Both the position numbers and the translations under genes were made by a program. From NCBI RefSeq assembly GCF_055900595.2, contig NZ_CM148325.1: DNA of 64,000 nucleotides; one strand, given 5' to 3'. Below, one piece after another: positions 1 through 64,000 of the stretch. The notes below the pieces were generated by a model that was not told where the DNA came from, did not search any database, and saw nothing but the letters and a program-made list of their open reading frames with translations. Within the stretch, counting starts at the first letter, position 1; each line of letters begins with the position of its first letter.

Positions 1-1
1 G

Positions 2-1258
2 GAAAAAACTTCCGATCGTCTGCACTTTGACGAAGCCTGGTACGGTTATGCACGTTTCAACCCGATCTATGCCGATCACTATGCCATGCGCGGTGAACCT
101 GGCGATCACAACGGTCCTACCGTTTTCGCCACCCACTCAACCCACAAACTGCTGAATGCGCTGTCACAGGCCTCTTACATTCATGTGCGTGAAGGTCGTG
201 GGGCGATTAACTTCTCCCGCTTCAACCAGGCATACATGATGCATGCCACCACATCCCCGCTGTATGCCATCTGTGCATCTAACGACGTGGCGGTGTCGAT
301 GATGGACGGCAACAGCGGCCTGTCACTGACCCAGGAAGTGATCGACGAAGCGGTTGATTTCCGTCAAGCGATGGCACGGCTGTATAAAGAGTTCACCCAT
401 GACGGTAGCTGGTTCTTCAAACCGTGGAACAAAGAAGTGGTCACCGATCCACAAACCGGCAAAACCTACGACTTTGCTGACGCGCCAACCAAACTGCTGA
501 CCACCGTTCAGGACTGCTGGGTAATGCATCCGGGCGAAAGCTGGCACGGCTTCAAAGATATTCCGGATAACTGGAGTATGCTCGACCCAATTAAAGTCAG
601 CATTCTCGCACCGGGAATGGGTGAAGATGGTGAACTGGAAGAAACCGGTGTTCCGGCGGCGCTGGTCACTGCCTGGCTTGGTCGCCACGGCATTGTGCCT
701 ACCCGCACCACTGACTTCCAGATTATGTTCCTGTTCTCTATGGGCGTAACCCGTGGGAAATGGGGAACTCTGGTTAACACCCTTTGCTCCTTCAAACGCC
801 ACTACGACGCCAACACACCGCTGGCGCAGGTGATGCCGGAACTTGTTGAACAATATCCTGACACTTACGCGAATATGGGGATTCACGATCTGGGTGACAC
901 CATGTTTGTCTGGCTAAAAGAAAATAACCCTGGCGCACGGTTGAACGAAGCCTATTCCGGCCTGCCGGTGGCGGAAATCACCCCGCGTGAAGCGTACAAC
1001 GCAATTGTCGATAACAATGTCGAACTGGTATCCATTGAAAATCTGCCTGGACGCATCGCGGCAAACTCAGTTATCCCGTATCCGCCAGGAATCCCGATGC
1101 TACTGTCTGGTGAAAACTTCGGCGATAAAAACAGTCCACAGGTAAGTTATTTACGCTCCCTGCAATCCTGGGACCATCATTTCCCTGGATTTGAACACGA
1201 AACTGAAGGGACTGAAATTATTGACGGTATTTACCACGTCATGTGTGTGAAAGCGTAA
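2..1258 (+). CDS. adiA: Biodegradative arginine decarboxylase, C-terminal ~418 aa (5' end lies outside the window)
   Basis: Open frame runs from the window edge to the stop at 1258; translation resembles the C-terminal region of the large PLP-dependent Orn/Lys/Arg decarboxylases; followed by adiY and adiC as in the E. coli adi locus. Confidence 0.85.
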   Translation, partial: EKTSDRLHFDEAWYGYARFNPIYADHYAMRGEPGDHNGPTVFATHSTHKLLNALSQASYIHVREGRGAINFSRFNQAYMMHATTSPLYAICASNDVAVSMMDGNSGLSLTQEVIDEAVDFRQAMARLYKEFTHDGSWFFKPWNKEVVTDPQTGKTYDFADAPTKLLTTVQDCWVMHPGESWHGFKDIPDNWSMLDPIKVSILAPGMGEDGELEETGVPAALVTAWLGRHGIVPTRTTDFQIMFLFSMGVTRGKWGTLVNTLCSFKRHYDANTPLAQVMPELVEQYPDTYANMGIHDLGDTMFVWLKENNPGARLNEAYSGLPVAEITPREAYNAIVDNNVELVSIENLPGRIAANSVIPYPPGIPMLLSGENFGDKNSPQVSYLRSLQSWDHHFPGFEHETEGTEIIDGIYHVMCVKA

Positions 1259-1581
1259 CCACTATTCCGCTGAAGGCGTAATTGTTAAATAACATTACGC
1301 CGCCTGGCTTGAGGCCTTTTTAGTATGGCAACGTTTTCATAAAAATTGCTGCAAACAAAAATGTCATACTTTTTGCGCGGTCCCACCCCGCGCTTTTTTT
1401 CGCCTGTTATTTATCCTGTAAAAAAATATGTACATGAGAAATTACTATAAAAATTTGTAATATTAGTAAAACTCGTTATTTTTATGCATGTTTATATTCA
1501 TCATACAATTATATAACCATTTCCCGGTATCGCTTTGCTTTAGCGAGAACTGGTCTTTTATTCGCACTCAGGAGTACATGT

Positions 1582-2343
1582 ATGAGGATTTGCAGCGACC
1601 AACCTTGTATTGTTTTATTGACTGAAAAAGATGTCTGGATAAGGGTGAATGGGAAAGAACCTATTAGCCTTAAAGCTAACCATATGGCGTTATTAAATTG
1701 TGAAAATAATATTATCGACGTCTCCTCTCTTAATAACACTTTGGTTGCTCATATTAGTCACGACATCATCAAAGATTACCTCCGGTTTCTGAATAAAGAT
1801 CTCTCGCAAATACCAGTATGGCAACGTAGTGCTACGCCCATCCTCACCCTGCCATGCCTGACGCCAGACGTCTTTCGCGTTGCCGCGCAACATAGCATGA
1901 TGCCCGCTGAAACTGAGTCAGAAAAGGAACGAACACGTGCATTATTATTCACTGTGCTATCCCGTTTTCTCGACAGTAAAAAATTCCTTTCATTAATGAT
2001 GTATATGTTACGTAATTGTGTAAGTGACAGCGTTTATCAAATTATTGAAAGCGATATCCACAAAGACTGGAATCTTAGTATGGTAGCCAGTTGTTTATGT
2101 CTTAGCCCAAGTCTGTTAAAGAAAAAGCTGAAAAGCGAAAACACCAGTTATAGCCAAATAATCACCACCTGCCGCATGCGTTATGCCGTCAATGAATTAA
2201 TGATGGACGGTAAAAATATCTCTCAGGTCTCACAGTCGTGTGGCTACAACAGTACGTCGTACTTTATTTCTGTCTTTAAAGGCTTCTACGGTATGACGCC
2301 TCTGCATTATGTTAGTCAGCACAGAGAACGCACTGTCGCCTGA
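1582..2343 (+). CDS. adiY: AraC-family transcriptional regulator of the arginine-dependent acid resistance system
   Basis: 253 aa ORF with a C-terminal AraC-type HTH; AT-rich gene located between adiA and adiC. Confidence 0.85.
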   Translation: MRICSDQPCIVLLTEKDVWIRVNGKEPISLKANHMALLNCENNIIDVSSLNNTLVAHISHDIIKDYLRFLNKDLSQIPVWQRSATPILTLPCLTPDVFRVAAQHSMMPAETESEKERTRALLFTVLSRFLDSKKFLSLMMYMLRNCVSDSVYQIIESDIHKDWNLSMVASCLCLSPSLLKKKLKSENTSYSQIITTCRMRYAVNELMMDGKNISQVSQSCGYNSTSYFISVFKGFYGMTPLHYVSQHRERTVA

Positions 2344-2479
2344 TTTTTAACCTTAACGAAGAGCTATATTAATAACGGCATCAGCGATAACCCGGTCGAT
2401 AATAATTCAACTATCGAATGCAGGCGTATGATATGACGTAATTTATTGTCACGAAGCTCGCCTTCGCAGGAGTTTAATT

Positions 2480-3817
2480 ATGTCTTCGGATGCTGATGCT
2501 CACAAAGTGGGCTTAATCCCCGTCACCCTGATGGTGTCGGGGAATATTATGGGGTCAGGTGTTTTTCTGTTACCTGCAAACCTGGCCTCCACTGGCGGGA
2601 TTGCCATTTATGGATGGTTGGTGACGATTATCGGTGCGCTGGGGCTCTCGATGGTATACGCCAAAATGTCGTTCCTCGACCCAAGTCCTGGTGGTTCTTA
2701 CGCTTACGCCCGCCGCTGCTTTGGCCCGTTTCTCGGTTATCAAACCAACGTCCTCTACTGGCTGGCCTGCTGGATCGGCAATATCGCCATGGTGGTCATT
2801 GGCGTAGGATATTTAAGTTACTTCTTCCCGATTCTGAAAGATCCACTGGTATTAACCATCACCTGCGTCGTGGTGCTGTGGATCTTCGTCCTGCTGAACA
2901 TTGTCGGTCCGAAAATGATCACCCGCGTGCAGGCCGTTGCCACCGTGCTGGCGCTGATCCCCATCGTCGGGATTGCCGTATTTGGCTGGTTCTGGTTCCG
3001 TGGTGAAACCTATATGGCGGCATGGAACGTCAGCGGCCTGGGCACCTTCGGCGCGATTCAAAGTACCCTTAACGTTACGCTGTGGTCGTTCATCGGTGTG
3101 GAAAGTGCCTCCGTTGCCGCAGGTGTGGTGAAAAACCCGAAACGCAACGTCCCTATCGCCACCATTGGTGGGGTATTGATTGCCGCCGTTTGCTATGTAC
3201 TTTCTACCACCGCGATTATGGGGATGATCCCTAATGCCGCACTGCGCGTTTCTGCTTCGCCATTCGGTGATGCCGCACGGATGGCGCTGGGTGACACCGC
3301 CGGGGCCATTGTTTCTTTCTGCGCAGCTGCGGGTTGCTTAGGTTCACTGGGCGGCTGGACGTTGCTGGCGGGTCAAACGGCGAAAGCCGCTGCCGATGAC
3401 GGGCTGTTCCCACCGATTTTTGCCCGTGTAAACAAAGCGGGTACGCCAGTGGCAGGGCTGATTATCGTCGGTATTTTGATGACCATCTTCCAGCTCAGTA
3501 GCATTTCGCCAAACGCGACTAAAGAGTTCGGTCTGGTTTCTTCCGTGTCGGTCATCTTTACACTGGTGCCATATCTTTACACCTGTGCGGCGTTACTGCT
3601 GCTCGGCCACGGTCACTTTGGTAAAGCACGCCCGGCATATCTGGCAGTTACTACCATTGCCTTCCTCTACTGCATCTGGGCCGTGGTGGGGTCCGGGGCG
3701 AAAGAGGTTATGTGGTCATTTGTCACCCTGATGGTCATCACCGCCATGTATGCGCTGAATTACAACCGGCTGCATAAAAACCCGTATCCCTTAGATGCAC
3801 CAATAAGCAAAGATTAA
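2480..3817 (+). CDS. adiC: Arginine:agmatine antiporter (APC superfamily)
   Basis: 445 aa polytopic membrane protein, N-terminus [36 protein letters not shown] typical of APC transporters; synteny with adiA/adiY. Confidence 0.9.
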
Positions 3818-3843
3818 TTCCCCTTAATCCAGCAAACATAAAA

Positions 3844-3880
3844 GCCAACCTTAAGAACTTAAGGTTGGCTTAATTTTGCT
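3844..3880 (+). terminator. Putative rho-independent terminator of adiC (palindrome gccaaccttaag/cttaaggttggc followed by a T-rich run)
   Basis: Near-perfect inverted repeat with a T-rich tail immediately 3' of the adiC stop; the right arm overlaps the PmrA box listed next. Confidence 0.4.
3858..3874 (+). promoter_or_regulatory. PmrA (BasR) box CTTAAG-N5-CTTAAT upstream of eptA
   Basis: Sequence cttaaggttggcttaat matches the direct-repeat PmrA consensus YTTAAK-N5-YTTAAK; lies ~45 bp upstream of the preferred eptA start. Confidence 0.5.
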
Positions 3881-3920
3881 TTGCGAGCATATGCGCACTT
3901 TGTTCGATGGAAACACCGTG

Positions 3921-5564
3921 ATGTTGAAGCGCCTACTAAATAGACCCTCTTTGAATTTACTCGCCTGGCTATTGTTGGCCGCTTTTTATATCTCTATCTG
4001 CCTGAATATTGCCTTTTTTAAACAGGTGTTGCAGGCGCTGCCGCTGGACTCGCTGCATAACGTACTGGTTTTCTTGTCGATGCCGGTCGTCGCTTTCAGC
4101 GTGATTAATATTGTCCTGACACTAAGCTCTTTCTTATGGCTTAATCGACCGCTGGCCTGCCTGTTTATTCTGGTTGGCGCGGCTGCACAATATTTCATAA
4201 TGACTTACGGCATCGTCATCGACCGCTCGATGATTGCCAATATTATTGATACCACCCCAGCAGAAAGTTATGCGCTGATGACACCGCAAATGTTATTAAC
4301 GCTGGGATTCAGCGGCGTGCTTGCTGCGCTGATTGCCTGCTGGATTAAAATCAAACCTGCCACCTCGCGCCTGCGCAGTGTTCTTTTCCGTGGAGCCAAT
4401 ATTCTGGTTTCTGTGCTCCTGATTCTGCTGGTCGCCGCACTGTTTTATAAAGACTACGCCTCGCTGTTTCGCAACAACAAAGAGCTGGTGAAGTCCTTAA
4501 GCCCCTCTAACAGCATTGTTGCCAGCTGGTCATGGTACTCCCATCAGCGACTGGCAAATCTGCCGCTGGTGCGAATTGGTGAAGACGCGCACCGCAACCC
4601 GTTAATGCAGAACGAGAAACGTAAAAATTTGACCATCCTGATTGTCGGCGAAACCTCGCGGGCGGAGAACTTCTCCCTCAACGGCTACCCGCGTGAAACG
4701 AACCCGCGGCTGGCGAAAGATAACGTGGTCTATTTCCCCAATACTGCGTCTTGCGGCACGGCAACGGCAGTTTCAGTACCATGCATGTTCTCGGATATGC
4801 CGCGTGAGCATTACAAAGAAGAACTGGCACAACATCAGGAAGGCGTGCTGGATATCATTCAGCGGGCGGGCATAAACGTGCTGTGGAATGACAACGATGG
4901 TGGCTGCAAAGGCGTCTGCGATCGCGTGCCTCACCAGAACGTCACTGCGCTGAACCTGCCTGGTCAGTGTATCAACGGCGAATGTTATGACGAAGTGCTT
5001 TTCCACGGGCTGGAAGAGTACATCAATAACCTGCAAGGTGATGGCGTAATTGTCTTACACACCATCGGCAGTCACGGCCCGACCTATTACAATCGCTATC
5101 CGCCACAGTTCAGGAAATTTACCCCTACCTGCGACACCAACGAGATCCAGACCTGTACCCAAGAGCAACTGGTAAACACTTACGACAATACGCTGGTCTA
5201 CGTCGACTATATTGTTGATAAAGCAATTAATCTACTGAAAGAACATCAGGGTAAATTTACCACCAGCCTGGTTTATCTTTCTGACCACGGTGAATCGTTA
5301 GGTGAAAATGGCATCTATCTGCACGGTTTGCCTTATGCCATCGCCCCGGATAGCCAAAAACAGGTGCCGATGCTGCTGTGGCTGTCTGAGGATTATCAAA
5401 AACGGTATCAGGTTGACCAAAGTTGCCTACAGAAACAGGCGCAAACGCAACACTATTCACAAGACAATTTATTCTCCACGCTATTGGGATTAACTGGCGT
5501 TGAGACGAAGTATTACCAGGCTGCGGATGATATTCTGCAAACTTGCAGGAGAGTGAGTGAATGA
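3921..5564 (+). CDS. eptA: Lipid A phosphoethanolamine transferase
   Basis: 547 aa from the MLKRLL start (six-frame ORF begins at 3876, but the PmrA box position favours 3921); N-terminal TM helices plus a sulfatase-like periplasmic domain; stop overlaps the basR start. Confidence 0.85.
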
Positions 5565-6229
5565 AAATTCTGATTGTTGAAGACGATACGCTGTTATTGC
5601 AGGGATTGATTCTGGCGGCGCAAACCGAAGGCTACGCGTGCGATGGCGTGACAACCGCGCGGATGGCGGAACAAAGCCTTGAGACCGGTCATTACAGCCT
5701 GGTGGTACTGGATTTAGGCTTACCCGATGAAGATGGGCTGCATTTTCTCGCCCGTATCCGGCAGAAAAAATATACCCTGCCGGTACTGATCCTCACCGCT
5801 CGCGATACGCTGACCGACAAAATCGCCGGGCTGGATGTCGGTGCCGATGACTATCTGGTGAAGCCTTTTGCGCTGGAAGAGTTACATGCCCGTATCCGCG
5901 CCCTGCTACGACGCCATAATAATCAGGGTGAAAGTGAGCTGATTGTTGGCAATCTGACGCTGAATATGGGTCGCCGTCAGGTATGGATGGGCAGTGAAGA
6001 GTTGATTCTGACGCCCAAAGAATATGCTCTGCTATCACGGTTAATGCTCAAAGCAGGCAGTCCGGTGCATCGGGAAATTCTCTACAACGACATCTATAAC
6101 TGGGACAATGAACCCTCGACCAACACCCTGGAAGTGCATATCCACAATCTGCGCGACAAAGTGGGCAAAGCCCGTATCCGCACCGTGCGCGGCTTTGGCT
6201 ATATGCTGGTCGCGAATGAGGAAAACTAA
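5561..6229 (+). CDS. basR: Two-component response regulator BasR/PmrA (OmpR family)
   Basis: 222 aa; receiver domain (MKILIVEDD...[11 protein letters not shown]) and winged-helix output domain; start overlaps the eptA stop (ATGA). Confidence 0.9.
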
Positions 6230-6238
6230 TTGAATCTG

Positions 6239-7330
6239 ATGCGTTTTCTGCGCCGACCAATATCGCTGCGCCAACGGCTGATATTGACCATCGGGGCCAT
6301 TTTGTTGGTGTTTGAGCTGATCAGCGTCTTCTGGCTATGGCATGAAAGTACCGAGCAGATTCAGCTGTTTGAGCAGGCGCTACGCGACAATCGTAACAAC
6401 GATCGCCACATCATGCGTGAGATCCGCGAGGCGGTCGCCAGCCTGATTGTCCCTGGCGTCTTTATGGTCAGCCTGACGCTATTTATCTGCTATCAGGCGG
6501 TACGCCGCATCACCCGCCCGCTGGCGGAGCTGCAAAAAGAGCTGGAAGCGCGCACCGCCGACAACTTAACGCCCATTGCCATTCACAGCGCCACCCTCGA
6601 AATCGAAGCGGTGGTTTCAGCGTTAAACGATCTGGTCAGTCGCCTGACCAACACGCTGGATAACGAAAGGTTGTTTACCGCTGACGTCGCGCACGAACTG
6701 CGAACGCCACTGGCGGGGGTGCGTTTGCATCTGGAACTGCTGGCGAAAACGCATCACATTGATGTAGCACCGTTAGTGGCACGACTTGATCAGATGATGG
6801 AGAGTGTCTCCCAGCTACTGCAACTGGCGCGTGCCGGACAGTCATTTTCTTCCGGTAATTATCAACATGTAAAACTGCTGGAAGATGTCATTCTCCCCTC
6901 GTATGACGAACTCAGTACCATGCTCGACCAGCGCCAGCAAACCCTGCTATTGCCAGAGAGCGCCGCCGACATCATCGTTCAGGGTGATGCAACCCTGCTG
7001 CGGATGTTATTGCGAAACCTGGTAGAAAATGCCCATCGTTACAGCCCGCAAGGCAGCAACATTATGATTAAGCTGCAAGAAGATGGCGGAGCGGTCATGG
7101 CCGTTGAAGATGAAGGACCGGGTATTGATGAGAGTAAATGCGGGGAGTTGAGTAAAGCGTTTGTACGTATGGACAGCCGTTATGGCGGGATTGGTCTGGG
7201 GTTAAGTATTGTCAGCCGCATTACACAGTTGCATCACGGGCAGTTTTTCCTGCAAAACCGGCAAGAGACTTCTGGCACACGGGCCTGGATACGGCTGAAA
7301 AAAGATCAGTACGTGGCAAACCAGATATAA
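6239..7330 (+). CDS. basS: Sensor histidine kinase BasS/PmrB
   Basis: 363 aa from the ATG at 6239 (six-frame ORF begins at 6230); two TM segments, H-box AHELRTPLA, HATPase region with GIGLGLSIV. Confidence 0.85.
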   Translation: MRFLRRPISLRQRLILTIGAILLVFELISVFWLWHESTEQIQLFEQALRDNRNNDRHIMREIREAVASLIVPGVFMVSLTLFICYQAVRRITRPLAELQKELEARTADNLTPIAIHSATLEIEAVVSALNDLVSRLTNTLDNERLFTADVAHELRTPLAGVRLHLELLAKTHHIDVAPLVARLDQMMESVSQLLQLARAGQSFSSGNYQHVKLLEDVILPSYDELSTMLDQRQQTLLLPESAADIIVQGDATLLRMLLRNLVENAHRYSPQGSNIMIKLQEDGGAVMAVEDEGPGIDESKCGELSKAFVRMDSRYGGIGLGLSIVSRITQLHHGQFFLQNRQETSGTRAWIRLKKDQYVANQI

Positions 7331-7395
7331 AGAAAGCTGCTGACCACCAGCACGCTGAACACGGTAGTTAAACTTTCATAAACACGGTTTTTCAT
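7306..7395 (-). CDS. pmrR: Small membrane peptide PmrR (29 aa: MKNRVYESLTTVFSVLVVSSFLYIWFATY)
   Basis: Translated by hand from the minus strand (not in the six-frame track); GGAGG Shine-Dalgarno 8 nt upstream; single hydrophobic helix; preceded by a PmrA box; 3' end overlaps basS antisense by ~25 nt. Confidence 0.6.
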   Translation of the reverse strand: MKNRVYESLTTVFSVLVVSSFLYIWFATY

Positions 7396-7439
7396 TGCAC
7401 TCTCCTCCGTTAACCTGGAGGAGAGTATGCGCGTCAGAG

Positions 7440-7456
7440 ATTAAGTGAACCTTAAG
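7440..7456 (-). promoter_or_regulatory. PmrA (BasR) box CTTAAG-N5-CTTAAT upstream of pmrR
   Basis: Minus strand reads cttaaggttcacttaat, a match to the PmrA direct-repeat consensus, ~45 bp upstream of the pmrR ATG. Confidence 0.5.
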
Positions 7457-7465
7457 AGTTCAATT

Positions 7466-7494
7466 GGCCTGATAAGACAGCATCACATCAGGCC
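7466..7494 (-). terminator. Putative proP terminator hairpin (ggcctgat...atcaggcc)
   Basis: 8-bp perfect inverted repeat immediately 3' of the proP stop. Confidence 0.4.
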
Positions 7495-7506
7495 ATCCGT
7501 TTCAGC

Positions 7507-9009
7507 TTATTCATCAATTCGCGGATGCTGCTGCACCAGGCGGGTACGTTTCGCCTGCAAATCGGCAATCTCGTGGTCAATATCATCGATTTTCTGCTCG
7601 ATATTATCGTAATGCTCGACGAGAATTTCCTTCGCTTCCTGTATATCTGACGCCGCCGGTGTCGCACCTTTCAACGGACGATTCGCCGTCTCTTTCATGG
7701 TTACGCCGGTGATTAAACCAACCACCGCCACTACCATCAGGTAATAGGCAGGCATCATCAGATTCTGCGAGCTTTCGACCAGCCAGGCCGCCAACGTTGG
7801 CGTCAGACCGGCAACCAGCACCGAAATATTAAATGCCGCCGCCAGCGCGCTGTAACGGATATGCGTCGGGAACATCGCTGGCAAGGTAGAAGCCATAACG
7901 CCCGTAAAGCAGTTAAGGATCACCGCCAGCATCAGTAACCCGGCAAAAATCAGGCCGATGACGTTACTGTTAATCAGAATAAACGCCGGGATCGCCAACA
8001 CAAACAGTGCAACACTACCAAGTAGCACAAACGGACGACGGCCAAAACGGTCACTCAGCAAGCCCATCACCGGCTGGACAAACAGCATACCGATCATAAT
8101 GGCGATAATAATTAGCACCCCGTGGTCTTCGGAGTAATGCAGGTTATGCGACAAATAACTCGGCATATAGGTCAGCAACATGTAGTAAGTCACGTTGGTG
8201 GCAATTACCAGACCAATACATGTCAACAGGCTGCGCCAGTATTTAGTGGCAATCTCTTTAAACGAGACTTTCGGGCCATCCTGCAAACCTTCGCGGTCGC
8301 CCTGTTCCAGTTTATCAACATGCTGCTGGAACGCCGGAGTTTCTTCCAGCGCATGGCGCAGGTAAAGCCCGATAATCCCTAACGGCAGAGCAATAAAGAA
8401 CGGAATACGCCAGCCCCAGTCGAGGAAGTTCGCTTCGCCGACAATGGTCGAAATTAACACCACCACGCCCGCACCCAGCACAAACCCGGCAATAGAACCG
8501 AAGTCCAGCCAGCTGCCCATAAAGCCACGTTTACGGTCAGGGGAGTATTCCGCAACAAATATCGACGCCCCGGTATATTCACCGCCGACCGAGAAACCTT
8601 GTGCCATCTTACAGATCAACAGCAGAATCGGTGCCCAAATACCAATCGTGTCGTAGGACGGTATTAAGCCAATACAGAACGTACTGATCGACATAATCAC
8701 AATAGTGATAGCGAGGATCTTCTGGCGACCATATTTATCGCCCAACATACCAAAGAAGAGTCCGCCAAGCGGTCGAATCAGAAAGGGAACGGAGAAAGTG
8801 GCAAGTGCAGCAACCATCTGCACGCTGGGGTCAGCCCCCGGGAAAAAAACTTTACCTAATGCGTAAGCAACAAAACCATAAACACCAAAATCGAACCATT
8901 CCATTGCATTACCCAGTGATGCTGCGGTAATGGCTTTACGCAGTTTACCGTCATCAATAATAGTGACATCACGAAGGGTAATCGGTTTTACTTTTTTCCT
9001 TTTCAGCAT
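7507..9009 (-). CDS. proP: Proline/glycine betaine:H+ symporter (MFS osmosensory transporter)
   Basis: 500 aa from MLKRKK; 12-TM MFS protein with a C-terminal coiled-coil tail (EAKEILVEHYDNIEQKIDDIDHEIADLQAKRTRLVQQ). Confidence 0.9.
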   Translation of the reverse strand: MLKRKKVKPITLRDVTIIDDGKLRKAITAASLGNAMEWFDFGVYGFVAYALGKVFFPGADPSVQMVAALATFSVPFLIRPLGGLFFGMLGDKYGRQKILAITIVIMSISTFCIGLIPSYDTIGIWAPILLLICKMAQGFSVGGEYTGASIFVAEYSPDRKRGFMGSWLDFGSIAGFVLGAGVVVLISTIVGEANFLDWGWRIPFFIALPLGIIGLYLRHALEETPAFQQHVDKLEQGDREGLQDGPKVSFKEIATKYWRSLLTCIGLVIATNVTYYMLLTYMPSYLSHNLHYSEDHGVLIIIAIMIGMLFVQPVMGLLSDRFGRRPFVLLGSVALFVLAIPAFILINSNVIGLIFAGLLMLAVILNCFTGVMASTLPAMFPTHIRYSALAAAFNISVLVAGLTPTLAAWLVESSQNLMMPAYYLMVVAVVGLITGVTMKETANRPLKGATPAASDIQEAKEILVEHYDNIEQKIDDIDHEIADLQAKRTRLVQQHPRIDE

Positions 9010-9272
9010 AGCTTTCCTCGCAGAGTTGGCCCATTTCCGCAAACGCCAGAAAAATCAGCGCGACGGCCGCAAAAGGGGAGCGGGAATTGCAGGATGCAAT
9101 CTCTGTAACAAGCGTAGCGGGTTTGCTTACACCCTCCGGTTAAGGAATGTACAATCAAACCAGTTGACGCCTGAATTGGGCAGTTAATGAGCTTTTTACC
9201 CTACCAGTGTTTAAATTTGTGATCAACTTCACACATGATTTTCGTTTAGGAGTCATTGATGTAACTGATTAT

Positions 9273-10151
9273 TTACACCAAATTTACAGAGAAGATTTCC
9301 TCGACCATTGCCCCCGCCAGACGCTGCGCTGAACAGAGTCGTGGCATCCCCAGTGCGACAGTTTGCCAGCGTTGGGTCACTGACCAGCAAACGGGTTGTT
9401 TATCTGCCGTGGACCACTTTCCCAGCCAACTTAAAAAATCAGCATGATCCCCACCCGTCGGGGCGGTTGAAGAGGTAAACCACTGATGGTAATAGTGACG
9501 AGTGGTCGTTGCCGCATTAATACTCTCTGCCAGATGTTGTGTCGCTTTCACGCGCAAATCACCCAGCAACAACGCCACCGCTTGCGGGCTTCCCAGACGG
9601 CAGGCATCGCCAAATGCCCCCCAGCGCAACTCCTCCAGAACGATAAAACAGCGCCCAGGCAACGACCAGGCGTTATACGCCCCAGCACGCCAGCGGGTAA
9701 AAATTTGCTCGCTCTGATCACCTGCCTGCACCAGTAGGCCTCGTTGCGTTAACGCCTTTTCCTTCCAGCGACAACGGGCTGAAAACCACTCATACAAGGC
9801 GGCAATTTGCTGGGGGAGCTCCGGGAAAGCAGAGTGCTGGCGGTGATCCATTTTTTGCAGCAGCGCCAGATGCTGCGCGATCTGCGTCAGCGCCAGATGA
9901 CCGGGATCCAGCATCGACGCCAGTTTTTCCACCAATGTCAGACGCAGGCTAAGCGGCGCATTTAACATCCCGCCGTTCGTCCATGCCTGAAGCTGCACAC
10001 GCGCAAGAAGTTCCTGCATCAGTCGTTCACGAAACTGCTGCTGATGGGCTTGTGGATGGCGGGCATCATCGCCCTGCGCCAGATCCACTAAAAAGCGGGG
10101 ATGAATCGACTCCAGCACACGACCGGGGCCGTCCAGCAACGTCTTGGTCAA
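9273..10151 (-). CDS. yjcZ: Uncharacterized protein YjcZ, downstream partner of crfC
   Basis: 292 aa ORF whose start overlaps the crfC stop by 4 nt (translational coupling); no motif I recognise. Confidence 0.75.
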   Translation of the reverse strand: MTKTLLDGPGRVLESIHPRFLVDLAQGDDARHPQAHQQQFRERLMQELLARVQLQAWTNGGMLNAPLSLRLTLVEKLASMLDPGHLALTQIAQHLALLQKMDHRQHSAFPELPQQIAALYEWFSARCRWKEKALTQRGLLVQAGDQSEQIFTRWRAGAYNAWSLPGRCFIVLEELRWGAFGDACRLGSPQAVALLLGDLRVKATQHLAESINAATTTRHYYHQWFTSSTAPTGGDHADFLSWLGKWSTADKQPVCWSVTQRWQTVALGMPRLCSAQRLAGAMVEEIFSVNLV

Positions 10152-12376
10152 TATCGTTCTGCCGTGAAAAGTGTTTGAATATCATCGCGTAACAGCTGAG
10201 CGTCGGTGTAAATCCAGCCATGAGTCATCACAGTCTGCTGCAATTGCTGCTGCATCAGCCTGACCACCGATTCATTTTGTTGACGCAGAGCCAGACTTTC
10301 GCGTAAACGCGTCTGTAATTCCGTCAAACATGAAGCGAACTCAGCGAAAAAAGTATTCATGCCTGCCGTAACAGATTCATCGACCTGCTCTGCCAGAACT
10401 TTAGCCATTTGTTGGCAATAAAGATCGACTTCTGTGCTTAATGCTCGTTGCAACGCACTGTAATCAACCGTCTCTATCGGGGATTTCTCATTTCCCCGTC
10501 CCCAGTCGGGCTGATTCAACCAGCGCGAAAAAGTCTCACGCACAACGCCTAAACGCGTGCTCTGCTCGTCCATTGCGTCCTGGCGGGAGATGACTTCACT
10601 GAACAACTGGCGAGTGTTGAAGTGGGGAACTGCGCCGTGAAAAACAGGAAAATGAAACCCAGGACGAAACCCTGACTCGCTCAATTCCATTTTGACTTGT
10701 TGCTCAATGGGCCGAATAACATCGGTTAACACCCGGCAAAGAGTGGATTCAAGCTCGGCAAAACGCAGCGTAAAGTCGCGACTGATGGTGTTCTGCGCCG
10801 TCTGTAACAGTGTCTCACAGCAGGTACGAATCTCGCTTAATGACCCCGAATCATCCTGAAACAACGCGGCTAACTGGGCATTCACCGCATCTTGCTGTTG
10901 ACGCAGAAAGAGGTTGGCGGAGGTCAGGGCCAGCTCGATTTCATGTTTAATCTCGCCGCTCACCTGAGCCTGATTGAGTTGAAATAGCTGCAAACTTTCT
11001 TCGATCTGGTGGATATTTTGCCGCAATTGTTCACAAGCGACGTTTAACCCGTGCGCACGAAAATCCAGGTATTCCCGCGCCTGCTGCGCGTAATTCAACA
11101 GTTTATGCGCGGCAGATCGCAGAGCATACAACGAGGCGTTAGCGTAAGCGGCATGAAGCAACGCCTGAATTGGCTGGGCGAACAGCGAATCTTCCCACAA
11201 CTGATCGGCAGCATGACGAATATGTTCGAGGTCCGCCAGGTCGGCATGACGCCAGCGCCTGCCGAGCGCGGCATGGGCAAAATCTTCCACCCAGCGTTGT
11301 TGCTCTGGCGCGGGTAACTTACCGTTGTTGGCTAACTCATTACGCGCCCGATTCGCCAGGTAGCCCCACATCGACGACACTGGAAATATCTGCTGTGGCG
11401 TAATACAGCCTTTCATCAGCGTCCCGGAAATCAGTGCCCGCACCTGGTCGGCGTCGTCACTGTTACGATCCTGTTGATCGAACTTATTGACCAGCACATA
11501 CAGCGGCACCGATTGCCCCACCGCCAAAATCGCCTCACGGACCTCTTCATCGGAGATCGATTTCAGTTGCGTATAATCCAGCACCGCCAGTACCGCCGAG
11601 GCGCGAGCCAGCTGCTGGTTAAGCATTTTTTGCAGATGCGGTTGCCCGGCTTCATTTGGCCCAGGGGTATCCAGTAACGTCAACTGACCGGGATAACTCT
11701 CCAGCCCCGCCAGATGGACAAACTCCACTTCAATCACGGGAATATGCTCAATGGCGGCGTAAGCAGAAAAAGGAAAATCGACGTCCAGCGCCTTCGCCAG
11801 TCGCACCAAATCATTCAAACTTTTCAGACAATGAAAAATAGGCTGGGCACCCAAATAATATTTTTCGAAAGCGACGCCATTTTCGATCCGCTGCATAAGC
11901 GCACGCATATCTTTATCTATTTCCAGCACATCGGTCAGATGCTTAATATCGCAGTCACGCAGGCGCTGGTGTAATTGTTGAATTAAACAGTCGATTGGCG
12001 CGACATGTGAAAAATGCAGTACCGGTTCTTTTTGCCCGGGCGTATGGCGAATAAGCGTCGGCAGCGCAGTCATTGGGCGATTGCGATTAGGCAGAACCTC
12101 CGTACCAACAATAGCATTAATGGTGGTTGATTTCCCTGCTTTCATAGTACCGACAATCGCCAGCACCATTTCCAGTCGGGAAATTTTACGCAACTCATTA
12201 TTCAGCATCGCGTGACGTTCGGCGATATTAGGCTGACTCCAGGGTAAAGCCAGTTGTGGCGCATCGTCTCCGGGTACAGAGAGAGGCATTTTTTCCAGTA
12301 ACTGCAACTGTTGGCGAGAAAGCTGTAGCAGGCGTTCAGCCTCCTGACTTAACTCATACAGGGTCTGTGTGTACAT
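10148..12376 (-). CDS. crfC: Dynamin-like large GTPase CrfC (YjdA)
   Basis: 742 aa; P-loop GTMKAGKSTTINAIVG near the N-terminus followed by long coiled-coil-rich regions. Confidence 0.8.
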   Translation of the reverse strand: MYTQTLYELSQEAERLLQLSRQQLQLLEKMPLSVPGDDAPQLALPWSQPNIAERHAMLNNELRKISRLEMVLAIVGTMKAGKSTTINAIVGTEVLPNRNRPMTALPTLIRHTPGQKEPVLHFSHVAPIDCLIQQLHQRLRDCDIKHLTDVLEIDKDMRALMQRIENGVAFEKYYLGAQPIFHCLKSLNDLVRLAKALDVDFPFSAYAAIEHIPVIEVEFVHLAGLESYPGQLTLLDTPGPNEAGQPHLQKMLNQQLARASAVLAVLDYTQLKSISDEEVREAILAVGQSVPLYVLVNKFDQQDRNSDDADQVRALISGTLMKGCITPQQIFPVSSMWGYLANRARNELANNGKLPAPEQQRWVEDFAHAALGRRWRHADLADLEHIRHAADQLWEDSLFAQPIQALLHAAYANASLYALRSAAHKLLNYAQQAREYLDFRAHGLNVACEQLRQNIHQIEESLQLFQLNQAQVSGEIKHEIELALTSANLFLRQQQDAVNAQLAALFQDDSGSLSEIRTCCETLLQTAQNTISRDFTLRFAELESTLCRVLTDVIRPIEQQVKMELSESGFRPGFHFPVFHGAVPHFNTRQLFSEVISRQDAMDEQSTRLGVVRETFSRWLNQPDWGRGNEKSPIETVDYSALQRALSTEVDLYCQQMAKVLAEQVDESVTAGMNTFFAEFASCLTELQTRLRESLALRQQNESVVRLMQQQLQQTVMTHGWIYTDAQLLRDDIQTLFTAERY

Positions 12377-12777
12377 AGAAAATTTTTCCTTAAAGCAAAT
12401 TTTATTACTTTTATTTAGCCAGATTGTTTTTGAGTTCTGTTTTCGGCTTTTATAATTACTGCAAGAAATAATTTTATATTTAGAGTGTTGTTTTTTATTA
12501 GAATAAATAACGTCTTCCGATACGTTTAAAACGTCAGAAAGATAAAAATATCATTTGAATTAAAAAAAGAACAAGTAGAGCATTAACCTTATCTTAAATA
12601 ATAAATGGAGGCAAAAAGATTATTTTCTTTTTGCGTTTCCTTTCAAATGAAAACGATCGTCGTCTAAAATCAGCAGTACCCCCGACAAACTCAGGGATTT
12701 TGTGTATAATTGCGGCCTTTTTCGGCAATCTGCCGTTTTTTGGCGCTTTTGCCCTGCTGACTTTTGAGGAAATCCAC

Positions 12778-13113
12778 ATGTCATTACCACACTGCCCAAA
12801 ATGCAACTCCGAATACACCTACGAAGATAACGGCATGTACATCTGCCCGGAATGTGCCTACGAATGGAACGACGCAGAACCTGCACAGGAAAGCGACGAG
12901 CTGATCGTTAAAGATGCTAACGGCAATCTTCTGGCTGATGGCGACAGCGTTACCATCATTAAAGATCTGAAGGTGAAAGGTAGCTCTTCGATGCTGAAGA
13001 TCGGTACCAAAGTGAAAAACATTCGCCTGGTTGAAGGCGACCACAACATCGATTGCAAAATCGACGGTTTTGGTCCGATGAAACTGAAATCTGAGTTTGT
13101 GAAAAAGAACTGA
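12778..13113 (+). CDS. yjdM: Zn-ribbon protein YjdM (historically PhnA)
   Basis: 111 aa from [30 protein letters not shown] (CxxC...CxxC zinc ribbon); the six-frame ORF starts further upstream at 12631. Confidence 0.85.
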
Positions 13114-13144
13114 TTGTATTGCTCAATGTAATATTGGCACATGA

Positions 13145-13290
13145 TCGGTAGGCCGGATAAGGCGCTCGCGCCGCATCCGGCTACGGTGCCGACTGCCTGA
13201 TGCGACGCTCGCGCGTCTTATCAGGCCTACAAATTCTCGCACCATCCGGCAACGGTGCCTAATGCGACGCTTACCGAGTCTTATCAGCCC
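13145..13290. repeat. Cluster of REP (repetitive extragenic palindromic / BIME) units
   Basis: Repeated ggccggataaggcg...cgccgcatccggc and gcctgatgcgacgc...gtcttatcaggcctac motifs in alternating orientation. Confidence 0.8.
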
Positions 13291-13352
13291 CCGCTTATCT
13301 GTATAATTTTCGAACTACACTTAACTGGCTTCTCTTAACTGAGGTCACCATC

Positions 13353-13796
13353 ATGCCGTTAAGTCCCTACCTCTCTTTTGCTGGTAACTGTTCCGATGCG
13401 ATTGCCTATTATCAACGCACGTTGGGCGCGGAACTGCTTTATAAAATCAGCTTCGGCGAAATGCCGAAATCAGCGCAGGACAGCGCCGAGAACTGCCCTT
13501 CCGGTATGCAATTTCCCGATACCGCTATCGCCCATGCTAACGTGCGTATTGCCGGAAGCGATATCATGATGAGCGATGCCATACCGTCAGGAAAAGCCAG
13601 CTACTCCGGTTTTACACTGGTACTCGATTCGCAACAGGTCGAAGAAGGAAAACGCTGGTTTGATAACCTTGCTGCTAACGGAAAAATCGAAATGGCCTGG
13701 CAGGAAACTTTCTGGGCGCATGGCTTCGGCAAAGTCACCGATAAATTTGGCGTACCGTGGATGATTAATGTCGTCAAACAACAACCAACGCACTAA
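13353..13796 (+). CDS. yjdN: YjdN (historically PhnB), glyoxalase/bleomycin-resistance-fold protein
   Basis: 147 aa ORF; position between yjdM and phnC. Confidence 0.8.
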   Translation: MPLSPYLSFAGNCSDAIAYYQRTLGAELLYKISFGEMPKSAQDSAENCPSGMQFPDTAIAHANVRIAGSDIMMSDAIPSGKASYSGFTLVLDSQQVEEGKRWFDNLAANGKIEMAWQETFWAHGFGKVTDKFGVPWMINVVKQQPTH

Positions 13797-13851
13797 CCCG
13801 CCGGGAGGCCCGCCCTCCCGCACTGTCATCGAATTCCCGTTAACTCTTCAT

Positions 13852-13884
13852 CTGTTAGTCACTTTTAGTTAACAAAATCGTCAC
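13852..13884 (+). promoter_or_regulatory. Pho box (PhoB binding site) of the phnC promoter
   Basis: ctgttagtcacttttagttaacaaaatcgtcac resembles tandem PhoB half-sites (CTGTCAT-like) placed ~45-75 bp upstream of the phnC ATG. Confidence 0.55.
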
Positions 13885-13928
13885 GATAATCCGCCACGAT
13901 GGAGCCACTTTTTTAGGGAGGCTGCATC

Positions 13929-14717
13929 ATGCAAACGATTATCCGTGTCGAGAAGCTCGCCAAAACCTTCAATCAGCATCAGGCGCTGCATGCGGTTGAT
14001 CTGAACATTCATCACGGTGAAATGGTGGCTCTGCTTGGGCCGTCCGGTTCCGGCAAATCCACCCTTTTACGTCATTTAAGCGGTTTGATTACCGGCGATA
14101 AATCTGCCGGTAGCCATATCGAGCTGCTGGGCCGCACAGTCCAGCGCGAAGGCCGCCTGGCCCGCGATATCCGCAAAAGCCGCGCCAACACCGGCTACAT
14201 CTTCCAACAATTCAACCTGGTGAATCGCCTGAGCGTACTGGAGAACGTGCTGATTGGCGCGCTCGGCAGCACGCCATTCTGGCGCACCTGTTTTAGCTAC
14301 TTCACCCGCGAGCAGAAACAGCGCGCGTTACAGGCGCTGACCCGCGTTGGCATGGTGCACTTTGCCCATCAGCGCGTTTCCACCCTCTCCGGCGGACAGC
14401 AGCAGCGTGTGGCGATTGCCCGTGCGCTGATGCAGCAGGCGAAGGTGATTCTGGCCGATGAACCGATCGCCTCGCTGGACCCGGAATCGGCCCGCATCGT
14501 GATGGATACCCTGCGCGACATCAACCAGAACGACGGCATCACCGTGGTGGTGACGCTGCATCAGGTGGATTACGCCCTGCGCTACTGCGAACGCATCGTC
14601 GCCCTGCGCCAGGGGCACGTCTTCTACGACGGCAGCAGCCAACAGTTTGATAACGAACGTTTTGACCATCTCTACCGCAGCATTAACCGCGTCGAAGAGA
14701 ACGCGAAAGCTGCCTGA
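13929..14717 (+). CDS. phnC: Phosphonate ABC transporter ATP-binding protein
   Basis: 262 aa; Walker [15 protein letters not shown] signature LSGGQQQRV, Walker B ILADEP. Confidence 0.9.
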
Positions 14718-14741
14718 CATCCCCATCATTGAGGAAAACGA

Positions 14742-15758
14742 ATGAACGCTAAGATAATTGCCTCGCTGGCCTTCACCAGCATGTTCAGCCTCAGCACCCT
14801 GTTAAGCCCGGCGCACGCCGAAGAGCAGGAAAAGGCGCTGAATTTCGGCATTATTTCAACGGAATCACAGCAAAACCTGAAACCGCAATGGACGCCGTTC
14901 TTACAGGATATGGAGAAGAAGCTGGGCGTAAAGGTCAACGCCTTCTTTGCCCCGGACTACGCGGGCATTATCCAGGGGATGCGCTTCAACAAAGTGGACA
15001 TCGCCTGGTACGGCAATCTGTCGGCGATGGAAGCGGTGGATCGCGCCAACGGTCAGGTCTTCGCCCAGACGGTCGCGGCGGATGGATCGCCGGGTTACTG
15101 GAGCGTGTTGATCGTCAACAAAGACAGTCCGATCAACAACCTGAACGATCTGCTGGCAAAGCGTAAAGATCTCACCTTCGGCAATGGCGATCCTAACTCC
15201 ACCTCTGGCTTCCTCGTCCCCGGCTACTACGTCTTCGCCAAAAACAATATCTCCGCCAGCGACTTCAAGCGCACCGTCAACGCCGGGCATGAAACCAACG
15301 CGCTGGCCGTCGCCAACAAGCAGGTGGATGTGGCGACCAACAACACCGAGAACCTCGACAAGCTGAAAACCTCCGCACCGGAGAAGCTCAAAGAACTGAA
15401 GGTGATCTGGAAATCGCCGCTGATCCCAGGCGATCCGATCGTCTGGCGCAAAAATCTTTCCGAAACCACCAAAGACAAGATCTACGACTTCTTTATGAAC
15501 TACGGCAAAACGCCGGAAGAGAAAGCGGTGCTGGAGCGCCTGGGCTGGGCCCCGTTCCGCGCCTCCAGCGACCTGCAACTGGTGCCGATTCGCCAGCTCG
15601 CGCTGTTTAAAGAGATGCAGGGCGTGAAAGGCAATAAAGGGCTGAATGAGCAGGACAAGCTGGCAAAAACCAGCGCCATTCAGGCGCAACTGGATGACCT
15701 GGACCGCCTGAACAACGCGTTAAGCGCGATGAGTTCGGTGAGTAAAGCGGTGCAGTAA
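14742..15758 (+). CDS. phnD: Phosphonate ABC transporter periplasmic binding protein
   Basis: 338 aa with an N-terminal signal peptide; follows phnC. Confidence 0.9.
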   Translation: MNAKIIASLAFTSMFSLSTLLSPAHAEEQEKALNFGIISTESQQNLKPQWTPFLQDMEKKLGVKVNAFFAPDYAGIIQGMRFNKVDIAWYGNLSAMEAVDRANGQVFAQTVAADGSPGYWSVLIVNKDSPINNLNDLLAKRKDLTFGNGDPNSTSGFLVPGYYVFAKNNISASDFKRTVNAGHETNALAVANKQVDVATNNTENLDKLKTSAPEKLKELKVIWKSPLIPGDPIVWRKNLSETTKDKIYDFFMNYGKTPEEKAVLERLGWAPFRASSDLQLVPIRQLALFKEMQGVKGNKGLNEQDKLAKTSAIQAQLDDLDRLNNALSAMSSVSKAVQ

Positions 15759-15768
15759 TGTGCTCGAT

Positions 15769-15861
15769 CGGTCCCCTCTCCCTTGAGGGAGAGGGTTAGG
15801 GTGAGGAAGAAATGCGCACGCTGGTGCCCTCACCCCGGCCCTCTCCCACAGGGAGAGGGAG
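15769..15861. repeat. Pair of GC-rich palindromic units (ccctctccc-loop-gggagaggg plus ttagggtgagg / cctcaccccgg) in inverted orientation
   Basis: Perfect 9-bp stem-loops seen directly; the same unit recurs at 21122-21231. Confidence 0.6.
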
Positions 15862-15883
15862 AAAACATTAAACGGAGCCAAAC

Positions 15884-16663
15884 ATGCAAACCATCACCAT
15901 TGCCCCACCCAAGCGCAGCTGGTTCTCGATCTTCAGCTGGGCCATTGTTCTCGCCGTACTGGTCGTCTCGTGGCAGGGCGCGGAAATGGCCCCGCTCACG
16001 CTGATTAAAGACGGCGGCAACATGGCGACGTTCGCCGCCGACTTCTTCCCGCCCGATTTCAGCCAGTGGCAGGATTACCTCACCGAAATGGCCGTCACGC
16101 TGCAAATCGCCGTCTGGGGCACCGCGCTGGCAGTCGTTCTCTCCATCCCCTTCGGCCTGATGAGCGCCGAAAACCTGGTGCCGTGGTGGGTTTACCAGCC
16201 CGTTCGCCGCCTGATGGACGCCTGCCGCGCCATTAACGAGATGGTCTTCGCCATGCTGTTCGTGGTCGCCGTCGGTCTCGGTCCGTTCGCTGGCGTACTG
16301 GCGCTGTTTATCCACACCACCGGCGTGCTCTCCAAACTGCTTTCCGAAGCGGTAGAAGCAATTGAACCCGGCCCGGTGGAAGGCATTCGCGCCACCGGTG
16401 CCAACAAGCTCGAAGAGATCCTCTATGGCGTGCTGCCGCAGGTGATGCCGCTGCTAATCTCCTACTCCCTCTATCGCTTCGAATCCAACGTCCGCTCGGC
16501 CACCGTTGTTGGCATGGTCGGCGCTGGCGGGATCGGCGTCACGCTGTGGGAAGCGATTCGCGGTTTCCAGTTCCAGCAAACCTGTGCCCTGATGGTGCTG
16601 ATTATCGTCACGGTCAGCCTGCTGGATTTCCTCTCTCAACGGTTGCGTAAGCACTTTATCTGA
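15884..16663 (+). CDS. phnE: Phosphonate ABC transporter permease, apparently intact
   Basis: 259 aa uninterrupted ORF with multiple TM segments. Confidence 0.85.
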
Positions 16664-16683
16664 TAAGCGAGGCATTAATATCT

Positions 16684-17409
16684 ATGCACTTGTCTACACA
16701 TCCGACCAGCTACCCAACACGCTATCAGGAGATAGCCGCAAAACTTGAGCAGGAGCTTCGTCAACACTACCGCTGCGGCGACTATCTTCCCGCCGAGCAG
16801 CAACTGGCAGCGCGCTTTGAGGTGAATCGCCACACCCTGCGCCGTGCCATCGACCAACTGGTGGAAAAAGGCTGGGTACAGCGCCGTCAGGGCGTCGGCG
16901 TGCTGGTGCTGATGCGCCCGTTCGATTACCCGCTCAACGCCCAGGCGCGTTTTAGCCAGAACCTGCTGGATCAGGGTAGCCATCCCACCAGCGAAAAACT
17001 GCTGTCCGTGCTGCGCCCGGCCTCCGGTCACGTCGCTGACGCGCTGGGGATAACCGAGGGCGAGAACGTTATCCACCTGCGCACCCTGCGCCGGGTCAAC
17101 GGCGTCGCACTCTGTTTAATCGACCACTACTTTGCGGACCTCACTCTCTGGCCGACGCTGCAACGCTTCGACAGCGGCTCGCTGCACGATTTTTTGCACG
17201 AGCAAACGGGGATTGCGCTGCGCCGCAGCCAGACGCGGATCAGCGCCCGCCGCGCCCAGGCCAAAGAGTGCCAGCGTCTTGAAATCCCGAATATGTCGCC
17301 GCTGCTGTGCGTGCGCACCCTTAACCACCGTGACGGTGAAAGCAGCCCGGCGGAGTACTCCGTCAGCCTGACGCGCGCCGACATGATTGAATTCACTATG
17401 GAGCACTGA
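16684..17409 (+). CDS. phnF: GntR-family transcriptional regulator of the phn operon
   Basis: 241 aa; N-terminal GntR HTH followed by a UTRA-like domain. Confidence 0.85.
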   Translation: MHLSTHPTSYPTRYQEIAAKLEQELRQHYRCGDYLPAEQQLAARFEVNRHTLRRAIDQLVEKGWVQRRQGVGVLVLMRPFDYPLNAQARFSQNLLDQGSHPTSEKLLSVLRPASGHVADALGITEGENVIHLRTLRRVNGVALCLIDHYFADLTLWPTLQRFDSGSLHDFLHEQTGIALRRSQTRISARRAQAKECQRLEIPNMSPLLCVRTLNHRDGESSPAEYSVSLTRADMIEFTMEH

Positions 17410-17862
17410 ATGCACGCAGATACCGCGACCCGCCAGCACTGGATGTCCGTGCTGGCGCACAGCCAACCGGCTGAACTGGCTAACCGCCTTAAAGCGCTAA
17501 ACATCACCGCCGACTATGACATTATCCGCGCCGCCGAAACCGGCCTGGTACAGATTCAGGCGCGGATGGGTGGCACCGGCGAACGCTTTTTTGCCGGCGA
17601 CGCCACGCTCACCCGCGCCGCCATACGCCTGACTGACGGCACGCTCGGCTACAGCTGGGTGCTGGGGCGCGACAAACAGCACGCCGAACGCTGCGCGCTG
17701 ATTGACGCGCTGATGCAGCAATCTCGCCACTTTCAAAACTTATCAGAAACCCTTATTGCCCCGCTGGACGCTGACCGTATGGCACGCATTGCCGCACGCC
17801 AGGCCGAAGTGAACGCCAGTCGGGTCGACTTCTTTACGATGGTTCGCGGAGACAACGCATGA
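17410..17862 (+). CDS. phnG: C-P lyase core complex subunit PhnG
   Basis: 150 aa; start abuts the phnF stop; operon position. Confidence 0.85.
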
Positions 17863-18443
17863 CCCTGGAAACCGCTTTTATGCTTCCCGTGCAGGATGCC
17901 CAGCACAGTTTTCGTCGCCTGTTAAAGGCCATGAGCGAGCCGGGCGTGATTGTCGCCCTACATCAACTCAAACGCGGCTGGCAGCCGCTGAATATTGCCT
18001 CTACCAGCGTATTGCTGACGCTGGCTGATAACGACACGCCGGTGTGGCTTTCCGCGCCATTAAGTAACGATATCGTCAGCCAGAGCCTGCGTTTTCATAC
18101 CAACGCCCCGCTGGTCAATCAGCCGGAACAGGCGACCTTCGCAGTGACGGATGAGGCGATTGCCAGCGAGCAGCTCAACGCCCTTTCCACCGGCACCGCC
18201 GTTGCGCCGGAAGCCGGTGCGACGTTGATTTTACAGGTCACCAGCCTGAGCGGCGGACGCATGCTGCGCCTCACCGGCGCGGGTATTGCCGAAGAACGGA
18301 TGATCGCCCCGCAACTGCCGGAGTGCATTCTGCACGAACTCACCGAGCGCCCGCACCCGTTCCCGCTCGGCATCGACCTGATCCTGACCTGCGGCGAGCG
18401 CCTGCTGGCTATTCCGCGAACCACTCATGTGGAGGTGTGCTGA
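17859..18443 (+). CDS. phnH: C-P lyase core complex subunit PhnH
   Basis: 194 aa; 4-nt overlap with phnG. Confidence 0.85.
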
Positions 18444-19507
18444 TGTACGTTGCCGTGAAAGGGGGCGAGAAGGCGATCGACGCCGCCCACGCCCTGCAAG
18501 AGAGCCGACGCCGGGGCGATACCGATTTGCCTGAACTGAGCGTCGCCCAGATTGAACAGCAGCTTAATCTCGCGGTGGATCGCGTGATGACCGAAGGCGG
18601 CATTGCCGACCGCGAACTGGCCGCACTGGCGCTGAAACAGGCCAGTGGCGATAACGTTGAAGCAATTTTCCTGCTGCGCGCCTACCGCACGACGCTGGCA
18701 AAACTGGCGGTGAGCGAACCGCTCGACACCACCGAGATGCGTCTCGAACGCCGTATCTCCGCCGTTTATAAAGACATTCCTGGCGGCCAGTTGCTTGGCC
18801 CGACCTACGACTACACCCATCGCCTGCTCGATTTCACCCTGCTGGCGAATGGCGAAGCGCCGACGCTGACCACCGCCGACAGCGAGCAAGCCCCATCACC
18901 GCACGTTTTCAGCCTGCTGGCGCGTCAGGGGCTGGCGAAGTTTGAAGAGGATAGCGGCACACAGCCGGATGACATCACCCGCACGCCGCCGGTTTACCCC
19001 TGCTCACGCTCCTCCCGCCTGCAGCAGCTCATGCGCGGAGACGAAGGCTATTTGCTGGCGCTGGCCTACTCCACCCAGCGTGGTTACGGACGCAATCACC
19101 CGTTCGCAGGCGAAATCCGCAGTGGCTATATCGACGTGTCTATTGTGCCGGAAGAGCTGGGATTTGCGGTGAACATCGGCGAACTGCTGATGACCGAGTG
19201 TGAAATGGTCAACGGTTTTATCGACCCGCCGGATGAGCCGCCGCACTTCACGCGCGGCTACGGGCTGGTGTTCGGCATGAGCGAGCGCAAAGCGATGGCA
19301 ATGGCGCTGGTTGACCGTGCGTTGCAGGCTCCGGAGTACGGCGAGCACGCGACAGGCCCGGCGCAGGATGAAGAGTTCGTGCTGGCGCATGCCGACAACG
19401 TCGAAGCCGCAGGCTTTGTCTCGCACCTCAAACTCCCGCACTACGTCGATTTCCAGGCCGAGCTGGAGCTACTCAAACGTCTGCAACAGGAGCAGAACCA
19501 TGGCTAA
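18443..19507 (+). CDS. phnI: C-P lyase core complex subunit PhnI
   Basis: 354 aa from [17 protein letters not shown]; ATG overlaps the phnH stop (the six-frame ORF start at 18323 is an upstream extension). Confidence 0.85.
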   Translation: MYVAVKGGEKAIDAAHALQESRRRGDTDLPELSVAQIEQQLNLAVDRVMTEGGIADRELAALALKQASGDNVEAIFLLRAYRTTLAKLAVSEPLDTTEMRLERRISAVYKDIPGGQLLGPTYDYTHRLLDFTLLANGEAPTLTTADSEQAPSPHVFSLLARQGLAKFEEDSGTQPDDITRTPPVYPCSRSSRLQQLMRGDEGYLLALAYSTQRGYGRNHPFAGEIRSGYIDVSIVPEELGFAVNIGELLMTECEMVNGFIDPPDEPPHFTRGYGLVFGMSERKAMAMALVDRALQAPEYGEHATGPAQDEEFVLAHADNVEAAGFVSHLKLPHYVDFQAELELLKRLQQEQNHG

Positions 19508-20345
19508 TCTGAGCGGCTACAACTTTGCCTACCTCGACGAGCAGACCAAACGCATGATCCGCCGCGCCATCTTAAAAGCGGTGGCGATCCCCGGCTATCA
19601 GGTGCCGTTTGGCGGGCGCGAGATGCCGATGCCATACGGCTGGGGAACCGGCGGCATACAGCTTACCGCCAGCGTGATTGGCGAAAGCGACGTGTTGAAG
19701 GTGATTGACCAGGGCGCGGATGACACCACCAACGCCGTATCAATTCGCAACTTTTTCAAGCGCGTGACCGGGGTAAACACCACTGAACGTACGGACGATG
19801 CGACGCTTATCCAGACGCGCCACCGCATCCCCGAAACGCCGCTGACCGAAGATCAGATCATTATCTTCCAGGTGCCGATCCCGGAACCGCTGCGCTTTAT
19901 CGAGCCGCGCGAAACGGAGACCCGCACCATGCACGCGCTGGAGGAGTACGGCGTGATGCAGGTGAAACTATATGAAGATATCGCCCGCTTCGGTCATATC
20001 GCCACCACTTATGCCTATCCGGTGAAGGTGAACGGGCGCTACGTCATGGACCCATCGCCGATCCCGAAATTCGATAACCCGAAAATGGACATGATGCCCG
20101 CCCTGCAACTGTTTGGCGCGGGGCGCGAGAAGCGTATTTATGCGGTGCCGCCGTTTACCCGCGTGGAAAGCCTCGATTTTGACGATCACCCGTTCACCGT
20201 TCAGCAGTGGGATGAACCCTGCGCGATTTGCGGATCAACCCACAGCTATCTCGATGAAGTGGTGCTGGATGACGCCGGAAACCGCATGTTTGTCTGCTCC
20301 GATACCGATTATTGCCGCCAACAGAGCGAGGCGAAAAGCCAATGA
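19500..20345 (+). CDS. phnJ: C-P lyase catalytic subunit PhnJ
   Basis: 281 aa from MANLSGYNFAYLDEQTKRMIRR; C-terminal Cys cluster (CAICGSTHSYLDE...CSDTDYC); overlaps phnI. Confidence 0.85.
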   Translation: MANLSGYNFAYLDEQTKRMIRRAILKAVAIPGYQVPFGGREMPMPYGWGTGGIQLTASVIGESDVLKVIDQGADDTTNAVSIRNFFKRVTGVNTTERTDDATLIQTRHRIPETPLTEDQIIIFQVPIPEPLRFIEPRETETRTMHALEEYGVMQVKLYEDIARFGHIATTYAYPVKVNGRYVMDPSPIPKFDNPKMDMMPALQLFGAGREKRIYAVPPFTRVESLDFDDHPFTVQQWDEPCAICGSTHSYLDEVVLDDAGNRMFVCSDTDYCRQQSEAKSQ

Positions 20346-21100
20346 ATCAACCGTTACTTTCGGTCAATAACCTGACCCACCTTTACGCGCCGGGCAAAGG
20401 CTTCAGCGATGTCTCTTTTGATTTATGGCCGGGGGAAGTGCTGGGCATTGTCGGGGAATCCGGTTCCGGGAAGACCACGCTGCTGAAATCAATCTCCGCC
20501 CGTCTGACGCCGCAACAGGGGGAGATTCACTATGAAAACCGTTCCCTCTATGGCATGAGCGAGGCCGACCGCCGTCGCCTGCTGCGCACCGAATGGGGCG
20601 TGGTGCATCAGCATCCGCTCGACGGCCTGCGCCGCCAGGTCTCGGCAGGCGGCAATATCGGCGAACGGCTGATGGCGACCGGGGCGCGTCATTACGGCGA
20701 CATTCGCGCCACCGCGCAGAAGTGGCTGGAAGAGGTGGAGATTCCCGCCAACCGTATCGACGACCTGCCGACCACTTTTTCCGGCGGTATGCAGCAGCGT
20801 TTGCAGATTGCCCGCAACCTGGTGACGCATCCGAAGCTGGTGTTTATGGATGAACCGACCGGCGGGCTGGATGTATCGGTACAGGCGCGCCTGCTCGACC
20901 TGCTGCGCGGCCTGGTGGTGGAACTGAACCTGGCGGTGGTGATTGTCACCCATGATTTAGGCGTCGCCCGCCTGCTGGCGGACCGTTTGCTGGTGATGAA
21001 GCAGGGGCAGGTGGTGGAGAGTGGGTTAACCGACCGCGTGCTCGACGACCCGCATCACCCGTATACCCAGTTGCTGGTGTCATCGGTTTTGCAGAATTGA
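20342..21100 (+). CDS. phnK: C-P lyase accessory ATPase PhnK (ABC-type NBD)
   Basis: 252 aa from MNQPLLSVNNLTHLY; Walker A GESGSGKTTLL. Confidence 0.85.
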   Translation: MNQPLLSVNNLTHLYAPGKGFSDVSFDLWPGEVLGIVGESGSGKTTLLKSISARLTPQQGEIHYENRSLYGMSEADRRRLLRTEWGVVHQHPLDGLRRQVSAGGNIGERLMATGARHYGDIRATAQKWLEEVEIPANRIDDLPTTFSGGMQQRLQIARNLVTHPKLVFMDEPTGGLDVSVQARLLDLLRGLVVELNLAVVIVTHDLGVARLLADRLLVMKQGQVVESGLTDRVLDDPHHPYTQLLVSSVLQN

Positions 21101-21121
21101 ATGCAACACCGTGCGCGCTGA

Positions 21122-21231
21122 TCCCCTCACCCCGGCCCTCTCCCGGAGGGAGAGGGAGAAAACCGGCGCAATATTCAACACCGCGCACAATCGGTCCCCT
21201 CGCCCCTTCGGGGAGAGGGTTAGGGTGAGGG
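21122..21231. repeat. Two GC-rich palindromic units of the same family as 15769-15861, flanked by caacaccg(t)gcgc motifs
   Basis: cccctcaccccggccctctcccggagggagaggg and cggtcccctcgccccttcggggagagggttagggtgagggg seen directly. Confidence 0.6.
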
Positions 21232-21276
21232 GCAATGCGCGCACCGCTCCCCAATATGCGAACCACGAGGCGAAAA

Positions 21277-21957
21277 ATGATTAACGTACAAAACGTCAGT
21301 AAAACCTTCATCCTGCACCAGCAAAACGGCGTGCGCCTGCCCGTCTTACAACGCGCCTCGCTCACCGTCAACGCGGGCGAATGCGTGGTGCTCCACGGTC
21401 ACTCCGGCAGCGGCAAATCGACCCTGCTACGTTCGCTGTACGCCAACTATCTGCCCGACGAAGGGCAAATCCAGATTAAACACGGTGACGAATGGATAGA
21501 CCTGGTCACCGCCCCAGCGCGCAAAGTGGTGGAAATCCGCAAAACCACTGTCGGCTGGGTAAGTCAGTTTCTGCGCGTCATCCCGCGTATTTCGGCACTG
21601 GAAGTGGTGATGCAGCCGCTGCTCGATACCGGCGTTCCGCGTGAAGCCTGCGCCGCTAAAGCCGCCCGATTACTGACGCGCCTGAACGTGCCTGAACGCC
21701 TGTGGCACCTGGCACCATCGACCTTCTCCGGCGGCGAACAGCAGCGCGTCAACATCGCCCGTGGCTTTATCGTCGACTATCCGATTCTGCTGCTGGATGA
21801 ACCCACCGCCTCGCTGGACGCCAAAAACAGCGCCGCCGTAGTGGAACTGATCTGCGAAGCCAAAGCCCGCGGCGCGGCCATCGTCGGTATCTTCCATGAC
21901 GAAGCCGTACGCAATGACGTCGCCGACCGCCTGCACCCAATGGGAGTCTCTTCATGA
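21277..21957 (+). CDS. phnL: C-P lyase accessory ATPase PhnL (ABC-type NBD)
   Basis: 226 aa from [11 protein letters not shown]; Walker [12 protein letters not shown]. Confidence 0.85.
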
Positions 21958-23090
21958 TTATCAATAACGTCAAACTGGTGCTGGAAAATGAAGTGGTGCA
22001 CGGTTCACTGGAAGTACAGGATGGCGAAATTCGCGCCTTTGCCGAAAGCCAGAGCCGCCTGCCAGAGGCGATGGACGGCGAAGGCGGCTGGCTGCTGCCG
22101 GGGCTGATTGAGCTGCATACCGACAACCTCGATAAATTCTTCACTCCGCGCCCAAAAGTGGACTGGCCTGCCCACTCGGCGATGAGCAGCCACGACGCGC
22201 TGATGGTGGCGAGCGGCATCACCACCGTACTGGATGCCGTGGCGATTGGCGACGTGCGCGACGGCGGCGATCGGCTGGAGAATCTGGAGAAGATGATCAA
22301 CGCCATCGAAGAGACGCAGAAACGCGGCGTCAACCGCGCCGAGCACCGTCTGCACCTGCGCTGTGAACTGCCACATCACACCACGCTGCCGCTGTTTGAA
22401 AAACTGGTGCAGCGCGAGCCGGTAACGCTGGTGTCGCTAATGGACCACTCGCCGGGCCAGCGCCAGTTCGCCAATCGCGAGAAGTATCGCGAATATTATC
22501 AGGGCAAATACTCGCTCACCGATGCGCAGATGCAGCTGTACGAAGAGGAACAGCTGGCGCTTGCCGCACGCTGGTCGCAGCCGAATCGCGAAACCATCGC
22601 CGCAATGTGCCGCGCGCGACAAATTGCCCTCGCCAGCCACGATGACGCCACGCACGCGCACGTTGCCGAATCCCACCAGCTTGGCAGCGTAATCGCCGAA
22701 TTTCCCACCACGTTCGAAGCGGCGGAAGCTTCGCGCAAGCATGGCATGAATGTATTGATGGGCGCGCCGAATATTGTGCGCGGCGGTTCGCACTCCGGCA
22801 ACGTGGCGGCCAGTGAACTGGCACAGCTTGGTCTGCTGGATATCCTCTCTTCCGACTACTACCCCGCCAGCCTGCTCGATGCGGCATTTCGCGTCGCCGA
22901 TGACGAGAGCAACCGCTTTACGCTGCCGCAGGCGGTGAAGCTGGTGACTAAAAATCCGGCGCAGGCGCTGAATCTTCAGGATCGCGGGGTGATTGGCGAG
23001 GGCAAACGCGCCGACCTGGTGCTGGCGCATCGCAAGGGTAATCACATTCATATCGACCACGTCTGGCGTCAGGGGAAAAGGGTGTTTTGA
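21954..23090 (+). CDS. phnM: RPnTP diphosphohydrolase PhnM (amidohydrolase superfamily)
   Basis: 378 aa; 4-nt overlap with phnL and phnN; operon position. Confidence 0.85.
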
Positions 23091-23647
23091 TGATGGGAAA
23101 ACTGGTTTGGTTGATGGGGCCGTCCGGCTCCGGGAAAGATAGCCTGCTGGCGGAGCTCCGCCTGCGGGAACAAGCTCAGTTACTGGTGGCGCATCGCTAC
23201 ATCACGCGCGATGCCAGCGCCGGAAGCGAAAATCATATCGCCCTGAGTGAGCAGGAGTTTTTTGCCCGCGCGGGGCAGCAACTCTTCGCATTAAGCTGGC
23301 ATGCTAATAGCTACTATTACGGTGCCGGGCTGGAAATTGACCTCTGGCTGCACGCCGGATTCGACGTGGTGGTCAACGGTTCACGCGCCCATCTGCCGCA
23401 GGCGCGGGCGCGCTATCAATCGGCGCTGCTGCCCATCTGTTTACAGGTTTCGCCAGAGATCCTGCGCCAGCGCCTGGAAAACCGTGGACGGGAAAACGCG
23501 ACAGAAATTAACGCCCGACTCGCACGCGCCGCCCGCTATACTCCTCAGGATTGCCATACGCTCAACAATGACGGCAGCCTGCGCCAGTCGGTCGACACGC
23601 TGCTGACGCTGATCCATCAGAAGGAGAAACACCATGCCTGCTTGTGA
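23090..23647 (+). CDS. phnN: Ribose 1,5-bisphosphate phosphokinase PhnN
   Basis: 185 aa; P-loop [11 protein letters not shown]. Confidence 0.85.
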
Positions 23648-24068
23648 GCTTCGCCCGGCCACGCAGTACGATACCGACGCGGTTTACGCGCTGATTTGCG
23701 AGCTAAAACAGGCGGAGTTTGACCACCACGCGTTTCGCGTGGGGTTTAACGCCAATCTGCGCGACCCGAACATGCGCTACCATCTGGCGCTGCTGGATGG
23801 CGAAGTTGTCGGCATGATCGGCCTGCATTTGCAGTTTCATCTGCATCATGTCAACTGGATCGGCGAAATTCAGGAACTGGTGGTGATGCCGCAGGCACGT
23901 GGTTTGAACGTGGGTAGCAAATTGCTGGCATGGGCGGAAAAAGAAGCTCGCCAGGCCGGGGCCGAAATGACCGAGCTTTCCACCAACGTCAAGCGCCACG
24001 ACGCGCACCGTTTCTATCTGCGCGAAGGCTACGAGCAGAGCCACTTCCGCTTCACCAAGGCGCTGTAA
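23634..24068 (+). CDS. phnO: Aminoalkylphosphonate N-acetyltransferase PhnO (GNAT)
   Basis: 144 aa GNAT-like protein overlapping the phnN 3' end. Confidence 0.85.
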
Positions 24069-24069
24069 C

Positions 24070-24828
24070 ATGAGCCTGACCCTCACACTTACTGGCACTG
24101 GCGGCGCACAGGGTGTTCCCGCATGGGGCTGTGAGTGCGCGGCCTGCGCCAGAGCGCGGCGCTCACCGCAGTATCGCCGCCAGCCATGCAGCGGCGTCGT
24201 GAAGTTTAACGACGCGATCACCCTGATCGACGCCGGGCTGCACGGTCTCGCCGATCGCTGGTCGCCCGGATCGTTCCAGCAGTTTTTGCTGACACACTAC
24301 CATATGGATCACGTGCAGGGGCTGTTTCCGCTGCGCTGGGGCGTGGGCGATTCGATCCCGGTCTACGGCCCGCCGGATGAACAGGGCTGCGACGATCTGT
24401 TTAAACATCCGGGCCTGCTTGATTTCAGCCACACGGTGGAGCCATTTGTGATGTTTGATTTGCAGGGATTACAGGTCACGCCGCTGCCGCTCAACCATTC
24501 GAAACTCACTTTCGGCTATCTACTGGAAACGGCACATAGCCGGGTGGCGTGGCTGTCTGACACCGCAGGCCTGCCGGAAAAAACGGTGAAATTTTTACGC
24601 AATAATCAGCCGCAGGTGATGGTGATTGATTGCAGTCACCCACCGCGCGCGAATTCGCCACGCAATCACTGTGATTTAAACACCGTGCTGGCGCTGAATG
24701 AAGTTATCCGCTCGCCGCGCGTGGTTCTGACACATATCAGCCATCAGCTTGATGTGTGGCTGATGGAGAACGTACTGCCGTCAGGGTTTGAGGCGGGGTT
24801 TGATGGGATGGAGATTGGGGTGGAGTGA
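24070..24828 (+). CDS. phnP: Phosphoribosyl 1,2-cyclic phosphate phosphodiesterase PhnP (metallo-beta-lactamase fold)
   Basis: 252 aa; HxHxDH motif (THYHMDH). Confidence 0.85.
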
Positions 24829-24862
24829 TGGGTGAGGGGCGATGCCTGCTCTAAACTCAACA

Positions 24863-25192
24863 TCACCGCCCATACTCATCTTCCATTCTCCGCTCTTCAT
24901 CTTCTAGCTGCCGACGCTCCTGATCCAGCTGGCGCTGGCGATCGTCCAGCTGCCTGCGGCGATCTTCAAACTGGCGGCGGCGATCGTCATATTGTCTGCG
25001 CCGATCGTCGTTCACTTCACGCTGCCAGCCGTCGTCGCGCGAATCTTCATAGTCTCGCCCACGGTCAGGGTTATAAGCATCGTTAATCGCCTGCTGAATA
25101 TTACCAATGGTGTCGTCGATAATATCGGCCTGGGCCGGAACGGTGGACAGCGTGAGCAGGGTGAATAAAAGAAATAGCGGAAAACGTTTCAT
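24863..25192 (-). CDS. yjdP: Small secreted protein YjdP (signal peptide, charged Arg/Asp/Glu/Gln-rich repeats)
   Basis: 109 aa; N-terminal MKRFPLFLLFTLLTLSTVPAQA signal peptide, then low-complexity RRRQ/DDR repeats. Confidence 0.75.
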   Translation of the reverse strand: MKRFPLFLLFTLLTLSTVPAQADIIDDTIGNIQQAINDAYNPDRGRDYEDSRDDGWQREVNDDRRRQYDDRRRQFEDRRRQLDDRQRQLDQERRQLEDEERRMEDEYGR

Positions 25193-25260
25193 TAGCCAAC
25201 CTCAAAAAGAAACTCTATCCACATTAGTCATTACTCATCCATGCAAGTAGTGGATGAATC

Positions 25261-25578
25261 TCAATTTTTCCGCTGCTCTATTGCCGTAATCGCCTCCACA
25301 CGTTGTTGATGACGACCGCCTTCGTACTGCGCGCCCAGCCACGCATCCACAATCATTTTTGCCAGTTCGAGGCCAACCACTCGTGAACCAAAAGCCAGTG
25401 CAACTTCACTGGCGTAATGCGGATAATCAGTGCGCTCTGACGACCTGGTTTCTTTATCAATCCCCTCACTCATTGACCATGAATAAAAGGCTGGCACAGC
25501 AACGCAGAATCCTGCGGTGCCAGCGACATGACCGCCCATTGCTCCGGTACGTTTTTTAATAAGAAACACCGGTTGCAT
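25261..25578 (-). pseudogene. rpiB: Remnant of ribose-5-phosphate isomerase B gene (internally deleted, 5' part scrambled)
   Basis: C-terminal ~60 aa of the ORF (SSERTDYPHYASEVALAFGSRVVGLELAKMIVDAWLGAQYEGGRHQQRVEAITAIEQRKN) matches RpiB as I recall it, but the central ~50 residues, including the GTGVG...AANK active-site region, are missing and the N-terminus does not match. Confidence 0.55.
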
Positions 25579-25830
25579 TGATTAATTGTGCTCAGTATTT
25601 GCCGAAGTACAATATATATAATAAATATATAAAACACCTCATATTATTTACAGAGATAATAAATTCGCATACTTTTCCCTCTTCAGCACAAATGCCTAAT
25701 AAAATGGCTCGTTCCGCTCACACTTCCACTTATTAAAATCGCAATTTCCCAATTATGATAACGCCAGCTTTAAATGACGTATTTTGCATGGATTACATAT
25801 TTACGACACAAATGATAAATGGAGATTTAT

Positions 25831-27816
25831 ATGAATAACTCTCGGTTATTCCGTTTGAGCAGGATTGTTATTGCGTTAACTGCCGCCAGCGGCATGATGG
25901 TAAATACCGCTCACGCAACAGATGAAGCGAAAGCCGCCACTCAATATACCCAACAGGTTAATCAGAATTACGCCAAATCATTACCGTTTAGCGATCGTCA
26001 GGATTTTGACGATGCCCAGCGCGGATTTATCGCCCCGCTGCTGGATGAAGGTATTCTGCGCGATGCGAATGGCAAAGTTTACTACCGCGCGGATGATTAC
26101 AAATTTGATATTAATGCCGCTGCGCCGGAAACCGTAAACCCCAGCCTGTGGCGTCAGTCGCAGATCAACGGCATTTCTGGCCTGTTCAAAGTCACCGATA
26201 AAATGTATCAGGTGCGCGGCCAGGATATCTCTAACATTACATTCGTTGAGGGCGAGAAAGGCATTATTGTTATCGACCCACTGGTGACACCGCCTGCCGC
26301 AAAAGCCGCACTTGACCTTTACTTCCAGCATCGTCCGCAAAAACCGATTGTTGCTGTTATTTACACCCACAGCCACGCCGACCATTATGGCGGTGTGAAA
26401 GGCATTATCTCTGAAGCGGATGTTAAATCTGGCAAAGTGCAGGTGATCGCTCCGGCAGGCTTTATGGACGAAGCCATCAGCGAAAACGTGCTGGCGGGTA
26501 ACATCATGAGCCGCCGTGCGCTCTACTCTTACGGTCTGTTACTGCCGCACAACGCGCAAGGCAACGTGGGCAACGGCCTGGGCGTGACGCTGGCAACGGG
26601 CGATCCGAGCATTATTGCGCCAACCAAAACGATTGTCAGAACTGGCGAGAAGATGGTTATCGACGGTCTGGAGTTTGACTTTCTGATGACTCCGGGTAGC
26701 GAAGCGCCAGCCGAAATGCACTTCTATATTCCGGCCCTGAAAGCCCTGTGTACCGCCGAAAACGCCACGCATACCCTGCACAACTTCTACACCCTGCGCG
26801 GCGCGAAAACCCGCGATACCAGCAAGTGGACAGCGTATCTGAACGAAACGCTGGATATGTGGGGTAACGACGCGGAAGTACTGTTTATGCCGCACACCTG
26901 GCCGGTCTGGGGCAATAAGCATATCAATGATTATATTGGTAAATATCGCGATACTATCAAATACATTCACGACCAGCCCCTGCACCTGGCGAACCAGGGT
27001 TACACCATGAATGAAATCGGCGACATGATTAAGCTGCCACCTGCGCTTGCCAATAACTGGGCCAGCCGCGGCTATTACGGTTCTGTTAGCCACAACGCCC
27101 GTGCAGTGTATAACTTCTATCTCGGCTATTATGACGGCAATCCAGCTAACCTACATCCGTACGGTCAGGTGGAGATGGGCAAACGTTACGTGAAAGCGCT
27201 GGGCGGTTCCGCCCGTGTCATCAACCTGGCGCAAGAAGCGAACAAGCAAGGGGATTACCGCTGGTCAGCAGAGTTGCTGAAACAATTGATTGCCGCCAAT
27301 CCGGGTGACCAGGTGGCGAAGAATCTGCAAGCAAATAACTTTGAACAGTTGGGTTATCAGGCCGAGTCCGCCACCTGGCGCGGTTTCTACCTGACCGGCG
27401 CAAAAGAGCTGCGCGAAGGGGTGCATAAGTTCAGCCACGGCACCACCGGTTCTCCGGACACCCTTCGCGGGATGTCGGTCGAAATGCTGTTCGACTTTAT
27501 GGCCGTTCGCCTCGATAGCGCGAAAGCCGCAGGTAAGAATATCAGCCTGAACTTCAATATGAGCAACGGCGATAACCTCAACCTGACGCTGAACGATAGC
27601 GTGCTTAACTACCGTAAAACGCTGCAACCTGAAGCCAACGCCTCTTTCTACATCAGCCGTGAAGATCTTCACGCCGTGCTGACCGGACAAGCCAAAATAG
27701 CGGATCTGGTAAAAGTGAAGAAAGCCAAAATTATTGGCAATGGCGCGAAACTGGAAGAAATTATTGCCTGTCTGGATAATTTCGATTTGTGGGTGAATAT
27801 CGTAACCCCAAATTAA
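25831..27816 (+). CDS. yjcS: Putative alkyl/aryl sulfatase YjcS (metallo-beta-lactamase fold, secreted)
   Basis: 661 aa from MNNSRLFRL; signal peptide; HSHADH motif. Confidence 0.8.
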
Positions 27817-27824
27817 TGCCACTC

Positions 27825-27866
27825 ACTTTTGGGGGCGCTTAAGCCCCCAAAAGTATTTATTTTAAA
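27825..27866 (+). terminator. Rho-independent terminator after yjcS
   Basis: Hairpin cttttgggggcgcttaagcccccaaaag followed by a T-rich run. Confidence 0.6.
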
Positions 27867-28024
27867 AATACATACAACCAATTAATACATAAAATATATA
27901 AGTTATGAATGCGGTGGCTGAATAAAGCTATTTTTATTCATCGAGAAAATAGCCATACTGACGCCTTCAATGGATATTGATATTCACTACAGATATTGTT
28001 CGCAGCAGACAGGATGTATTTAAT

Positions 28025-28300
28025 ATGCCAACAGTTCTCTCTCGCATGGCGATGCAACTCAAAAAAACAGCCTGGATAATTCCCGTCTTCATGGTTTCGG
28101 GATGCTCATTATCTCCGGCAATCCCGGTGATCGGCGCTTATTATCCCAGCTGGTTTTTCTGCGCCATTGCCAGCCTTATTTTGACGCTCATCACGAGGCG
28201 AATTATTCAGCGGGCAAATATCAATCTGGCATTTGTCGGAATTATTTATACCGCCCTTTTTGCTCTCTACGCCATGCTGTTCTGGCTGGCATTTTTCTAA
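28025..28300 (+). CDS. ytcA: Small lipoprotein/membrane protein YtcA
   Basis: 91 aa from MPTVLSRMAMQLKK with a lipobox-like MVSGCSLS; sits immediately upstream of mdtN. Confidence 0.7.
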   Translation: MPTVLSRMAMQLKKTAWIIPVFMVSGCSLSPAIPVIGAYYPSWFFCAIASLILTLITRRIIQRANINLAFVGIIYTALFALYAMLFWLAFF

Positions 28301-28318
28301 TCTATTTGAGACGCGCTC

Positions 28319-29350
28319 ATGGAAAGTACGCCGAAAAAAGCTCCTCGCAGTAAATTCCCTGCTCTGTTAGTGGTTGCGTTGGCGCTGGTTGCCCTTGTTT
28401 TCGTTATCTGGCGCGTAGACAGTGCGCCATCAACTAATGACGCCTACGCGTCAGCAGATACCATTGATGTGGTGCCGGAAGTCAGCGGTCGCATTGTAGA
28501 ACTGGCGGTCACCGACAACCAGGCGGTGAAACAGGGCGATTTGCTGTTCCGCATCGACCCGCGCCCGTACGAAGCCAATCTGGCGAAAGCCGAAGCCTCC
28601 CTCGCGGCGCTGGATAAGCAAATTATGCTCACCCAGCGTAGCGTTGACGCACAACAGTTTGGTGCCGACTCGGTTAATGCCACGGTAGAAAAAGCCCGTG
28701 CCGCCGCGAAACAGGCCAGCGATACATTACGCCGCACCGAGCCATTACTGAAAGAAGGTTTTGTCTCAGCGGAAGACGTTGACCGCGCAAGAACCGCACA
28801 GCGTGCGGCAGAAGCAGATCTTAATGCCGTATTGTTACAGGCGCAGTCAGCCGCCAGCGCTGTCAGCGGCGTTGATGCACTCGTTGCCCAACGTGCAGCT
28901 GTTGAAGCGGATATCGCCCTGACCAAGTTGCATCTGGAAATGGCAACCGTTCGCGCGCCGTTTGATGGCCGAGTCATTTCCCTCAAAACTTCGGTTGGGC
29001 AATTTGCTTCTGCCATGCGCCCTATTTTCACCCTAATCGACACCCGTCACTGGTACGTGATCGCCAACTTCCGCGAAACCGATCTGAAAAATATTCGCTC
29101 GGGTACACCCGCAACGATTCGCCTGATGAGCGACAGCGGCAAAACCTTCGCAGGTAAAGTGGATTCGATTGGCTACGGCGTGCTACCGGATGACGGCGGC
29201 CTGGTGCTGGGCGGCCTGCCGAAAGTGTCTCGTTCTATTAACTGGGTCCGCGTTGCCCAGCGTTTTCCGGTCAAAATCATGGTTGAAAAACCTGACCCGG
29301 AAATGTTCCGCATCGGCGCTTCGGCAGTCGCTAATCTTGAGCCGCAATAA
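28319..29350 (+). CDS. mdtN: Efflux pump membrane fusion protein (HlyD family)
   Basis: 343 aa; N-terminal TM anchor, coiled-coil and beta-barrel regions typical of MFPs. Confidence 0.85.
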   Translation: MESTPKKAPRSKFPALLVVALALVALVFVIWRVDSAPSTNDAYASADTIDVVPEVSGRIVELAVTDNQAVKQGDLLFRIDPRPYEANLAKAEASLAALDKQIMLTQRSVDAQQFGADSVNATVEKARAAAKQASDTLRRTEPLLKEGFVSAEDVDRARTAQRAAEADLNAVLLQAQSAASAVSGVDALVAQRAAVEADIALTKLHLEMATVRAPFDGRVISLKTSVGQFASAMRPIFTLIDTRHWYVIANFRETDLKNIRSGTPATIRLMSDSGKTFAGKVDSIGYGVLPDDGGLVLGGLPKVSRSINWVRVAQRFPVKIMVEKPDPEMFRIGASAVANLEPQ

Positions 29351-31401
29351 TGAGCGCGCTCAACTCCCTGCCATTACCGGTGGTCAGGCTGCTGGCGTTC
29401 TTTCATGAAGAGTTAAGCGAGCGGCGACCAGGTCGCGTGCCGCAGACTATGCAACTCTGGGTAGGCTGCTTGCTGGTGATTCTGATCTCGATGACTTTTG
29501 AGATCCCTTTTGTGGCGTTATCACTGGCAGTGCTGTTTTACGGTATTCAGTCGAACGCGTTTTACACCAAATTTGTCGCGATCTTGTTTGTGGTCGCCAC
29601 GATGCTGGAAATCGCCAGCCTGTTTTTGATCTACAAATGGTCATATGGCGAACCGTTGATCCGATTGATCATTGCCGGACCGATCCTGATGGGCTGTATG
29701 TTTTTGATGCGCACCCATCGGTTGGGGCTGGTCTTTTTCGCCGTCGCCATTGTCGCTATTTACGGGCAAACCTTCCCCGCCATGCTCGACTATCCGGAAG
29801 TGGTCGTGCGCTTAACCCTGTGGTGTATTGTTGTCGGCCTCTACCCGACGTTATTGATGACGTTAATCGGCGTGCTGTGGTTTCCCAGCCGCGCTATCAC
29901 GCAGATGCATCAGGTGCTTAATGATCGGCTTGATGATGCCATTAGCCACCTGACGGACAGCCTCGCACCGCTACCCGAAACGCGGATTGAAAGAGAGGCG
30001 CTGGCGCTGCAAAAACTCAATGTCTTTTGCCTCGCGGACGATGCCAACTGGCGAACTCAGAGCGCATGGTGGCAAAGCTGCGTGGCAACGGTAACCTACA
30101 TTTACTCGACGCTGAATCGCTACGATCCCACCTCTTTTGCTGATTCTCAGGCAATTATTGAATTTCGGCAAAAATTAGCCTCAGAAATCAACAAACTGCA
30201 GCATGCCATTGCCGAAGGTCAGTGCTGGCAAAGCGACTGGCGGATCACTGAAAGTGAAGCGATGGCGGCACGGGAATGTAACCTGGAGAATATCTGCCAG
30301 ACATTGTTGCAACTGGGTCAGATGGACCCGAATACGCCGCCAACGCCCGCCGCCAAACCGCCATCAATGGTCGCCGATGCTTTTACCAATCCAGACTATA
30401 TGCGCTACGCGGTAAAAACGCTGCTCGCCTGTTTGATCTGTTACACCTTCTACAGCGGCGTGGACTGGGAAGGCATTCACACCTGTATGCTGACCTGCGT
30501 GATCGTCGCTAACCCCAATGTCGGTTCGTCGTACCAGAAGATGGTGTTGCGTTTTGGCGGGGCTTTTTGCGGCGCAATTCTGGCGCTGTTATTCACGCTA
30601 CTGGTCATGCCCTGGCTGGACAATATTGTCGAATTGCTGTTTGTGCTGGCACCGATTTTCCTGTTGGGCGCATGGATTGCCACCAGCTCTGAACGCTCTT
30701 CTTATATCGGCACACAGATGGTGGTCACCTTCGCGCTCGCCACGCTCGAAAACGTTTTTGGCCCGGTGTACGACCTGGTGGAAATTCGCGATCGCGCCCT
30801 GGGTATCATCATTGGTACCGTGGTGTCCGCGGTGATTTACACCTTTGTCTGGCCTGAAAGTGAAGCGCGCACACTGCCGCAAAAACTGGCTGGCGCGCTG
30901 GGTATGTTGAGTAAAGTAATGCGGATCCCACGCCAGCAGGAAGTCACGGCTCTGCGCACTTATCTGCAAATTCGCATAGGTCTGCATGCGGCGTTTAATG
31001 CCTGTGAAGAGATGTGCCAACGCGTGGCGCTGGAACGTCAACTGGATAGCGAAGAACGCGCGTTACTGATTGAACGTTCGCAAACGGTTATTCGTCAGGG
31101 CCGCGATATTCTTCACGCCTGGGATGCAACCTGGAACTCGGCGCAGGCGCTGGATAACGCACTACAGCCGGACAGAGCAGGCCTGTTTGCCGACGCACTG
31201 GAGAAATACGCCGCCGGCCTGGCAAGCGCATTCAGTCGTTCTCCTCAAATAACGCTTGAAGAAACACCCGCCTCGCAGGCCATTCTGCCGACCTTATTAA
31301 AACAGGAGCAACACGTCTGCCAGCTTTTCGCCCGCTTGCCAGACTGGACAGCCCCGGCATTAACGCCCGCCACGGAACAGGCACAAGGAGCCACGCAATG
31401 A
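29350..31401 (+). CDS. mdtO: Efflux pump inner-membrane component (FUSC/aromatic acid exporter family)
   Basis: 683 aa multi-TM protein; start overlaps the mdtN stop. Confidence 0.85.
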   Translation: MSALNSLPLPVVRLLAFFHEELSERRPGRVPQTMQLWVGCLLVILISMTFEIPFVALSLAVLFYGIQSNAFYTKFVAILFVVATMLEIASLFLIYKWSYGEPLIRLIIAGPILMGCMFLMRTHRLGLVFFAVAIVAIYGQTFPAMLDYPEVVVRLTLWCIVVGLYPTLLMTLIGVLWFPSRAITQMHQVLNDRLDDAISHLTDSLAPLPETRIEREALALQKLNVFCLADDANWRTQSAWWQSCVATVTYIYSTLNRYDPTSFADSQAIIEFRQKLASEINKLQHAIAEGQCWQSDWRITESEAMAARECNLENICQTLLQLGQMDPNTPPTPAAKPPSMVADAFTNPDYMRYAVKTLLACLICYTFYSGVDWEGIHTCMLTCVIVANPNVGSSYQKMVLRFGGAFCGAILALLFTLLVMPWLDNIVELLFVLAPIFLLGAWIATSSERSSYIGTQMVVTFALATLENVFGPVYDLVEIRDRALGIIIGTVVSAVIYTFVWPESEARTLPQKLAGALGMLSKVMRIPRQQEVTALRTYLQIRIGLHAAFNACEEMCQRVALERQLDSEERALLIERSQTVIRQGRDILHAWDATWNSAQALDNALQPDRAGLFADALEKYAAGLASAFSRSPQITLEETPASQAILPTLLKQEQHVCQLFARLPDWTAPALTPATEQAQGATQ

Positions 31402-32864
31402 TCAATCGTCAACTTTCACGCCTGCTGTTGTGCAGCATTCTCGGCAGCACGACGCTGATTTCCGGCTGTGCCCTGGTACGTAAGGATTCTGCGCCTCATC
31501 AACAGCTCAAACCGGAACAAATCAAACTGGCCGATGATATTCATCTTGCCAGCTCCGGTTGGCCGCAGGCGCAGTGGTGGAAACAACTCAATGACCCGCA
31601 GTTGGATGCTTTGATCCAACGGACGCTAAGTGGTTCACACACCCTCGCCGAAGCGAAACTGCGGGAAGAAAAAGCGCAGTCGCAGGCCGATTTGTTAGAT
31701 GCCGGTTCACAATTACAGGTCGCAGCGTTAGGGATGCTCAACCGCCAACGTGTCTCGGCGAACGGCTTTTTAAGCCCTTATGCTATGGATGCGCCAGCAC
31801 TGGGTATGGACGGGCCGTACTATACGGAAGCCACAGTCGGTTTGTTTGCCGGACTGGATCTTGATTTGTGGGGTGTGCATCGCTCAGCGGTTGCCGCCGC
31901 CATTGGCGCGCATAATGCAGCGCTGGCAGAAACCGCAGCAGTAGAGCTATCGCTGACCACGGGCGTAGCGCAGCTTTATTACAGTATGCAGGCCAGCTAT
32001 CAGATGCTCGATCTGTTAGAACAAACTCGCGATGTGATTGATTACGCGGTGAAAGCGCACCAGAGCAAAGTGGCGCACGGCCTGGAAGCGCAAGTGCCTT
32101 TCCACGGCGCGCGGGCGCAGATTCTGGCGGTCGATAAACAAATTGCTGCCGTTAAAGGGCAAATCACCGAAACGCGAGAATCTCTGCGTGCATTGATTGG
32201 CGCAGGAGCCAGCGATATGCCGGAGATCAAACCGGTGGCATTACCGCAAGTCCAGACCGGTATTCCGGCGACACTCTCTTATGAGTTGCTCGCCAGACGC
32301 CCGGATCTGCAAGCCATGCGCTGGTATGTTCAGGCGTCATTAGATCAGGTGGATTCCGCGCGGGCGCTGTTCTATCCGAGCTTTGATATCAAAGCGTTTT
32401 TCGGCCTGGATTCTATCCACCTGGATACCTTATTCAAAAAAACCAGTCGCCAGTTCAACTTCATTCCTGGTCTGAAATTGCCGCTGTTTGACGGTGGACG
32501 GTTGAATGCCAATCTCGAAGGCACGCGCGCCGCCAGCAACATGATGATTGAACGTTACAACCAGTCAGTGCTGAATGCGGTGCGCGACGTTGCCGTCAAC
32601 GGCACGCGTCTGCAAACGCTCAACGACGAGCGAGAGATGCAGGCTGAACGCGTGGAAGCAACGCGCTTCACCCAGCGCGCTGCCGAGGCCGCCTATCAAC
32701 GCGGCTTAACCAGCCGCTTACAGGCCACCGAAGCCCGGTTGCCTGTGCTTGCCGAGGAGATGTCATTACTGATGCTGGACAGCCGCCGGGTGATCCAAAG
32801 CATTCAGTTGATGAAATCGCTGGGTGGCGGGTATCAGGCGGCTCCCGTCTTCGAGAAAAAATAA
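31398..32864 (+). CDS. mdtP: Efflux pump outer membrane factor (OMF lipoprotein)
   Basis: 488 aa; lipobox LISGCALV; 4-nt overlap with mdtO. Confidence 0.85.
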   Translation: MINRQLSRLLLCSILGSTTLISGCALVRKDSAPHQQLKPEQIKLADDIHLASSGWPQAQWWKQLNDPQLDALIQRTLSGSHTLAEAKLREEKAQSQADLLDAGSQLQVAALGMLNRQRVSANGFLSPYAMDAPALGMDGPYYTEATVGLFAGLDLDLWGVHRSAVAAAIGAHNAALAETAAVELSLTTGVAQLYYSMQASYQMLDLLEQTRDVIDYAVKAHQSKVAHGLEAQVPFHGARAQILAVDKQIAAVKGQITETRESLRALIGAGASDMPEIKPVALPQVQTGIPATLSYELLARRPDLQAMRWYVQASLDQVDSARALFYPSFDIKAFFGLDSIHLDTLFKKTSRQFNFIPGLKLPLFDGGRLNANLEGTRAASNMMIERYNQSVLNAVRDVAVNGTRLQTLNDEREMQAERVEATRFTQRAAEAAYQRGLTSRLQATEARLPVLAEEMSLLMLDSRRVIQSIQLMKSLGGGYQAAPVFEKK

Positions 32865-32993
32865 AATGTCAGCCGCGTGATGGCTGTCACGCGGTATTTC
32901 GTTTCGTCACGTCAAAACTGACGACAGCCTGTTTTTCGTCAGAGTTTTGAACAAATAGTGCCCGTAATATCAGGGAATGACCCCAAATAAAAT

Positions 32994-33010
32994 GTGGCAT
33001 AAAAGATGCA
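32994..33010 (+). promoter_or_regulatory. Sigma-54 (-24/-12) promoter of fdhF
   Basis: tggcataaaagatgca fits the TGGCAC-N5-TTGCA spacing (GG and GC 10 bp apart), ~55 bp upstream of the fdhF ATG. Confidence 0.5.
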
Positions 33011-33061
33011 TACTGTAGTCGAGAGCGCGTATGCGTGATTTGATTAACTGGAGCGAGACCG

Positions 33062-35209
33062 ATGAAAAAAGTCGTCACGGTTTGCCCCTATTGCGCATCA
33101 GGTTGCAAAATCAACCTGGTCGTCGATAACGGCAAAATCGTCCGGGCGGAGGCAGCGCAGGGGAAAACCAACCAGGGTACCCTGTGTCTGAAGGGTTATT
33201 ATGGCTGGGACTTCATTAACGATACCCAGATCCTGACCCCGCGCCTGAAAACCCCCATGATTCGTCGCCAGCGTGGCGGCAAACTCGAACCTGTTTCCTG
33301 GGATGAGGCACTGAATTACGTTGCCGAGCGCCTGAGCGCCATCAAAGAGAAGTACGGTCCGGATGCCATCCAGACGACCGGCTCCTCGCGTGGTACGGGT
33401 AACGAAACCAACTATGTAATGCAAAAATTTGCGCGCGCCGTTATTGGTACCAATAACGTTGACTGCTGCGCTCGTGTCTGACACGGCCCATCGGTTGCAG
33501 GTCTGCACCAATCGGTCGGTAATGGCGCAATGAGCAATGCTATTAACGAAATTGATAATACCGATTTAGTGTTCGTTTTCGGGTACAACCCGGCGGATTC
33601 CCACCCTATCGTGGCGAATCACGTAATTAACGCTAAACGTAACGGGGCGAAAATTATCGTCTGCGATCCGCGCAAAATTGAAACTGCGCGCATTGCTGAC
33701 ATGCACATTGCACTGAAAAACGGCTCGAATATCGCGCTGTTGAATGCGATGGGCCATGTCATTATTGAAGAAAATCTGTACGACAAAGCGTTCGTCGCTT
33801 CCCGTACAGAAGGCTTTGAAGAGTATCGTAAAATCGTTGAAGGCTACACGCCGGAGTCGGTTGAAGATATCACCGGCGTCAGCGCCAGTGAGATTCGTCA
33901 GGCGGCTCGGATGTATGCCCAGGCGAAAAGCGCCGCCATCCTGTGGGGCATGGGTGTAACCCAGTTCTACCAGGGCGTGGAAACCGTGCGTTCTCTGACC
34001 AGCCTCGCGATGCTGACTGGTAACCTCGGTAAGCCGCATGCGGGTGTAAACCCGGTTCGTGGGCAAAACAACGTGCAGGGTGCCTGCGATATGGGCGCGC
34101 TGCCAGATACTTACCCTGGCTACCAGTACGTGAAAGATCCGGCTAACCGCGAGAAATTCGCCAAAGCCTGGGGTGTAGAGAGTTTGCCAGCACATACCGG
34201 TTATCGCATCAGCGAGCTGCCGCATCGCGCAGCGCATGGTGAAGTGCGTGCCGCGTACATTATGGGCGAAGATCCGCTACAAACTGACGCGGAGCTGTCG
34301 GCAGTACGTAAAGCCTTTGAAGATCTGGAACTGGTCATCGTTCAGGACATCTTTATGACCAAAACCGCGTCGGCGGCGGATGTCATTTTACCGTCAACGT
34401 CGTGGGGCGAGCATGAAGGCGTGTTTACTGCGGCTGACCGTGGCTTCCAGCGTTTCTTCAAGGCGGTTGAACCGAAGTGGGATCTGAAAACGGACTGGCA
34501 GATTATCAGTGAAATCGCCACCCGTATGGGTTATCCGATGCACTACAACAACACCCAGGAGATCTGGGACGAGTTGCGTCACCTGTGCCCGGATTTCTAC
34601 GGTGCGACTTACGAGAAAATGGGCGAACTGGGCTTCATTCAGTGGCCTTGCCGCGATACTTCAGATGCCGATCAGGGGACTTCTTATTTGTTTAAAGAGA
34701 AGTTTGATACCCCGAACGGTCTGGCGCAGTTCTTCACCTGCGACTGGGTAGCGCCAATCGACAAACTCACCGACGAGTATCCGATGGTACTGTCAACGGT
34801 GCGTGAAGTCGGTCACTACTCTTGCCGTTCGATGACCGGTAACTGTGCGGCACTGGCGGCGCTGGCTGATGAACCTGGCTACGCACAAATCAATACCGAA
34901 GACGCCAAACGTCTGGGTATTGAAGATGAGGCATTGGTTTGGGTGCACTCGCGTAAAGGCAAAATTATCACCCGTGCGCAGGTCAGCGATCGTCCGAACA
35001 AAGGGGCGATTTACATGACCTACCAGTGGTGGATTGGTGCCTGTAACGAGCTGGTTACCGAAAACTTAAGCCCGATTACGAAAACGCCGGAATACAAATA
35101 CTGCGCCGTGCGCGTCGAGCCGATCGCCGATCAGCGCGCCGCCGAGCAGTACGTGATTGACGAGTACAACAAGTTGAAAACTCGCCTGCGCGAAGCGGCA
35201 TTGGCGTAA
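33062..35209 (+). CDS. fdhF: Formate dehydrogenase H (selenocysteine-containing; UGA at 33479-33481 decoded as Sec)
   Basis: Two same-frame ORFs (33062-33481 and 33530-35209) separated only by a TGA; joined product 715 aa; N-terminal Cys cluster CPYCASGC; SECIS hairpin immediately 3' of the UGA. Confidence 0.9.
33482..33525 (+). other. SECIS element (SelB-binding mRNA hairpin) directing Sec insertion at the fdhF UGA
   Basis: cacggcccatcggttgcaggtctgcaccaatcggtcggtaatggc immediately follows the in-frame TGA and matches the fdhF SECIS as I recall it. Confidence 0.7.
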
Positions 35210-35223
35210 TACAGTCCTTTCTA

Positions 35224-35250
35224 CAGCCTCCTGTTGGAGGCTGTTTTTTT
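35224..35250 (+). terminator. Rho-independent terminator after fdhF
   Basis: cagcctcctgttggaggctg followed by a T7 run. Confidence 0.7.
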
Positions 35251-35302
35251 ATCCATTCGAACTCTTTATACTGGTCACTCCCTACCCAATCGTATTATCA
35301 AA

Positions 35303-35992
35303 ATGAAAAAAATTATCGCATTGATGTTGTTTTTGACATTCTTTGCCCACGCGAACGACTCCGAGCCTGGCAGTCAGTATTTAAAGGCAGCAGAGGCCGG
35401 GGACCGACGCGCACAATATTTTCTTGCCGACAGCTGGTTTAGCTCCGGCGATTTGAGCAAAGCCGAATATTGGGCACAGAAAGCCGCCGACAGCGGTGAT
35501 GCTGATGCCTGCGCACTGTTAGCGCAGATCAAAATCACCAATCCGGTCAGTCTGGACTATCCACAAGCAAAAGTTCTTGCAGAGAAAGCGGCGCAAGCAG
35601 GCAGTAAAGAAGGTGAAGTGACGCTGGCGCATATTCTGGTGAATACTCAAGCGGGTAAACCGGATTATCCAAAGGCGATTTCGCTGTTAGAAAACGCCTC
35701 GGAAGATCTGGAGAACGACTCCGCCGTCGATGCCCAAATGCTGCTTGGTTTGATTTACGCCAACGGCGTGGGCATTAAGGCCGACGATGACAAGGCAACC
35801 TGGTATTTCAAACGCAGCTCTGCGATTTCCCGAACCGGTTATTCCGAGTACTGGGCGGGAATGATGTTCTTAAATGGTGAAGAAGGTTTTATCGAGAAGA
35901 ACAAACAGAAGGCGCTGCACTGGCTGAACCTGAGCTGTATGGAAGGGTTTGATACCGGGTGTGAAGAGTTTGAAAAATTAACTAACGGTTAA
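35303..35992 (+). CDS. yjcO: Sel1-repeat (TPR-like) secreted protein YjcO
   Basis: 229 aa from MKKIIALMLFL; signal peptide plus repeated Sel1-like motifs. Confidence 0.75.
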   Translation: MKKIIALMLFLTFFAHANDSEPGSQYLKAAEAGDRRAQYFLADSWFSSGDLSKAEYWAQKAADSGDADACALLAQIKITNPVSLDYPQAKVLAEKAAQAGSKEGEVTLAHILVNTQAGKPDYPKAISLLENASEDLENDSAVDAQMLLGLIYANGVGIKADDDKATWYFKRSSAISRTGYSEYWAGMMFLNGEEGFIEKNKQKALHWLNLSCMEGFDTGCEEFEKLTNG

Positions 35993-35994
35993 TG

Positions 35995-36165
35995 TAGGCC
36001 TGATAAGACGCGGCAAGCGTCGCATCAGGCATTGATGTCGGATGCGGCGTAAACGCCTTATCCGACCTACAAAATCACGCTAAATCAGGCTATTGCGCAG
36101 TCTGGCGTAGGCCTGATAAGACGCGGTAAGCGTCGCATCAGGCATCCACACATTGCCGGGTGTAT
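35995..36165. repeat. Cluster of REP/BIME units
   Basis: Three copies of gtaggcctgataagacgcg...cgtcgcatcaggc / ggatgcggcgtaaacgccttatccgacctac in alternating orientation. Confidence 0.85.
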
Positions 36166-36183
36166 GTCCCCGGCAATCCTCAA

Positions 36184-37497
36184 TTATTGATCCGCAGTTT
36201 TATCAAATTTGCCCAGCACTTCGCGCTCATAAGCCAGCGCTTTCTTACGGTCAAATTTGTGTTCCCACTTGGCAATCACCAGCACCGCCAGCGCGTTACC
36301 CACCACATTCAGTGCCGTACGTGCCATGTCGAGGATACGGTCAACACCGGCAATAAACGCCAGACCTTCCAGCGGGATCCCTACGCTGCCCAGCGTTGCC
36401 AGCAACACCACAAACGACACGCCCGGCACGCCAGCAATCCCTTTCGAGGTCACCATCAGCGTCAGCACCAGAATGATTTCCTGCCAGATGGACAGGTCAA
36501 TGCCATACAACTGCGCGATGAAAATAGCGGCAATACTTTGATACAGCGTCGAACCATCAAGGTTAAAAGAGTAACCGGTCGGCACCACGAAACTGGTGAT
36601 CGACGCCGGTGCACCGTAGGCTTCCATCTTCTCAATAATTCGCGGCAACACGCTTTCAGAGCTGGCAGTGGAGTACGCCAGAATCAGCTCATCTTTCAGA
36701 ATACGAATCAGGATCCAGACGCTTAACCCGCACAGGCGCGCCACAATTCCCAGCACTACCAGCGCGAAGAACAGAATGGCGAAATGCACCAGCAGCACCA
36801 GTTTCGCCAGTGGCCACAGAGACGAGAAACCAAAGTTAGCCACCGTCACCGCAATCAGCGCAAACACACCCACCGGCGCATAACGCATCACCATATGAGT
36901 CACTTTAAACATGGTTTCAGAGATGGAGCGGAACACGGTCACCAGCGGTTCACGATGCGTCGCGGGCAGGGAGGAAAGCCCCAGACCAAACAGTACCGAG
37001 AAGAAGATGATCGGTAACATTTCGCCTTTCGCCATCGACGCCACAATGTTCGTCGGCACCAGAGACAAAATCGTGCCCATAATACCGTGGGAACTGCTCT
37101 GTACCGCTTCTGTAGTGCTCTGATATTTCGAGATATCGACGGTTGCCAGCTGCGACATATCCACCCCGGCACCGGGCTGGAAGACGTTCGCCAGGGTGAT
37201 CCCCAGAATGATGGCGACAGTGGTGATCACCTCGAAATAGATAATGGTTTTCGCGCCAATACGCCCGAGCTGTTTGGCATCACCAACACCCGCGATACCC
37301 ACCACCAGCGTGGAGATCACAATCGGCACAACAATCATTTTGATCAGATGGATGAAGATATCACCCGCCGGAGAGAGCAAATTGACGACCAGCCAGTCGC
37401 GGCTGTCGCTATGGTAGTGCAGGTAGCTTCCCAGGAGAATGCCCAGCACCATAGCAAACAGAATCTGCCAGGCCAGGCTGAATTTTATATTTTTCAT
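36184..37497 (-). CDS. gltP: Glutamate/aspartate:proton symporter (DAACS family)
   Basis: 437 aa multi-TM protein, N-terminus MKNIKFSLAWQILFAMVLGILLG. Confidence 0.9.
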   Translation of the reverse strand: MKNIKFSLAWQILFAMVLGILLGSYLHYHSDSRDWLVVNLLSPAGDIFIHLIKMIVVPIVISTLVVGIAGVGDAKQLGRIGAKTIIYFEVITTVAIILGITLANVFQPGAGVDMSQLATVDISKYQSTTEAVQSSSHGIMGTILSLVPTNIVASMAKGEMLPIIFFSVLFGLGLSSLPATHREPLVTVFRSISETMFKVTHMVMRYAPVGVFALIAVTVANFGFSSLWPLAKLVLLVHFAILFFALVVLGIVARLCGLSVWILIRILKDELILAYSTASSESVLPRIIEKMEAYGAPASITSFVVPTGYSFNLDGSTLYQSIAAIFIAQLYGIDLSIWQEIILVLTLMVTSKGIAGVPGVSFVVLLATLGSVGIPLEGLAFIAGVDRILDMARTALNVVGNALAVLVIAKWEHKFDRKKALAYEREVLGKFDKTADQ

Positions 37498-37838
37498 CAG
37501 AATAACTTCCTCAATGGAGCGCCGTTCCCCGTTCAGAAACGCGAGAACGTGACATACTGCCAGGGCATGAATTGTGTTGCGTTGGTTTGTAGATTTTTTT
37601 AACGCTTATGATCAGTATCATTTGCGCGGTATGTTGCGCAACCCTTTAACAACAGAGCTTTTCGCTGCATTAATGCATAATAACGCGAGTTTATGGCAGG
37701 ATTAATGAATAACCATTTGTTATGGAAAGATTTTTATTTGTTTAACCTGCAATAATACTGATTAGTGATTATTTTGGGCATATGTTCATTCGATTATTTT
37801 TTATGCAGCTCAATAACATAATCTTCATCACCAGATGA

Positions 37839-38435
37839 TTAATCTGATCTCCGCTGCAACAGTTTCGCCAAATTAATCGACTCGACCAGCTGTGTCCGGT
37901 TGATCCGGGGTGAGTTGAGATCCATCACTTTTTGCCATAGTTCGATGGCTTGCGCGTAATTCGCCTGCATAAACGCATCGGAAGCCAGCAGCATCAGAGC
38001 GGTGATTTCGTTAGAGTCCAGCGCGAGGGCTTTGTCGATCATTGCGCGAGTCTGGGCGGTCATATGCTGGCTGGCCTGGTAATAAAGCACCGTCGCCAGC
38101 GCCGCATACAGTTCAGCGTTCTCACCACGTAGTTGCAACGCCTGACGGTACGCCAGCAGCGAATTGCTGTAATCGTTTTGCCACAGATAATACTCGCCCA
38201 GTAACGCCCATTGTTCGCTGTTTTGTGGATTAGCGCGGATTTTATCCTGCAATGCCTGAAGCTGCGCTTCCGGGGTTTGCTGGCTGGCAAACTGATGTAG
38301 CGGATCGCGCTGACGCTGATACTCCGCACGTACCGCCTGCCATTTTGGGCTTAACAGATAACTGCCGATACAGAGAAATACCATCAATATCGTGAGTGTT
38401 GTCAGCATTTTCACCGGTATTTGAGGCTGTTTCAT
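37839..38435 (-). CDS. nrfG: Cytochrome c-type biogenesis protein NrfG (TPR, heme lyase accessory)
   Basis: 198 aa from [10 protein letters not shown]; TPR repeats; overlaps nrfF. Confidence 0.8.
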
Positions 38436-38815
38436 CGCTTCGCCCTTACCCGCCAGAGGATCAGTATCATCAGCAGTAACAACACCACTGGCAGCGCCCA
38501 CAACACCAGCGTCTGACCGGTTAACGGTGGGTTATAGCGAACAAAATCTCCGTAGCGTTCGGTCATCCAGCCAATGATTTCGACTTCACTTTTCCCCTCC
38601 GCCACCATGCTGTAAACCTGATGGCGCATACTGACTGCCACCGGCGCATTGGATTCCAGTAAGTTCTGATTCTGGCACTGCGGGCAGCGTAACTGGCTGG
38701 CAATATTTAACGCCTGTTCCTGTTGTTGCGGATTGGCGAATTGCCAGGTGTCTACAACCTGAGCGCGCGCAAAACAGGTAAATAACAGCAGTAGCGTGAG
38801 AAGCCCTTTATTCAT
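38432..38815 (-). CDS. nrfF: Cytochrome c-type biogenesis protein NrfF (CcmH-like)
   Basis: 127 aa; signal peptide; CPQC motif (LRCPQCQNQ). Confidence 0.8.
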
Positions 38816-40490
38816 CGCGCTTCCTCCCCCGCCATCCGCTTAACAATGCGCCCGCAATCATCAACAATCCTCCCCCCCAGATCCAGCGCACACCGCGTTG
38901 TACATACAAACGAAAAGCGTAACGATCCGGTCCGGTTTTCTCGCCCATGACCGCATACCAGTCATGGATGCCGTTCCAGCGAATTGACGGTTCCATCATT
39001 TGCTGACGACGTGCTTCGTAAAAACGCCGCTCCGGCGTTAATTCACCAATGCGTTGCTGATGGTCAAACAGCGCCACTATCGCTTTTTCGCTGGTGTAAT
39101 TGCCTTTGGCTTGCAGATCGAGGCGCTCAAAACGGAAGGTGTATCCTGCCAGAGTCACCTGCTGACCCGGCTGTAAATTCAGGCTGATCTCCTGATGGCT
39201 GACGCTTGAAACCACGATCCCCGCGGCAAATAACAGCACACCCGCATGCGCCAGCAGCGCCGGAAGCTGCACGCGTTTGCCAGAGACAAACGTCGCCAGC
39301 ACAATCACCACCAGCATCAACAGACCAAACGGTAACGTCGCGCGGTTAAAATACGGCGCGCCAACGGAGAGGCGTCCCCAGCCCAGCAGGCCGTAAATCA
39401 TCGGATAAAGCGTTCCCACCAGCACTATCAGTAGCACTGCGCAAAACAGCAACAGCGTAGCGAGGATTAACATTTCCCGCGATAACCCCGAAAAACGCAC
39501 CGCCGGGCCACCGTCCCGCGCTCGCCAGCCATACAGAGCCAGAGACGCAAGGCTAATCAGTGCAAACAGGCTGAACAACGGCACGGCGCGGACGTTATCC
39601 AGTGCGAACGCATGAACCGAAACCAGAATGCCAGAACGGACAATTAAGGTGCCCAGCAGCGACAGCATCAGAGTAACTATCGCCAGTAACAGCGACCAGT
39701 GGCGGAAAATCCCCCGCTGGCGTGTCAGGGACAAACTGTGCAGCAGCGCAGTGGCAGAAAGCCAGGGTAATAAAGAGGCGTTTTCCACCGGGTCCCAGAA
39801 CCACCAGCCGCCCCAGCCCAGTTCGCAATAGGCCCACCAGGAACCAAGGATGATCCCCGCCGTTAATGCGCTCCAGCCAGGTAGTGCCCAACGCCAGCAA
39901 ATTCGGGCGTTGACACCATCAAACTCGCCGCGCAGTAGACTCGCCAGCGCCACGCTCGCCGCTACCATCAAACCGCCATAGCCAAGATAAAGCAGCGGTG
40001 GATGAAAGATAAGACCGGGATGTTGCAGCATCGGATTGAGATCGCGACCTTCGATTGCTGGTGGAAATATCCGCACGAAGGGATCGGACCACAGCACCAC
40101 AAACAGTAGCAGTGCGGCGAGCATGAGAGATAAAACGGCTAGCGTCAGCGGAAATAGCGGATCGGTTTGCTGCCGATAATGCCAGGCAAACAGCGCGCTC
40201 CACGCGGAAAGGAGTAGCACCCAAAGTAGCAGCGAACCTTCATGCCCTCCCCACACTGCCGCCAGTTTGAGTTCCCACGACAGCAGGCTGTAGCTATGTT
40301 GGGCGACATAAATGACCGAGAAATCGCTGATGAGAAAACAATACGTCAGTACGCCAAAAGCGATCAGCAGGAGCGCGAACTGTGCCAGAGTGCCGATGCA
40401 AGTGAGTCGCATCATGGCAGGCCAGCGCAACCGCACTCCCGCAAAGGTTGTCAACGGGGTCAACACGTTGACCCCAAGACTTAACAACAA
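38808..40490 (-). CDS. nrfE: Heme lyase NrfE (CcmF-like); exact start uncertain
   Basis: ~552-560 aa polytopic membrane protein with CcmF-like Trp-rich segments; operon position. Confidence 0.8.
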   Translation of the reverse strand: MLLSLGVNVLTPLTTFAGVRLRWPAMMRLTCIGTLAQFALLLIAFGVLTYCFLISDFSVIYVAQHSYSLLSWELKLAAVWGGHEGSLLLWVLLLSAWSALFAWHYRQQTDPLFPLTLAVLSLMLAALLLFVVLWSDPFVRIFPPAIEGRDLNPMLQHPGLIFHPPLLYLGYGGLMVAASVALASLLRGEFDGVNARICWRWALPGWSALTAGIILGSWWAYCELGWGGWWFWDPVENASLLPWLSATALLHSLSLTRQRGIFRHWSLLLAIVTLMLSLLGTLIVRSGILVSVHAFALDNVRAVPLFSLFALISLASLALYGWRARDGGPAVRFSGLSREMLILATLLLFCAVLLIVLVGTLYPMIYGLLGWGRLSVGAPYFNRATLPFGLLMLVVIVLATFVSGKRVQLPALLAHAGVLLFAAGIVVSSVSHQEISLNLQPGQQVTLAGYTFRFERLDLQAKGNYTSEKAIVALFDHQQRIGELTPERRFYEARRQQMMEPSIRWNGIHDWYAVMGEKTGPDRYAFRLYVQRGVRWIWGGGLLMIAGALLSGWRGRKRDE

Positions 40491-40545
40491 CGCCAGAAAA
40501 CCGACTTCAGGAAGGAATACGTCCAGAAACCACCTCTTTTCTGGC

Positions 40546-41502
40546 TTACGCCACCGTCAACTGCCCAGCGTAGAGAATGAAAAAGCGCAGCATCAACACC
40601 CCGACCAGGCTGGCCCCACACGCCGCCAGCACGGCAGGAATCCCGGAACTGCGATTGACCCACGGTTTGAGCAACATTGGCACAATCAGCCCCAGCCCGG
40701 CGACACCAAGCCAGAACCACCACGTCCAGAAACCACCGCCCAATGCTGCCACCAGCGCACGCACTTTGCCGTCATCGCCCAGCGCCAGGCCAACAAAAAA
40801 CGCCACCAGCAGGAAGATTTCGCCCCATACCACAGGGATTTCCATCCGGTGAACAAAGTGCGCTTCCGTGGAATGCGGATTACTGCGCTGGCGTATCGCC
40901 ATAGCGATCAACGCCACCGCCGCACCGGACGAGATGCCGGAGAAGAGGAATAGCACCGGTAAAATCGGATTATTGAGGAACGGATATGATTTCAGCGCAG
41001 ACAGCAGAAAGCCGGTATAAGCCCCCAGCAACACCGCCAGCACCAGCATCAGCGTTTCCAGTCCGCGGTGAACGGGCGTCAGCAGGCTCAGAACCTTTTG
41101 CACAATTCCCAGCTTCGGCAACCAGCGTTGTTGCAGGGCAAGCAAATCATGTTCAAAGATTTTCGCCAGCCACAACACCAGCACCACCATGTAGAGCTGA
41201 AACAGCATCACCCCCATCGACATCACCGAGGTAAAACTGTAGTGGAACATCAGCTTCCAGAAGGTCCACGGTCTTGTCAGGTGGAAGACGAGGATCAACA
41301 GACCGAGGATCACCGCGCCAGGCCCGACAATCAGCGTGGTGCGCAGCAACGTACTGTCTGCACCGCCCGCCTGTGGGTAGAAGCGACGTAACAGCACGGC
41401 CAGCGTCACCAGACCGGCAGAAATACCAATCAAAAACAGGTAGATGGCAATCGGCCAGTCCCACACCAGCGATTCAAAATGAAATGCGGAAGTCTGCGTC
41501 AT
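40546..41502 (-). CDS. nrfD: Nitrite reductase membrane subunit NrfD (putative quinol oxidase)
   Basis: 318 aa, 8-TM NrfD/PsrC family. Confidence 0.85.
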   Translation of the reverse strand: MTQTSAFHFESLVWDWPIAIYLFLIGISAGLVTLAVLLRRFYPQAGGADSTLLRTTLIVGPGAVILGLLILVFHLTRPWTFWKLMFHYSFTSVMSMGVMLFQLYMVVLVLWLAKIFEHDLLALQQRWLPKLGIVQKVLSLLTPVHRGLETLMLVLAVLLGAYTGFLLSALKSYPFLNNPILPVLFLFSGISSGAAVALIAMAIRQRSNPHSTEAHFVHRMEIPVVWGEIFLLVAFFVGLALGDDGKVRALVAALGGGFWTWWFWLGVAGLGLIVPMLLKPWVNRSSGIPAVLAACGASLVGVLMLRFFILYAGQLTVA

Positions 41503-42170
41503 TGGCTCACCTCCCCGTATTTAAACGGTACGCGGTACAGCTTCGGTTTGGTTCCCAGCGCCAGCTTGTAGCGGTAAGTGGGCTTCTGGCGTAGCAGTTG
41601 CGAAATCTCACTGTTGGGATCGTCCAGATTGCCAAACGTCAGCGCCTTCGTCGGGCAAGCCTCAACGCACGCGGGGAGCTTACCGGCCTGCAAATTGGTC
41701 TTACGGCAGAAATCGCATTTGTCCGCCGTCTTCGTGACCGGATGGATAAAGCGCACGCGGTACGGACAGGCGGCGATGCAGTACTGACAACCGACGCAGA
41801 GATCTAGGTTAACATCGACAATCCCGCTGGCAGCATCGCGAAAAGACGCACCCGTTGGGCAGACGTCAACGCACGGTGCATGGTCGCAGTGCTGGCAAGA
41901 CTTACGAAAGAAGCGATATTTCACATCAGGAAATTCGCCCTGCGGCTCGCTACGAATAATTGTCAGGCGCGAGACGCCTTCCGGCACCTTGTTCACTTCC
42001 CGACAAGCATCCATACAGGCAGTACAGCCGATGCATAACGACTCGTCATGCACCATGCCGTAACGCACCCCATTGATATTCAACGTTTTCGCCACCACGC
42101 GTCCTGCGGTGCCGCTGACGGCTGCCAGCACGCCGACGCCGGTGAGAAACTGGCGACGAGACCAGGTCAT
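41499..42170 (-). CDS. nrfC: Nitrite reductase Fe-S subunit NrfC
   Basis: 223 aa; Tat signal RRQFL; several CxxCxxCxxxCP 4Fe-4S motifs. Confidence 0.85.

Positions 42171-64000: not shown

Follow-up and report, generated by a model that had tools for sequence, protein, structure and literature searches.

The yjdP–yjcS interval

The window analyzed here, a stretch of 64,000 nucleotides from contig NZ_CM148325.1 (NCBI RefSeq assembly GCF_055900595.2), is syntenic, in inverted orientation, to the 4.27-4.33 Mb region of the Escherichia coli K-12 chromosome. The genes are arranged in the order adi, bas, proP, the phn operon and yjdP, followed by yjcS, ytcA, mdtNOP, fdhF, nrf and acs. In K-12, the site between yjdP and yjcS is occupied by rpiB, alsR (rpiR), alsB, alsA, alsC, alsE and alsK, that is, by the D-allose regulon, which PMC2808357, citing Kim et al. 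1997 and Poulsen et al. 1999, describes as alsR/rpiR, alsBACEK and rpiB/alsI. The corresponding gap in the window contains one ORF alone, with 105 codons on the minus strand (Table 1). The 252 bp from the start of this ORF (25578) to the yjcS ATG (25831) have a GC content of 31%, compared to 52.7% window-wide, in good agreement with the approximately 240 bp of AT-rich DNA described in an earlier reading that was made without database searches (hereinafter, the sequence-only reading).

A tblastn search of the entire 64-kb window with the K-12 Als proteins as queries returns only the generic similarity shared by ABC ATPases, in phn and uvrA genes, so that alsR, alsB, alsA, alsC, alsE and alsK are all missing beside rpiB. 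The matches to als-rpiB DNA or proteins that the window does contain are two fragments of rpiB and, from alsK, the stop codon and hairpin alone. The absence of rpiR (alsR) and alsBACEK noted in the sequence-only reading is thus corroborated, and the alignment to K-12 (reference locus L001, NC_000913.3 4303000-4316000) bears out its interpretation of the interval as a deletion scar, resolving two deletions with defined breakpoints.

Table 1. Features of the yjdP–yjcS interval (window coordinates; L001 is the K-12 reference locus)
Feature	Position	Strand	Remarks
yjdP (DDRRRQL-repeat protein), intact left flank	24863..25192	-	109-aa ORF; 97% identity to K-12 yjdP within a 569-nt alignment; annotated as yjdP in all relatives read
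Chimeric ORF, RefSeq 'RpiB/LacA/LacB family sugar-phosphate isomerase'; interpreted as a pseudogene remnant	25261..25578	-	105 aa, 318 nt
rpiB 3' fragment = K-12 rpiB nt 313-450 (residues 105-149 and stop)	25261..25398	-	135/138 identical, E=5e-63
Junction of the 159-bp in-frame internal deletion, one CTGGCT	25393..25398	-	K-12 has two copies, rpiB nt 154-159 and 313-318
rpiB internal fragment = K-12 rpiB nt 84-153 (residues 29-51)	25399..25468	-	62/70 identity to K-12 and to ATCC 11775; more diverged than the 3' fragment
8-nt filler (ctcattga, + strand), junction of the 6,557-bp deletion	25469..25476		window 25468 = L001 10434; 25477 = L001 3876; neither side matched
alsK 3' remnant: final CCA codon, TGA stop (25480-25482), then stem-loop (about 25490-25524)	25477..25527	+	41/52 identity to L001 3825-3876, E=3e-07
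Segment of ~77 nt private to the scar haplotype, holds the ORF ATG (25576-25578)	25528..25604		in 8/8 scar alleles; no K-12 counterpart
Native yjcS upstream region, including the AT-rich motif (about 25611-25636)	25605..25830	+	window 25607-26000 = L001 3823-3429, 94%
yjcS (alkyl sulfatase), intact right flank	25831..27816	+	PGAP start in RMDEC465 maps to window 25831

The closest relative of the window is E200086 (human stool, Mali), which carries IS1 insertions in phnM and actP; none are present in the window. The phnO gene is intact in the window (23634-24068) and is annotated as frameshifted in O157:H7 ECP17-46 (L011 6913-7348). Among 5,426 complete E. coli genomes, the best match to window positions 13001-38000 is only 98.6% identical over 25 kb, which suggests that the source lineage is sparsely sampled among complete genomes.

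Junctions and origin of the reading frame

Pairwise alignment shows that, compared to K-12, 6,557 bp are missing from the window (L001 3877-10433, i.e., NC_000913.3 4,306,876-4,313,432), a region that spans alsK, alsE, alsC, alsA, alsB, alsR, the alsR-rpiB spacer, the rpiB promoter and rpiB nucleotides 1-83 (28 codons). The junction of this deletion is located inside the 105-aa ORF, between rpiB nucleotide 84 and the last alsK codons with the TGA (25477-25482). The sequence-only reading had placed the missing ~7 kb in the spacer between the ORF and yjcS and had proposed the AT-rich sequence atatatataataaatatataaaac as the breakpoint. Both proposals have to be revised given that the junction falls within the ORF, at 25469-25476, and that the K-12 yjcS-alsK spacer contains the same motif (L001 3789-3823; the K-12 version is TTTATGTGTTTATTATATATATTGTAC, at L001 3797-3823), with homology to K-12 continuous from yjcS through the motif to window position 25605-25607. 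An illegitimate 6,557-bp deletion probably fused the last alsK codons to rpiB nucleotide 84 with the 8-nt filler in between, and eliminated the transporter, kinase, epimerase and repressor genes along with the rpiB promoter and rpiB codons 1-28.

The stem-loop downstream of the alsK stop codon is predicted to fold both in the scar (-22.8 kcal/mol, z=-3.2) and in K-12 (-21.6 kcal/mol, z=-3.0; L001 3827-3866). The stem-closing pair differs on both sides, C-G in the scar and U-A in K-12, and a T-rich run follows the hairpin on the opposite strand. On the sense strand of the ORF, the alsK hairpin is followed by CCUUUUAUU.

The second deletion is internal to rpiB and comprises 159 nt, or 53 codons, lost in frame (RpiB residues 54-106, including CGTGVGISIAANK); the alignment thus confirms the in-frame loss of the catalytic GTGVG...AANK region proposed previously. 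The two CTGGCT copies of K-12 are found in the contexts GCACTGGCTG (left) and GTGCTGGCTT (right), and the window contains GCACTGGCTTTTGG. The 159 bp were probably lost by slippage or microhomology between the two CTGGCT repeats, with the removal of residues 54-106 and thereby of the catalytic loop. This junction is identical in all eight scar alleles that were aligned. The mechanisms, order and age of both deletions are what we infer from these comparisons. The 159-bp deletion brings an existing inverted repeat, GCCAGTG…CACTGGC, beside TTTTGGTT (25394-25413, minus strand). This hairpin with a T-run inside the ORF (25413-25394) is the sole terminator-like match in the region, compared to 0.6 expected by chance.

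In the alignment to K-12, window positions 24830-25398 match yjdP and rpiB nucleotides 313-450. The other retained piece of rpiB, nucleotides 84-159 (window 25393-25468), is identical to K-12 in 68 of the 76 positions; the alignment of window 25389-25468 to rpiB nucleotides 84-163 shows 88.75% identity over 80 nt (E=2e-23), its last nucleotides overrunning the deletion junction. At the protein level, residues 38-62 of the ORF originate from RpiB residues 29-53, and residues 63-105 from RpiB residues 107-149. Comparison with the solved structures of E. coli RpiB (1nn4, E=7.8e-33; 2vvr, E=1.3e-32) yields matches in two stretches, ORF 38-65 to RpiB 29-56 and ORF 60-105 to RpiB 104-149. The description of rpiB as an internally deleted, N-terminally truncated remnant is thus upheld, with residues 1-28 and 54-106 missing by alignment, but the statement that the ORF matches only the C-terminal part of RpiB is too narrow because a 25-aa internal piece (RpiB 29-53) is retained as well. 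Codons 1-37 run antisense through the 77-nt scar-specific segment, then through the hairpin and stop of alsK and the filler. The sequence-only reading was correct in that these 37 residues lack similarity to RpiB, but they do not represent a foreign protein, being antisense read-through at the former alsK end. A derivation of this N-terminus (MQPV.L) from the start of an O157 response regulator (MKPVVL) was considered and dropped because the DNA alignment puts the two ATGs approximately 25 nt out of register.

The comparison with the RpiB/LacA/LacB isomerases (PF02502) shows what the two deletions leave of the family. The ORF falls below every curated cut-off, scoring 77 bits against the TIGR01120 (rpiB) cut-off of 138.65, with 255.7 bits for K-12 RpiB, and 61.7 bits against the TIGR00689 (RpiB/LacA/LacB subfamily) cut-off of 88.3, with 211.1 bits for K-12 RpiB. 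Hence it is not a full-length functional RpiB, the alternative envisaged in the sequence-only reading. The Pfam model PF02502 is matched significantly over positions 102-138 only (ORF 61-97, E=6e-09). The C-terminal helix region of the family (ELAKMIVDAWL…GGRH…RV) is present; the catalytic loop with the conserved cysteine (CGTGVG), which lies within the deleted residues 54-106, and the N-terminal strand with the conserved Asp-His (GCDHVG), encoded in the absent rpiB nucleotides 1-83, are both missing. The residues conserved in RpiB are, according to PMC4783025, a cysteine, a histidine near the N-terminus and a histidine at about position 100. Their E. coli equivalents map to the deleted parts. 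In E. coli numbering, these include C66 in CGTGVG and the His~99/Asn100 region. In the retained internal piece, the substitutions G34E and W36R affect positions that are invariant or nearly so among the aligned enterobacterial RpiBs. Judging from these losses, we infer that the ORF product makes no active isomerase.

A consensus scan of positions 25100-25900 found no promoter-like site, but the scan is crude, and it detects none for yjcS either, a gene that must have one. Inspection by eye of positions 25579-25595 showed no obvious Shine-Dalgarno sequence at the ORF start. Together with the two hairpin and T-run motifs within the ORF, these results count against the possibility that the ORF is functional, either as a shortened RpiB derivative that has acquired a new role or as a chimeric de novo protein under selection. 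Such a role would be compatible with the frame being open in 10 of 10 alleles read (three protein variants), with the nearly unchanged C-terminal 45 residues, and with the annotation, given that PGAP assigns no pseudogene flag and RefSeq treats the ORF as a real CDS. However, the protein lacks both the catalytic loop and the N-terminal strand, it fails the family cut-offs, and G34E and W36R fall on conserved family residues; the differences among scar alleles within the ORF, about 4-5 nonsynonymous to 3 synonymous, fit neutrality although the counts are too small to decide. Recombination with the flanking yjdP region accounts for the conserved 3' part, and a stop-free extension of 39 codons has a chance of about 15% of arising by accident. 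A functional ORF is therefore highly improbable. Given that both deletions are in frame and that neither the antisense of the alsK terminator nor the 77-nt segment contains a stop, the 105-codon frame stays open and, being open, is annotated by gene callers. We conclude that the ORF, a pseudogene remnant, remains open by chance; it is probably not expressed.

Distribution and ancestry of the allele

Window positions 24863-25900 are covered to at least 80% in 1,569 of the 5,426 complete E. coli genomes, and the 301-nt core (25400-25700) in 1,568, so that the scar has a frequency of about 29%. The intact K-12 als-rpiB block (at least 80% covered) is present in 3,367 of these genomes, and about 439 show no als or rpiB match at all. 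The sequence-only reading had proposed such a pangenome survey of the als locus and had pointed out that the als genes might have been translocated elsewhere in the genome. No translocation is observed in the 13 sampled scar genomes, each of which matches the als query in one place, the 138-nt rpiB 3' piece; across the collection, this query matches only 6 more places than records (4,988 records). The recurrence of this architecture in 1,568 complete genomes, each assembled independently, rules out chance and errors of sequencing or assembly, for example a collapsed region.

Seven other alleles, those of RMDEC465, O104:H4, AH01, A35, GCEC19, S1-JOR-02-A and 00_3305, agree with the window in both junctions, in the filler and in the 77-nt segment, and the annotations of E200086 and E. 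coli W include the same 318-nt ORF in the yjdP-yjcS gap. With both junctions and this ORF, the window belongs to the common als-deletion haplotype found in W and O104:H4. The features that these alleles have in common indicate that all scar alleles read descend from one origin.

Among the approximately 439 genomes without an als or rpiB match, one was examined, O157:H7 ECP17-46 (NZ_CP040572.1), which contains, between yjdP and yjcS, a 9.4-kb sugar island (L011 8583-17733) without rpiB or als fragments, which we take to be the Z5688 region of EDL933. The island encodes a hybrid histidine kinase/response regulator, a sugar ABC transporter, D-lyxose/D-mannose isomerase, ketose-bisphosphate aldolase, a kinase and a response regulator. 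It shares with the window the yjdP-yjcS gap and the proximal yjcS upstream region, and about 33 nt of the 77-nt segment are weakly alike, but the gene set is unrelated, no rpiB or alsK fragments are included, and none of the island genes are present in the window. With about 439 of the 5,426 genomes lacking any als or rpiB match, the yjdP-yjcS site has at least three states and can be regarded as a modest example of a replacement hotspot for sugar utilization.

The existence of such a hotspot, together with the lack of the 77-nt segment in all als+ genomes, could be taken to indicate that the short allele is the ancestral empty site into which the als-rpiB island was inserted later, in K-12-type strains. 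This is extremely unlikely. Two rpiB fragments and the alsK stop and hairpin, all in the right order and orientation, are not expected of an empty site, and Escherichia fergusonii carries als-rpiB at the same position, in the order yjcS-alsK-alsE-alsC-alsA-alsB-alsR-rpiB-yjdP. The E. fergusonii order and the gene fragments inside the scar instead imply that als is ancestral and the short allele is a deletion, and the same arrangement in K-12 and ATCC 11775 is compatible with this being the ancestral gene order.

None of the als+ complete genomes contains the 77-nt segment (with a hybrid alsK and scar query, the best als+ matches cover 86%), and no second copy is found in the scar genomes. When compared by blastn (word size 7) to the K-12 als locus, to ATCC 11775 and to the O157 island, it shows nothing beyond the flanks; the right ~33 nt weakly resemble the edge of the O157 island, with a Smith-Waterman score of 15 that 9 of 500 shuffled sequences also attained. 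Owing to its divergence, the alsK-yjcS spacer of E. fergusonii does not align informatively with the segment. Among 100,044 species representatives, an exact 20-mer of the segment has one chance match, in a Frankiales MAG, and no phage match for the segment was found. A plasmid source was rejected inasmuch as the matches are chromosomes filed as plasmids: the PLSDB entries NZ_CP141089.1, NZ_CP134663.1 and NZ_OL790696.1, which carry the scar, are 4.8-4.9 Mb in size and thus evidently chromosomal.

Compared to its flanks, the core of the scar has diverged much further from als+ alleles, as seen in the 62/70 identity of rpiB nucleotides 84-153 versus 135/138 for the 3' piece. In the alsK hairpin region, the scar is 75-77% identical to als+ alleles, compared to 98% between K-12 and ATCC 11775, and in the distal yjcS upstream region the respective values are 72-77% and 83%, whereas identity is 96-98% over the proximal 166 nt whichever pair is compared. 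Pairwise identity in the hypervariable distal part (25605-25665) is 58-83% among the scar, K-12, ATCC 11775 and O157 types. Within rpiB nucleotides 84-159, there are six fixed differences between two scar and two als+ alleles, of which, with these small numbers, three show the E. fergusonii state in the scar and three are scar-derived; two of the six correspond to G34E and W36R at family-conserved residues. Simple loss of DNA from a K-12-like als locus accounts neither for the divergence of the hairpin nor for the 77-nt segment. These patterns suggest that the scar lineage might have split off before the K-12 and B2-type als alleles coalesced, with subsequent recombination homogenizing the flanks only.

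The same divergence (89% in the rpiB piece, 75-77% in the hairpin and 72-77% in the distal yjcS upstream region, versus 97-98% outside), along with the 77-nt segment found in no als+ E. coli and the E. fergusonii state kept at three sites, would also be accounted for if the scar haplotype had been imported by recombination from another species, or from a deeply divergent lineage of Escherichia, whose als locus had decayed beforehand. We consider an import unlikely. The retained RpiB piece differs from E. coli in 4 of 25 residues, compared to 8 for E. fergusonii and 6 for Citrobacter (manual count), and the 3' piece is E. coli-like, with 135/138 identities to K-12 as opposed to 99/138 to E. fergusonii. 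Moreover, hypervariability of the distal yjcS upstream region is evident already in the comparison of two als+ strains (83%). Of the six fixed differences, three arose in the scar, as is typical of pseudogene drift, and the 20-mer tested is carried by no other species representative. A foreign donor was also sought among the RpiB orthologues of E. fergusonii, Citrobacter, Salmonella and Enterobacter and was rejected, the remnant being closest to E. coli RpiB.

Taken together, the interval is best interpreted as a non-functional deletion scar of the D-allose regulon that represents a common, old allele of the yjdP-yjcS region (probability of roughly 0.93). A more specific version of this history, which we put forward only tentatively and consider less probable than its negation, is an old polymorphism of three alleles, als-rpiB, the scar and the O157-type island, in which the scar derives from an als variant that is no longer intact in the sampled E. 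coli. The private 77-nt segment, the approximately 24% divergence of the alsK hairpin and the outgroup state at three of the six rpiB differences point in this direction. If this is the case, the scar is older than the divergence between the K-12 and B2 als alleles and has spread or persisted across phylogroups via recombination or selection on sugar use.

Allose utilization and annotation

Compared to the K-12 D-allose regulon, the window retains, at the same yjdP-yjcS site, rpiB nucleotides 84-159 and 313-450 and the alsK stop and hairpin, but all seven genes are lost or destroyed, with 6,557 bp and 159 bp fewer than in NC_000913.3. The known pathway (PMC2808357, PMC3032704) predicts that loss of the AlsBAC transporter, AlsK, AlsE and RpiB (AlsI) results in an allose-negative strain, and the source strain is accordingly predicted to be unable to take up or catabolize D-allose. 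E. coli W is reported to be incapable of catabolizing allose owing to the absence of alsBACEK (PMC3032704), and EAEC 042, reportedly without rpiB, rpiR and alsBACEK, is described as allose-defective on Biolog phenotype arrays (PMC2808357). E. coli W (ATCC 9637) carries the scar, with the 318-nt ORF at NC_017635.1 4571973-4572290; the remnant ORF is the same as in the window, whose allele differs by a few substitutions (WP_001183291 versus WP_001183287 in W). The papers on W and 042 describe the absence of the operon but not the breakpoints or the remnant. The scar is a common, previously reported gene-content polymorphism of E. coli. Its biological weight is small, with als absence and lost allose growth already published for W and 042, and the junctions, single origin, signs of age and systematic mis-annotation are useful details, not discoveries.

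The sequence-only reading had also raised the question of whether rpiA, located elsewhere, covers the pentose-phosphate needs. At the population level, this appears to be the case: rpiA is full length in 5,425 of the 5,426 complete E. coli genomes, including, for example, the scar genome wlxctx60, which indicates that RpiA covers these needs in the population surveyed. In the source genome, ribose-5-phosphate isomerization would be left to the core gene rpiA, which lies outside the window and is presumably present.

In every scar genome examined, the remnant is annotated as an ordinary isomerase CDS (WP_001183291, WP_001183287 or WP_001183282), at positions 3399-3716 of locus L002, 562-879 of L005-L010, 25039-25356 of L014 and 2274-2591 of L016 in the relatives. 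Automated metabolic reconstructions could therefore wrongly grant RpiB or allose-6-phosphate isomerase to about 1,570 complete genomes. Given in K-12 coordinates, the breakpoints can serve as a simple marker, by PCR or in silico, for the als-negative allele. In the type strain ATCC 11775, the als locus is otherwise complete, but the annotation lists alsC, which has an internal stop, as a pseudogene (L004 5854-6834), so that the presence of als genes is no guarantee of allose use.

Follow-up and report, generated by a model that had tools for sequence, protein, structure and literature searches.

A probable four-component FUSC-type efflux system encoded by ytcA-mdtNOP in Escherichia coli

Background

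Of the efflux systems that span the cell envelope, FUSC-type pumps form the least understood class, and the ytcA-mdtNOP operon, carried by the 64,000-nucleotide stretch of DNA analysed here (the window), raises the question of what such a pump exports and which part is played by YtcA, which looks like a conserved and hardly studied fourth subunit. An earlier note on this DNA had described the locus as a tripartite system led by a small lipoprotein and had called the substrates of FUSC pumps poorly defined, a judgement with which the literature agrees (PMC11762307, PMC8672772); it was silent on the kinship of YtcA to AaeX/DUF1656 and on the wide conservation of the four-gene module. Earlier cloning and overexpression screens may, speculatively, have omitted ytcA. 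Spontaneous deletions can switch the pump on and give high-level resistance to protonophore antibiotics without TolC, which bears on efflux-inhibitor strategies.

The operon itself is already known, and since it is textbook-annotated its presence in an E. coli window is no news. What is added here is the internal duplication of MdtO and its kinship to plant ALMT anion channels, the alignment of YtcA with AaeX, the synteny of the module and the purifying selection acting on it.

Operon identity and boundaries

The locus is the annotated E. coli ytcA-mdtNOP operon, real, intact and no chance pattern. Four plus-strand reading frames, ytcA through mdtP, exist as the earlier note described them and are borne out by ORF calls, Pfam and NCBIfam matches and annotation (Table 1). 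The start that it gave, 27977, has to be moved, being an upstream TTG that opens the maximal 107-aa ORF; the gene starts at the position equivalent to the annotated ATG in the RefSeq record of a 99.9%-identical genome, and the size of 91 aa agrees with that annotation.

Table 1. Features of the ytcA-mdtNOP locus, in window coordinates.
Feature	Coordinates	Strand	Basis or detail
yjcS, type III alkyl sulfatase (metallo-beta-lactamase fold), separate transcription unit, conserved upstream neighbour	25831..27816	+	
Terminator-like hairpin 3' of yjcS, upstream boundary of ytcA-mdtNOP	27825..27854	+	12-bp stem, 7 G-C pairs, T-rich tail
AT-rich ytcA leader/promoter region	27855..28024	+	GC 0.33 across 27800-27999
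ytcA, 91 aa, predicted prolipoprotein	28025..28300	+	ORF, annotation, Pfam
mdtN, 343 aa, EmrA/HlyD-type periplasmic adaptor	28319..29350	+	ORF, Pfam, NCBIfam
mdtO, 683 aa, FUSC/ArAE-type inner-membrane component	29350..31401	+	ORF, Pfam, NCBIfam, predicted structure
mdtP, 488 aa, NodT-family outer-membrane factor lipoprotein	31398..32864	+	ORF, Pfam, NCBIfam
Terminator-like hairpin 3' of mdtP, downstream boundary of ytcA-mdtNOP	32872..32895	+	10-bp stem, T-rich tail

Eighteen nucleotides lie between the ytcA stop and the mdtN start, the mdtN stop and mdtO start overlap by 1 nt (TAATG), and the mdtO stop and mdtP start form an ATGA overlap with an AAGGAG Shine-Dalgarno sequence at 31386-31391. 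The four genes are thus a single compact, translationally coupled unit flanked by two terminators. The operon includes its own outer-membrane factor gene (mdtP) and has no adjacent regulator. Upstream of ytcA, the plus strand gave no match to a sigma-70 consensus promoter, and a sigma-54 motif was not found there. The GC profile of the operon (0.46-0.63) carries no foreign-island signature. A sub-threshold Rfam match to a fluoride riboswitch inside mdtN, the sole one in 27500-33300, was taken as noise.

Among 5426 complete E. coli genomes, 5419 contain the locus, annotated under the same names, and in 5387 a single place covers 80% or more of the 5.8-kb query. The very high dS (~0.4) against another E. 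coli at first suggested a divergent allele; since the same set of nine near-identical genomes turns up at the adjoining fdhF region, it is a lineage effect and not an anomaly of the locus.

Pump components

MdtO is a FUSC-family protein (FUSC, PF04632, 61.6 bits against a cut-off of 30.9; FUSC_2, 32.2 against 25.6) and scores 1361 bits with its NCBIfam equivalog model (cut-off 821), while neither Pfam nor NCBIfam gave an RND (ACR_tran), MFS or ABC domain. Its AF2 model (pLDDT 90.2, pTM 0.88) matched only ALMT1, ALMT12 and ALMT9 in a Foldseek search of the PDB, at probabilities of 0.97-1.00 and target-normalised TM-scores of 0.41-0.49; MFS chains reached probabilities of at most 0.09, and there was no AcrB-type match. 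The earlier assignment to FUSC, and not to RND, MFS or ABC, is therefore upheld. A profile search of the PDB with MdtO likewise found GmALMT12 (7w6k, E = 1.9e-4), whereas phmmer against the PDB returned nothing meaningful for either MdtO or YtcA, and neither these searches nor Foldseek with MdtO found a structure of a FUSC pump component. FUSC and plant ALMT presumably belong to the same Pfam clan. Some papers label MdtO as RND, MFS or ABC, and reviews still place it under MFS or RND.

The two halves of MdtO (residues 27-325 and 348-666) align with each other in hhalign (probability 89.7%, E = 1.8e-6, 290 columns), and the helix pattern of the model is consistent with this duplication, each half consisting of a transmembrane bundle and a cytoplasmic helical domain. 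MdtO thus has an ALMT-like fold and is a pseudo-dimer by internal duplication, one chain corresponding to an ALMT dimer because each half resembles one ALMT protomer.

MdtN is an EmrA-like adaptor with a membrane anchor. It matches HlyD_3, HlyD_D23 and Biotin_lipoyl_2 in Pfam, the EmrA/EmrK subfamily model TIGR00998 (414.4 bits, cut-off 390.8), the NCBIfam MdtN equivalog (532 bits, cut-off 376) and the AaeA model (E = 4e-41), and it has a single N-terminal membrane helix at about residues 13-31 (hydrophobic stretch 10-37); its description as an HlyD-type adaptor holds. MdtP, for its part, is a NodT-type outer-membrane channel lipoprotein, as had been expected, with OEP matched in two stretches, 272 bits for TIGR01845 (NodT; cut-off 210), 1024 bits for the NCBIfam MdtP equivalog (cut-off 597) and a LISGC lipobox at Cys24.

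YtcA and its relation to AaeX

YtcA carries a V-S-G-C lipobox after its signal peptide (Cys27, codon 28103-28105), and the 65 aa of the mature protein form a membrane hairpin, modelled at pLDDT 87-90, whose two helices are joined by an RR-x-x-x-R loop. It belongs to Pfam Ytca (PF17090; 57.2 bits against a gathering cut-off of 28.8), as do all 36 diverse homologues derived from synteny. A [L/V/I/M..]-x-[G/A]-C box stands in all 73 extracted homologues and, judged by eye, in one more (L043), with a residue at +2 that is never Asp; the lipobox of this leading ORF, which the earlier note called lipoprotein-like, is thus conserved in every homologue examined. Together with the lipobox Cys, the motif PS-x-x-V-L-G-A-Y/F-F-P-D-W-L-F-C is kept throughout, and the Cys, P35, W37, C40 and W81 columns of the homologue alignment are invariant.

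In BLASTP, YtcA 28-88 aligns with AaeX 2-61 at 37% identity (E = 1e-5), beginning directly after the lipobox Cys, and hhalign against DUF1656/AaeX gave E = 8.4e-5 across 51 columns, with probabilities of only 48-60% over the hhalign comparisons. The Pfam DUF1656 model (PF07869) scores YtcA at 20.7 bits (E = 4e-4), below its gathering cut-off of 26.5, and matches 15 of the 36 diverse homologues at E <= 0.01, the best at E = 4e-6. YtcA also shares with the AaeX family its form, a hairpin of two helices and ~65 aa, and the place of its gene directly upstream of an adaptor and FUSC pair. By these comparisons it is likely a remote homologue of DUF1656/AaeX and not a formal member of that family. 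YtcA is, in sum, a lipobox-bearing prolipoprotein whose mature hairpin is akin to the small protein that accompanies other FUSC pumps.

Conservation, synteny and selection

The breadth of the YtcA family was established by synteny-guided HMM searches, with loci gathered by an 8-sequence MdtO alignment. The order YtcA-MdtN-MdtO-MdtP was found in all 73 loci with upstream DNA, which include Enterobacteriaceae, Burkholderiaceae, Pseudomonas, Dyella, Paludibacterium and a Puniceicoccales MAG. Five distant family members also have the module (one has its OEP gene upstream, and for another no OEP gene is recorded), and in all 73 loci and these five relatives ytcA stands directly upstream of the adaptor gene, so that in this FUSC subfamily the two are never apart. 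A word-indexed search had made YtcA appear as an Enterobacteriaceae-only family with a few 'distant' members, a picture that was discarded when alignment showed those members (P0041, P0092-P0095) to be translations of frameshifted E. coli pseudogenes.

All four genes are under purifying selection (dN/dS 0.01-0.38), with values of 0.01-0.15 for mdtN, mdtO and mdtP and below 0.4 for ytcA. Some E. coli and Shigella carry a frameshifted ytcA, and Kluyvera genomosp. 3 (L022) has the operon in fragments.

Directly upstream of ytcA, yjcS was found in 13 enteric loci of the clade that contains E. coli MdtO, and a formylglycine-type sulfatase with a radical-SAM maturase lies upstream of ytcA in three Burkholderia/Paraburkholderia loci and one Citrobacter locus; another PF00884 sulfatase adjoins a distant module (L081). 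Two unrelated sulfatase types thus occur directly upstream of ytcA in the E. coli MdtO clade, and a functional link is a lead only.

Proposed mechanism and alternative explanations

As a whole, the locus is best explained as the known ytcA-mdtNOP operon, whose four products probably make up an efflux system of the FUSC/ArAE ('PET') type that spans the envelope. Given the gene coupling and synteny, the four proteins may work as one assembly. We infer that its cargo is most likely lipophilic weak-acid anions and that YtcA would be a fourth subunit held by a lipid anchor: the fused ALMT-like dimer of MdtO suggests potential-driven anion export, and the fact that YtcA is never separated from the pump suggests a subunit. 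MdtO would pick up such weak-acid anions, or aromatic ones, in the cytoplasm or the inner leaflet and pass them via an MdtN sleeve to the MdtP channel, driven by the membrane potential or the proton-motive force and not by ATP. YtcA would lie next to MdtO or MdtN, its acylated N-terminal Cys in the periplasmic leaflet of the inner membrane, and would be the fourth subunit that helps the complex to assemble or stabilises it, a role proposed also for AaeX and FusD. Expression of the operon is probably low under laboratory conditions. In characterised FUSC-family members the validated substrates are aromatic carboxylates, pHBA and fusaric acid (PMC7682875, PMC3517613). Resistance of a tolC deletion strain to the phenolic protonophores pyrrolomycin and armeniaspirol requires mdtOP (PMC8672772, which for pyrrolomycin cites Valderrama 2019).

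Reported deletion phenotypes with cationic drugs and mixed antibiotics do not fit a pure anion-export model, and it might be supposed that MdtNOP is a conventional multidrug/proton antiporter for cationic or amphiphilic drugs (acriflavine, puromycin, tetraphenylarsonium, sulfonamides) to which YtcA is incidental. Strains null for mdtP are reported as more susceptible to puromycin, acriflavine and tetraphenylarsonium (PMC11762307; Chem Rev table PMC8277102), and deletion of mdtO in a planktonic ocular isolate lowered the MICs of sulfamethoxazole, imipenem, erythromycin and streptomycin 1.5- to 2-fold (PMC6598151). These effects are small, however, and the mdtP phenotype could stem from MdtP serving other pumps, whereas MdtO lacks any RND or MFS domain, its fold matches only anion channels, its characterised relatives have aromatic carboxylates as validated substrates (PMC7682875, PMC3517613), and the sole strong phenotype concerns phenolic weak acids (PMC8672772); we regard an antiporter as quite improbable. 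Less credible still is that YtcA stands outside the pump, either as a small lipoprotein of the envelope with no relation to it or as a leader ORF translated only to regulate expression of the downstream mdtNOP genes. Its homology to AaeX does lie under the Pfam threshold, and mdtOP functions without ytcA in deletion mutants: the activating deletion in pyrrolomycin- and armeniaspirol-resistant strains removes ytcA and mdtN, and mdtOP still confers resistance above 64 ug/ml (PMC8672772). YtcA and MdtN are thus not strictly required in those strains, unless paralogues (AaeX/AaeA, YdhI/YdhJ, EmrA) substitute. Yet what distant phyla have kept is the protein sequence itself, with its five invariant residues, beyond the mere position of an ORF; the low dN/dS, the fixed site upstream of the adaptor and the cofitness of analogous DUF1656 genes with their own adaptor and FUSC genes in RB-TnSeq (10.1101/072470) also argue for a subunit.

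It is very unlikely that in E. coli the operon is a remnant, cryptic and in effect silent, that serves no physiological role today. The AT-rich leader without a consensus promoter, a promoter without experimental confirmation in the literature (PMC11762307), the frameshifted and fragmented copies described above and resistance that appears only after rearrangements bringing a foreign promoter (PMC8672772) would all be consistent with it, but the locus is present in nearly all complete E. coli genomes, all four of its genes are under strong purifying selection, and the module is kept across phyla.

Beyond the preferred reading of a four-component exporter of weak-acid anions, a bolder one holds that YtcA-MdtNOP is a widespread and distinct four-subunit efflux class, made of an ALMT-fold anion conduit, an outer-membrane channel and an obligatory lipid-anchored, DUF1656-like YtcA, whose natural task would be linked to sulfatases of the periplasm. 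Its cargo would then be amphipathic sulfate esters (sulfates of alkyl or aryl type, sulfated metabolites of host or plant) or else the phenols and alcohols that these esters release. We consider this version, in its full extent, unlikely.

Comparison with known systems

Among the closest known systems is AaeXAB, the p-hydroxybenzoate efflux system of E. coli, which has the same order as ytcA-mdtNO, namely a small two-helix membrane protein, an HlyD-type adaptor and a FUSC transporter, and YdhIJK is reported to share this layout (DUF1656, adaptor, FUSC/ArAE). Mature YtcA aligns along the full length of AaeX, and the Pfam labels show an AaeA-type beta-barrel domain common to AaeA and MdtN. AaeX, however, has neither signal peptide nor lipobox, unlike the predicted prolipoprotein YtcA, and MdtO forms a subfamily distinct from the AaeXAB transporter, with an equivalog model of its own. 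To our knowledge aaeXAB has no outer-membrane factor gene, whereas ytcA-mdtNOP has mdtP; aaeXAB has the divergent LysR regulator AaeR, a counterpart of which is missing next to ytcA-mdtNOP.

In composition, ytcA-mdtNOP resembles FusA/Bucl8-FusCDE of Burkholderia and FuaABC of Stenotrophomonas, four-component or 'tetrapartite' systems of an outer-membrane factor lipoprotein, a FUSC protein, a DUF1656 protein and an adaptor, in which FusD, a DUF1656 small protein of 67 aa, has been proposed as the fourth component of the fusaric-acid pump (PMC7682875). These pumps export aromatic carboxylic acids and show no broad multidrug phenotype (PMC7682875). Their gene order differs (OMF-FUSC-DUF-adaptor, against small protein-adaptor-FUSC-OMF), FusD is not reported as lipidated whereas YtcA has a lipobox, and they are induced through a LysR regulator, fusaric acid and pHBA being known to act in this way, while mdtNOP has no known inducer or natural substrate.

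EmrAB-TolC likewise has an EmrA/EmrK-subfamily adaptor with an N-terminal membrane helix and no lipid anchor. Its inner-membrane component, however, is an MFS protein and not FUSC (an EmrAB-TolC PDB chain matched MdtO at a probability of 0.05, noise level), and it works through TolC without a small lipoprotein at its side, in contrast to mdtNOP with MdtP and YtcA. AcrZ and YajC offer an analogy, drawn in PMC7682875, for the role proposed for YtcA, being small inner-membrane proteins that associate with and modulate the inner-membrane component of a tripartite pump; they have no sequence relationship to YtcA, and AcrZ is a single, non-lipidated helix encoded outside the pump operon, whereas YtcA is a two-helix hairpin encoded within it.

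Solved structures with the fold of MdtO come only from the plant ALMT/QUAC anion channels (AtALMT1, 7voj; GmALMT12, 7w6k; AtALMT9, 8hiw), at a sequence identity of 10-17%. ALMTs are homodimeric passive anion channels of plant membranes without adaptor or outer-membrane partners, whereas MdtO is a fused pseudo-dimer that comes with MdtN, MdtP and YtcA.

Operon composition and genomic setting

YtcA, the small protein encoded ahead of mdtN, mdtO and mdtP, appears from sequence comparison to be a lipobox-bearing relative of AaeX, the small protein of the aaeXAB pump, and to be a constant member of a four-gene module found in several phyla. The four genes, all intact in the window (Table), form an already known operon that the earlier note had described correctly, as borne out by the open reading frame (ORF) list, the RefSeq names, Pfam (Ytca, HlyD_3/HlyD_D23, FUSC/FUSC_2 and OEP on the four proteins) and full-length matches, well over cut-offs, to the NCBIfam equivalog models of MdtN, MdtO and MdtP. 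The stretch 27500-33300 is matched in 5419 of 5426 complete E. coli genomes, and the closest genome (99.9% identity) has the RefSeq gene order yjcS, ytcA, mdtN, mdtO, mdtP, fdhF. The length of 91 aa quoted earlier for YtcA stands, being that obtained from the annotated ATG at 28025, whereas the start once placed at 27977 is the TTG opening a maximal 107-aa ORF.

Table. Coordinates of features in the window and in related loci (L numbers) from other genomes
Feature	Sequence	Coordinates	Strand	Remarks
rpiB, truncated	window	25261-25578	-	318 nt; next to yjcS upstream region
rpiR-alsBACEK	window	~25261-25830		absent
yjcS	window	25831-27816		alkyl sulfatase gene next to ytcA-mdtNOP
Hairpin 3' of yjcS	window	27825-27854		12-bp G+C-rich stem, T tail
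ytcA	window	28025-28300	+	91 aa; ORF list
mdtN	window	28319-29350	+	343 aa; ORF list
mdtO	window	29350-31401	+	683 aa; ORF list
mdtP	window	31398-32864	+	488 aa; ORF list
Hairpin 3' of mdtP	window	32872-32895		10-bp stem, T tail
TGGCAT-N5-ATGCA	window	32995-33011		between mdtP and fdhF
fdhF	window	33062-35209		two ORFs, 33062-33481 and 33530-35209
PF00884 sulfatase + maturase	L021	1463-4529
PF00884 sulfatase + maturase	L023	1377-4479
PF00884 sulfatase + maturase	L025	1370-4513
PF00884 sulfatase + maturase	L011	1290-4272
PF00884 sulfatase	L081	7755-9653		adjoining distant module
Ytca-adaptor-FUSC-OEP module	L083	803-9100		distant module

Coupling between the genes is tight: the gap between ytcA and mdtN is 18 nt, the stop codon of mdtN and the start codon of mdtO have one base in common (TAATG), and mdtO and mdtP overlap by ATGA, with AAGGAG 7 nt upstream. 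About 170 nt of AT-rich DNA (GC 0.33 over 27800-27999) extend from the yjcS hairpin to ytcA, and neither a consensus sigma-70 promoter (+ strand searched) nor a sigma-54 motif was found in this leader; Rfam gave no credible match in the operon region. A recent review counts the mdtNOP promoter as unconfirmed (PMC11762307).

Lineage was compared over regions 28319-31401 and 33062-36000. Only 9 of ~5400 complete E. coli genomes reach at least 99% identity in either region, the remainder having ~96% identity for mdtNO and ~98% for fdhF-yjcO, and on these identities the window is assigned to an E. coli lineage that is rare and divergent. In K-12 the rpiR-alsBACEK allose operon is situated between rpiB and yjcS; the window does not have it. 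The junction of truncated rpiB with yjcS recurs in 1569 of the 5426 complete E. coli genomes and is therefore a common natural variant. Laboratory deletions within the rpiB-yjcS interval activate mdtOP. One genome (H34; NZ_CP077469.1, E. coli O111:H11 strain 8D) carries a natural deletion of the entire phn-yjcS-ytcA-mdtN interval, with just the mdtO 3' end left, adjoining phnD. On the other side of the operon, fdhF is seen as two ORFs because of its in-frame selenocysteine TGA (33479-33481) at codon position 140; the split is expected and does not mark a pseudogene. The TGGCAT-N5-ATGCA motif is consistent with the known fdhF sigma-54 promoter, and gSELEX placed an RpoN site between mdtP and fdhF (PMC8743547).

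YtcA and its probable relation to AaeX

The leading ORF had been called lipoprotein-like, in agreement with its Pfam Ytca match and with a signal peptide ending in a V-S-G-C lipobox (Cys27). After the cysteine, a short stretch rich in proline leads into a hydrophobic helix; an RR-x-x-x-R loop then connects to a second hydrophobic helix reaching the C terminus. In an AlphaFold2 model built from a broad alignment, the signal peptide is helical, the lipobox segment is extended and modelled with low confidence, and a hairpin of two helices follows at pLDDT 87-90.

Alongside Ytca, the protein has a weak Pfam match to DUF1656; the small protein AaeX, whose gene precedes aaeA-aaeB, belongs to this family. 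Our AaeX query sequence scored 72 bits with DUF1656, and proteins 100% identical to it were recovered from the database in a search with matches named AaeX. By BLASTP, YtcA 28-88 aligns with AaeX 2-61 (37% identity, E = 1e-5), a span running from the first residue past the lipobox cysteine to near both C-terminal ends. Profiles compared with each other matched at E = 1.9e-4 when only enteric sequences were used, and at E = 8.4e-5 over 51 columns when the broad YtcA alignment was used. Among diverse YtcA homologues, 36/36 match Pfam Ytca and 15/36 match DUF1656 at E <= 0.01 (best 4e-6); YtcA itself is not filed as a DUF1656 member because its score lies below the Pfam threshold. The comparisons support a remote common origin, with YtcA as a putative AaeX-like hairpin that acquired a lipoprotein signal peptide. 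In the literature searched, there was no mention of YtcA together with AaeX or YdhI.

Conservation of the four-gene module

Scanning an MdtO alignment against one genome per species yielded 79 loci, from enteric genera (Escherichia, Klebsiella, Pluralibacter, Salmonella, Citrobacter, Pseudocitrobacter, Kluyvera and Superficieibacter), from Burkholderia, Paraburkholderia, Caballeronia, Trinickia and Cupriavidus, and from Pseudomonas, Dyella, Paludibacterium and one Puniceicoccales MAG. Upstream small ORFs were sought with an HMM made from enteric YtcA, and a YtcA ORF (E 1e-14 to 1e-48) lies directly 5' of the adaptor gene in all loci covering that DNA, where the order YtcA, MdtN, MdtO, MdtP on a single strand is kept without exception. 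All YtcA homologues of these loci have the lipobox cysteine, with the +2 residue never Asp; the motif PS-x-x-V-L-G-A-Y/F-F-P-D-W-L-F-C hardly varies, and the mature proteins have 65-70 residues. In public assemblies, five distant MdtO relatives (26-35% identity) likewise have a Pfam Ytca gene right before the adaptor and FUSC genes (5/5), with the OEP gene following them in three cases, preceding them in one and not recorded in the fifth. Since this synteny includes distant relatives, the four-gene module characterises this FUSC subfamily as a whole, and it is much broader than the first YtcA homologue search had indicated. One distant module (L083) sits amid HdeA, PLP-dependent decarboxylase and Na+/H+ exchanger genes, an acid-stress-like neighbourhood.

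In the clade containing E. coli MdtO, sulfatase genes of two unrelated kinds recur directly 5' of ytcA. YjcS, a metallo-beta-lactamase-fold alkyl sulfatase, occupies this place in 13 enteric loci, the reference locus L001 included (split in L022, duplicated in L024). A formylglycine-type sulfatase (PF00884) with a radical-SAM/SPASM maturase abuts ytcA on the same strand in three Burkholderia/Paraburkholderia loci, and lies 5' of it in a different orientation in one Citrobacter locus; no sulfatase was found in the Kluyvera loci. This adjacency amounts to a few independent events and is not proof, but ytcA-mdtNOP may be functionally linked to sulfate esters, and the neighbours suggest these esters, or their phenol or alcohol products, as possible MdtNOP substrates or inducers.

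Pump components and the fold of MdtO

The HlyD-type adaptor and outer-membrane factor (OMF) lipoprotein of the earlier description are recovered as such. MdtN, matching HlyD_3/HlyD_D23, also scores above the EmrA/EmrK adaptor subfamily cut-off, and is membrane-anchored and not lipidated, given a single hydrophobic helix at its N terminus with lysines and arginines ahead of it; MdtP combines its OEP match with a score above the NodT OMF subfamily cut-off and an LISGC lipobox.

A PDB sequence search with MdtO as single query gave no matches. Among 1.84 billion representative proteins searched, 1644 relatives were found, 46 of which were aligned (A4) as input to an AlphaFold2 model (mean pLDDT 90.2, pTM 0.88). 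Foldseek of this model against the PDB gave high probability for plant ALMT anion channels only, namely AtALMT1, GmALMT12/QUAC1 and AtALMT9 (probability 0.97-1.00, TM-score 0.41-0.49 normalised to target), with MFS transporters and the EmrAB-TolC chain at <=0.09; GmALMT12 was also matched by sequence with the A4 profile (E = 1.9e-4). Residues 27-325 align with 348-666 (hhalign probability 90%, E = 1.8e-6, 290 columns), and one chain is therefore a fused pseudo-dimer. Two reviews label MdtO an MFS pump (PMC11762307, PMC8277102) and one research paper labels it an RND component and AcrB homologue (PMC8672772); these labels are not supported and are contradicted by the domain matches and the modelled fold, which agree with the earlier assignment to a FUSC type that is not RND, MFS or ABC.

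Selection, phenotypes and proposed mechanism

Some lineages are losing the module: ytcA is frameshifted or truncated in some E. coli and Shigella sonnei genomes (P0041, P0092-P0095, P0056), mdtN is split in Pluralibacter (L005) and Kluyvera georgiana (L020), and mdtN, mdtO and mdtP are fragmented in Kluyvera genomosp. 3 (L022). A reading of the operon as a decaying remnant is opposed by dN/dS against other Escherichia species and enteric genera, at 0.01-0.06 for mdtN, 0.06-0.15 for mdtO, 0.04-0.07 for mdtP and 0.13-0.38 for ytcA with its fast-evolving signal peptide included, ratios that indicate an operon maintained by selection.

Beside the operon composition and coupling, protein folds, YtcA topology features and conserved synteny established in this analysis, we propose that MdtO would conduct lipophilic or aromatic weak-acid anions outward. 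The membrane potential or proton-motive force would drive this, given that no ATPase gene is present in the operon and that anion channels are the closest relatives by structure. In the periplasm MdtN would form a sleeve, with MdtP as the duct leading out. YtcA would be placed beside MdtO or the membrane anchor of MdtN, with its acylated N terminus in the outer leaflet of the inner membrane, and would help to assemble or stabilise the pump as a further subunit.

The clearest mdtNOP phenotype is that of tolC deletion strains, in which an 8855-bp deletion takes out alsR through mdtN, puts mdtOP behind the als promoter and gives >16-fold resistance to pyrrolomycins and armeniaspirols, with sensitivity back upon further deletion of mdtOP (PMC8672772). 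Both compound classes are phenolic weak-acid protonophores. Resistance by mdtOP without ytcA and mdtN is the main counter-evidence to this scheme; under forced expression YtcA may thus not be needed, or AaeX or YdhI may be able to replace it. A review reports that mdtP deletion sensitises cells to puromycin, acriflavine and tetraphenylarsonium (PMC11762307), and mdtO deletion in one isolate lowered a few MICs of planktonic cells, by <2-fold to 2-fold (PMC6598151). The cationic-drug phenotypes do not fit a simple anion exporter, but the effects are small and mostly OMF-related.

The sulfatase neighbourhood, the YtcA-AaeX relation within a fixed module and the ALMT-like pseudo-dimer of MdtO may be of interest to specialists. 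Among known systems, the Burkholderia Bucl8-FusCDE pump, with FusD as its small protein, has been termed tetrapartite (PMC7682875), and ALMT channels are homodimers of the unit that is present twice, fused, in one MdtO chain.

Follow-up and report, generated by a model that had tools for sequence, protein, structure and literature searches.

A sigma-54 promoter and a putative FhlA enhancer in the mdtP-fdhF intergenic region of Escherichia coli

The question raised by this locus is whether the gap between mdtP and fdhF holds the complete regulatory region of fdhF, comprising a sigma-54 promoter and an FhlA enhancer. In the window, by which we mean the whole 64,000-nucleotide stretch of DNA that was analysed, the list of open reading frames and the letters themselves place the TAA stop codon of mdtP at 32862–32864 and the ATG of fdhF at 33062. 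The interval 32865–33061 is thus exactly the 197-bp gap between the two genes, which are co-directional. The upstream gene, mdtP (31398–32864, plus strand), was identified from the list of open reading frames and from the RefSeq annotation of identical or near-identical regions. The downstream gene, fdhF (33062–35209, plus strand, 715 codons), is also annotated in RefSeq and appears as two abutting open reading frames split by a single in-frame TGA (33479–33481). This codon is covered by a match to the Rfam family RF01988 (SECIS_2; 33474–33528; 87.1 bits for a gathering score of 70), indicating that fdhF is a selenoprotein gene.

A 601-bp query spanning the gap matched 5,419 of the 5,426 complete E. 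coli genomes, and the RefSeq labels beneath were mdtP and fdhF. Identity of this stretch was 100% with E. coli Z0117EC0005 and about 98% with most other E. coli. The gene order, mdtO-mdtP-fdhF-yjcO, was the same in K-12 MG1655. Over 236 aligned bases (32840–33075), identity with K-12 was 98% and all motifs were identical; none of the three intergenic differences (32872, 32953, and 32987) was located in the promoter or the repeats. The region is the long-studied E. coli fdhF control region, that is the K-12 fdhF promoter and upstream activating sequence (UAS) itself and not a relative. In comparison to the FhlA- and sigma-54-controlled fdhF promoter and UAS of the K-12 formate regulon, the locus, the neighbouring genes, and the sigma-54 motif are the same, with no functional difference. 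The gene names and the assignment of the gap as the fdhF control region, both proposed in an initial annotation of the window, are upheld by the RefSeq labels, the SECIS_2 match, and the identity with K-12. The locus was already described and contains no categorically new feature; the definition of the enhancer core, its spacing, and the bases shared by terminator and enhancer are refinements. The classical reading, in which the whole interval is the complete fdhF regulatory region under the control of FhlA and sigma-54, is very probably correct.

An Rfam scan of positions 32300–33800 at a permissive E-value returned the fdhF SECIS alone and no match in the intergenic region, so that neither the leader nor the hairpin described below is supported as a known cis-regulatory RNA. 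An open reading frame on the minus strand (32887–33078, 63 aa, GTG start) was taken as mechanical because the enhancer and the promoter fall inside it; the intergenic sequence outside the motif blocks diverges between genera.

The promoter was scored with a position weight matrix (PWM) made from 186 sigma-54 promoters (Table 2 of PMC7658346). The sequence TGGCATAAAAGATGCA at 32995–33010 (plus strand), of the form TGGCAT-N5-ATGCA, obtained a score of 13.55 and ranked third among the approximately 128,000 positions of the window. Its GG (32996–32997) and GC (33007–33008) dinucleotides are 10 bp apart, in a TGGCAC-N5-TTGCW-like arrangement. The pattern TGGCAYN6TGCW had a single match in the 64 kb (1.07 expected), which was located upstream of fdhF; the element begins 67 nt 5' of the ATG and is on the same strand as the gene. 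No sigma-70-like promoter was detected between 32600 and 33300.

For sigma-54 occupancy, and for dependence on FhlA and formate, we relied on the literature. The K-12 fdhF promoter corresponds to the sigma-54 ChIP-seq peak OS41 (motif GTGGCATAAAAGATGCA, fold-above-threshold score of 41) and is marked as experimentally confirmed in EcoCyc (PMC4591121). The RpoN holoenzyme selects the mdtP-fdhF spacer of K-12 in genomic SELEX (gSELEX; PMC8743547), and in Salmonella, the corresponding element, TGGCATAAAACATGCA, was occupied in ChIP-chip experiments and associated with a 29-fold sigma-54-dependent expression by microarray (PMC3844500). The element at 32995–33010 is the published fdhF sigma-54 promoter. 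The -24/-12 element that the initial annotation had quoted as tggcataaaagatgca occupies these very positions and was confirmed by the rank of the PWM score, the uniqueness of the pattern, and the match to OS41.

Conservation of the promoter was assessed in 120 fdhF loci from reference genomes, which were fetched by means of a degenerate pattern covering the CPYCASGCKINLVV motif of the N-terminus. Approximately 100 of the 120 enterobacterial loci contained TGGCAY-N6-TGCA 53 to 142 nt 5' of the ATG, with a PWM score of at least 10. The letters TGGCA...TGCAT were invariant in an alignment of 25 genera, and the sigma-54 element was kept 5' of fdhF whatever the neighbouring upstream gene. According to a published rule, the start site is located 19 bp from the motif centre, and the start in K-12 is predicted 41 bp from fdhF (PMC4591121). 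Application of this rule to the window predicts a start near 33021 and a 41-nt 5' leader (33021–33061, plus strand), which contains a Shine-Dalgarno sequence, GGAG, at 33050–33053.

A perfect 6-bp inverted repeat, GCATAC...GTATGC (33007–33012 and 33029–33034), connects the -12 element with the early part of the leader. It is part of a 13-nt pair displaying 77% complementarity, and the leader diverges between genera. Two PWM matches in the window scored above the fdhF promoter, TGGCGCGGCTTTTGCG (14172–14187, minus strand, score of 15.4) and TGGCAGACGTGTTGCT (31307–31322, minus strand, score of 15.1), the latter being antisense within mdtO. These matches may be intragenic sigma-54 sites, as in Bonocora et al., or may have occurred by chance.

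The repeat-rich string gtcacgcggtatttcgtttcgtcacgtcaaaactgacgac extends from 32886 to 32925, that is from 70 to 109 bp 5' of TGGCA. This range corrects the distance of about 80 to 110 bp given by the initial annotation; all the strings that it quoted were present in the letters at the positions that it gave. A repeat finder detected three direct copies of TTTCGT (at 32897, 32902, and 32934), two copies of TTTCGTCA (32902 and 32934), and two copies of GTCACG (32886 and 32906). TCGTCA and TGACGA were found as inverted copies at 32904/32919 and 32919/32936. The program also reported GTATTTCGT, GTTTTTCGT, and a wider dyad, TCAAAACT/AGTTTTGA. The half-sites that had been described as tcgtcac/gtgacga hold as the 6-mers TCGTCA/TGACGA, but not as 7-mers, because CTGACGA is the sequence of the inverted copy. 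The palindromic pattern CGWCA-N4-TGWCG had a single match in the 64 kb (32910–32923; 0.24 expected), 80 bp from the promoter pattern. The 6-mers TCGWCA/TGWCGA occurred 81 times in the 64 kb, and the fdhF cluster was the only place where at least three copies were present within 40 bp.

Three elements can be delineated in this cluster. The distal element, GTCAC (32886–32890, plus strand), lies inside the 3' arm of a hairpin and was retained on the basis of the conserved position of a GTCAY motif. The UAS core (32904–32924) consists of TCGTCA followed by the palindrome CGTCAAAACTGACG (32910–32923) and an A; it was delineated from the uniqueness of the palindrome, a PWM, and conservation. The proximal half-site, TTTCGTCAG (32934–32942, plus strand), contains TCGTCA at 32936–32941 and was identified from the repeats and from conservation; together with AGTTTTGA (32943–32950), it reproduces the core imperfectly in inverted orientation. 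With respect to the predicted start at 33021, the centre of the palindrome (32916.5) is located at approximately -104.5, and the repeat cluster (32886–32942) extends from -135 to -79.

The fdhF gene has been listed as FhlA- and formate-dependent, with a consensus enhancer, CATTTCGTACGAAATG, quoted from Leonhartsberger et al., 2000 (PMC4987338). The half-site of this consensus, CATTTCGT, was matched at 7 of 8 positions at 32895 and 32900 and at 6 of 8 positions at 32932. The window contained 47 such 7/8 matches, two of which were 5 bp apart at the fdhF cluster. The half-site alone was informative since the full 16-mer reached at best 9 of 16 positions in the fdhF control region. A 14-mer PWM for FhlA (TGWC-RAWRAT-GWCA; PMC7658346) identified the palindrome as the best intergenic match, with a score of 8.4 bits and rank 90 in the window. 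Use of this matrix as a stand-alone detector was abandoned: its information content is low and its top matches in the window were scattered in coding sequence. Individual half-sites were assigned by conservation and not by a strong matrix match. Since the consensus half-site carries TTTCGT, which overlaps TCGWCA, the sequence TTTCGWCA is a fair joint description of the sites.

Binding of FhlA 5' of fdhF and hyc has been reported (PMC11291172). Likewise, fdhF was listed as FhlA-dependent in a Salmonella survey (PMC3844500), and the activity of the Proteus fdhF promoter was lower in fhlA and rpoN mutants (PMC7658346). Comparison of these data with the letters supports the identification of the repeat cluster as the sequence regarded in published work as the FhlA enhancer. 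The matches to the published half-site, at best at 7 of 8 positions, the phylogenetic footprint at fixed spacing described below, and the FhlA-dependence reported for fdhF are all in favour of the FhlA enhancer that had been considered plausible from the repeats. The primary footprinting and deletion analyses of the fdhF UAS are reportedly those of Birkmann and Bock in 1989, Schlensog in 1994, and Leonhartsberger in 2000. In the published picture, purified FhlA reportedly footprints 32886–32942, and deletion of fhlA reportedly abolishes fdhF expression in a hyfR+ background.

Conservation, fixed spacing, and recurrence of the palindrome at FhlA-regulon promoters were computed here, as were the presence and local uniqueness of the elements. 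Upstream regions of the fetched fdhF loci were anchored on the -24 element, and 25 genera were aligned. The sequence TCG(A/T)CACGTCA-N4-TGACGA (32904–32924 in the window) was near-invariant in the 25 genera, and CTG-N4-TCGTCAG, which ends at 32942, was also invariant or nearly so; the flanks diverge freely. Among 105 distinct fdhF upstream regions, which are not phylogenetically independent, 98 had kept the core. In 94 of these 98 loci, the 6-mer located directly 5' of the palindrome was TCGACA or TCGTCA. A further TCGWCA was present exactly at +26 from the start of the palindrome in 83 loci, and GTCAY was found 21 to 25 bp 5' of that start in 78 loci, whether or not a hairpin was present. The seven remaining, more distant loci (Hafnia, Edwardsiella, and Enterobacillus) contained instead TCGACA-N4-TGTCGA palindromes farther upstream. 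The first copy of TTTCGT (32897) was confined to Escherichia in the 25-genus alignment. On the basis of the aligned sequences, the conserved core is TCGWCA followed by CGTCA-N4-TGACG(A) and a second TCGWCA, without this first copy. Thus, the TTTCGT-rich motifs pointed out by the initial annotation are present and match the FhlA half-site, but one of them falls outside the conserved core.

The distance between the centre of the palindrome and the GG of the -24 element was 80 to 83 bp in 90 of the 98 loci. In the remaining 8 loci (Pluralibacter, Franconibacter, and some Enterobacteriaceae), this distance was 71 to 72 bp, shorter by approximately one turn of the helix, a difference compatible with a face-of-helix constraint.

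A GC-rich hairpin (32872–32895, plus strand) starts 8 nt past the TAA of mdtP and was detected by a terminator-like scan, as an inverted repeat, and by folding. It comprises 10 pairs, 6 of which are GC, and a 4-nt loop, GGCT; its core consists of perfect 8-bp arms (32873–32880 and 32887–32894). The predicted folding energy is -18.8 kcal/mol (z = -3.26), and none of 200 shuffled sequences was equally stable. The hairpin is followed by a T-rich tail, ATTTCGTTTCGT (32896–32907, plus strand), which holds two tandem copies of TTTCGT (32897–32902 and 32902–32907) with 7/8 matches to CATTTCGT. The tail contains at least five T in eight bases, as specified in the scan, in runs that are only three bases long and interrupted by CG. 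Since AUUUCGUUUCGU, the tail of the hairpin, is a U-tract with interruptions, the efficiency of termination is uncertain. The gene located upstream of fdhF was mdtP in 16 of the 120 loci (Escherichia, Kluyvera, Pseudocitrobacter, Superficieibacter, and Salmonella arizonae/diarizonae), and the stem GCCGCGTGA...TCACGCGGC was present in those of them that were examined. An alifold analysis of 11 of these sequences, a small sample, indicated that 8 pairs were kept, with double changes at 3 of the 8; compensatory changes from G:C to A:U were found in Kluyvera cryocrescens and Salmonella arizonae. As judged from these structural features, the hairpin is most simply regarded as the intrinsic terminator of mdtP (mdtNOP). 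A terminator-like match on the minus strand (32886–32870) was set aside as there is no converging gene.

The overlap between the repeats and the mdtP hairpin that the initial annotation had described was found as such: the hairpin sequence gccgcgtgatggctgtcacgcgg (32872–32894) shares 9 nt with gtcacgcggtatttcgtttcgtcacgtcaaaactgacgac. The shared bases include the GTCAC carried by the 3' arm in loci with mdtP upstream. GTCAC is assigned to the enhancer because genera devoid of the hairpin have kept it at an identical offset.

These observations can be combined into a model, in which the geometry of looping, the function of each half-site, and the activity of the terminator are inferred. The sigma-54 RNA polymerase would wait as a closed complex on TGGCAT-N5-ATGCA (32995–33010). 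Transcription would remain blocked until FhlA, a formate-sensing AAA+ activator bound approximately 70 to 135 bp upstream, touches the polymerase by DNA looping, and ATP hydrolysis by FhlA would then drive formation of the open complex. The predicted FhlA sites are TTTCGWCA-type half-sites, namely GTCAC at 32886, TCGTCA and CGTCAAAACTGACG at 32904–32924, and TCGTCAG at 32936–32942. Transcription would begin near 33021 and generate the 41-nt leader. The hairpin at 32872–32895 most likely ends the mdtNOP transcripts, and would for this reason insulate the enhancer and the promoter; its 3' arm would double as the distal GTCAC element.

Three other explanations have to be weighed against this model, all of which conflict with the comparative data and with the cited publications. 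The repeats could be mere by-products of the mdtP terminator, consisting of its arms and T-rich tail, with no enhancer role. In favour of this view, there is a genuine hairpin that extends into the 5' part of the repeat cluster, its T-rich tail is made of two tandem TTTCGT copies, and the first of these is restricted to Escherichia. However, dozens of genera that have neither mdtP nor the hairpin (mdtP is the upstream gene in just 16 of the 120 loci) keep the core, the TCGWCA at +26, and GTCAY at an unchanging distance from the promoter, and the same type of palindrome recurs at hydN and hyfA. This explanation is very improbable. It is only slightly less improbable that the main protein bound to the cluster is a regulator other than FhlA, which could be HyfR, a paralogue of FhlA, or NarL, ModE, or IHF acting on the spacer. 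A palindrome of the same type, CGACACGGGTGTCG, is present upstream of hyfA, HyfR is FhlA-like and belongs to the same family (PMC8743547), repression of fdhF by NarL and secondary activation of the regulon by ModE have been described (PMC2636881), and the spacer contains conserved blocks at 32961–32993. Against this possibility, FhlA is the named activator of fdhF and binds upstream of it (PMC11291172, PMC3844500, PMC4987338), the motifs match the FhlA consensus half-site, fdhF does not appear in a listing of IHF targets (PMC2636881), and inspection by eye of the spacer revealed no good match to WATCAANNNNTTR.

The last explanation, according to which the -24/-12 match is a silent sigma-54 site and fdhF transcripts come from a different promoter or from mdtNOP read-through, is the least probable. 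It draws on the fact that many E. coli sigma-54 sites are non-productive or intragenic (PMC4591121) and that the two matches of the window that score above the fdhF promoter are intragenic. Read-through and initiation elsewhere are both difficult to reconcile with the strong hairpin present between mdtP and fdhF and with the negative result of the search for sigma-70-like promoters between 32600 and 33300. In addition, the promoter is the one confirmed in EcoCyc (PMC4591121), fdhF is RpoN-dependent in Salmonella (PMC3844500) and Proteus (PMC7658346), and the element is conserved whatever the upstream gene.

The fdhF enhancer resembles those of hyc-hyp, hydN, and hyfA, which are also located 5' of sigma-54 promoters and contain TCGWCA-type half-sites. 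In K-12, the palindrome CGWCA-N4-TGWCG is present upstream of hydN (CGTCACTAGTGTCG) and hyfA, and the hyc-hyp region is densely filled with copies of TCGWCA. In K-12 coordinates, the distance from the palindrome to GG is approximately 70 bp for hydN, 80 bp for fdhF, and approximately 104 bp for hyfA. The hyc-hyp enhancer differs from that of fdhF by the presence of direct repeats (CGACATCATCGACA) and by serving two divergent promoters; in a published table of IHF targets, hyc, hyp, and fhlA appear, whereas fdhF does not (PMC2636881). A similar organization is found in the NtrC-glnAp2 system, in which the activator sites are located approximately 100 bp 5' of a -24/-12 promoter. Activation of sigma-54 promoters by bacterial enhancer-binding proteins (bEBPs) in general involves looping and ATP hydrolysis (PMC4987338, PMC4591121). 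In contrast to the NtrC system, the activator of fdhF is FhlA, which has a formate-sensing N-terminal domain of the GAF type (PMC11291172), and the DNA motif is different.

The control region of fdhF is a textbook case of enhancer-dependent sigma-54 transcription. Its product is the selenoprotein formate dehydrogenase H of formate hydrogenlyase, which is relevant to fermentative hydrogen production and acid tolerance. Confirmation of this region brings no new biology, and shows that a sigma-54 promoter and its enhancer are recognisable from raw sequence. The by-product of the analysis is a comparative description of the enhancer as TCGWCA and CGTCA-N4-TGACG followed by TCGWCA at +26.

The spacer between the enhancer and the promoter (32961–32993) contains two blocks, CCGTAATATCAGGG (32961–32974) and CCCCAAATAAAATG (32980–32993), that are moderately conserved in the 25-genus alignment. 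Conservation in about 20 genera was observed for CCGTAATATCAGGG and for (A)CCCACAATAAAA, the latter being directly 5' of TGGCA. A similar A-rich block, AACA(A/G)TAAATTAAAA, adjoins TGGCA in K-12 hyc and hydN. Effects of oxygen and nitrate have historically been ascribed to the fdhF spacer, which was inspected by eye for the consensus sequences of IHF (WATCAANNNNTTR), ModE, and the NarL heptamer. Only likenesses with two mismatches or limited to a half-site were found, so that no claim is made for binding of these proteins to the spacer.

In Escherichia, Kluyvera, Pseudocitrobacter, and Salmonella, GTCAC is part of the 3' arm of the terminator, so that the same bases would serve both termination and binding of the activator. 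It is conceivable, and in our estimate rather unlikely, that this double use enables read-through or extrusion of the hairpin to modulate the occupancy of the enhancer by FhlA and that CCGTAATATCAGGG and (A)CCCACAATAAAA bind a further factor or bend the DNA. If so, a spacer factor or a bend could mediate the effects of oxygen and nitrate. We know of no assignment, in the accessible literature, of a double role to GTCAC or of a role to the spacer blocks.

Two minor observations were made among the fetched loci. Some genomes of Enterobacter, Leclercia, and Silvania contained a second, paralogous fdhF-like gene (5 loci), whose products start with MEKIMTV, MKNVITV, or MQNVITV. Upstream of these genes, there was no good sigma-54 promoter (PWM scores of 0.2 to 10.6) and no FhlA core, and they are presumably regulated differently for this reason. 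Finally, two metagenome-assembled genomes (MAGs) from a single study, assigned to Alistipes senegalensis and Oxalobacter formigenes, contained an fdhF-like gene on contigs of 48,217 and 48,236 bp. The two genes shared their N-terminus, MEKVITVCPYCASGCKINLV, as well as the best 16-mer found upstream, and the contigs look like that of one organism binned twice, or mis-binned.

Follow-up and report, generated by a model that had tools for sequence, protein, structure and literature searches.

The fdhF gene is the founding textbook example of selenocysteine UGA recoding in bacteria, and its product, formate dehydrogenase H (FDH-H), is the formate-oxidising subunit of formate hydrogenlyase. UGA140 and the corresponding Sec140 of fdhF have been named in previous work, in which the SECIS of the gene was described as encoding amino acids 141-153, and both SelB binding and SECIS-dependent read-through were shown experimentally for a sequence identical to the one considered here (PMC4513850). 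According to a review, the fdhF SECIS is a 40-nt element with its upper stem-loop (nt 15-31) located 11 nt from the UGA, in which U17 and G23 are the contact sites of SelB and U17, G23 and U24 are the conserved bases (PMC8659212). The SECIS elements of archaea and eukaryotes have the same function, namely the recoding of UGA as selenocysteine, but they are positioned in the 3' UTR and depend on an additional binding protein (SBP2 in eukaryotes), whereas the SECIS of fdhF is part of the ORF, follows the UGA immediately and is recognised by SelB itself (PMC10778597).

In the window, i.e., the whole stretch of 64,000 nucleotides that was analysed, the gene in question is located on the + strand (Table 1) and, judged by its sequence, is the fdhF of E. 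coli. The list of open reading frames contains two + strand entries in the same frame, 33062..33481 (139 aa) and 33530..35209 (559 aa), and the TGA that ends the first, as read from the window sequence, is preceded by the codons GCT CGT GTC and followed by CAC GGC CCA in a stretch running on to GGT AAT GGC. From 33482 on the frame is open again, and the TGA is codon 140 in a frame of 716 codons, the translation of which contains this one internal stop in addition to the terminal stop and yields a product of 715 aa. The original prediction that a TGA splits the fdhF frame into two ORFs, and that naive ORF calling would mis-annotate the gene, was therefore borne out: the ORF list and the translation place the break at 33479-33481, and the list indeed cuts the gene in two. 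Two further ORFs were observed on the opposite strand of fdhF, 33098-33511 (-, 137 aa), which overlaps the SECIS, and 33566-34237 (-, 223 aa); these are probably the usual spurious ORFs facing a coding region.

Table 1. Positions of fdhF, its recoded codon, its SECIS element and its predicted transcription signals in the window.
Feature	Position	Strand	Basis
fdhF CDS, formate dehydrogenase H, 715 aa + stop, UGA read through	33062..35209	+	Translation, TIGR01591, PDB identity, RefSeq
UGA codon 140, recoded as selenocysteine, Mo-ligand residue in FDH-H	33479..33481	+	Aligns with PDB X140; PMC4513850
Full SECIS per Rfam SECIS_2, with outer 5-bp stem enclosing the UGA	33474..33528	+	87.1 bits; MFE -19.7 kcal/mol, same overall topology
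Classical SECIS, nt 1-42 with the UGA, encoding residues 141-153	33482..33520	+	Lower stem closes at 33481:33520 (MFE); PMC4513850
Apical stem-loop GGUUGCAGGUCUGCACC in its minimal 17-nt form (nt 15-31, the U of UGA being nt 1)	33493..33509	+	Sequence; PMC8659212; cross-genus pairs
Sigma-54-type -24/-12 promoter-like element TGGCATAAAAGATGCA	32995..33010	+	52 nt upstream of the fdhF ATG
Intrinsic-terminator-like hairpin and T-run	35223..35254	+	Scan: 9-bp stem, 6 GC pairs, tail TTTTTTTATCC

The identity of the product was established across the TGA, with Cys put at stop codon 140 for the protein searches. The translation matched NCBIfam TIGR01591 (formate dehydrogenase subunit alpha) in a single stretch that runs through the TGA (residues 6-685, profile positions 1-672 of 672) with 1095.7 bits against a cut-off of 666.25, i.e., a full-length match above the cut-off of the Fdh-alpha equivalog. 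In addition, an alignment of all 715 residues of the product with E. coli formate dehydrogenase H in PDB entries 1AA6, 1FDI, 1FDO, 2IV2 and 7Z0T shows 100% identity, with the sole mismatch at residue 140, where the deposited sequence has a non-standard residue X that aligns with the TGA codon. Codon 140 is accordingly the position of the Mo-coordinating Sec140 (X140 in 1AA6 and the others). RefSeq annotates a single fdhF CDS spanning the TGA on identical DNA, and in some RefSeq records the product is named 'formate dehydrogenase H subunit alpha, selenocysteine-containing'. In comparison with fdhF of E. coli K-12, the protein is 100% identical, the recoding element is without any difference, and the neighbourhood mdtNOP - fdhF - yjcO - gltP - nrf is shared. 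This unbroken homology, over residues 6-685 in TIGR01591 and residues 1-715 in the PDB sequences, also takes in the 16 codons between the TGA and the ATG at 33530, which is an internal Met in the family alignment. Thus, although the ORF list has two entries, the possibility that they are separate genes, one for a 139-aa protein and the other for a 559-aa protein starting at this ATG, is practically nil in our judgement, and it is at odds as well with the one CDS of RefSeq.

As for the element that would direct the recoding of this UGA, an Rfam scan of the whole window found SECIS_2 (RF01988) at 33474-33528 on the + strand. The match takes in all 55 positions of the model (1-55) and, at 87.1 bits, exceeds the gathering score of 70, with a window-wide E of 1.8e-17. 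By its covariance-model score the element is a member of the SECIS_2 family, and in the alignment the consensus is matched at every upper-case position, one covarying outer pair being given in lower case. When the U of UGA is numbered as position 1, the bulged U17 of the apical stem-loop is at 33495, the loop GGUC at 33500-33503 and G23/U24 at 33501-33502, and the spacer between the UGA and the apical stem-loop comprises 11 nt (33482-33492). The element is therefore placed inside the ORF and 3' of the in-frame UGA, with the 11-nt spacing and the stem-loop at nt 15-31, and the SelB-contact bases (bulged U17, loop G23 and U24) are all present in the sequence. The earlier proposal that the sequence following the UGA is the SelB-binding hairpin is supported both by the SECIS_2 threshold and by the presence of the bases (U17, G23 and U24) and the 11-nt spacer described as determinants in the literature, and its coordinates were right to a few bases, given that the 40-nt element stops at 33520 and the Rfam model covers 33474-33528. 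The stem-loop GGUUGCAGGUCUGCACC is the presumptive docking site of SelB in the source strain. A second Rfam family, SECIS_3 (RF01989, bacterial formate-dehydrogenase-type), overlaps the element at 33476-33534 and resembles it in having a UGA and then an apical GGUC-like loop, but its score of 35.8 bits falls short of the gathering score (63), and several pairs in the lower stem of the window element are non-standard; on this score, membership in SECIS_3 was rejected.

The folding energy of the hairpin is a different matter. The segment 33479-33525 folds as a stem-loop closing at 33481:33520 with an MFE of -14.9 kcal/mol, and 33474-33528, which includes the outer stem, has an MFE of -19.7 kcal/mol; neither is unusually stable, an equal or lower energy being reached by 27 of 200 dinucleotide shuffles of the former (z = -0.94) and by 25 of 200 of the latter (z = -1.23). 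RNA folding had been suggested as a check of the hairpin, and it returned the expected fold shape, while the stability was no different from that of the shuffles. Since real and shuffled sequences cannot be told apart in this respect, a stable-hairpin test discriminates poorly, and folding energy alone would not prove a SECIS, so that the case rests on other evidence. A thermodynamically exceptional hairpin, which was not seen in either segment, is no defining feature of the SECIS_2 family.

Comparison with complete E. coli genomes revealed that the DNA from 33000 to 35300 matches eight complete chromosomes at 100% identity and has a counterpart in 5,419 of 5,426 genomes. The same TGA in the same context recurs in 5,419 of the genomes; it is directly followed by a bona fide SECIS, it falls on the non-standard residue 140 of the crystal structures, and the 575 codons downstream of it are uninterrupted and agree fully (100%) with the functional enzyme, all of which speaks against a true nonsense mutation that has left fdhF a pseudogene with a 139-aa fragment. 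Such a mutation is in our opinion extremely improbable, even though a mechanical ORF call stops at 33481 and some ribosomes terminate at the UGA even in the wild type, the efficiency of recoding at this codon being about 30-40% in vivo (PMC4513850). Recoding of the UGA as selenocysteine is also in agreement with the distribution of the sel genes in the species, taken as a proxy for the source genome: of the 5,426 complete E. coli genomes, all but two carry tRNA-Sec (selC; 5,424) and all but one selA-selB (5,425; the query was located in NZ_AP018488.1), and in NZ_AP018488.1 selC and selAB co-occur with an fdhF segment identical to that of the window. Neither sel genes nor tRNA genes were found within the window (tRNA scan), as expected because selC sits elsewhere on the chromosome.

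At the DNA level, the whole fdhF gene is 95-99% identical to that of the window in 5,409 records and at least 99% identical in only 11. Compared with K-12 and other E. coli, the fdhF of the window is thus a rarer DNA allele, and all the differences are synonymous. For the 100 nt around the UGA, by comparison, an identity of at least 99% was seen in all but one of the 5,420 E. coli records (5,419), with thousands of genomes fully identical, and the higher conservation of this UGA-centred segment than of the whole gene fits an added constraint at the RNA level. Our analysis indicates that the fdhF UGA/SECIS feature, which has long been known, occurs in unaltered form in practically all E. coli genomes. 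The only one of the 5,420 records that differs by more than one base is 14EC007 (L002 201-300, homologous to 33450-33549), in which three synonymous third-position changes are found around the UGA, one converting an outer-stem U-G into C-G, one in an unpaired stretch and one outside the element. As further observations, fdhF is missing from seven and selC from two of the 5,426 complete genomes, four of the fdhF matches come from records with a plasmid label, and two copies occur in at least one genome.

To look beyond E. coli, GTDB was scanned, with one genome per species, for TGYGCNCGNGTNTGACAYGGNCC (Cys-Ala-Arg-Val-UGA-His-Gly-Pro), and at least 120 loci were retrieved, mostly from Enterobacterales, with the addition of Pasteurellaceae, Shewanella and a few others. 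Homologues of the 55 nt at 33474-33528 from other genera, comprising 47 distinct sequences among the matches listed, were aligned without gaps; columns 1-16 of this alignment are partly set by the search pattern. Among these 47 sequences, 89.9% of the cells form standard pairs in the structure with a bulged U17, as against 22.7-45.9% in a slid control in which the 3' partners were moved by 1-3 columns. Changes on both sides were observed at the apical pairs 15:31 (GC in 33, UA in 10, UG in two and CG in one of the 47) and 18:29 (UA in 34, AU in nine, CG in two, unpaired in two) and at pair 17:39. The double changes combine synonymous third-position changes in the 5' arm (Ser145, Val146) with the 3'-arm substitutions His150->Leu/Arg and Gln151->Lys, and the maintenance of pairing between a synonymous and an amino-acid-changing side is not predicted by protein constraint alone. 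The helix is thus kept by compensatory changes, while the number of covarying pairs among the 47 sequences (three with changes on both sides) is no more than in column shuffles (464/500); the cell-level and score measures exceed the column shuffles, although relatedness without structure can inflate such measures.

These data bear on the remaining explanation, in which the UGA is read through by a near-cognate Trp or Cys and the hairpin merely arises incidentally from the coding sequence. The conserved amino acids constrain most of the stem, so that conservation alone is ambiguous, and the stability of the hairpin is not above that of shuffles, both of which this explanation would accommodate. 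It does not account for the both-side changes, partly amino-acid-changing, that keep pairs 18:29 (UA/AU/CG) and 15:31 (GC/UA/CG), and it is further contradicted by the above-threshold match to Rfam SECIS_2, the near universality of selC and selAB in E. coli and the non-standard residue at 140 in the solved structures; we accord it a vanishingly small probability. By contrast, we are virtually certain that UGA140 of fdhF is read as selenocysteine with a SECIS directly downstream.

The steps by which this occurs are established knowledge for exactly this element. In the source strain, SelD would make selenophosphate, which SelA would use to convert Ser-tRNA(Sec), the selC product, to Sec-tRNA(Sec); SelB, together with GTP and Sec-tRNA(Sec), would then bind the apical stem-loop (nt 15-31) via its C-terminal domain, with the U17 bulge and G23/U24 involved. 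A ribosome arriving at the UGA would melt the lower stem, and the tethered SelB, competing with RF2, would bring Sec-tRNA(Sec) into the A site; the predicted outcome is the full-length 715-aa protein, in which Sec140 coordinates the molybdenum cofactor. For the source strain, we infer SelB binding and selenium incorporation from identity with the characterised sequence, and with the element intact the strain should make active formate hydrogenlyase when given selenium and molybdenum. The significance of the locus is one of annotation only, and it raises no new question: ORF-based pipelines that have no selenocysteine model split or pseudogenise fdhF, whereas curated ones, PGAP among them, bridge the TGA.

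The cross-genus alignment also allowed two registers of the apical helix to be compared. The register given by MFE and Rfam, with U17:A29 paired and U18 bulged, was rejected, for among the matches listed pair 17:29 fails in 11 of the 47 sequences and pair 18:29 in only two. The comparison favours U18:A29 with a bulged U17, judging from pairing across genera, and this is the register that the literature has for the fdhF SECIS (PMC8659212). Homologues from Pasteurellaceae, Shewanella and Morganellaceae (L004-L123) have the same CARV-U-HGP context, GGUC loop and apical helix geometry as the window element, but differ from it at pairs 15:31 and 18:29, where U-A/A-U or C-G is found instead.

Variations were also observed at SECIS position 30 (column 35 of alignment A2), which is G in L016, L017, L027 and L049 (Morganella, Hafnia, Edwardsiella and Proteus) and A in L081. 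With C30 replaced by G or A in these four genera and one MAG, the canonical G16:C30 pair is lost, and the MFE structure of the C30-less homologues is an uninterrupted apical helix of 6 bp in which U17 is not bulged. Should U17 indeed be unbulged there, the SelB of these lineages might recognise a differently shaped SECIS, a suggestion that we consider very unlikely; if true, it would amount to a minor instance of co-evolution of SelB with its RNA target, and may already be described. In addition, two contigs, each with an fdhF-type CARV-UGA-HGP site and a SECIS, were found in Pluralibacter gergoviae (L019/L020), in Cedecea neteri (L057/L058) and in Silvania (L063/L064 and L073/L074). The location of the two SECIS-bearing sites on different contigs points to two selenocysteine fdhF paralogues in these organisms, as compared with the one fdhF of E. 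coli (median of one place per genome).

The transcription unit of fdhF looks standard. The motif TGGCAYN5WTGCA has a single match in the window, the element TGGCATAAAAGATGCA upstream of the gene, against 0.42 expected by chance, and this element is presumably the known fdhF sigma-54 promoter. A scan for sigma-70 promoters upstream of fdhF on the + strand gave no match, which fits the predicted sigma-54 promoter. Repeats were noticed further upstream at 32902-32950, with TTTCGTCA occurring twice in direct orientation and an inverted repeat, TCAAAACT/AGTTTTGA; together with TGGCATAAAAGATGCA, these presumably represent the known FhlA-dependent promoter and upstream activating site. At the 3' end, the terminator-like hairpin (35223-35244) begins 14 nt after the fdhF stop codon, and another terminator-like hairpin follows mdtP at 32872-32895.

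On the identical stretch in RefSeq, fdhF is flanked by mdtN-mdtO-mdtP upstream and by yjcO, gltP and nrfG-A downstream. Over the 25 kb from 20000 to 44999, the window is at best 99.0% identical to any complete E. coli genome, whereas fdhF itself is 100% identical in eight genomes, which indicates, from these identity levels, a mosaic (recombinant) neighbourhood of the gene. The 25-kb query was recovered as one place with at least 80% coverage in only 3,273 of 5,425 genomes. Between phnP/yjdP and yjcS (24828-25819), only about 1 kb separates the end of the phn operon from yjcS, and in the closest genome the interval is occupied by yjdP and a 318-nt remnant of the RpiB family (L124 16865-17580). 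In K-12, the als/rpiR/rpiB sugar operon lies between the end of the phn operon and yjcS. The short gap with yjdP and the RpiB-family remnant suggests that this operon is absent from the window, and its absence fits the count of 3,273 genomes.

Several other RNA families were detected in the window. Rfam naRNA4 (CssrE) matched at 13151-13227 (+), 35997-36067 (-) and 46615-46686 (-) with 99.2, 79.0 and 76.9 bits, respectively; these are intergenic repeats of the REP/BIME type, one of which lies directly after yjcO, downstream of fdhF. Full-length matches were also obtained for the enterobacterial sRNAs STnc630 (182 bits) and sraL (157 bits), at 7299-7464 (-) and 53941-54080 (+).

Follow-up and report, generated by a model that had tools for sequence, protein, structure and literature searches.

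The gap between the convergent genes yjcO and gltP carries a cluster of REP palindromes, as do two other gaps in the 64,000-nt stretch of DNA analysed here (the window). This raised the question of which class of element the clusters represent, how they compare with the corresponding K-12 loci, and what they might do at the 3' ends of the neighbouring genes. The window runs opposite to the K-12 coordinates, from adiY to beyond ssb, and the gene names used below were verified against annotated complete E. coli genomes. It is practically certain that the three clusters are canonical E. coli REPs and alleles of known K-12 loci. Knowledge of REP/BIME elements dates from the 1980s, and published experiments have already made direct use of REP321 and REP325, two of the K-12 loci concerned. 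The finding is already known, and its only notable point is the strongly strain-dependent copy number.

REP census and anatomy of the three sites

The whole window was scanned by edit distance (Sellers) against Y, Z1 and Z2 consensus strings, with 20 shuffles as the control. These strings are what we take to be the consensus of the Bachellier/Gilson classification, and their only anchors were the Rfam naRNA4 consensus and its description in the papers (one Y plus one Z2). Seven canonical REPs were found in the 64-kb window, each within three edits of the Y or Z2 consensus. They were confined to three sites: yjdM/yjdN (two copies, site 1), yjcO/gltP (three copies, site 2) and acs/yjcH (two copies, site 3). 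Allowing up to six edits returned those seven copies only, while the 20 shuffles gave no locus at all. The REP tail motif CTTATCMGGCCTAC had eight matches in the window against 0.45 expected. Every copy was extragenic, lying between annotated coding sequences, and all seven had GTAG or CTAC at the foot of the palindrome (35994, 36067, 36107, 13148, 13227, 46612 and 46686). Chance palindromes were rejected by the shuffle controls for the scan, the tail motif and the folding. The assignment of the site-2 units to Z1 fragments by a fuzzy-regex scan was a mis-call, the edit-distance scan giving Z2, Y and Z2. At megablast stringency, an 801-nt query across site 2 matched a median of 11 places in each E. 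coli genome. Tandem Repeats Finder reported no repeat at any of the three sites, because fewer than two full units are present at each.

An earlier note on this DNA had listed classical REPs at these three sites, and the REP consensus scan placed all seven copies exactly there. Its gene names agreed with the annotated E. coli genomes. The convergent or 3' intergenic placement it described was also correct, with yjcO and gltP converging and the pairs yjdM-yjdN and acs-yjcH running in the same direction. Its coordinates fell within about 1-3 nt of the REP ends, but its end at 36165 cut through a separate hairpin (36153-36177). It was silent on the identity of site 1 with the much-studied REP325/naRNA4 locus and on the strain-variable repeat number. 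It also passed over a degenerate REP-like hairpin at 7463-7496 and a non-folding relic within the site-1 cluster. Its judgement that the clusters are not novel was sound: the family and the loci are known, and the anatomy shows no departure from BIME-2.

The site-2 gap, 191 bp long, is bounded by the stop codons of yjcO (35990-35992) and gltP (36184-36186, minus strand). It consists of 1 nt, a Z2, a 6-nt linker, a Y, a 36-nt linker, a second Z2, and 40 nt that include a 9-bp GC hairpin. The two Z2 units point leftwards and the Y rightwards. The first Z2 (35994-36030, minus strand, two edits) carries GTAG at 35994-35997 on the plus strand, and its stem begins at 35998, 5 nt past the yjcO stop. 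Its hairpin had folding energies of -21.8/-21.3 kcal/mol (z -5.4/-5.8). The head-to-head S linker that follows, ATTGAT (36031-36036), sets the 6-nt spacing between Z2 and Y and is identical in all units of the K-12 array. The Y unit (36037-36070, plus strand, three edits) is a locus-specific variant, GTCGGAT...ATCCGACCTAC, with hairpin energies of -19.2/-18.8 kcal/mol. Its end, GACC↓TACA at 36064-36071, matches the weak TnpAREP cleavage site B319(1) reported for the K-12 gltP-yjcO BIME (PMC3333891). The tail-to-tail inter-unit linker of 36 nt (36071-36106) is likewise locus-specific, and holds the IHF-consensus match AATCAGGCTATTG at 36083-36095. The second Z2 (36107-36143, minus strand; -21.8/-21.3 kcal/mol, z -6.4/-8.3) is a direct repeat of 35994-36032, 97% identical at a spacing of 113 nt.

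All three site-2 REPs folded on both strands as bulged hairpins, with energies of -18.8 to -21.8 kcal/mol and z scores of -5.2 to -8.3. In each of these six folds, stem segments of 7-8 bp and 4-5 bp were split by an internal loop or bulge. This accords with the general REP pattern, in which a palindrome 30-40 nt long is imperfect and keeps an internal mismatch or bulge. The whole gap folded with energies of -91.5 kcal/mol (z -6.0) for the plus and -93.9 kcal/mol (z -7.7) for the minus strand. The GC-rich hairpin at 36153-36177, ATTGCCGGG-N8-CCCGGCAAT, has a 9-bp stem (-15.4 kcal/mol on the plus and -17.5 kcal/mol on the minus strand, z -4.1/-4.9) and ends 6 nt short of the gltP stop. It is not a canonical REP. 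It was kept in every allele read, the 78-bp allele included. In Rfam it aligned with the Y half of naRNA4, and its 44.7 bits fell short of the gathering score. It is possibly a collapsed Y unit. No U-run follows this hairpin, and hence it was not called an intrinsic terminator.

The corresponding K-12 element is REP321 (NC_000913.3 4295836-4296435; name and coordinates from the supplement of bioRxiv 10.64898/2026.03.23.713779). The two share the locus, the flanking genes, the Z2 and Y types, the 6-nt and 36-nt linkers, the Y variant ATCCGACCTAC and the terminal hairpin beside gltP. They differ in size, the window having three REPs in a 191-bp gap and MG1655 REP321 having 11 REPs in 641 bp, and in one linker substitution (GCGCAGTC in the window, GCGCTGTC in K-12). 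The 113-bp period is present as a two-copy direct repeat in the window and in 5.3 copies in K-12.

Site 1 contains a Y unit (13148-13181, minus strand, two edits) and a Z2 unit (13195-13230, plus strand, one edit), the Y pointing leftwards and the Z2 rightwards. They are separated by the 13-nt S linker TACGGTGCCGACT (13182-13194), a spacing found in all six units of K-12 REP325, and they folded together into a single long hairpin (-51.6 kcal/mol, z -4.9). The relic of a second unit follows (13231-13290, plus strand), in which the Y is deleted and a decayed Z2 occupies 13257-13290. This Z2 is eight edits from the consensus, which is the chance level, and it is non-folding (-2.5 kcal/mol, z +0.7). 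Judging from the sequence, the Y was apparently lost by a deletion between short CATCCG repeats. K-12 REP325, the source locus of naRNA4 (PMC4550694), has the same location and the same Y-13 nt-Z2 unit, with an inter-pair linker of 17 nt. It comprises six units (12 palindromic units) in 657 bp, whereas the window has one intact unit and the decayed relic in a 239-bp gap. The REPs start 34 nt past the yjdM stop in the window and 14 nt past it in K-12.

At site 3, a leftward Z2 (46612-46647, minus strand, one edit) and a rightward Y (46655-46689, plus strand, two edits), with a 7-nt S linker ahead of the Y, likewise folded into a single long hairpin (-49 kcal/mol, z -8.0). In K-12, the acs/yjcH gap likewise holds a single Z2-Y pair and is 199 bp long. 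Directly past the acs stop lies a weak hairpin, TTGCCGGATGCG/ATCCGGGCAA (46574-46596, plus strand), whose fold was not significant on its own (-9.3 kcal/mol, z -1.5). It resembles a Y unit that has lost its centre. The strong hairpin at 36153-36177 and this weak one share this Y-without-centre appearance, GCCGG...CCGGCAA.

These three sites belong to BIME-2. Their seven units, each a Y or a Z2, alternate and are mutually inverted, and the S linkers within the pairs are 6, 13 and 7 nt long. BIME-2 elements are composed of mutually inverted Y and Z2 units with an S linker within the pair and s-, l- or r-type sequence between pairs, in strain-variable tandem units whose sequence is conserved at any one locus (Gilson/Bachellier/Hofnung, summarised in PMC3333891). 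The window alleles show no difference in kind from this family and lie at the short end of its range. The edit-distance scan found no Z1 unit among the seven canonical REPs, and no L-type linker was found inside any REP pair at the three sites.

Repeat number among strains

The flanks alone were searched in 5,426 complete E. coli genomes, and yjcO/gltP gap lengths were taken from 59 sampled genomes. The commonest class was the shortest, with gaps of 77-78 bp in 25 genomes. Gaps of 86 bp and 147 bp were seen in one genome each. Four genomes each had gaps of 177 bp, 189-191 bp, 303-304 bp, 416 bp and 529-530 bp, and six had gaps of 488-489 bp. The longest gaps were 639-642 bp (two genomes), 825-827 bp (three genomes) and 938 bp (one genome). 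Among the alleles read directly, the smallest had a single Z2 (78 bp) and the largest had 16 REPs (938 bp), and the steps were always of one 113-bp unit. Since single-REP alleles are the commonest class (25/59 sampled), the long yjcO/gltP array is clearly dispensable. Strain Z0117EC0005, whose flanks are 100% identical to those of the window, has five REPs in a 304-bp gap against three REPs here.

A 55-nt probe over the 36-nt linker was present in 1,779 of the 5,426 E. coli genomes, at 1-7 copies per genome. It was found on chromosomes only and never on plasmids. This distribution indicates that the linker is specific to the yjcO/gltP locus.

Unit number also differed among assemblies that share the K-12 flanks. 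Two assemblies, MG-phbCAB-3-5 and the O16:H48 strain PG20180058, have flanks identical to K-12 over 1,100 nt and carry four 113-bp REP321 units, against five in the MG1655 reference. Both are without the 2-nt deletion that the reference has in its first Y unit. The difference in units is either a real change between laboratory lines or an assembly error or difference. The gaps are length-variable tandem repeats, and as such they can confuse assembly and strain comparison.

The other two sites also varied by whole steps. The site-1 gap ranged from about 155 to 757 bp in 100-bp steps. The site-3 gap measured about 200 bp in most cases; expanded forms of 292, 383 and 473 bp (a step of about 91 bp) were rare. 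Variable unit number at a fixed locus has already been described for BIMEs (PMC3333891). We raise, as a tentative suggestion that we consider improbable, that unit number might act as a heritable, fast-changing dial on flanking-gene expression and convergent readthrough. The range of 1-16 REPs at yjcO/gltP and of 1-7 units at yjdM/yjdN would be examples of such a dial, again with low probability. If so, the short alleles of the window (three REPs at site 2; one unit and a relic at site 1) would be regulatory and not neutral length variants. The range of 1-16 REPs at a single gap offers natural material to test the recent proposal that REPs tune 3' ends.

Function of the arrays and alternative readings

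No intrinsic terminator (a hairpin followed by a U-run) was found in any of the three gaps, and the reading of the clusters as simple terminators was therefore rejected. The explanation that best covers all the results, and that we hold to be very probable, is that the clusters are BIME-2 alleles of K-12 loci acting by a mechanism at the RNA and DNA levels. Their identity, class, hairpin potential, lack of terminators and variation in unit number are direct observations, while we infer the mechanism from the K-12 literature. By analogy with K-12, we lean slightly towards the view that each cluster would serve as a bidirectional 3'-end module, blocking exonucleases and attenuating readthrough, built on a repeat that slippage and the REP-associated transposase would copy, maintain and resize.

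The module would work as follows. The units would be transcribed within the 3' UTR or the intercistronic RNA of the flanking genes. There, the stable bulged hairpins would block 3'->5' exonucleases and so stabilise the upstream message. With the help of Rho, they would also attenuate readthrough in part. Between yjcO and gltP, the palindromes could act in both directions, as a 3'-end module shared by two convergent genes that have no intrinsic terminators. At yjdM/yjdN and acs/yjcH, the REPs would be expected to favour the upstream gene within the operon. Terminating ribosomes stall at REPs that lie no more than 15 nt from a stop codon, according to Liang 2015 as reported in PMC12306157, and the stem 5 nt past the yjcO stop would fall inside this reported range (<16 nt).

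Published work on the two K-12 arrays is consistent with such a module. In K-12, REP325 stabilises the yjdM mRNA and, ahead of yjdN, serves as a partial Rho-dependent terminator (bioRxiv 10.64898/2026.03.23.713779). REP321 overlaps a region of Rho-dependent termination in vitro on the gltP-sense strand, antisense to the yjcO 3' end (supplement of bioRxiv 10.64898/2026.03.23.713779), an overlap measured on the 11-REP K-12 allele and not on the 3-REP allele.

At the DNA level, the array could be a non-autonomous repeat recognised by a REP-associated Y1 transposase (TnpAREP/RAYT). It would grow and shrink by whole units (113 bp, 100 bp and about 91 bp), through slippage or unequal recombination. 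The clusters resemble the REPIN doublets of the RAYT/TnpAREP system (PMC2817692, PMC3333891) in having inverted REPs, which form one long hairpin at sites 1 and 3. Each of the three sites had, on both strands, the features required by TnpAREP: a 5' GTAG, a stem mismatch, an inverted partner and a C↓T cleavage context. The cognate REP transposase gene was absent from the 64-kb window; in K-12, this gene lies elsewhere on the chromosome.

The strongest alternative is that the clusters are mainly selfish or neutral DNA, that is, repeats dependent on TnpAREP/RAYT together with slippage products, which are tolerated in 3' gaps and have no host function here. The extreme allele diversity, with its single-REP alleles, fits this reading, as do the decayed relics at sites 1 and 3 and beside gltP. 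TnpAREP cleaves an oligonucleotide of the K-12 gltP-yjcO BIME in vitro at four linker sites (PMC3333891), and REP effects are strongly context-dependent, with no general effect on mRNA half-life (bioRxiv 10.64898/2026.03.23.713779). However, deletion of REP325 in K-12 alters yjdM and yjdN transcript levels and growth, and expression is higher genome-wide for convergent pairs that have a REP between the two genes (bioRxiv 10.64898/2026.03.23.713779). There is also no other terminator in any of the three gaps. On balance, we regard the purely selfish or neutral reading as plausible but less likely, and the 3'-end module as the better reading.

A further possibility is that the BIME-2 units are gyrase sites at the DNA level, bound and cleaved by the enzyme and absorbing positive supercoils between convergent or highly expressed transcription units. 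Both gyrase and IHF binding had been suggested for these sites. The gyrase suggestion fits the class and the IHF suggestion does not, because the elements are BIME-2, with neither Z1 units nor an L linker. BIME-2 is the gyrase-associated class, and by analogy the window sites may share this association. Sites of gyrase cleavage show a strong over-representation in BIME-2 elements, chiefly in the Y units and regardless of transcription (PMC6379681), and all three sites here are BIME-2 with intact Y units. Nevertheless, cleavage sites occur in only a subset of BIME-2 elements (PMC6379681). Table DS3 of that study, which gives no gene names for these sites, lists a 582-bp interval with 0 sites under ciprofloxacin and 2 under rifampicin plus ciprofloxacin; its mapping to REP325 is inferred from its length and from its position and neighbouring intervals. 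No interval matching REP321 was found in the table, and most intervals in the region had 0 sites (PMC6379681). We therefore consider gyrase binding a doubtful account of these clusters, and one less probable than neutrality.

Far less probable is that the clusters are IHF-binding RIB/RIP elements (BIME-1). In BIME-1, too, REP pairs lie at gene 3' ends, but these elements consist of Z1 units paired with Y and a long conserved L linker bearing the IHF site, and it is to this class that IHF binding belongs (PMC3333891). Both features are absent from the canonical REPs of the window. The one exact match to the consensus WATCARNNNNTTR in the three gaps is that at 36083-36095, and it lies in the inter-pair linker of site 2; the site-1 and site-3 gaps had no match. 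Moreover, the consensus is weakly specific, the window having 10 matches where 4.1 would be expected. The match also varies at its first position, which is C instead of A/T in the two longest alleles read. As judged from the sequence, the BIME-1 reading is very improbable, and the match at 36083-36095 is a predicted site.

A similarly low probability applies, by analogy with K-12, to the reading of the clusters as naRNA4-like RNA genes, whose products would act with HU, bridging REP cruciforms and compacting the chromosome. Rfam naRNA4 (RF02564) matched all three sites above its gathering score of 59.5 bits. The best match was at site 1 (13151-13227, plus strand, 99.2 bits), which is REP325, where naRNA4 was defined (PMC4550694). 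Those at sites 2 and 3 scored 79.0 bits (35997-36067) and 76.9 bits (46615-46686, minus strand). However, the naRNA4 model consists of one Y and one Z2 and would match any such pair, so a match means a BIME-2 pair and not a dedicated sRNA gene. A 77-nt processed RNA that binds HU and condenses the nucleoid was claimed in PMC4550694 and is disputed in bioRxiv 10.64898/2026.03.23.713779. According to the latter, REP325 does not compact the nucleoid: its deletion or overexpression left nucleoid size unaffected, and REP-REP contacts were not seen in Hi-C. In the window, REP325 is cut to one intact Y+Z2 pair and a dead relic, and the population range of the site-1 gap is a poor fit to an essential structural role. 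For K-12, this reading is already largely refuted. In annotation, the sites should be labelled as BIME-2 and not as IHF sites, and the naRNA4 matches as a Y+Z2 REP pair.

Other repeats and RNA elements in the window

The interval covered by the window has six REP-bearing gaps in K-12 and three in this strain. The K-12 REP site between alsA and alsB is missing here because 6.8 kb, from alsK to most of rpiB, are absent. This absence lies between yjdP (24863-25192) and yjcS (25819-27816), and corresponds to K-12 positions 4306823-4313661, with alsK, alsE, alsC, alsA, alsB, alsR and most of rpiB. In place of the als region there is an AT-rich sequence of about 208 nt (25399-25606), and the last 138 nt of rpiB remain.

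At phnK/phnL (21101-21259) and phnD/phnE (15762-15878), the window carries BoxC pairs where K-12 has Y/Z2 REP pairs, the flanks being identical. The K-12 REP pairs lie near 4317918-4317999 (phnK/phnL) and at 4323247-4323333 (phnD/phnE, REP324). The BoxC copies are inverted motifs of the form CCCTCTCCC-N3-4-GGGAGAGGG-TTA-GGGTGAGGG, and the BoxC or intrastrand-triplex family was identified from PMC4666352. At phnK/phnL, 545 of the 5,412 E. coli genomes that gave a match (about 10%) had the BoxC allele. The phnD/phnE gap had at least three allele classes. Since BoxC and REP pairs occupy the same position between identical flanks, the two palindromic repeat families are alternative alleles at the same operon junctions.

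The degenerate Z-like REP hairpin GGCCTGATGTGATGCTGTCTTATCAGGCC lies directly past the proP stop, in the convergent proP/basS gap (7463-7496, minus strand). At seven edits it is a borderline case, and it folded well (-17.9 kcal/mol, z -4.7). It adjoins the Rfam sRNA STnc630 in the same gap (7299-7464, minus strand, 182 bits). Two further Rfam models scored above their gathering scores: the selenocysteine insertion element of fdhF (SECIS_2, 33474-33528, 87 bits) and the Hfq-binding sRNA SraL (53941-54080, 157 bits), the latter beside soxR, where K-12 annotates RyjA. Tandem repeats with a 21-nt period were present within the reading frames of yjdP (24929-25009, 3.9 copies) and ssb (57462-57501, 1.9 copies).
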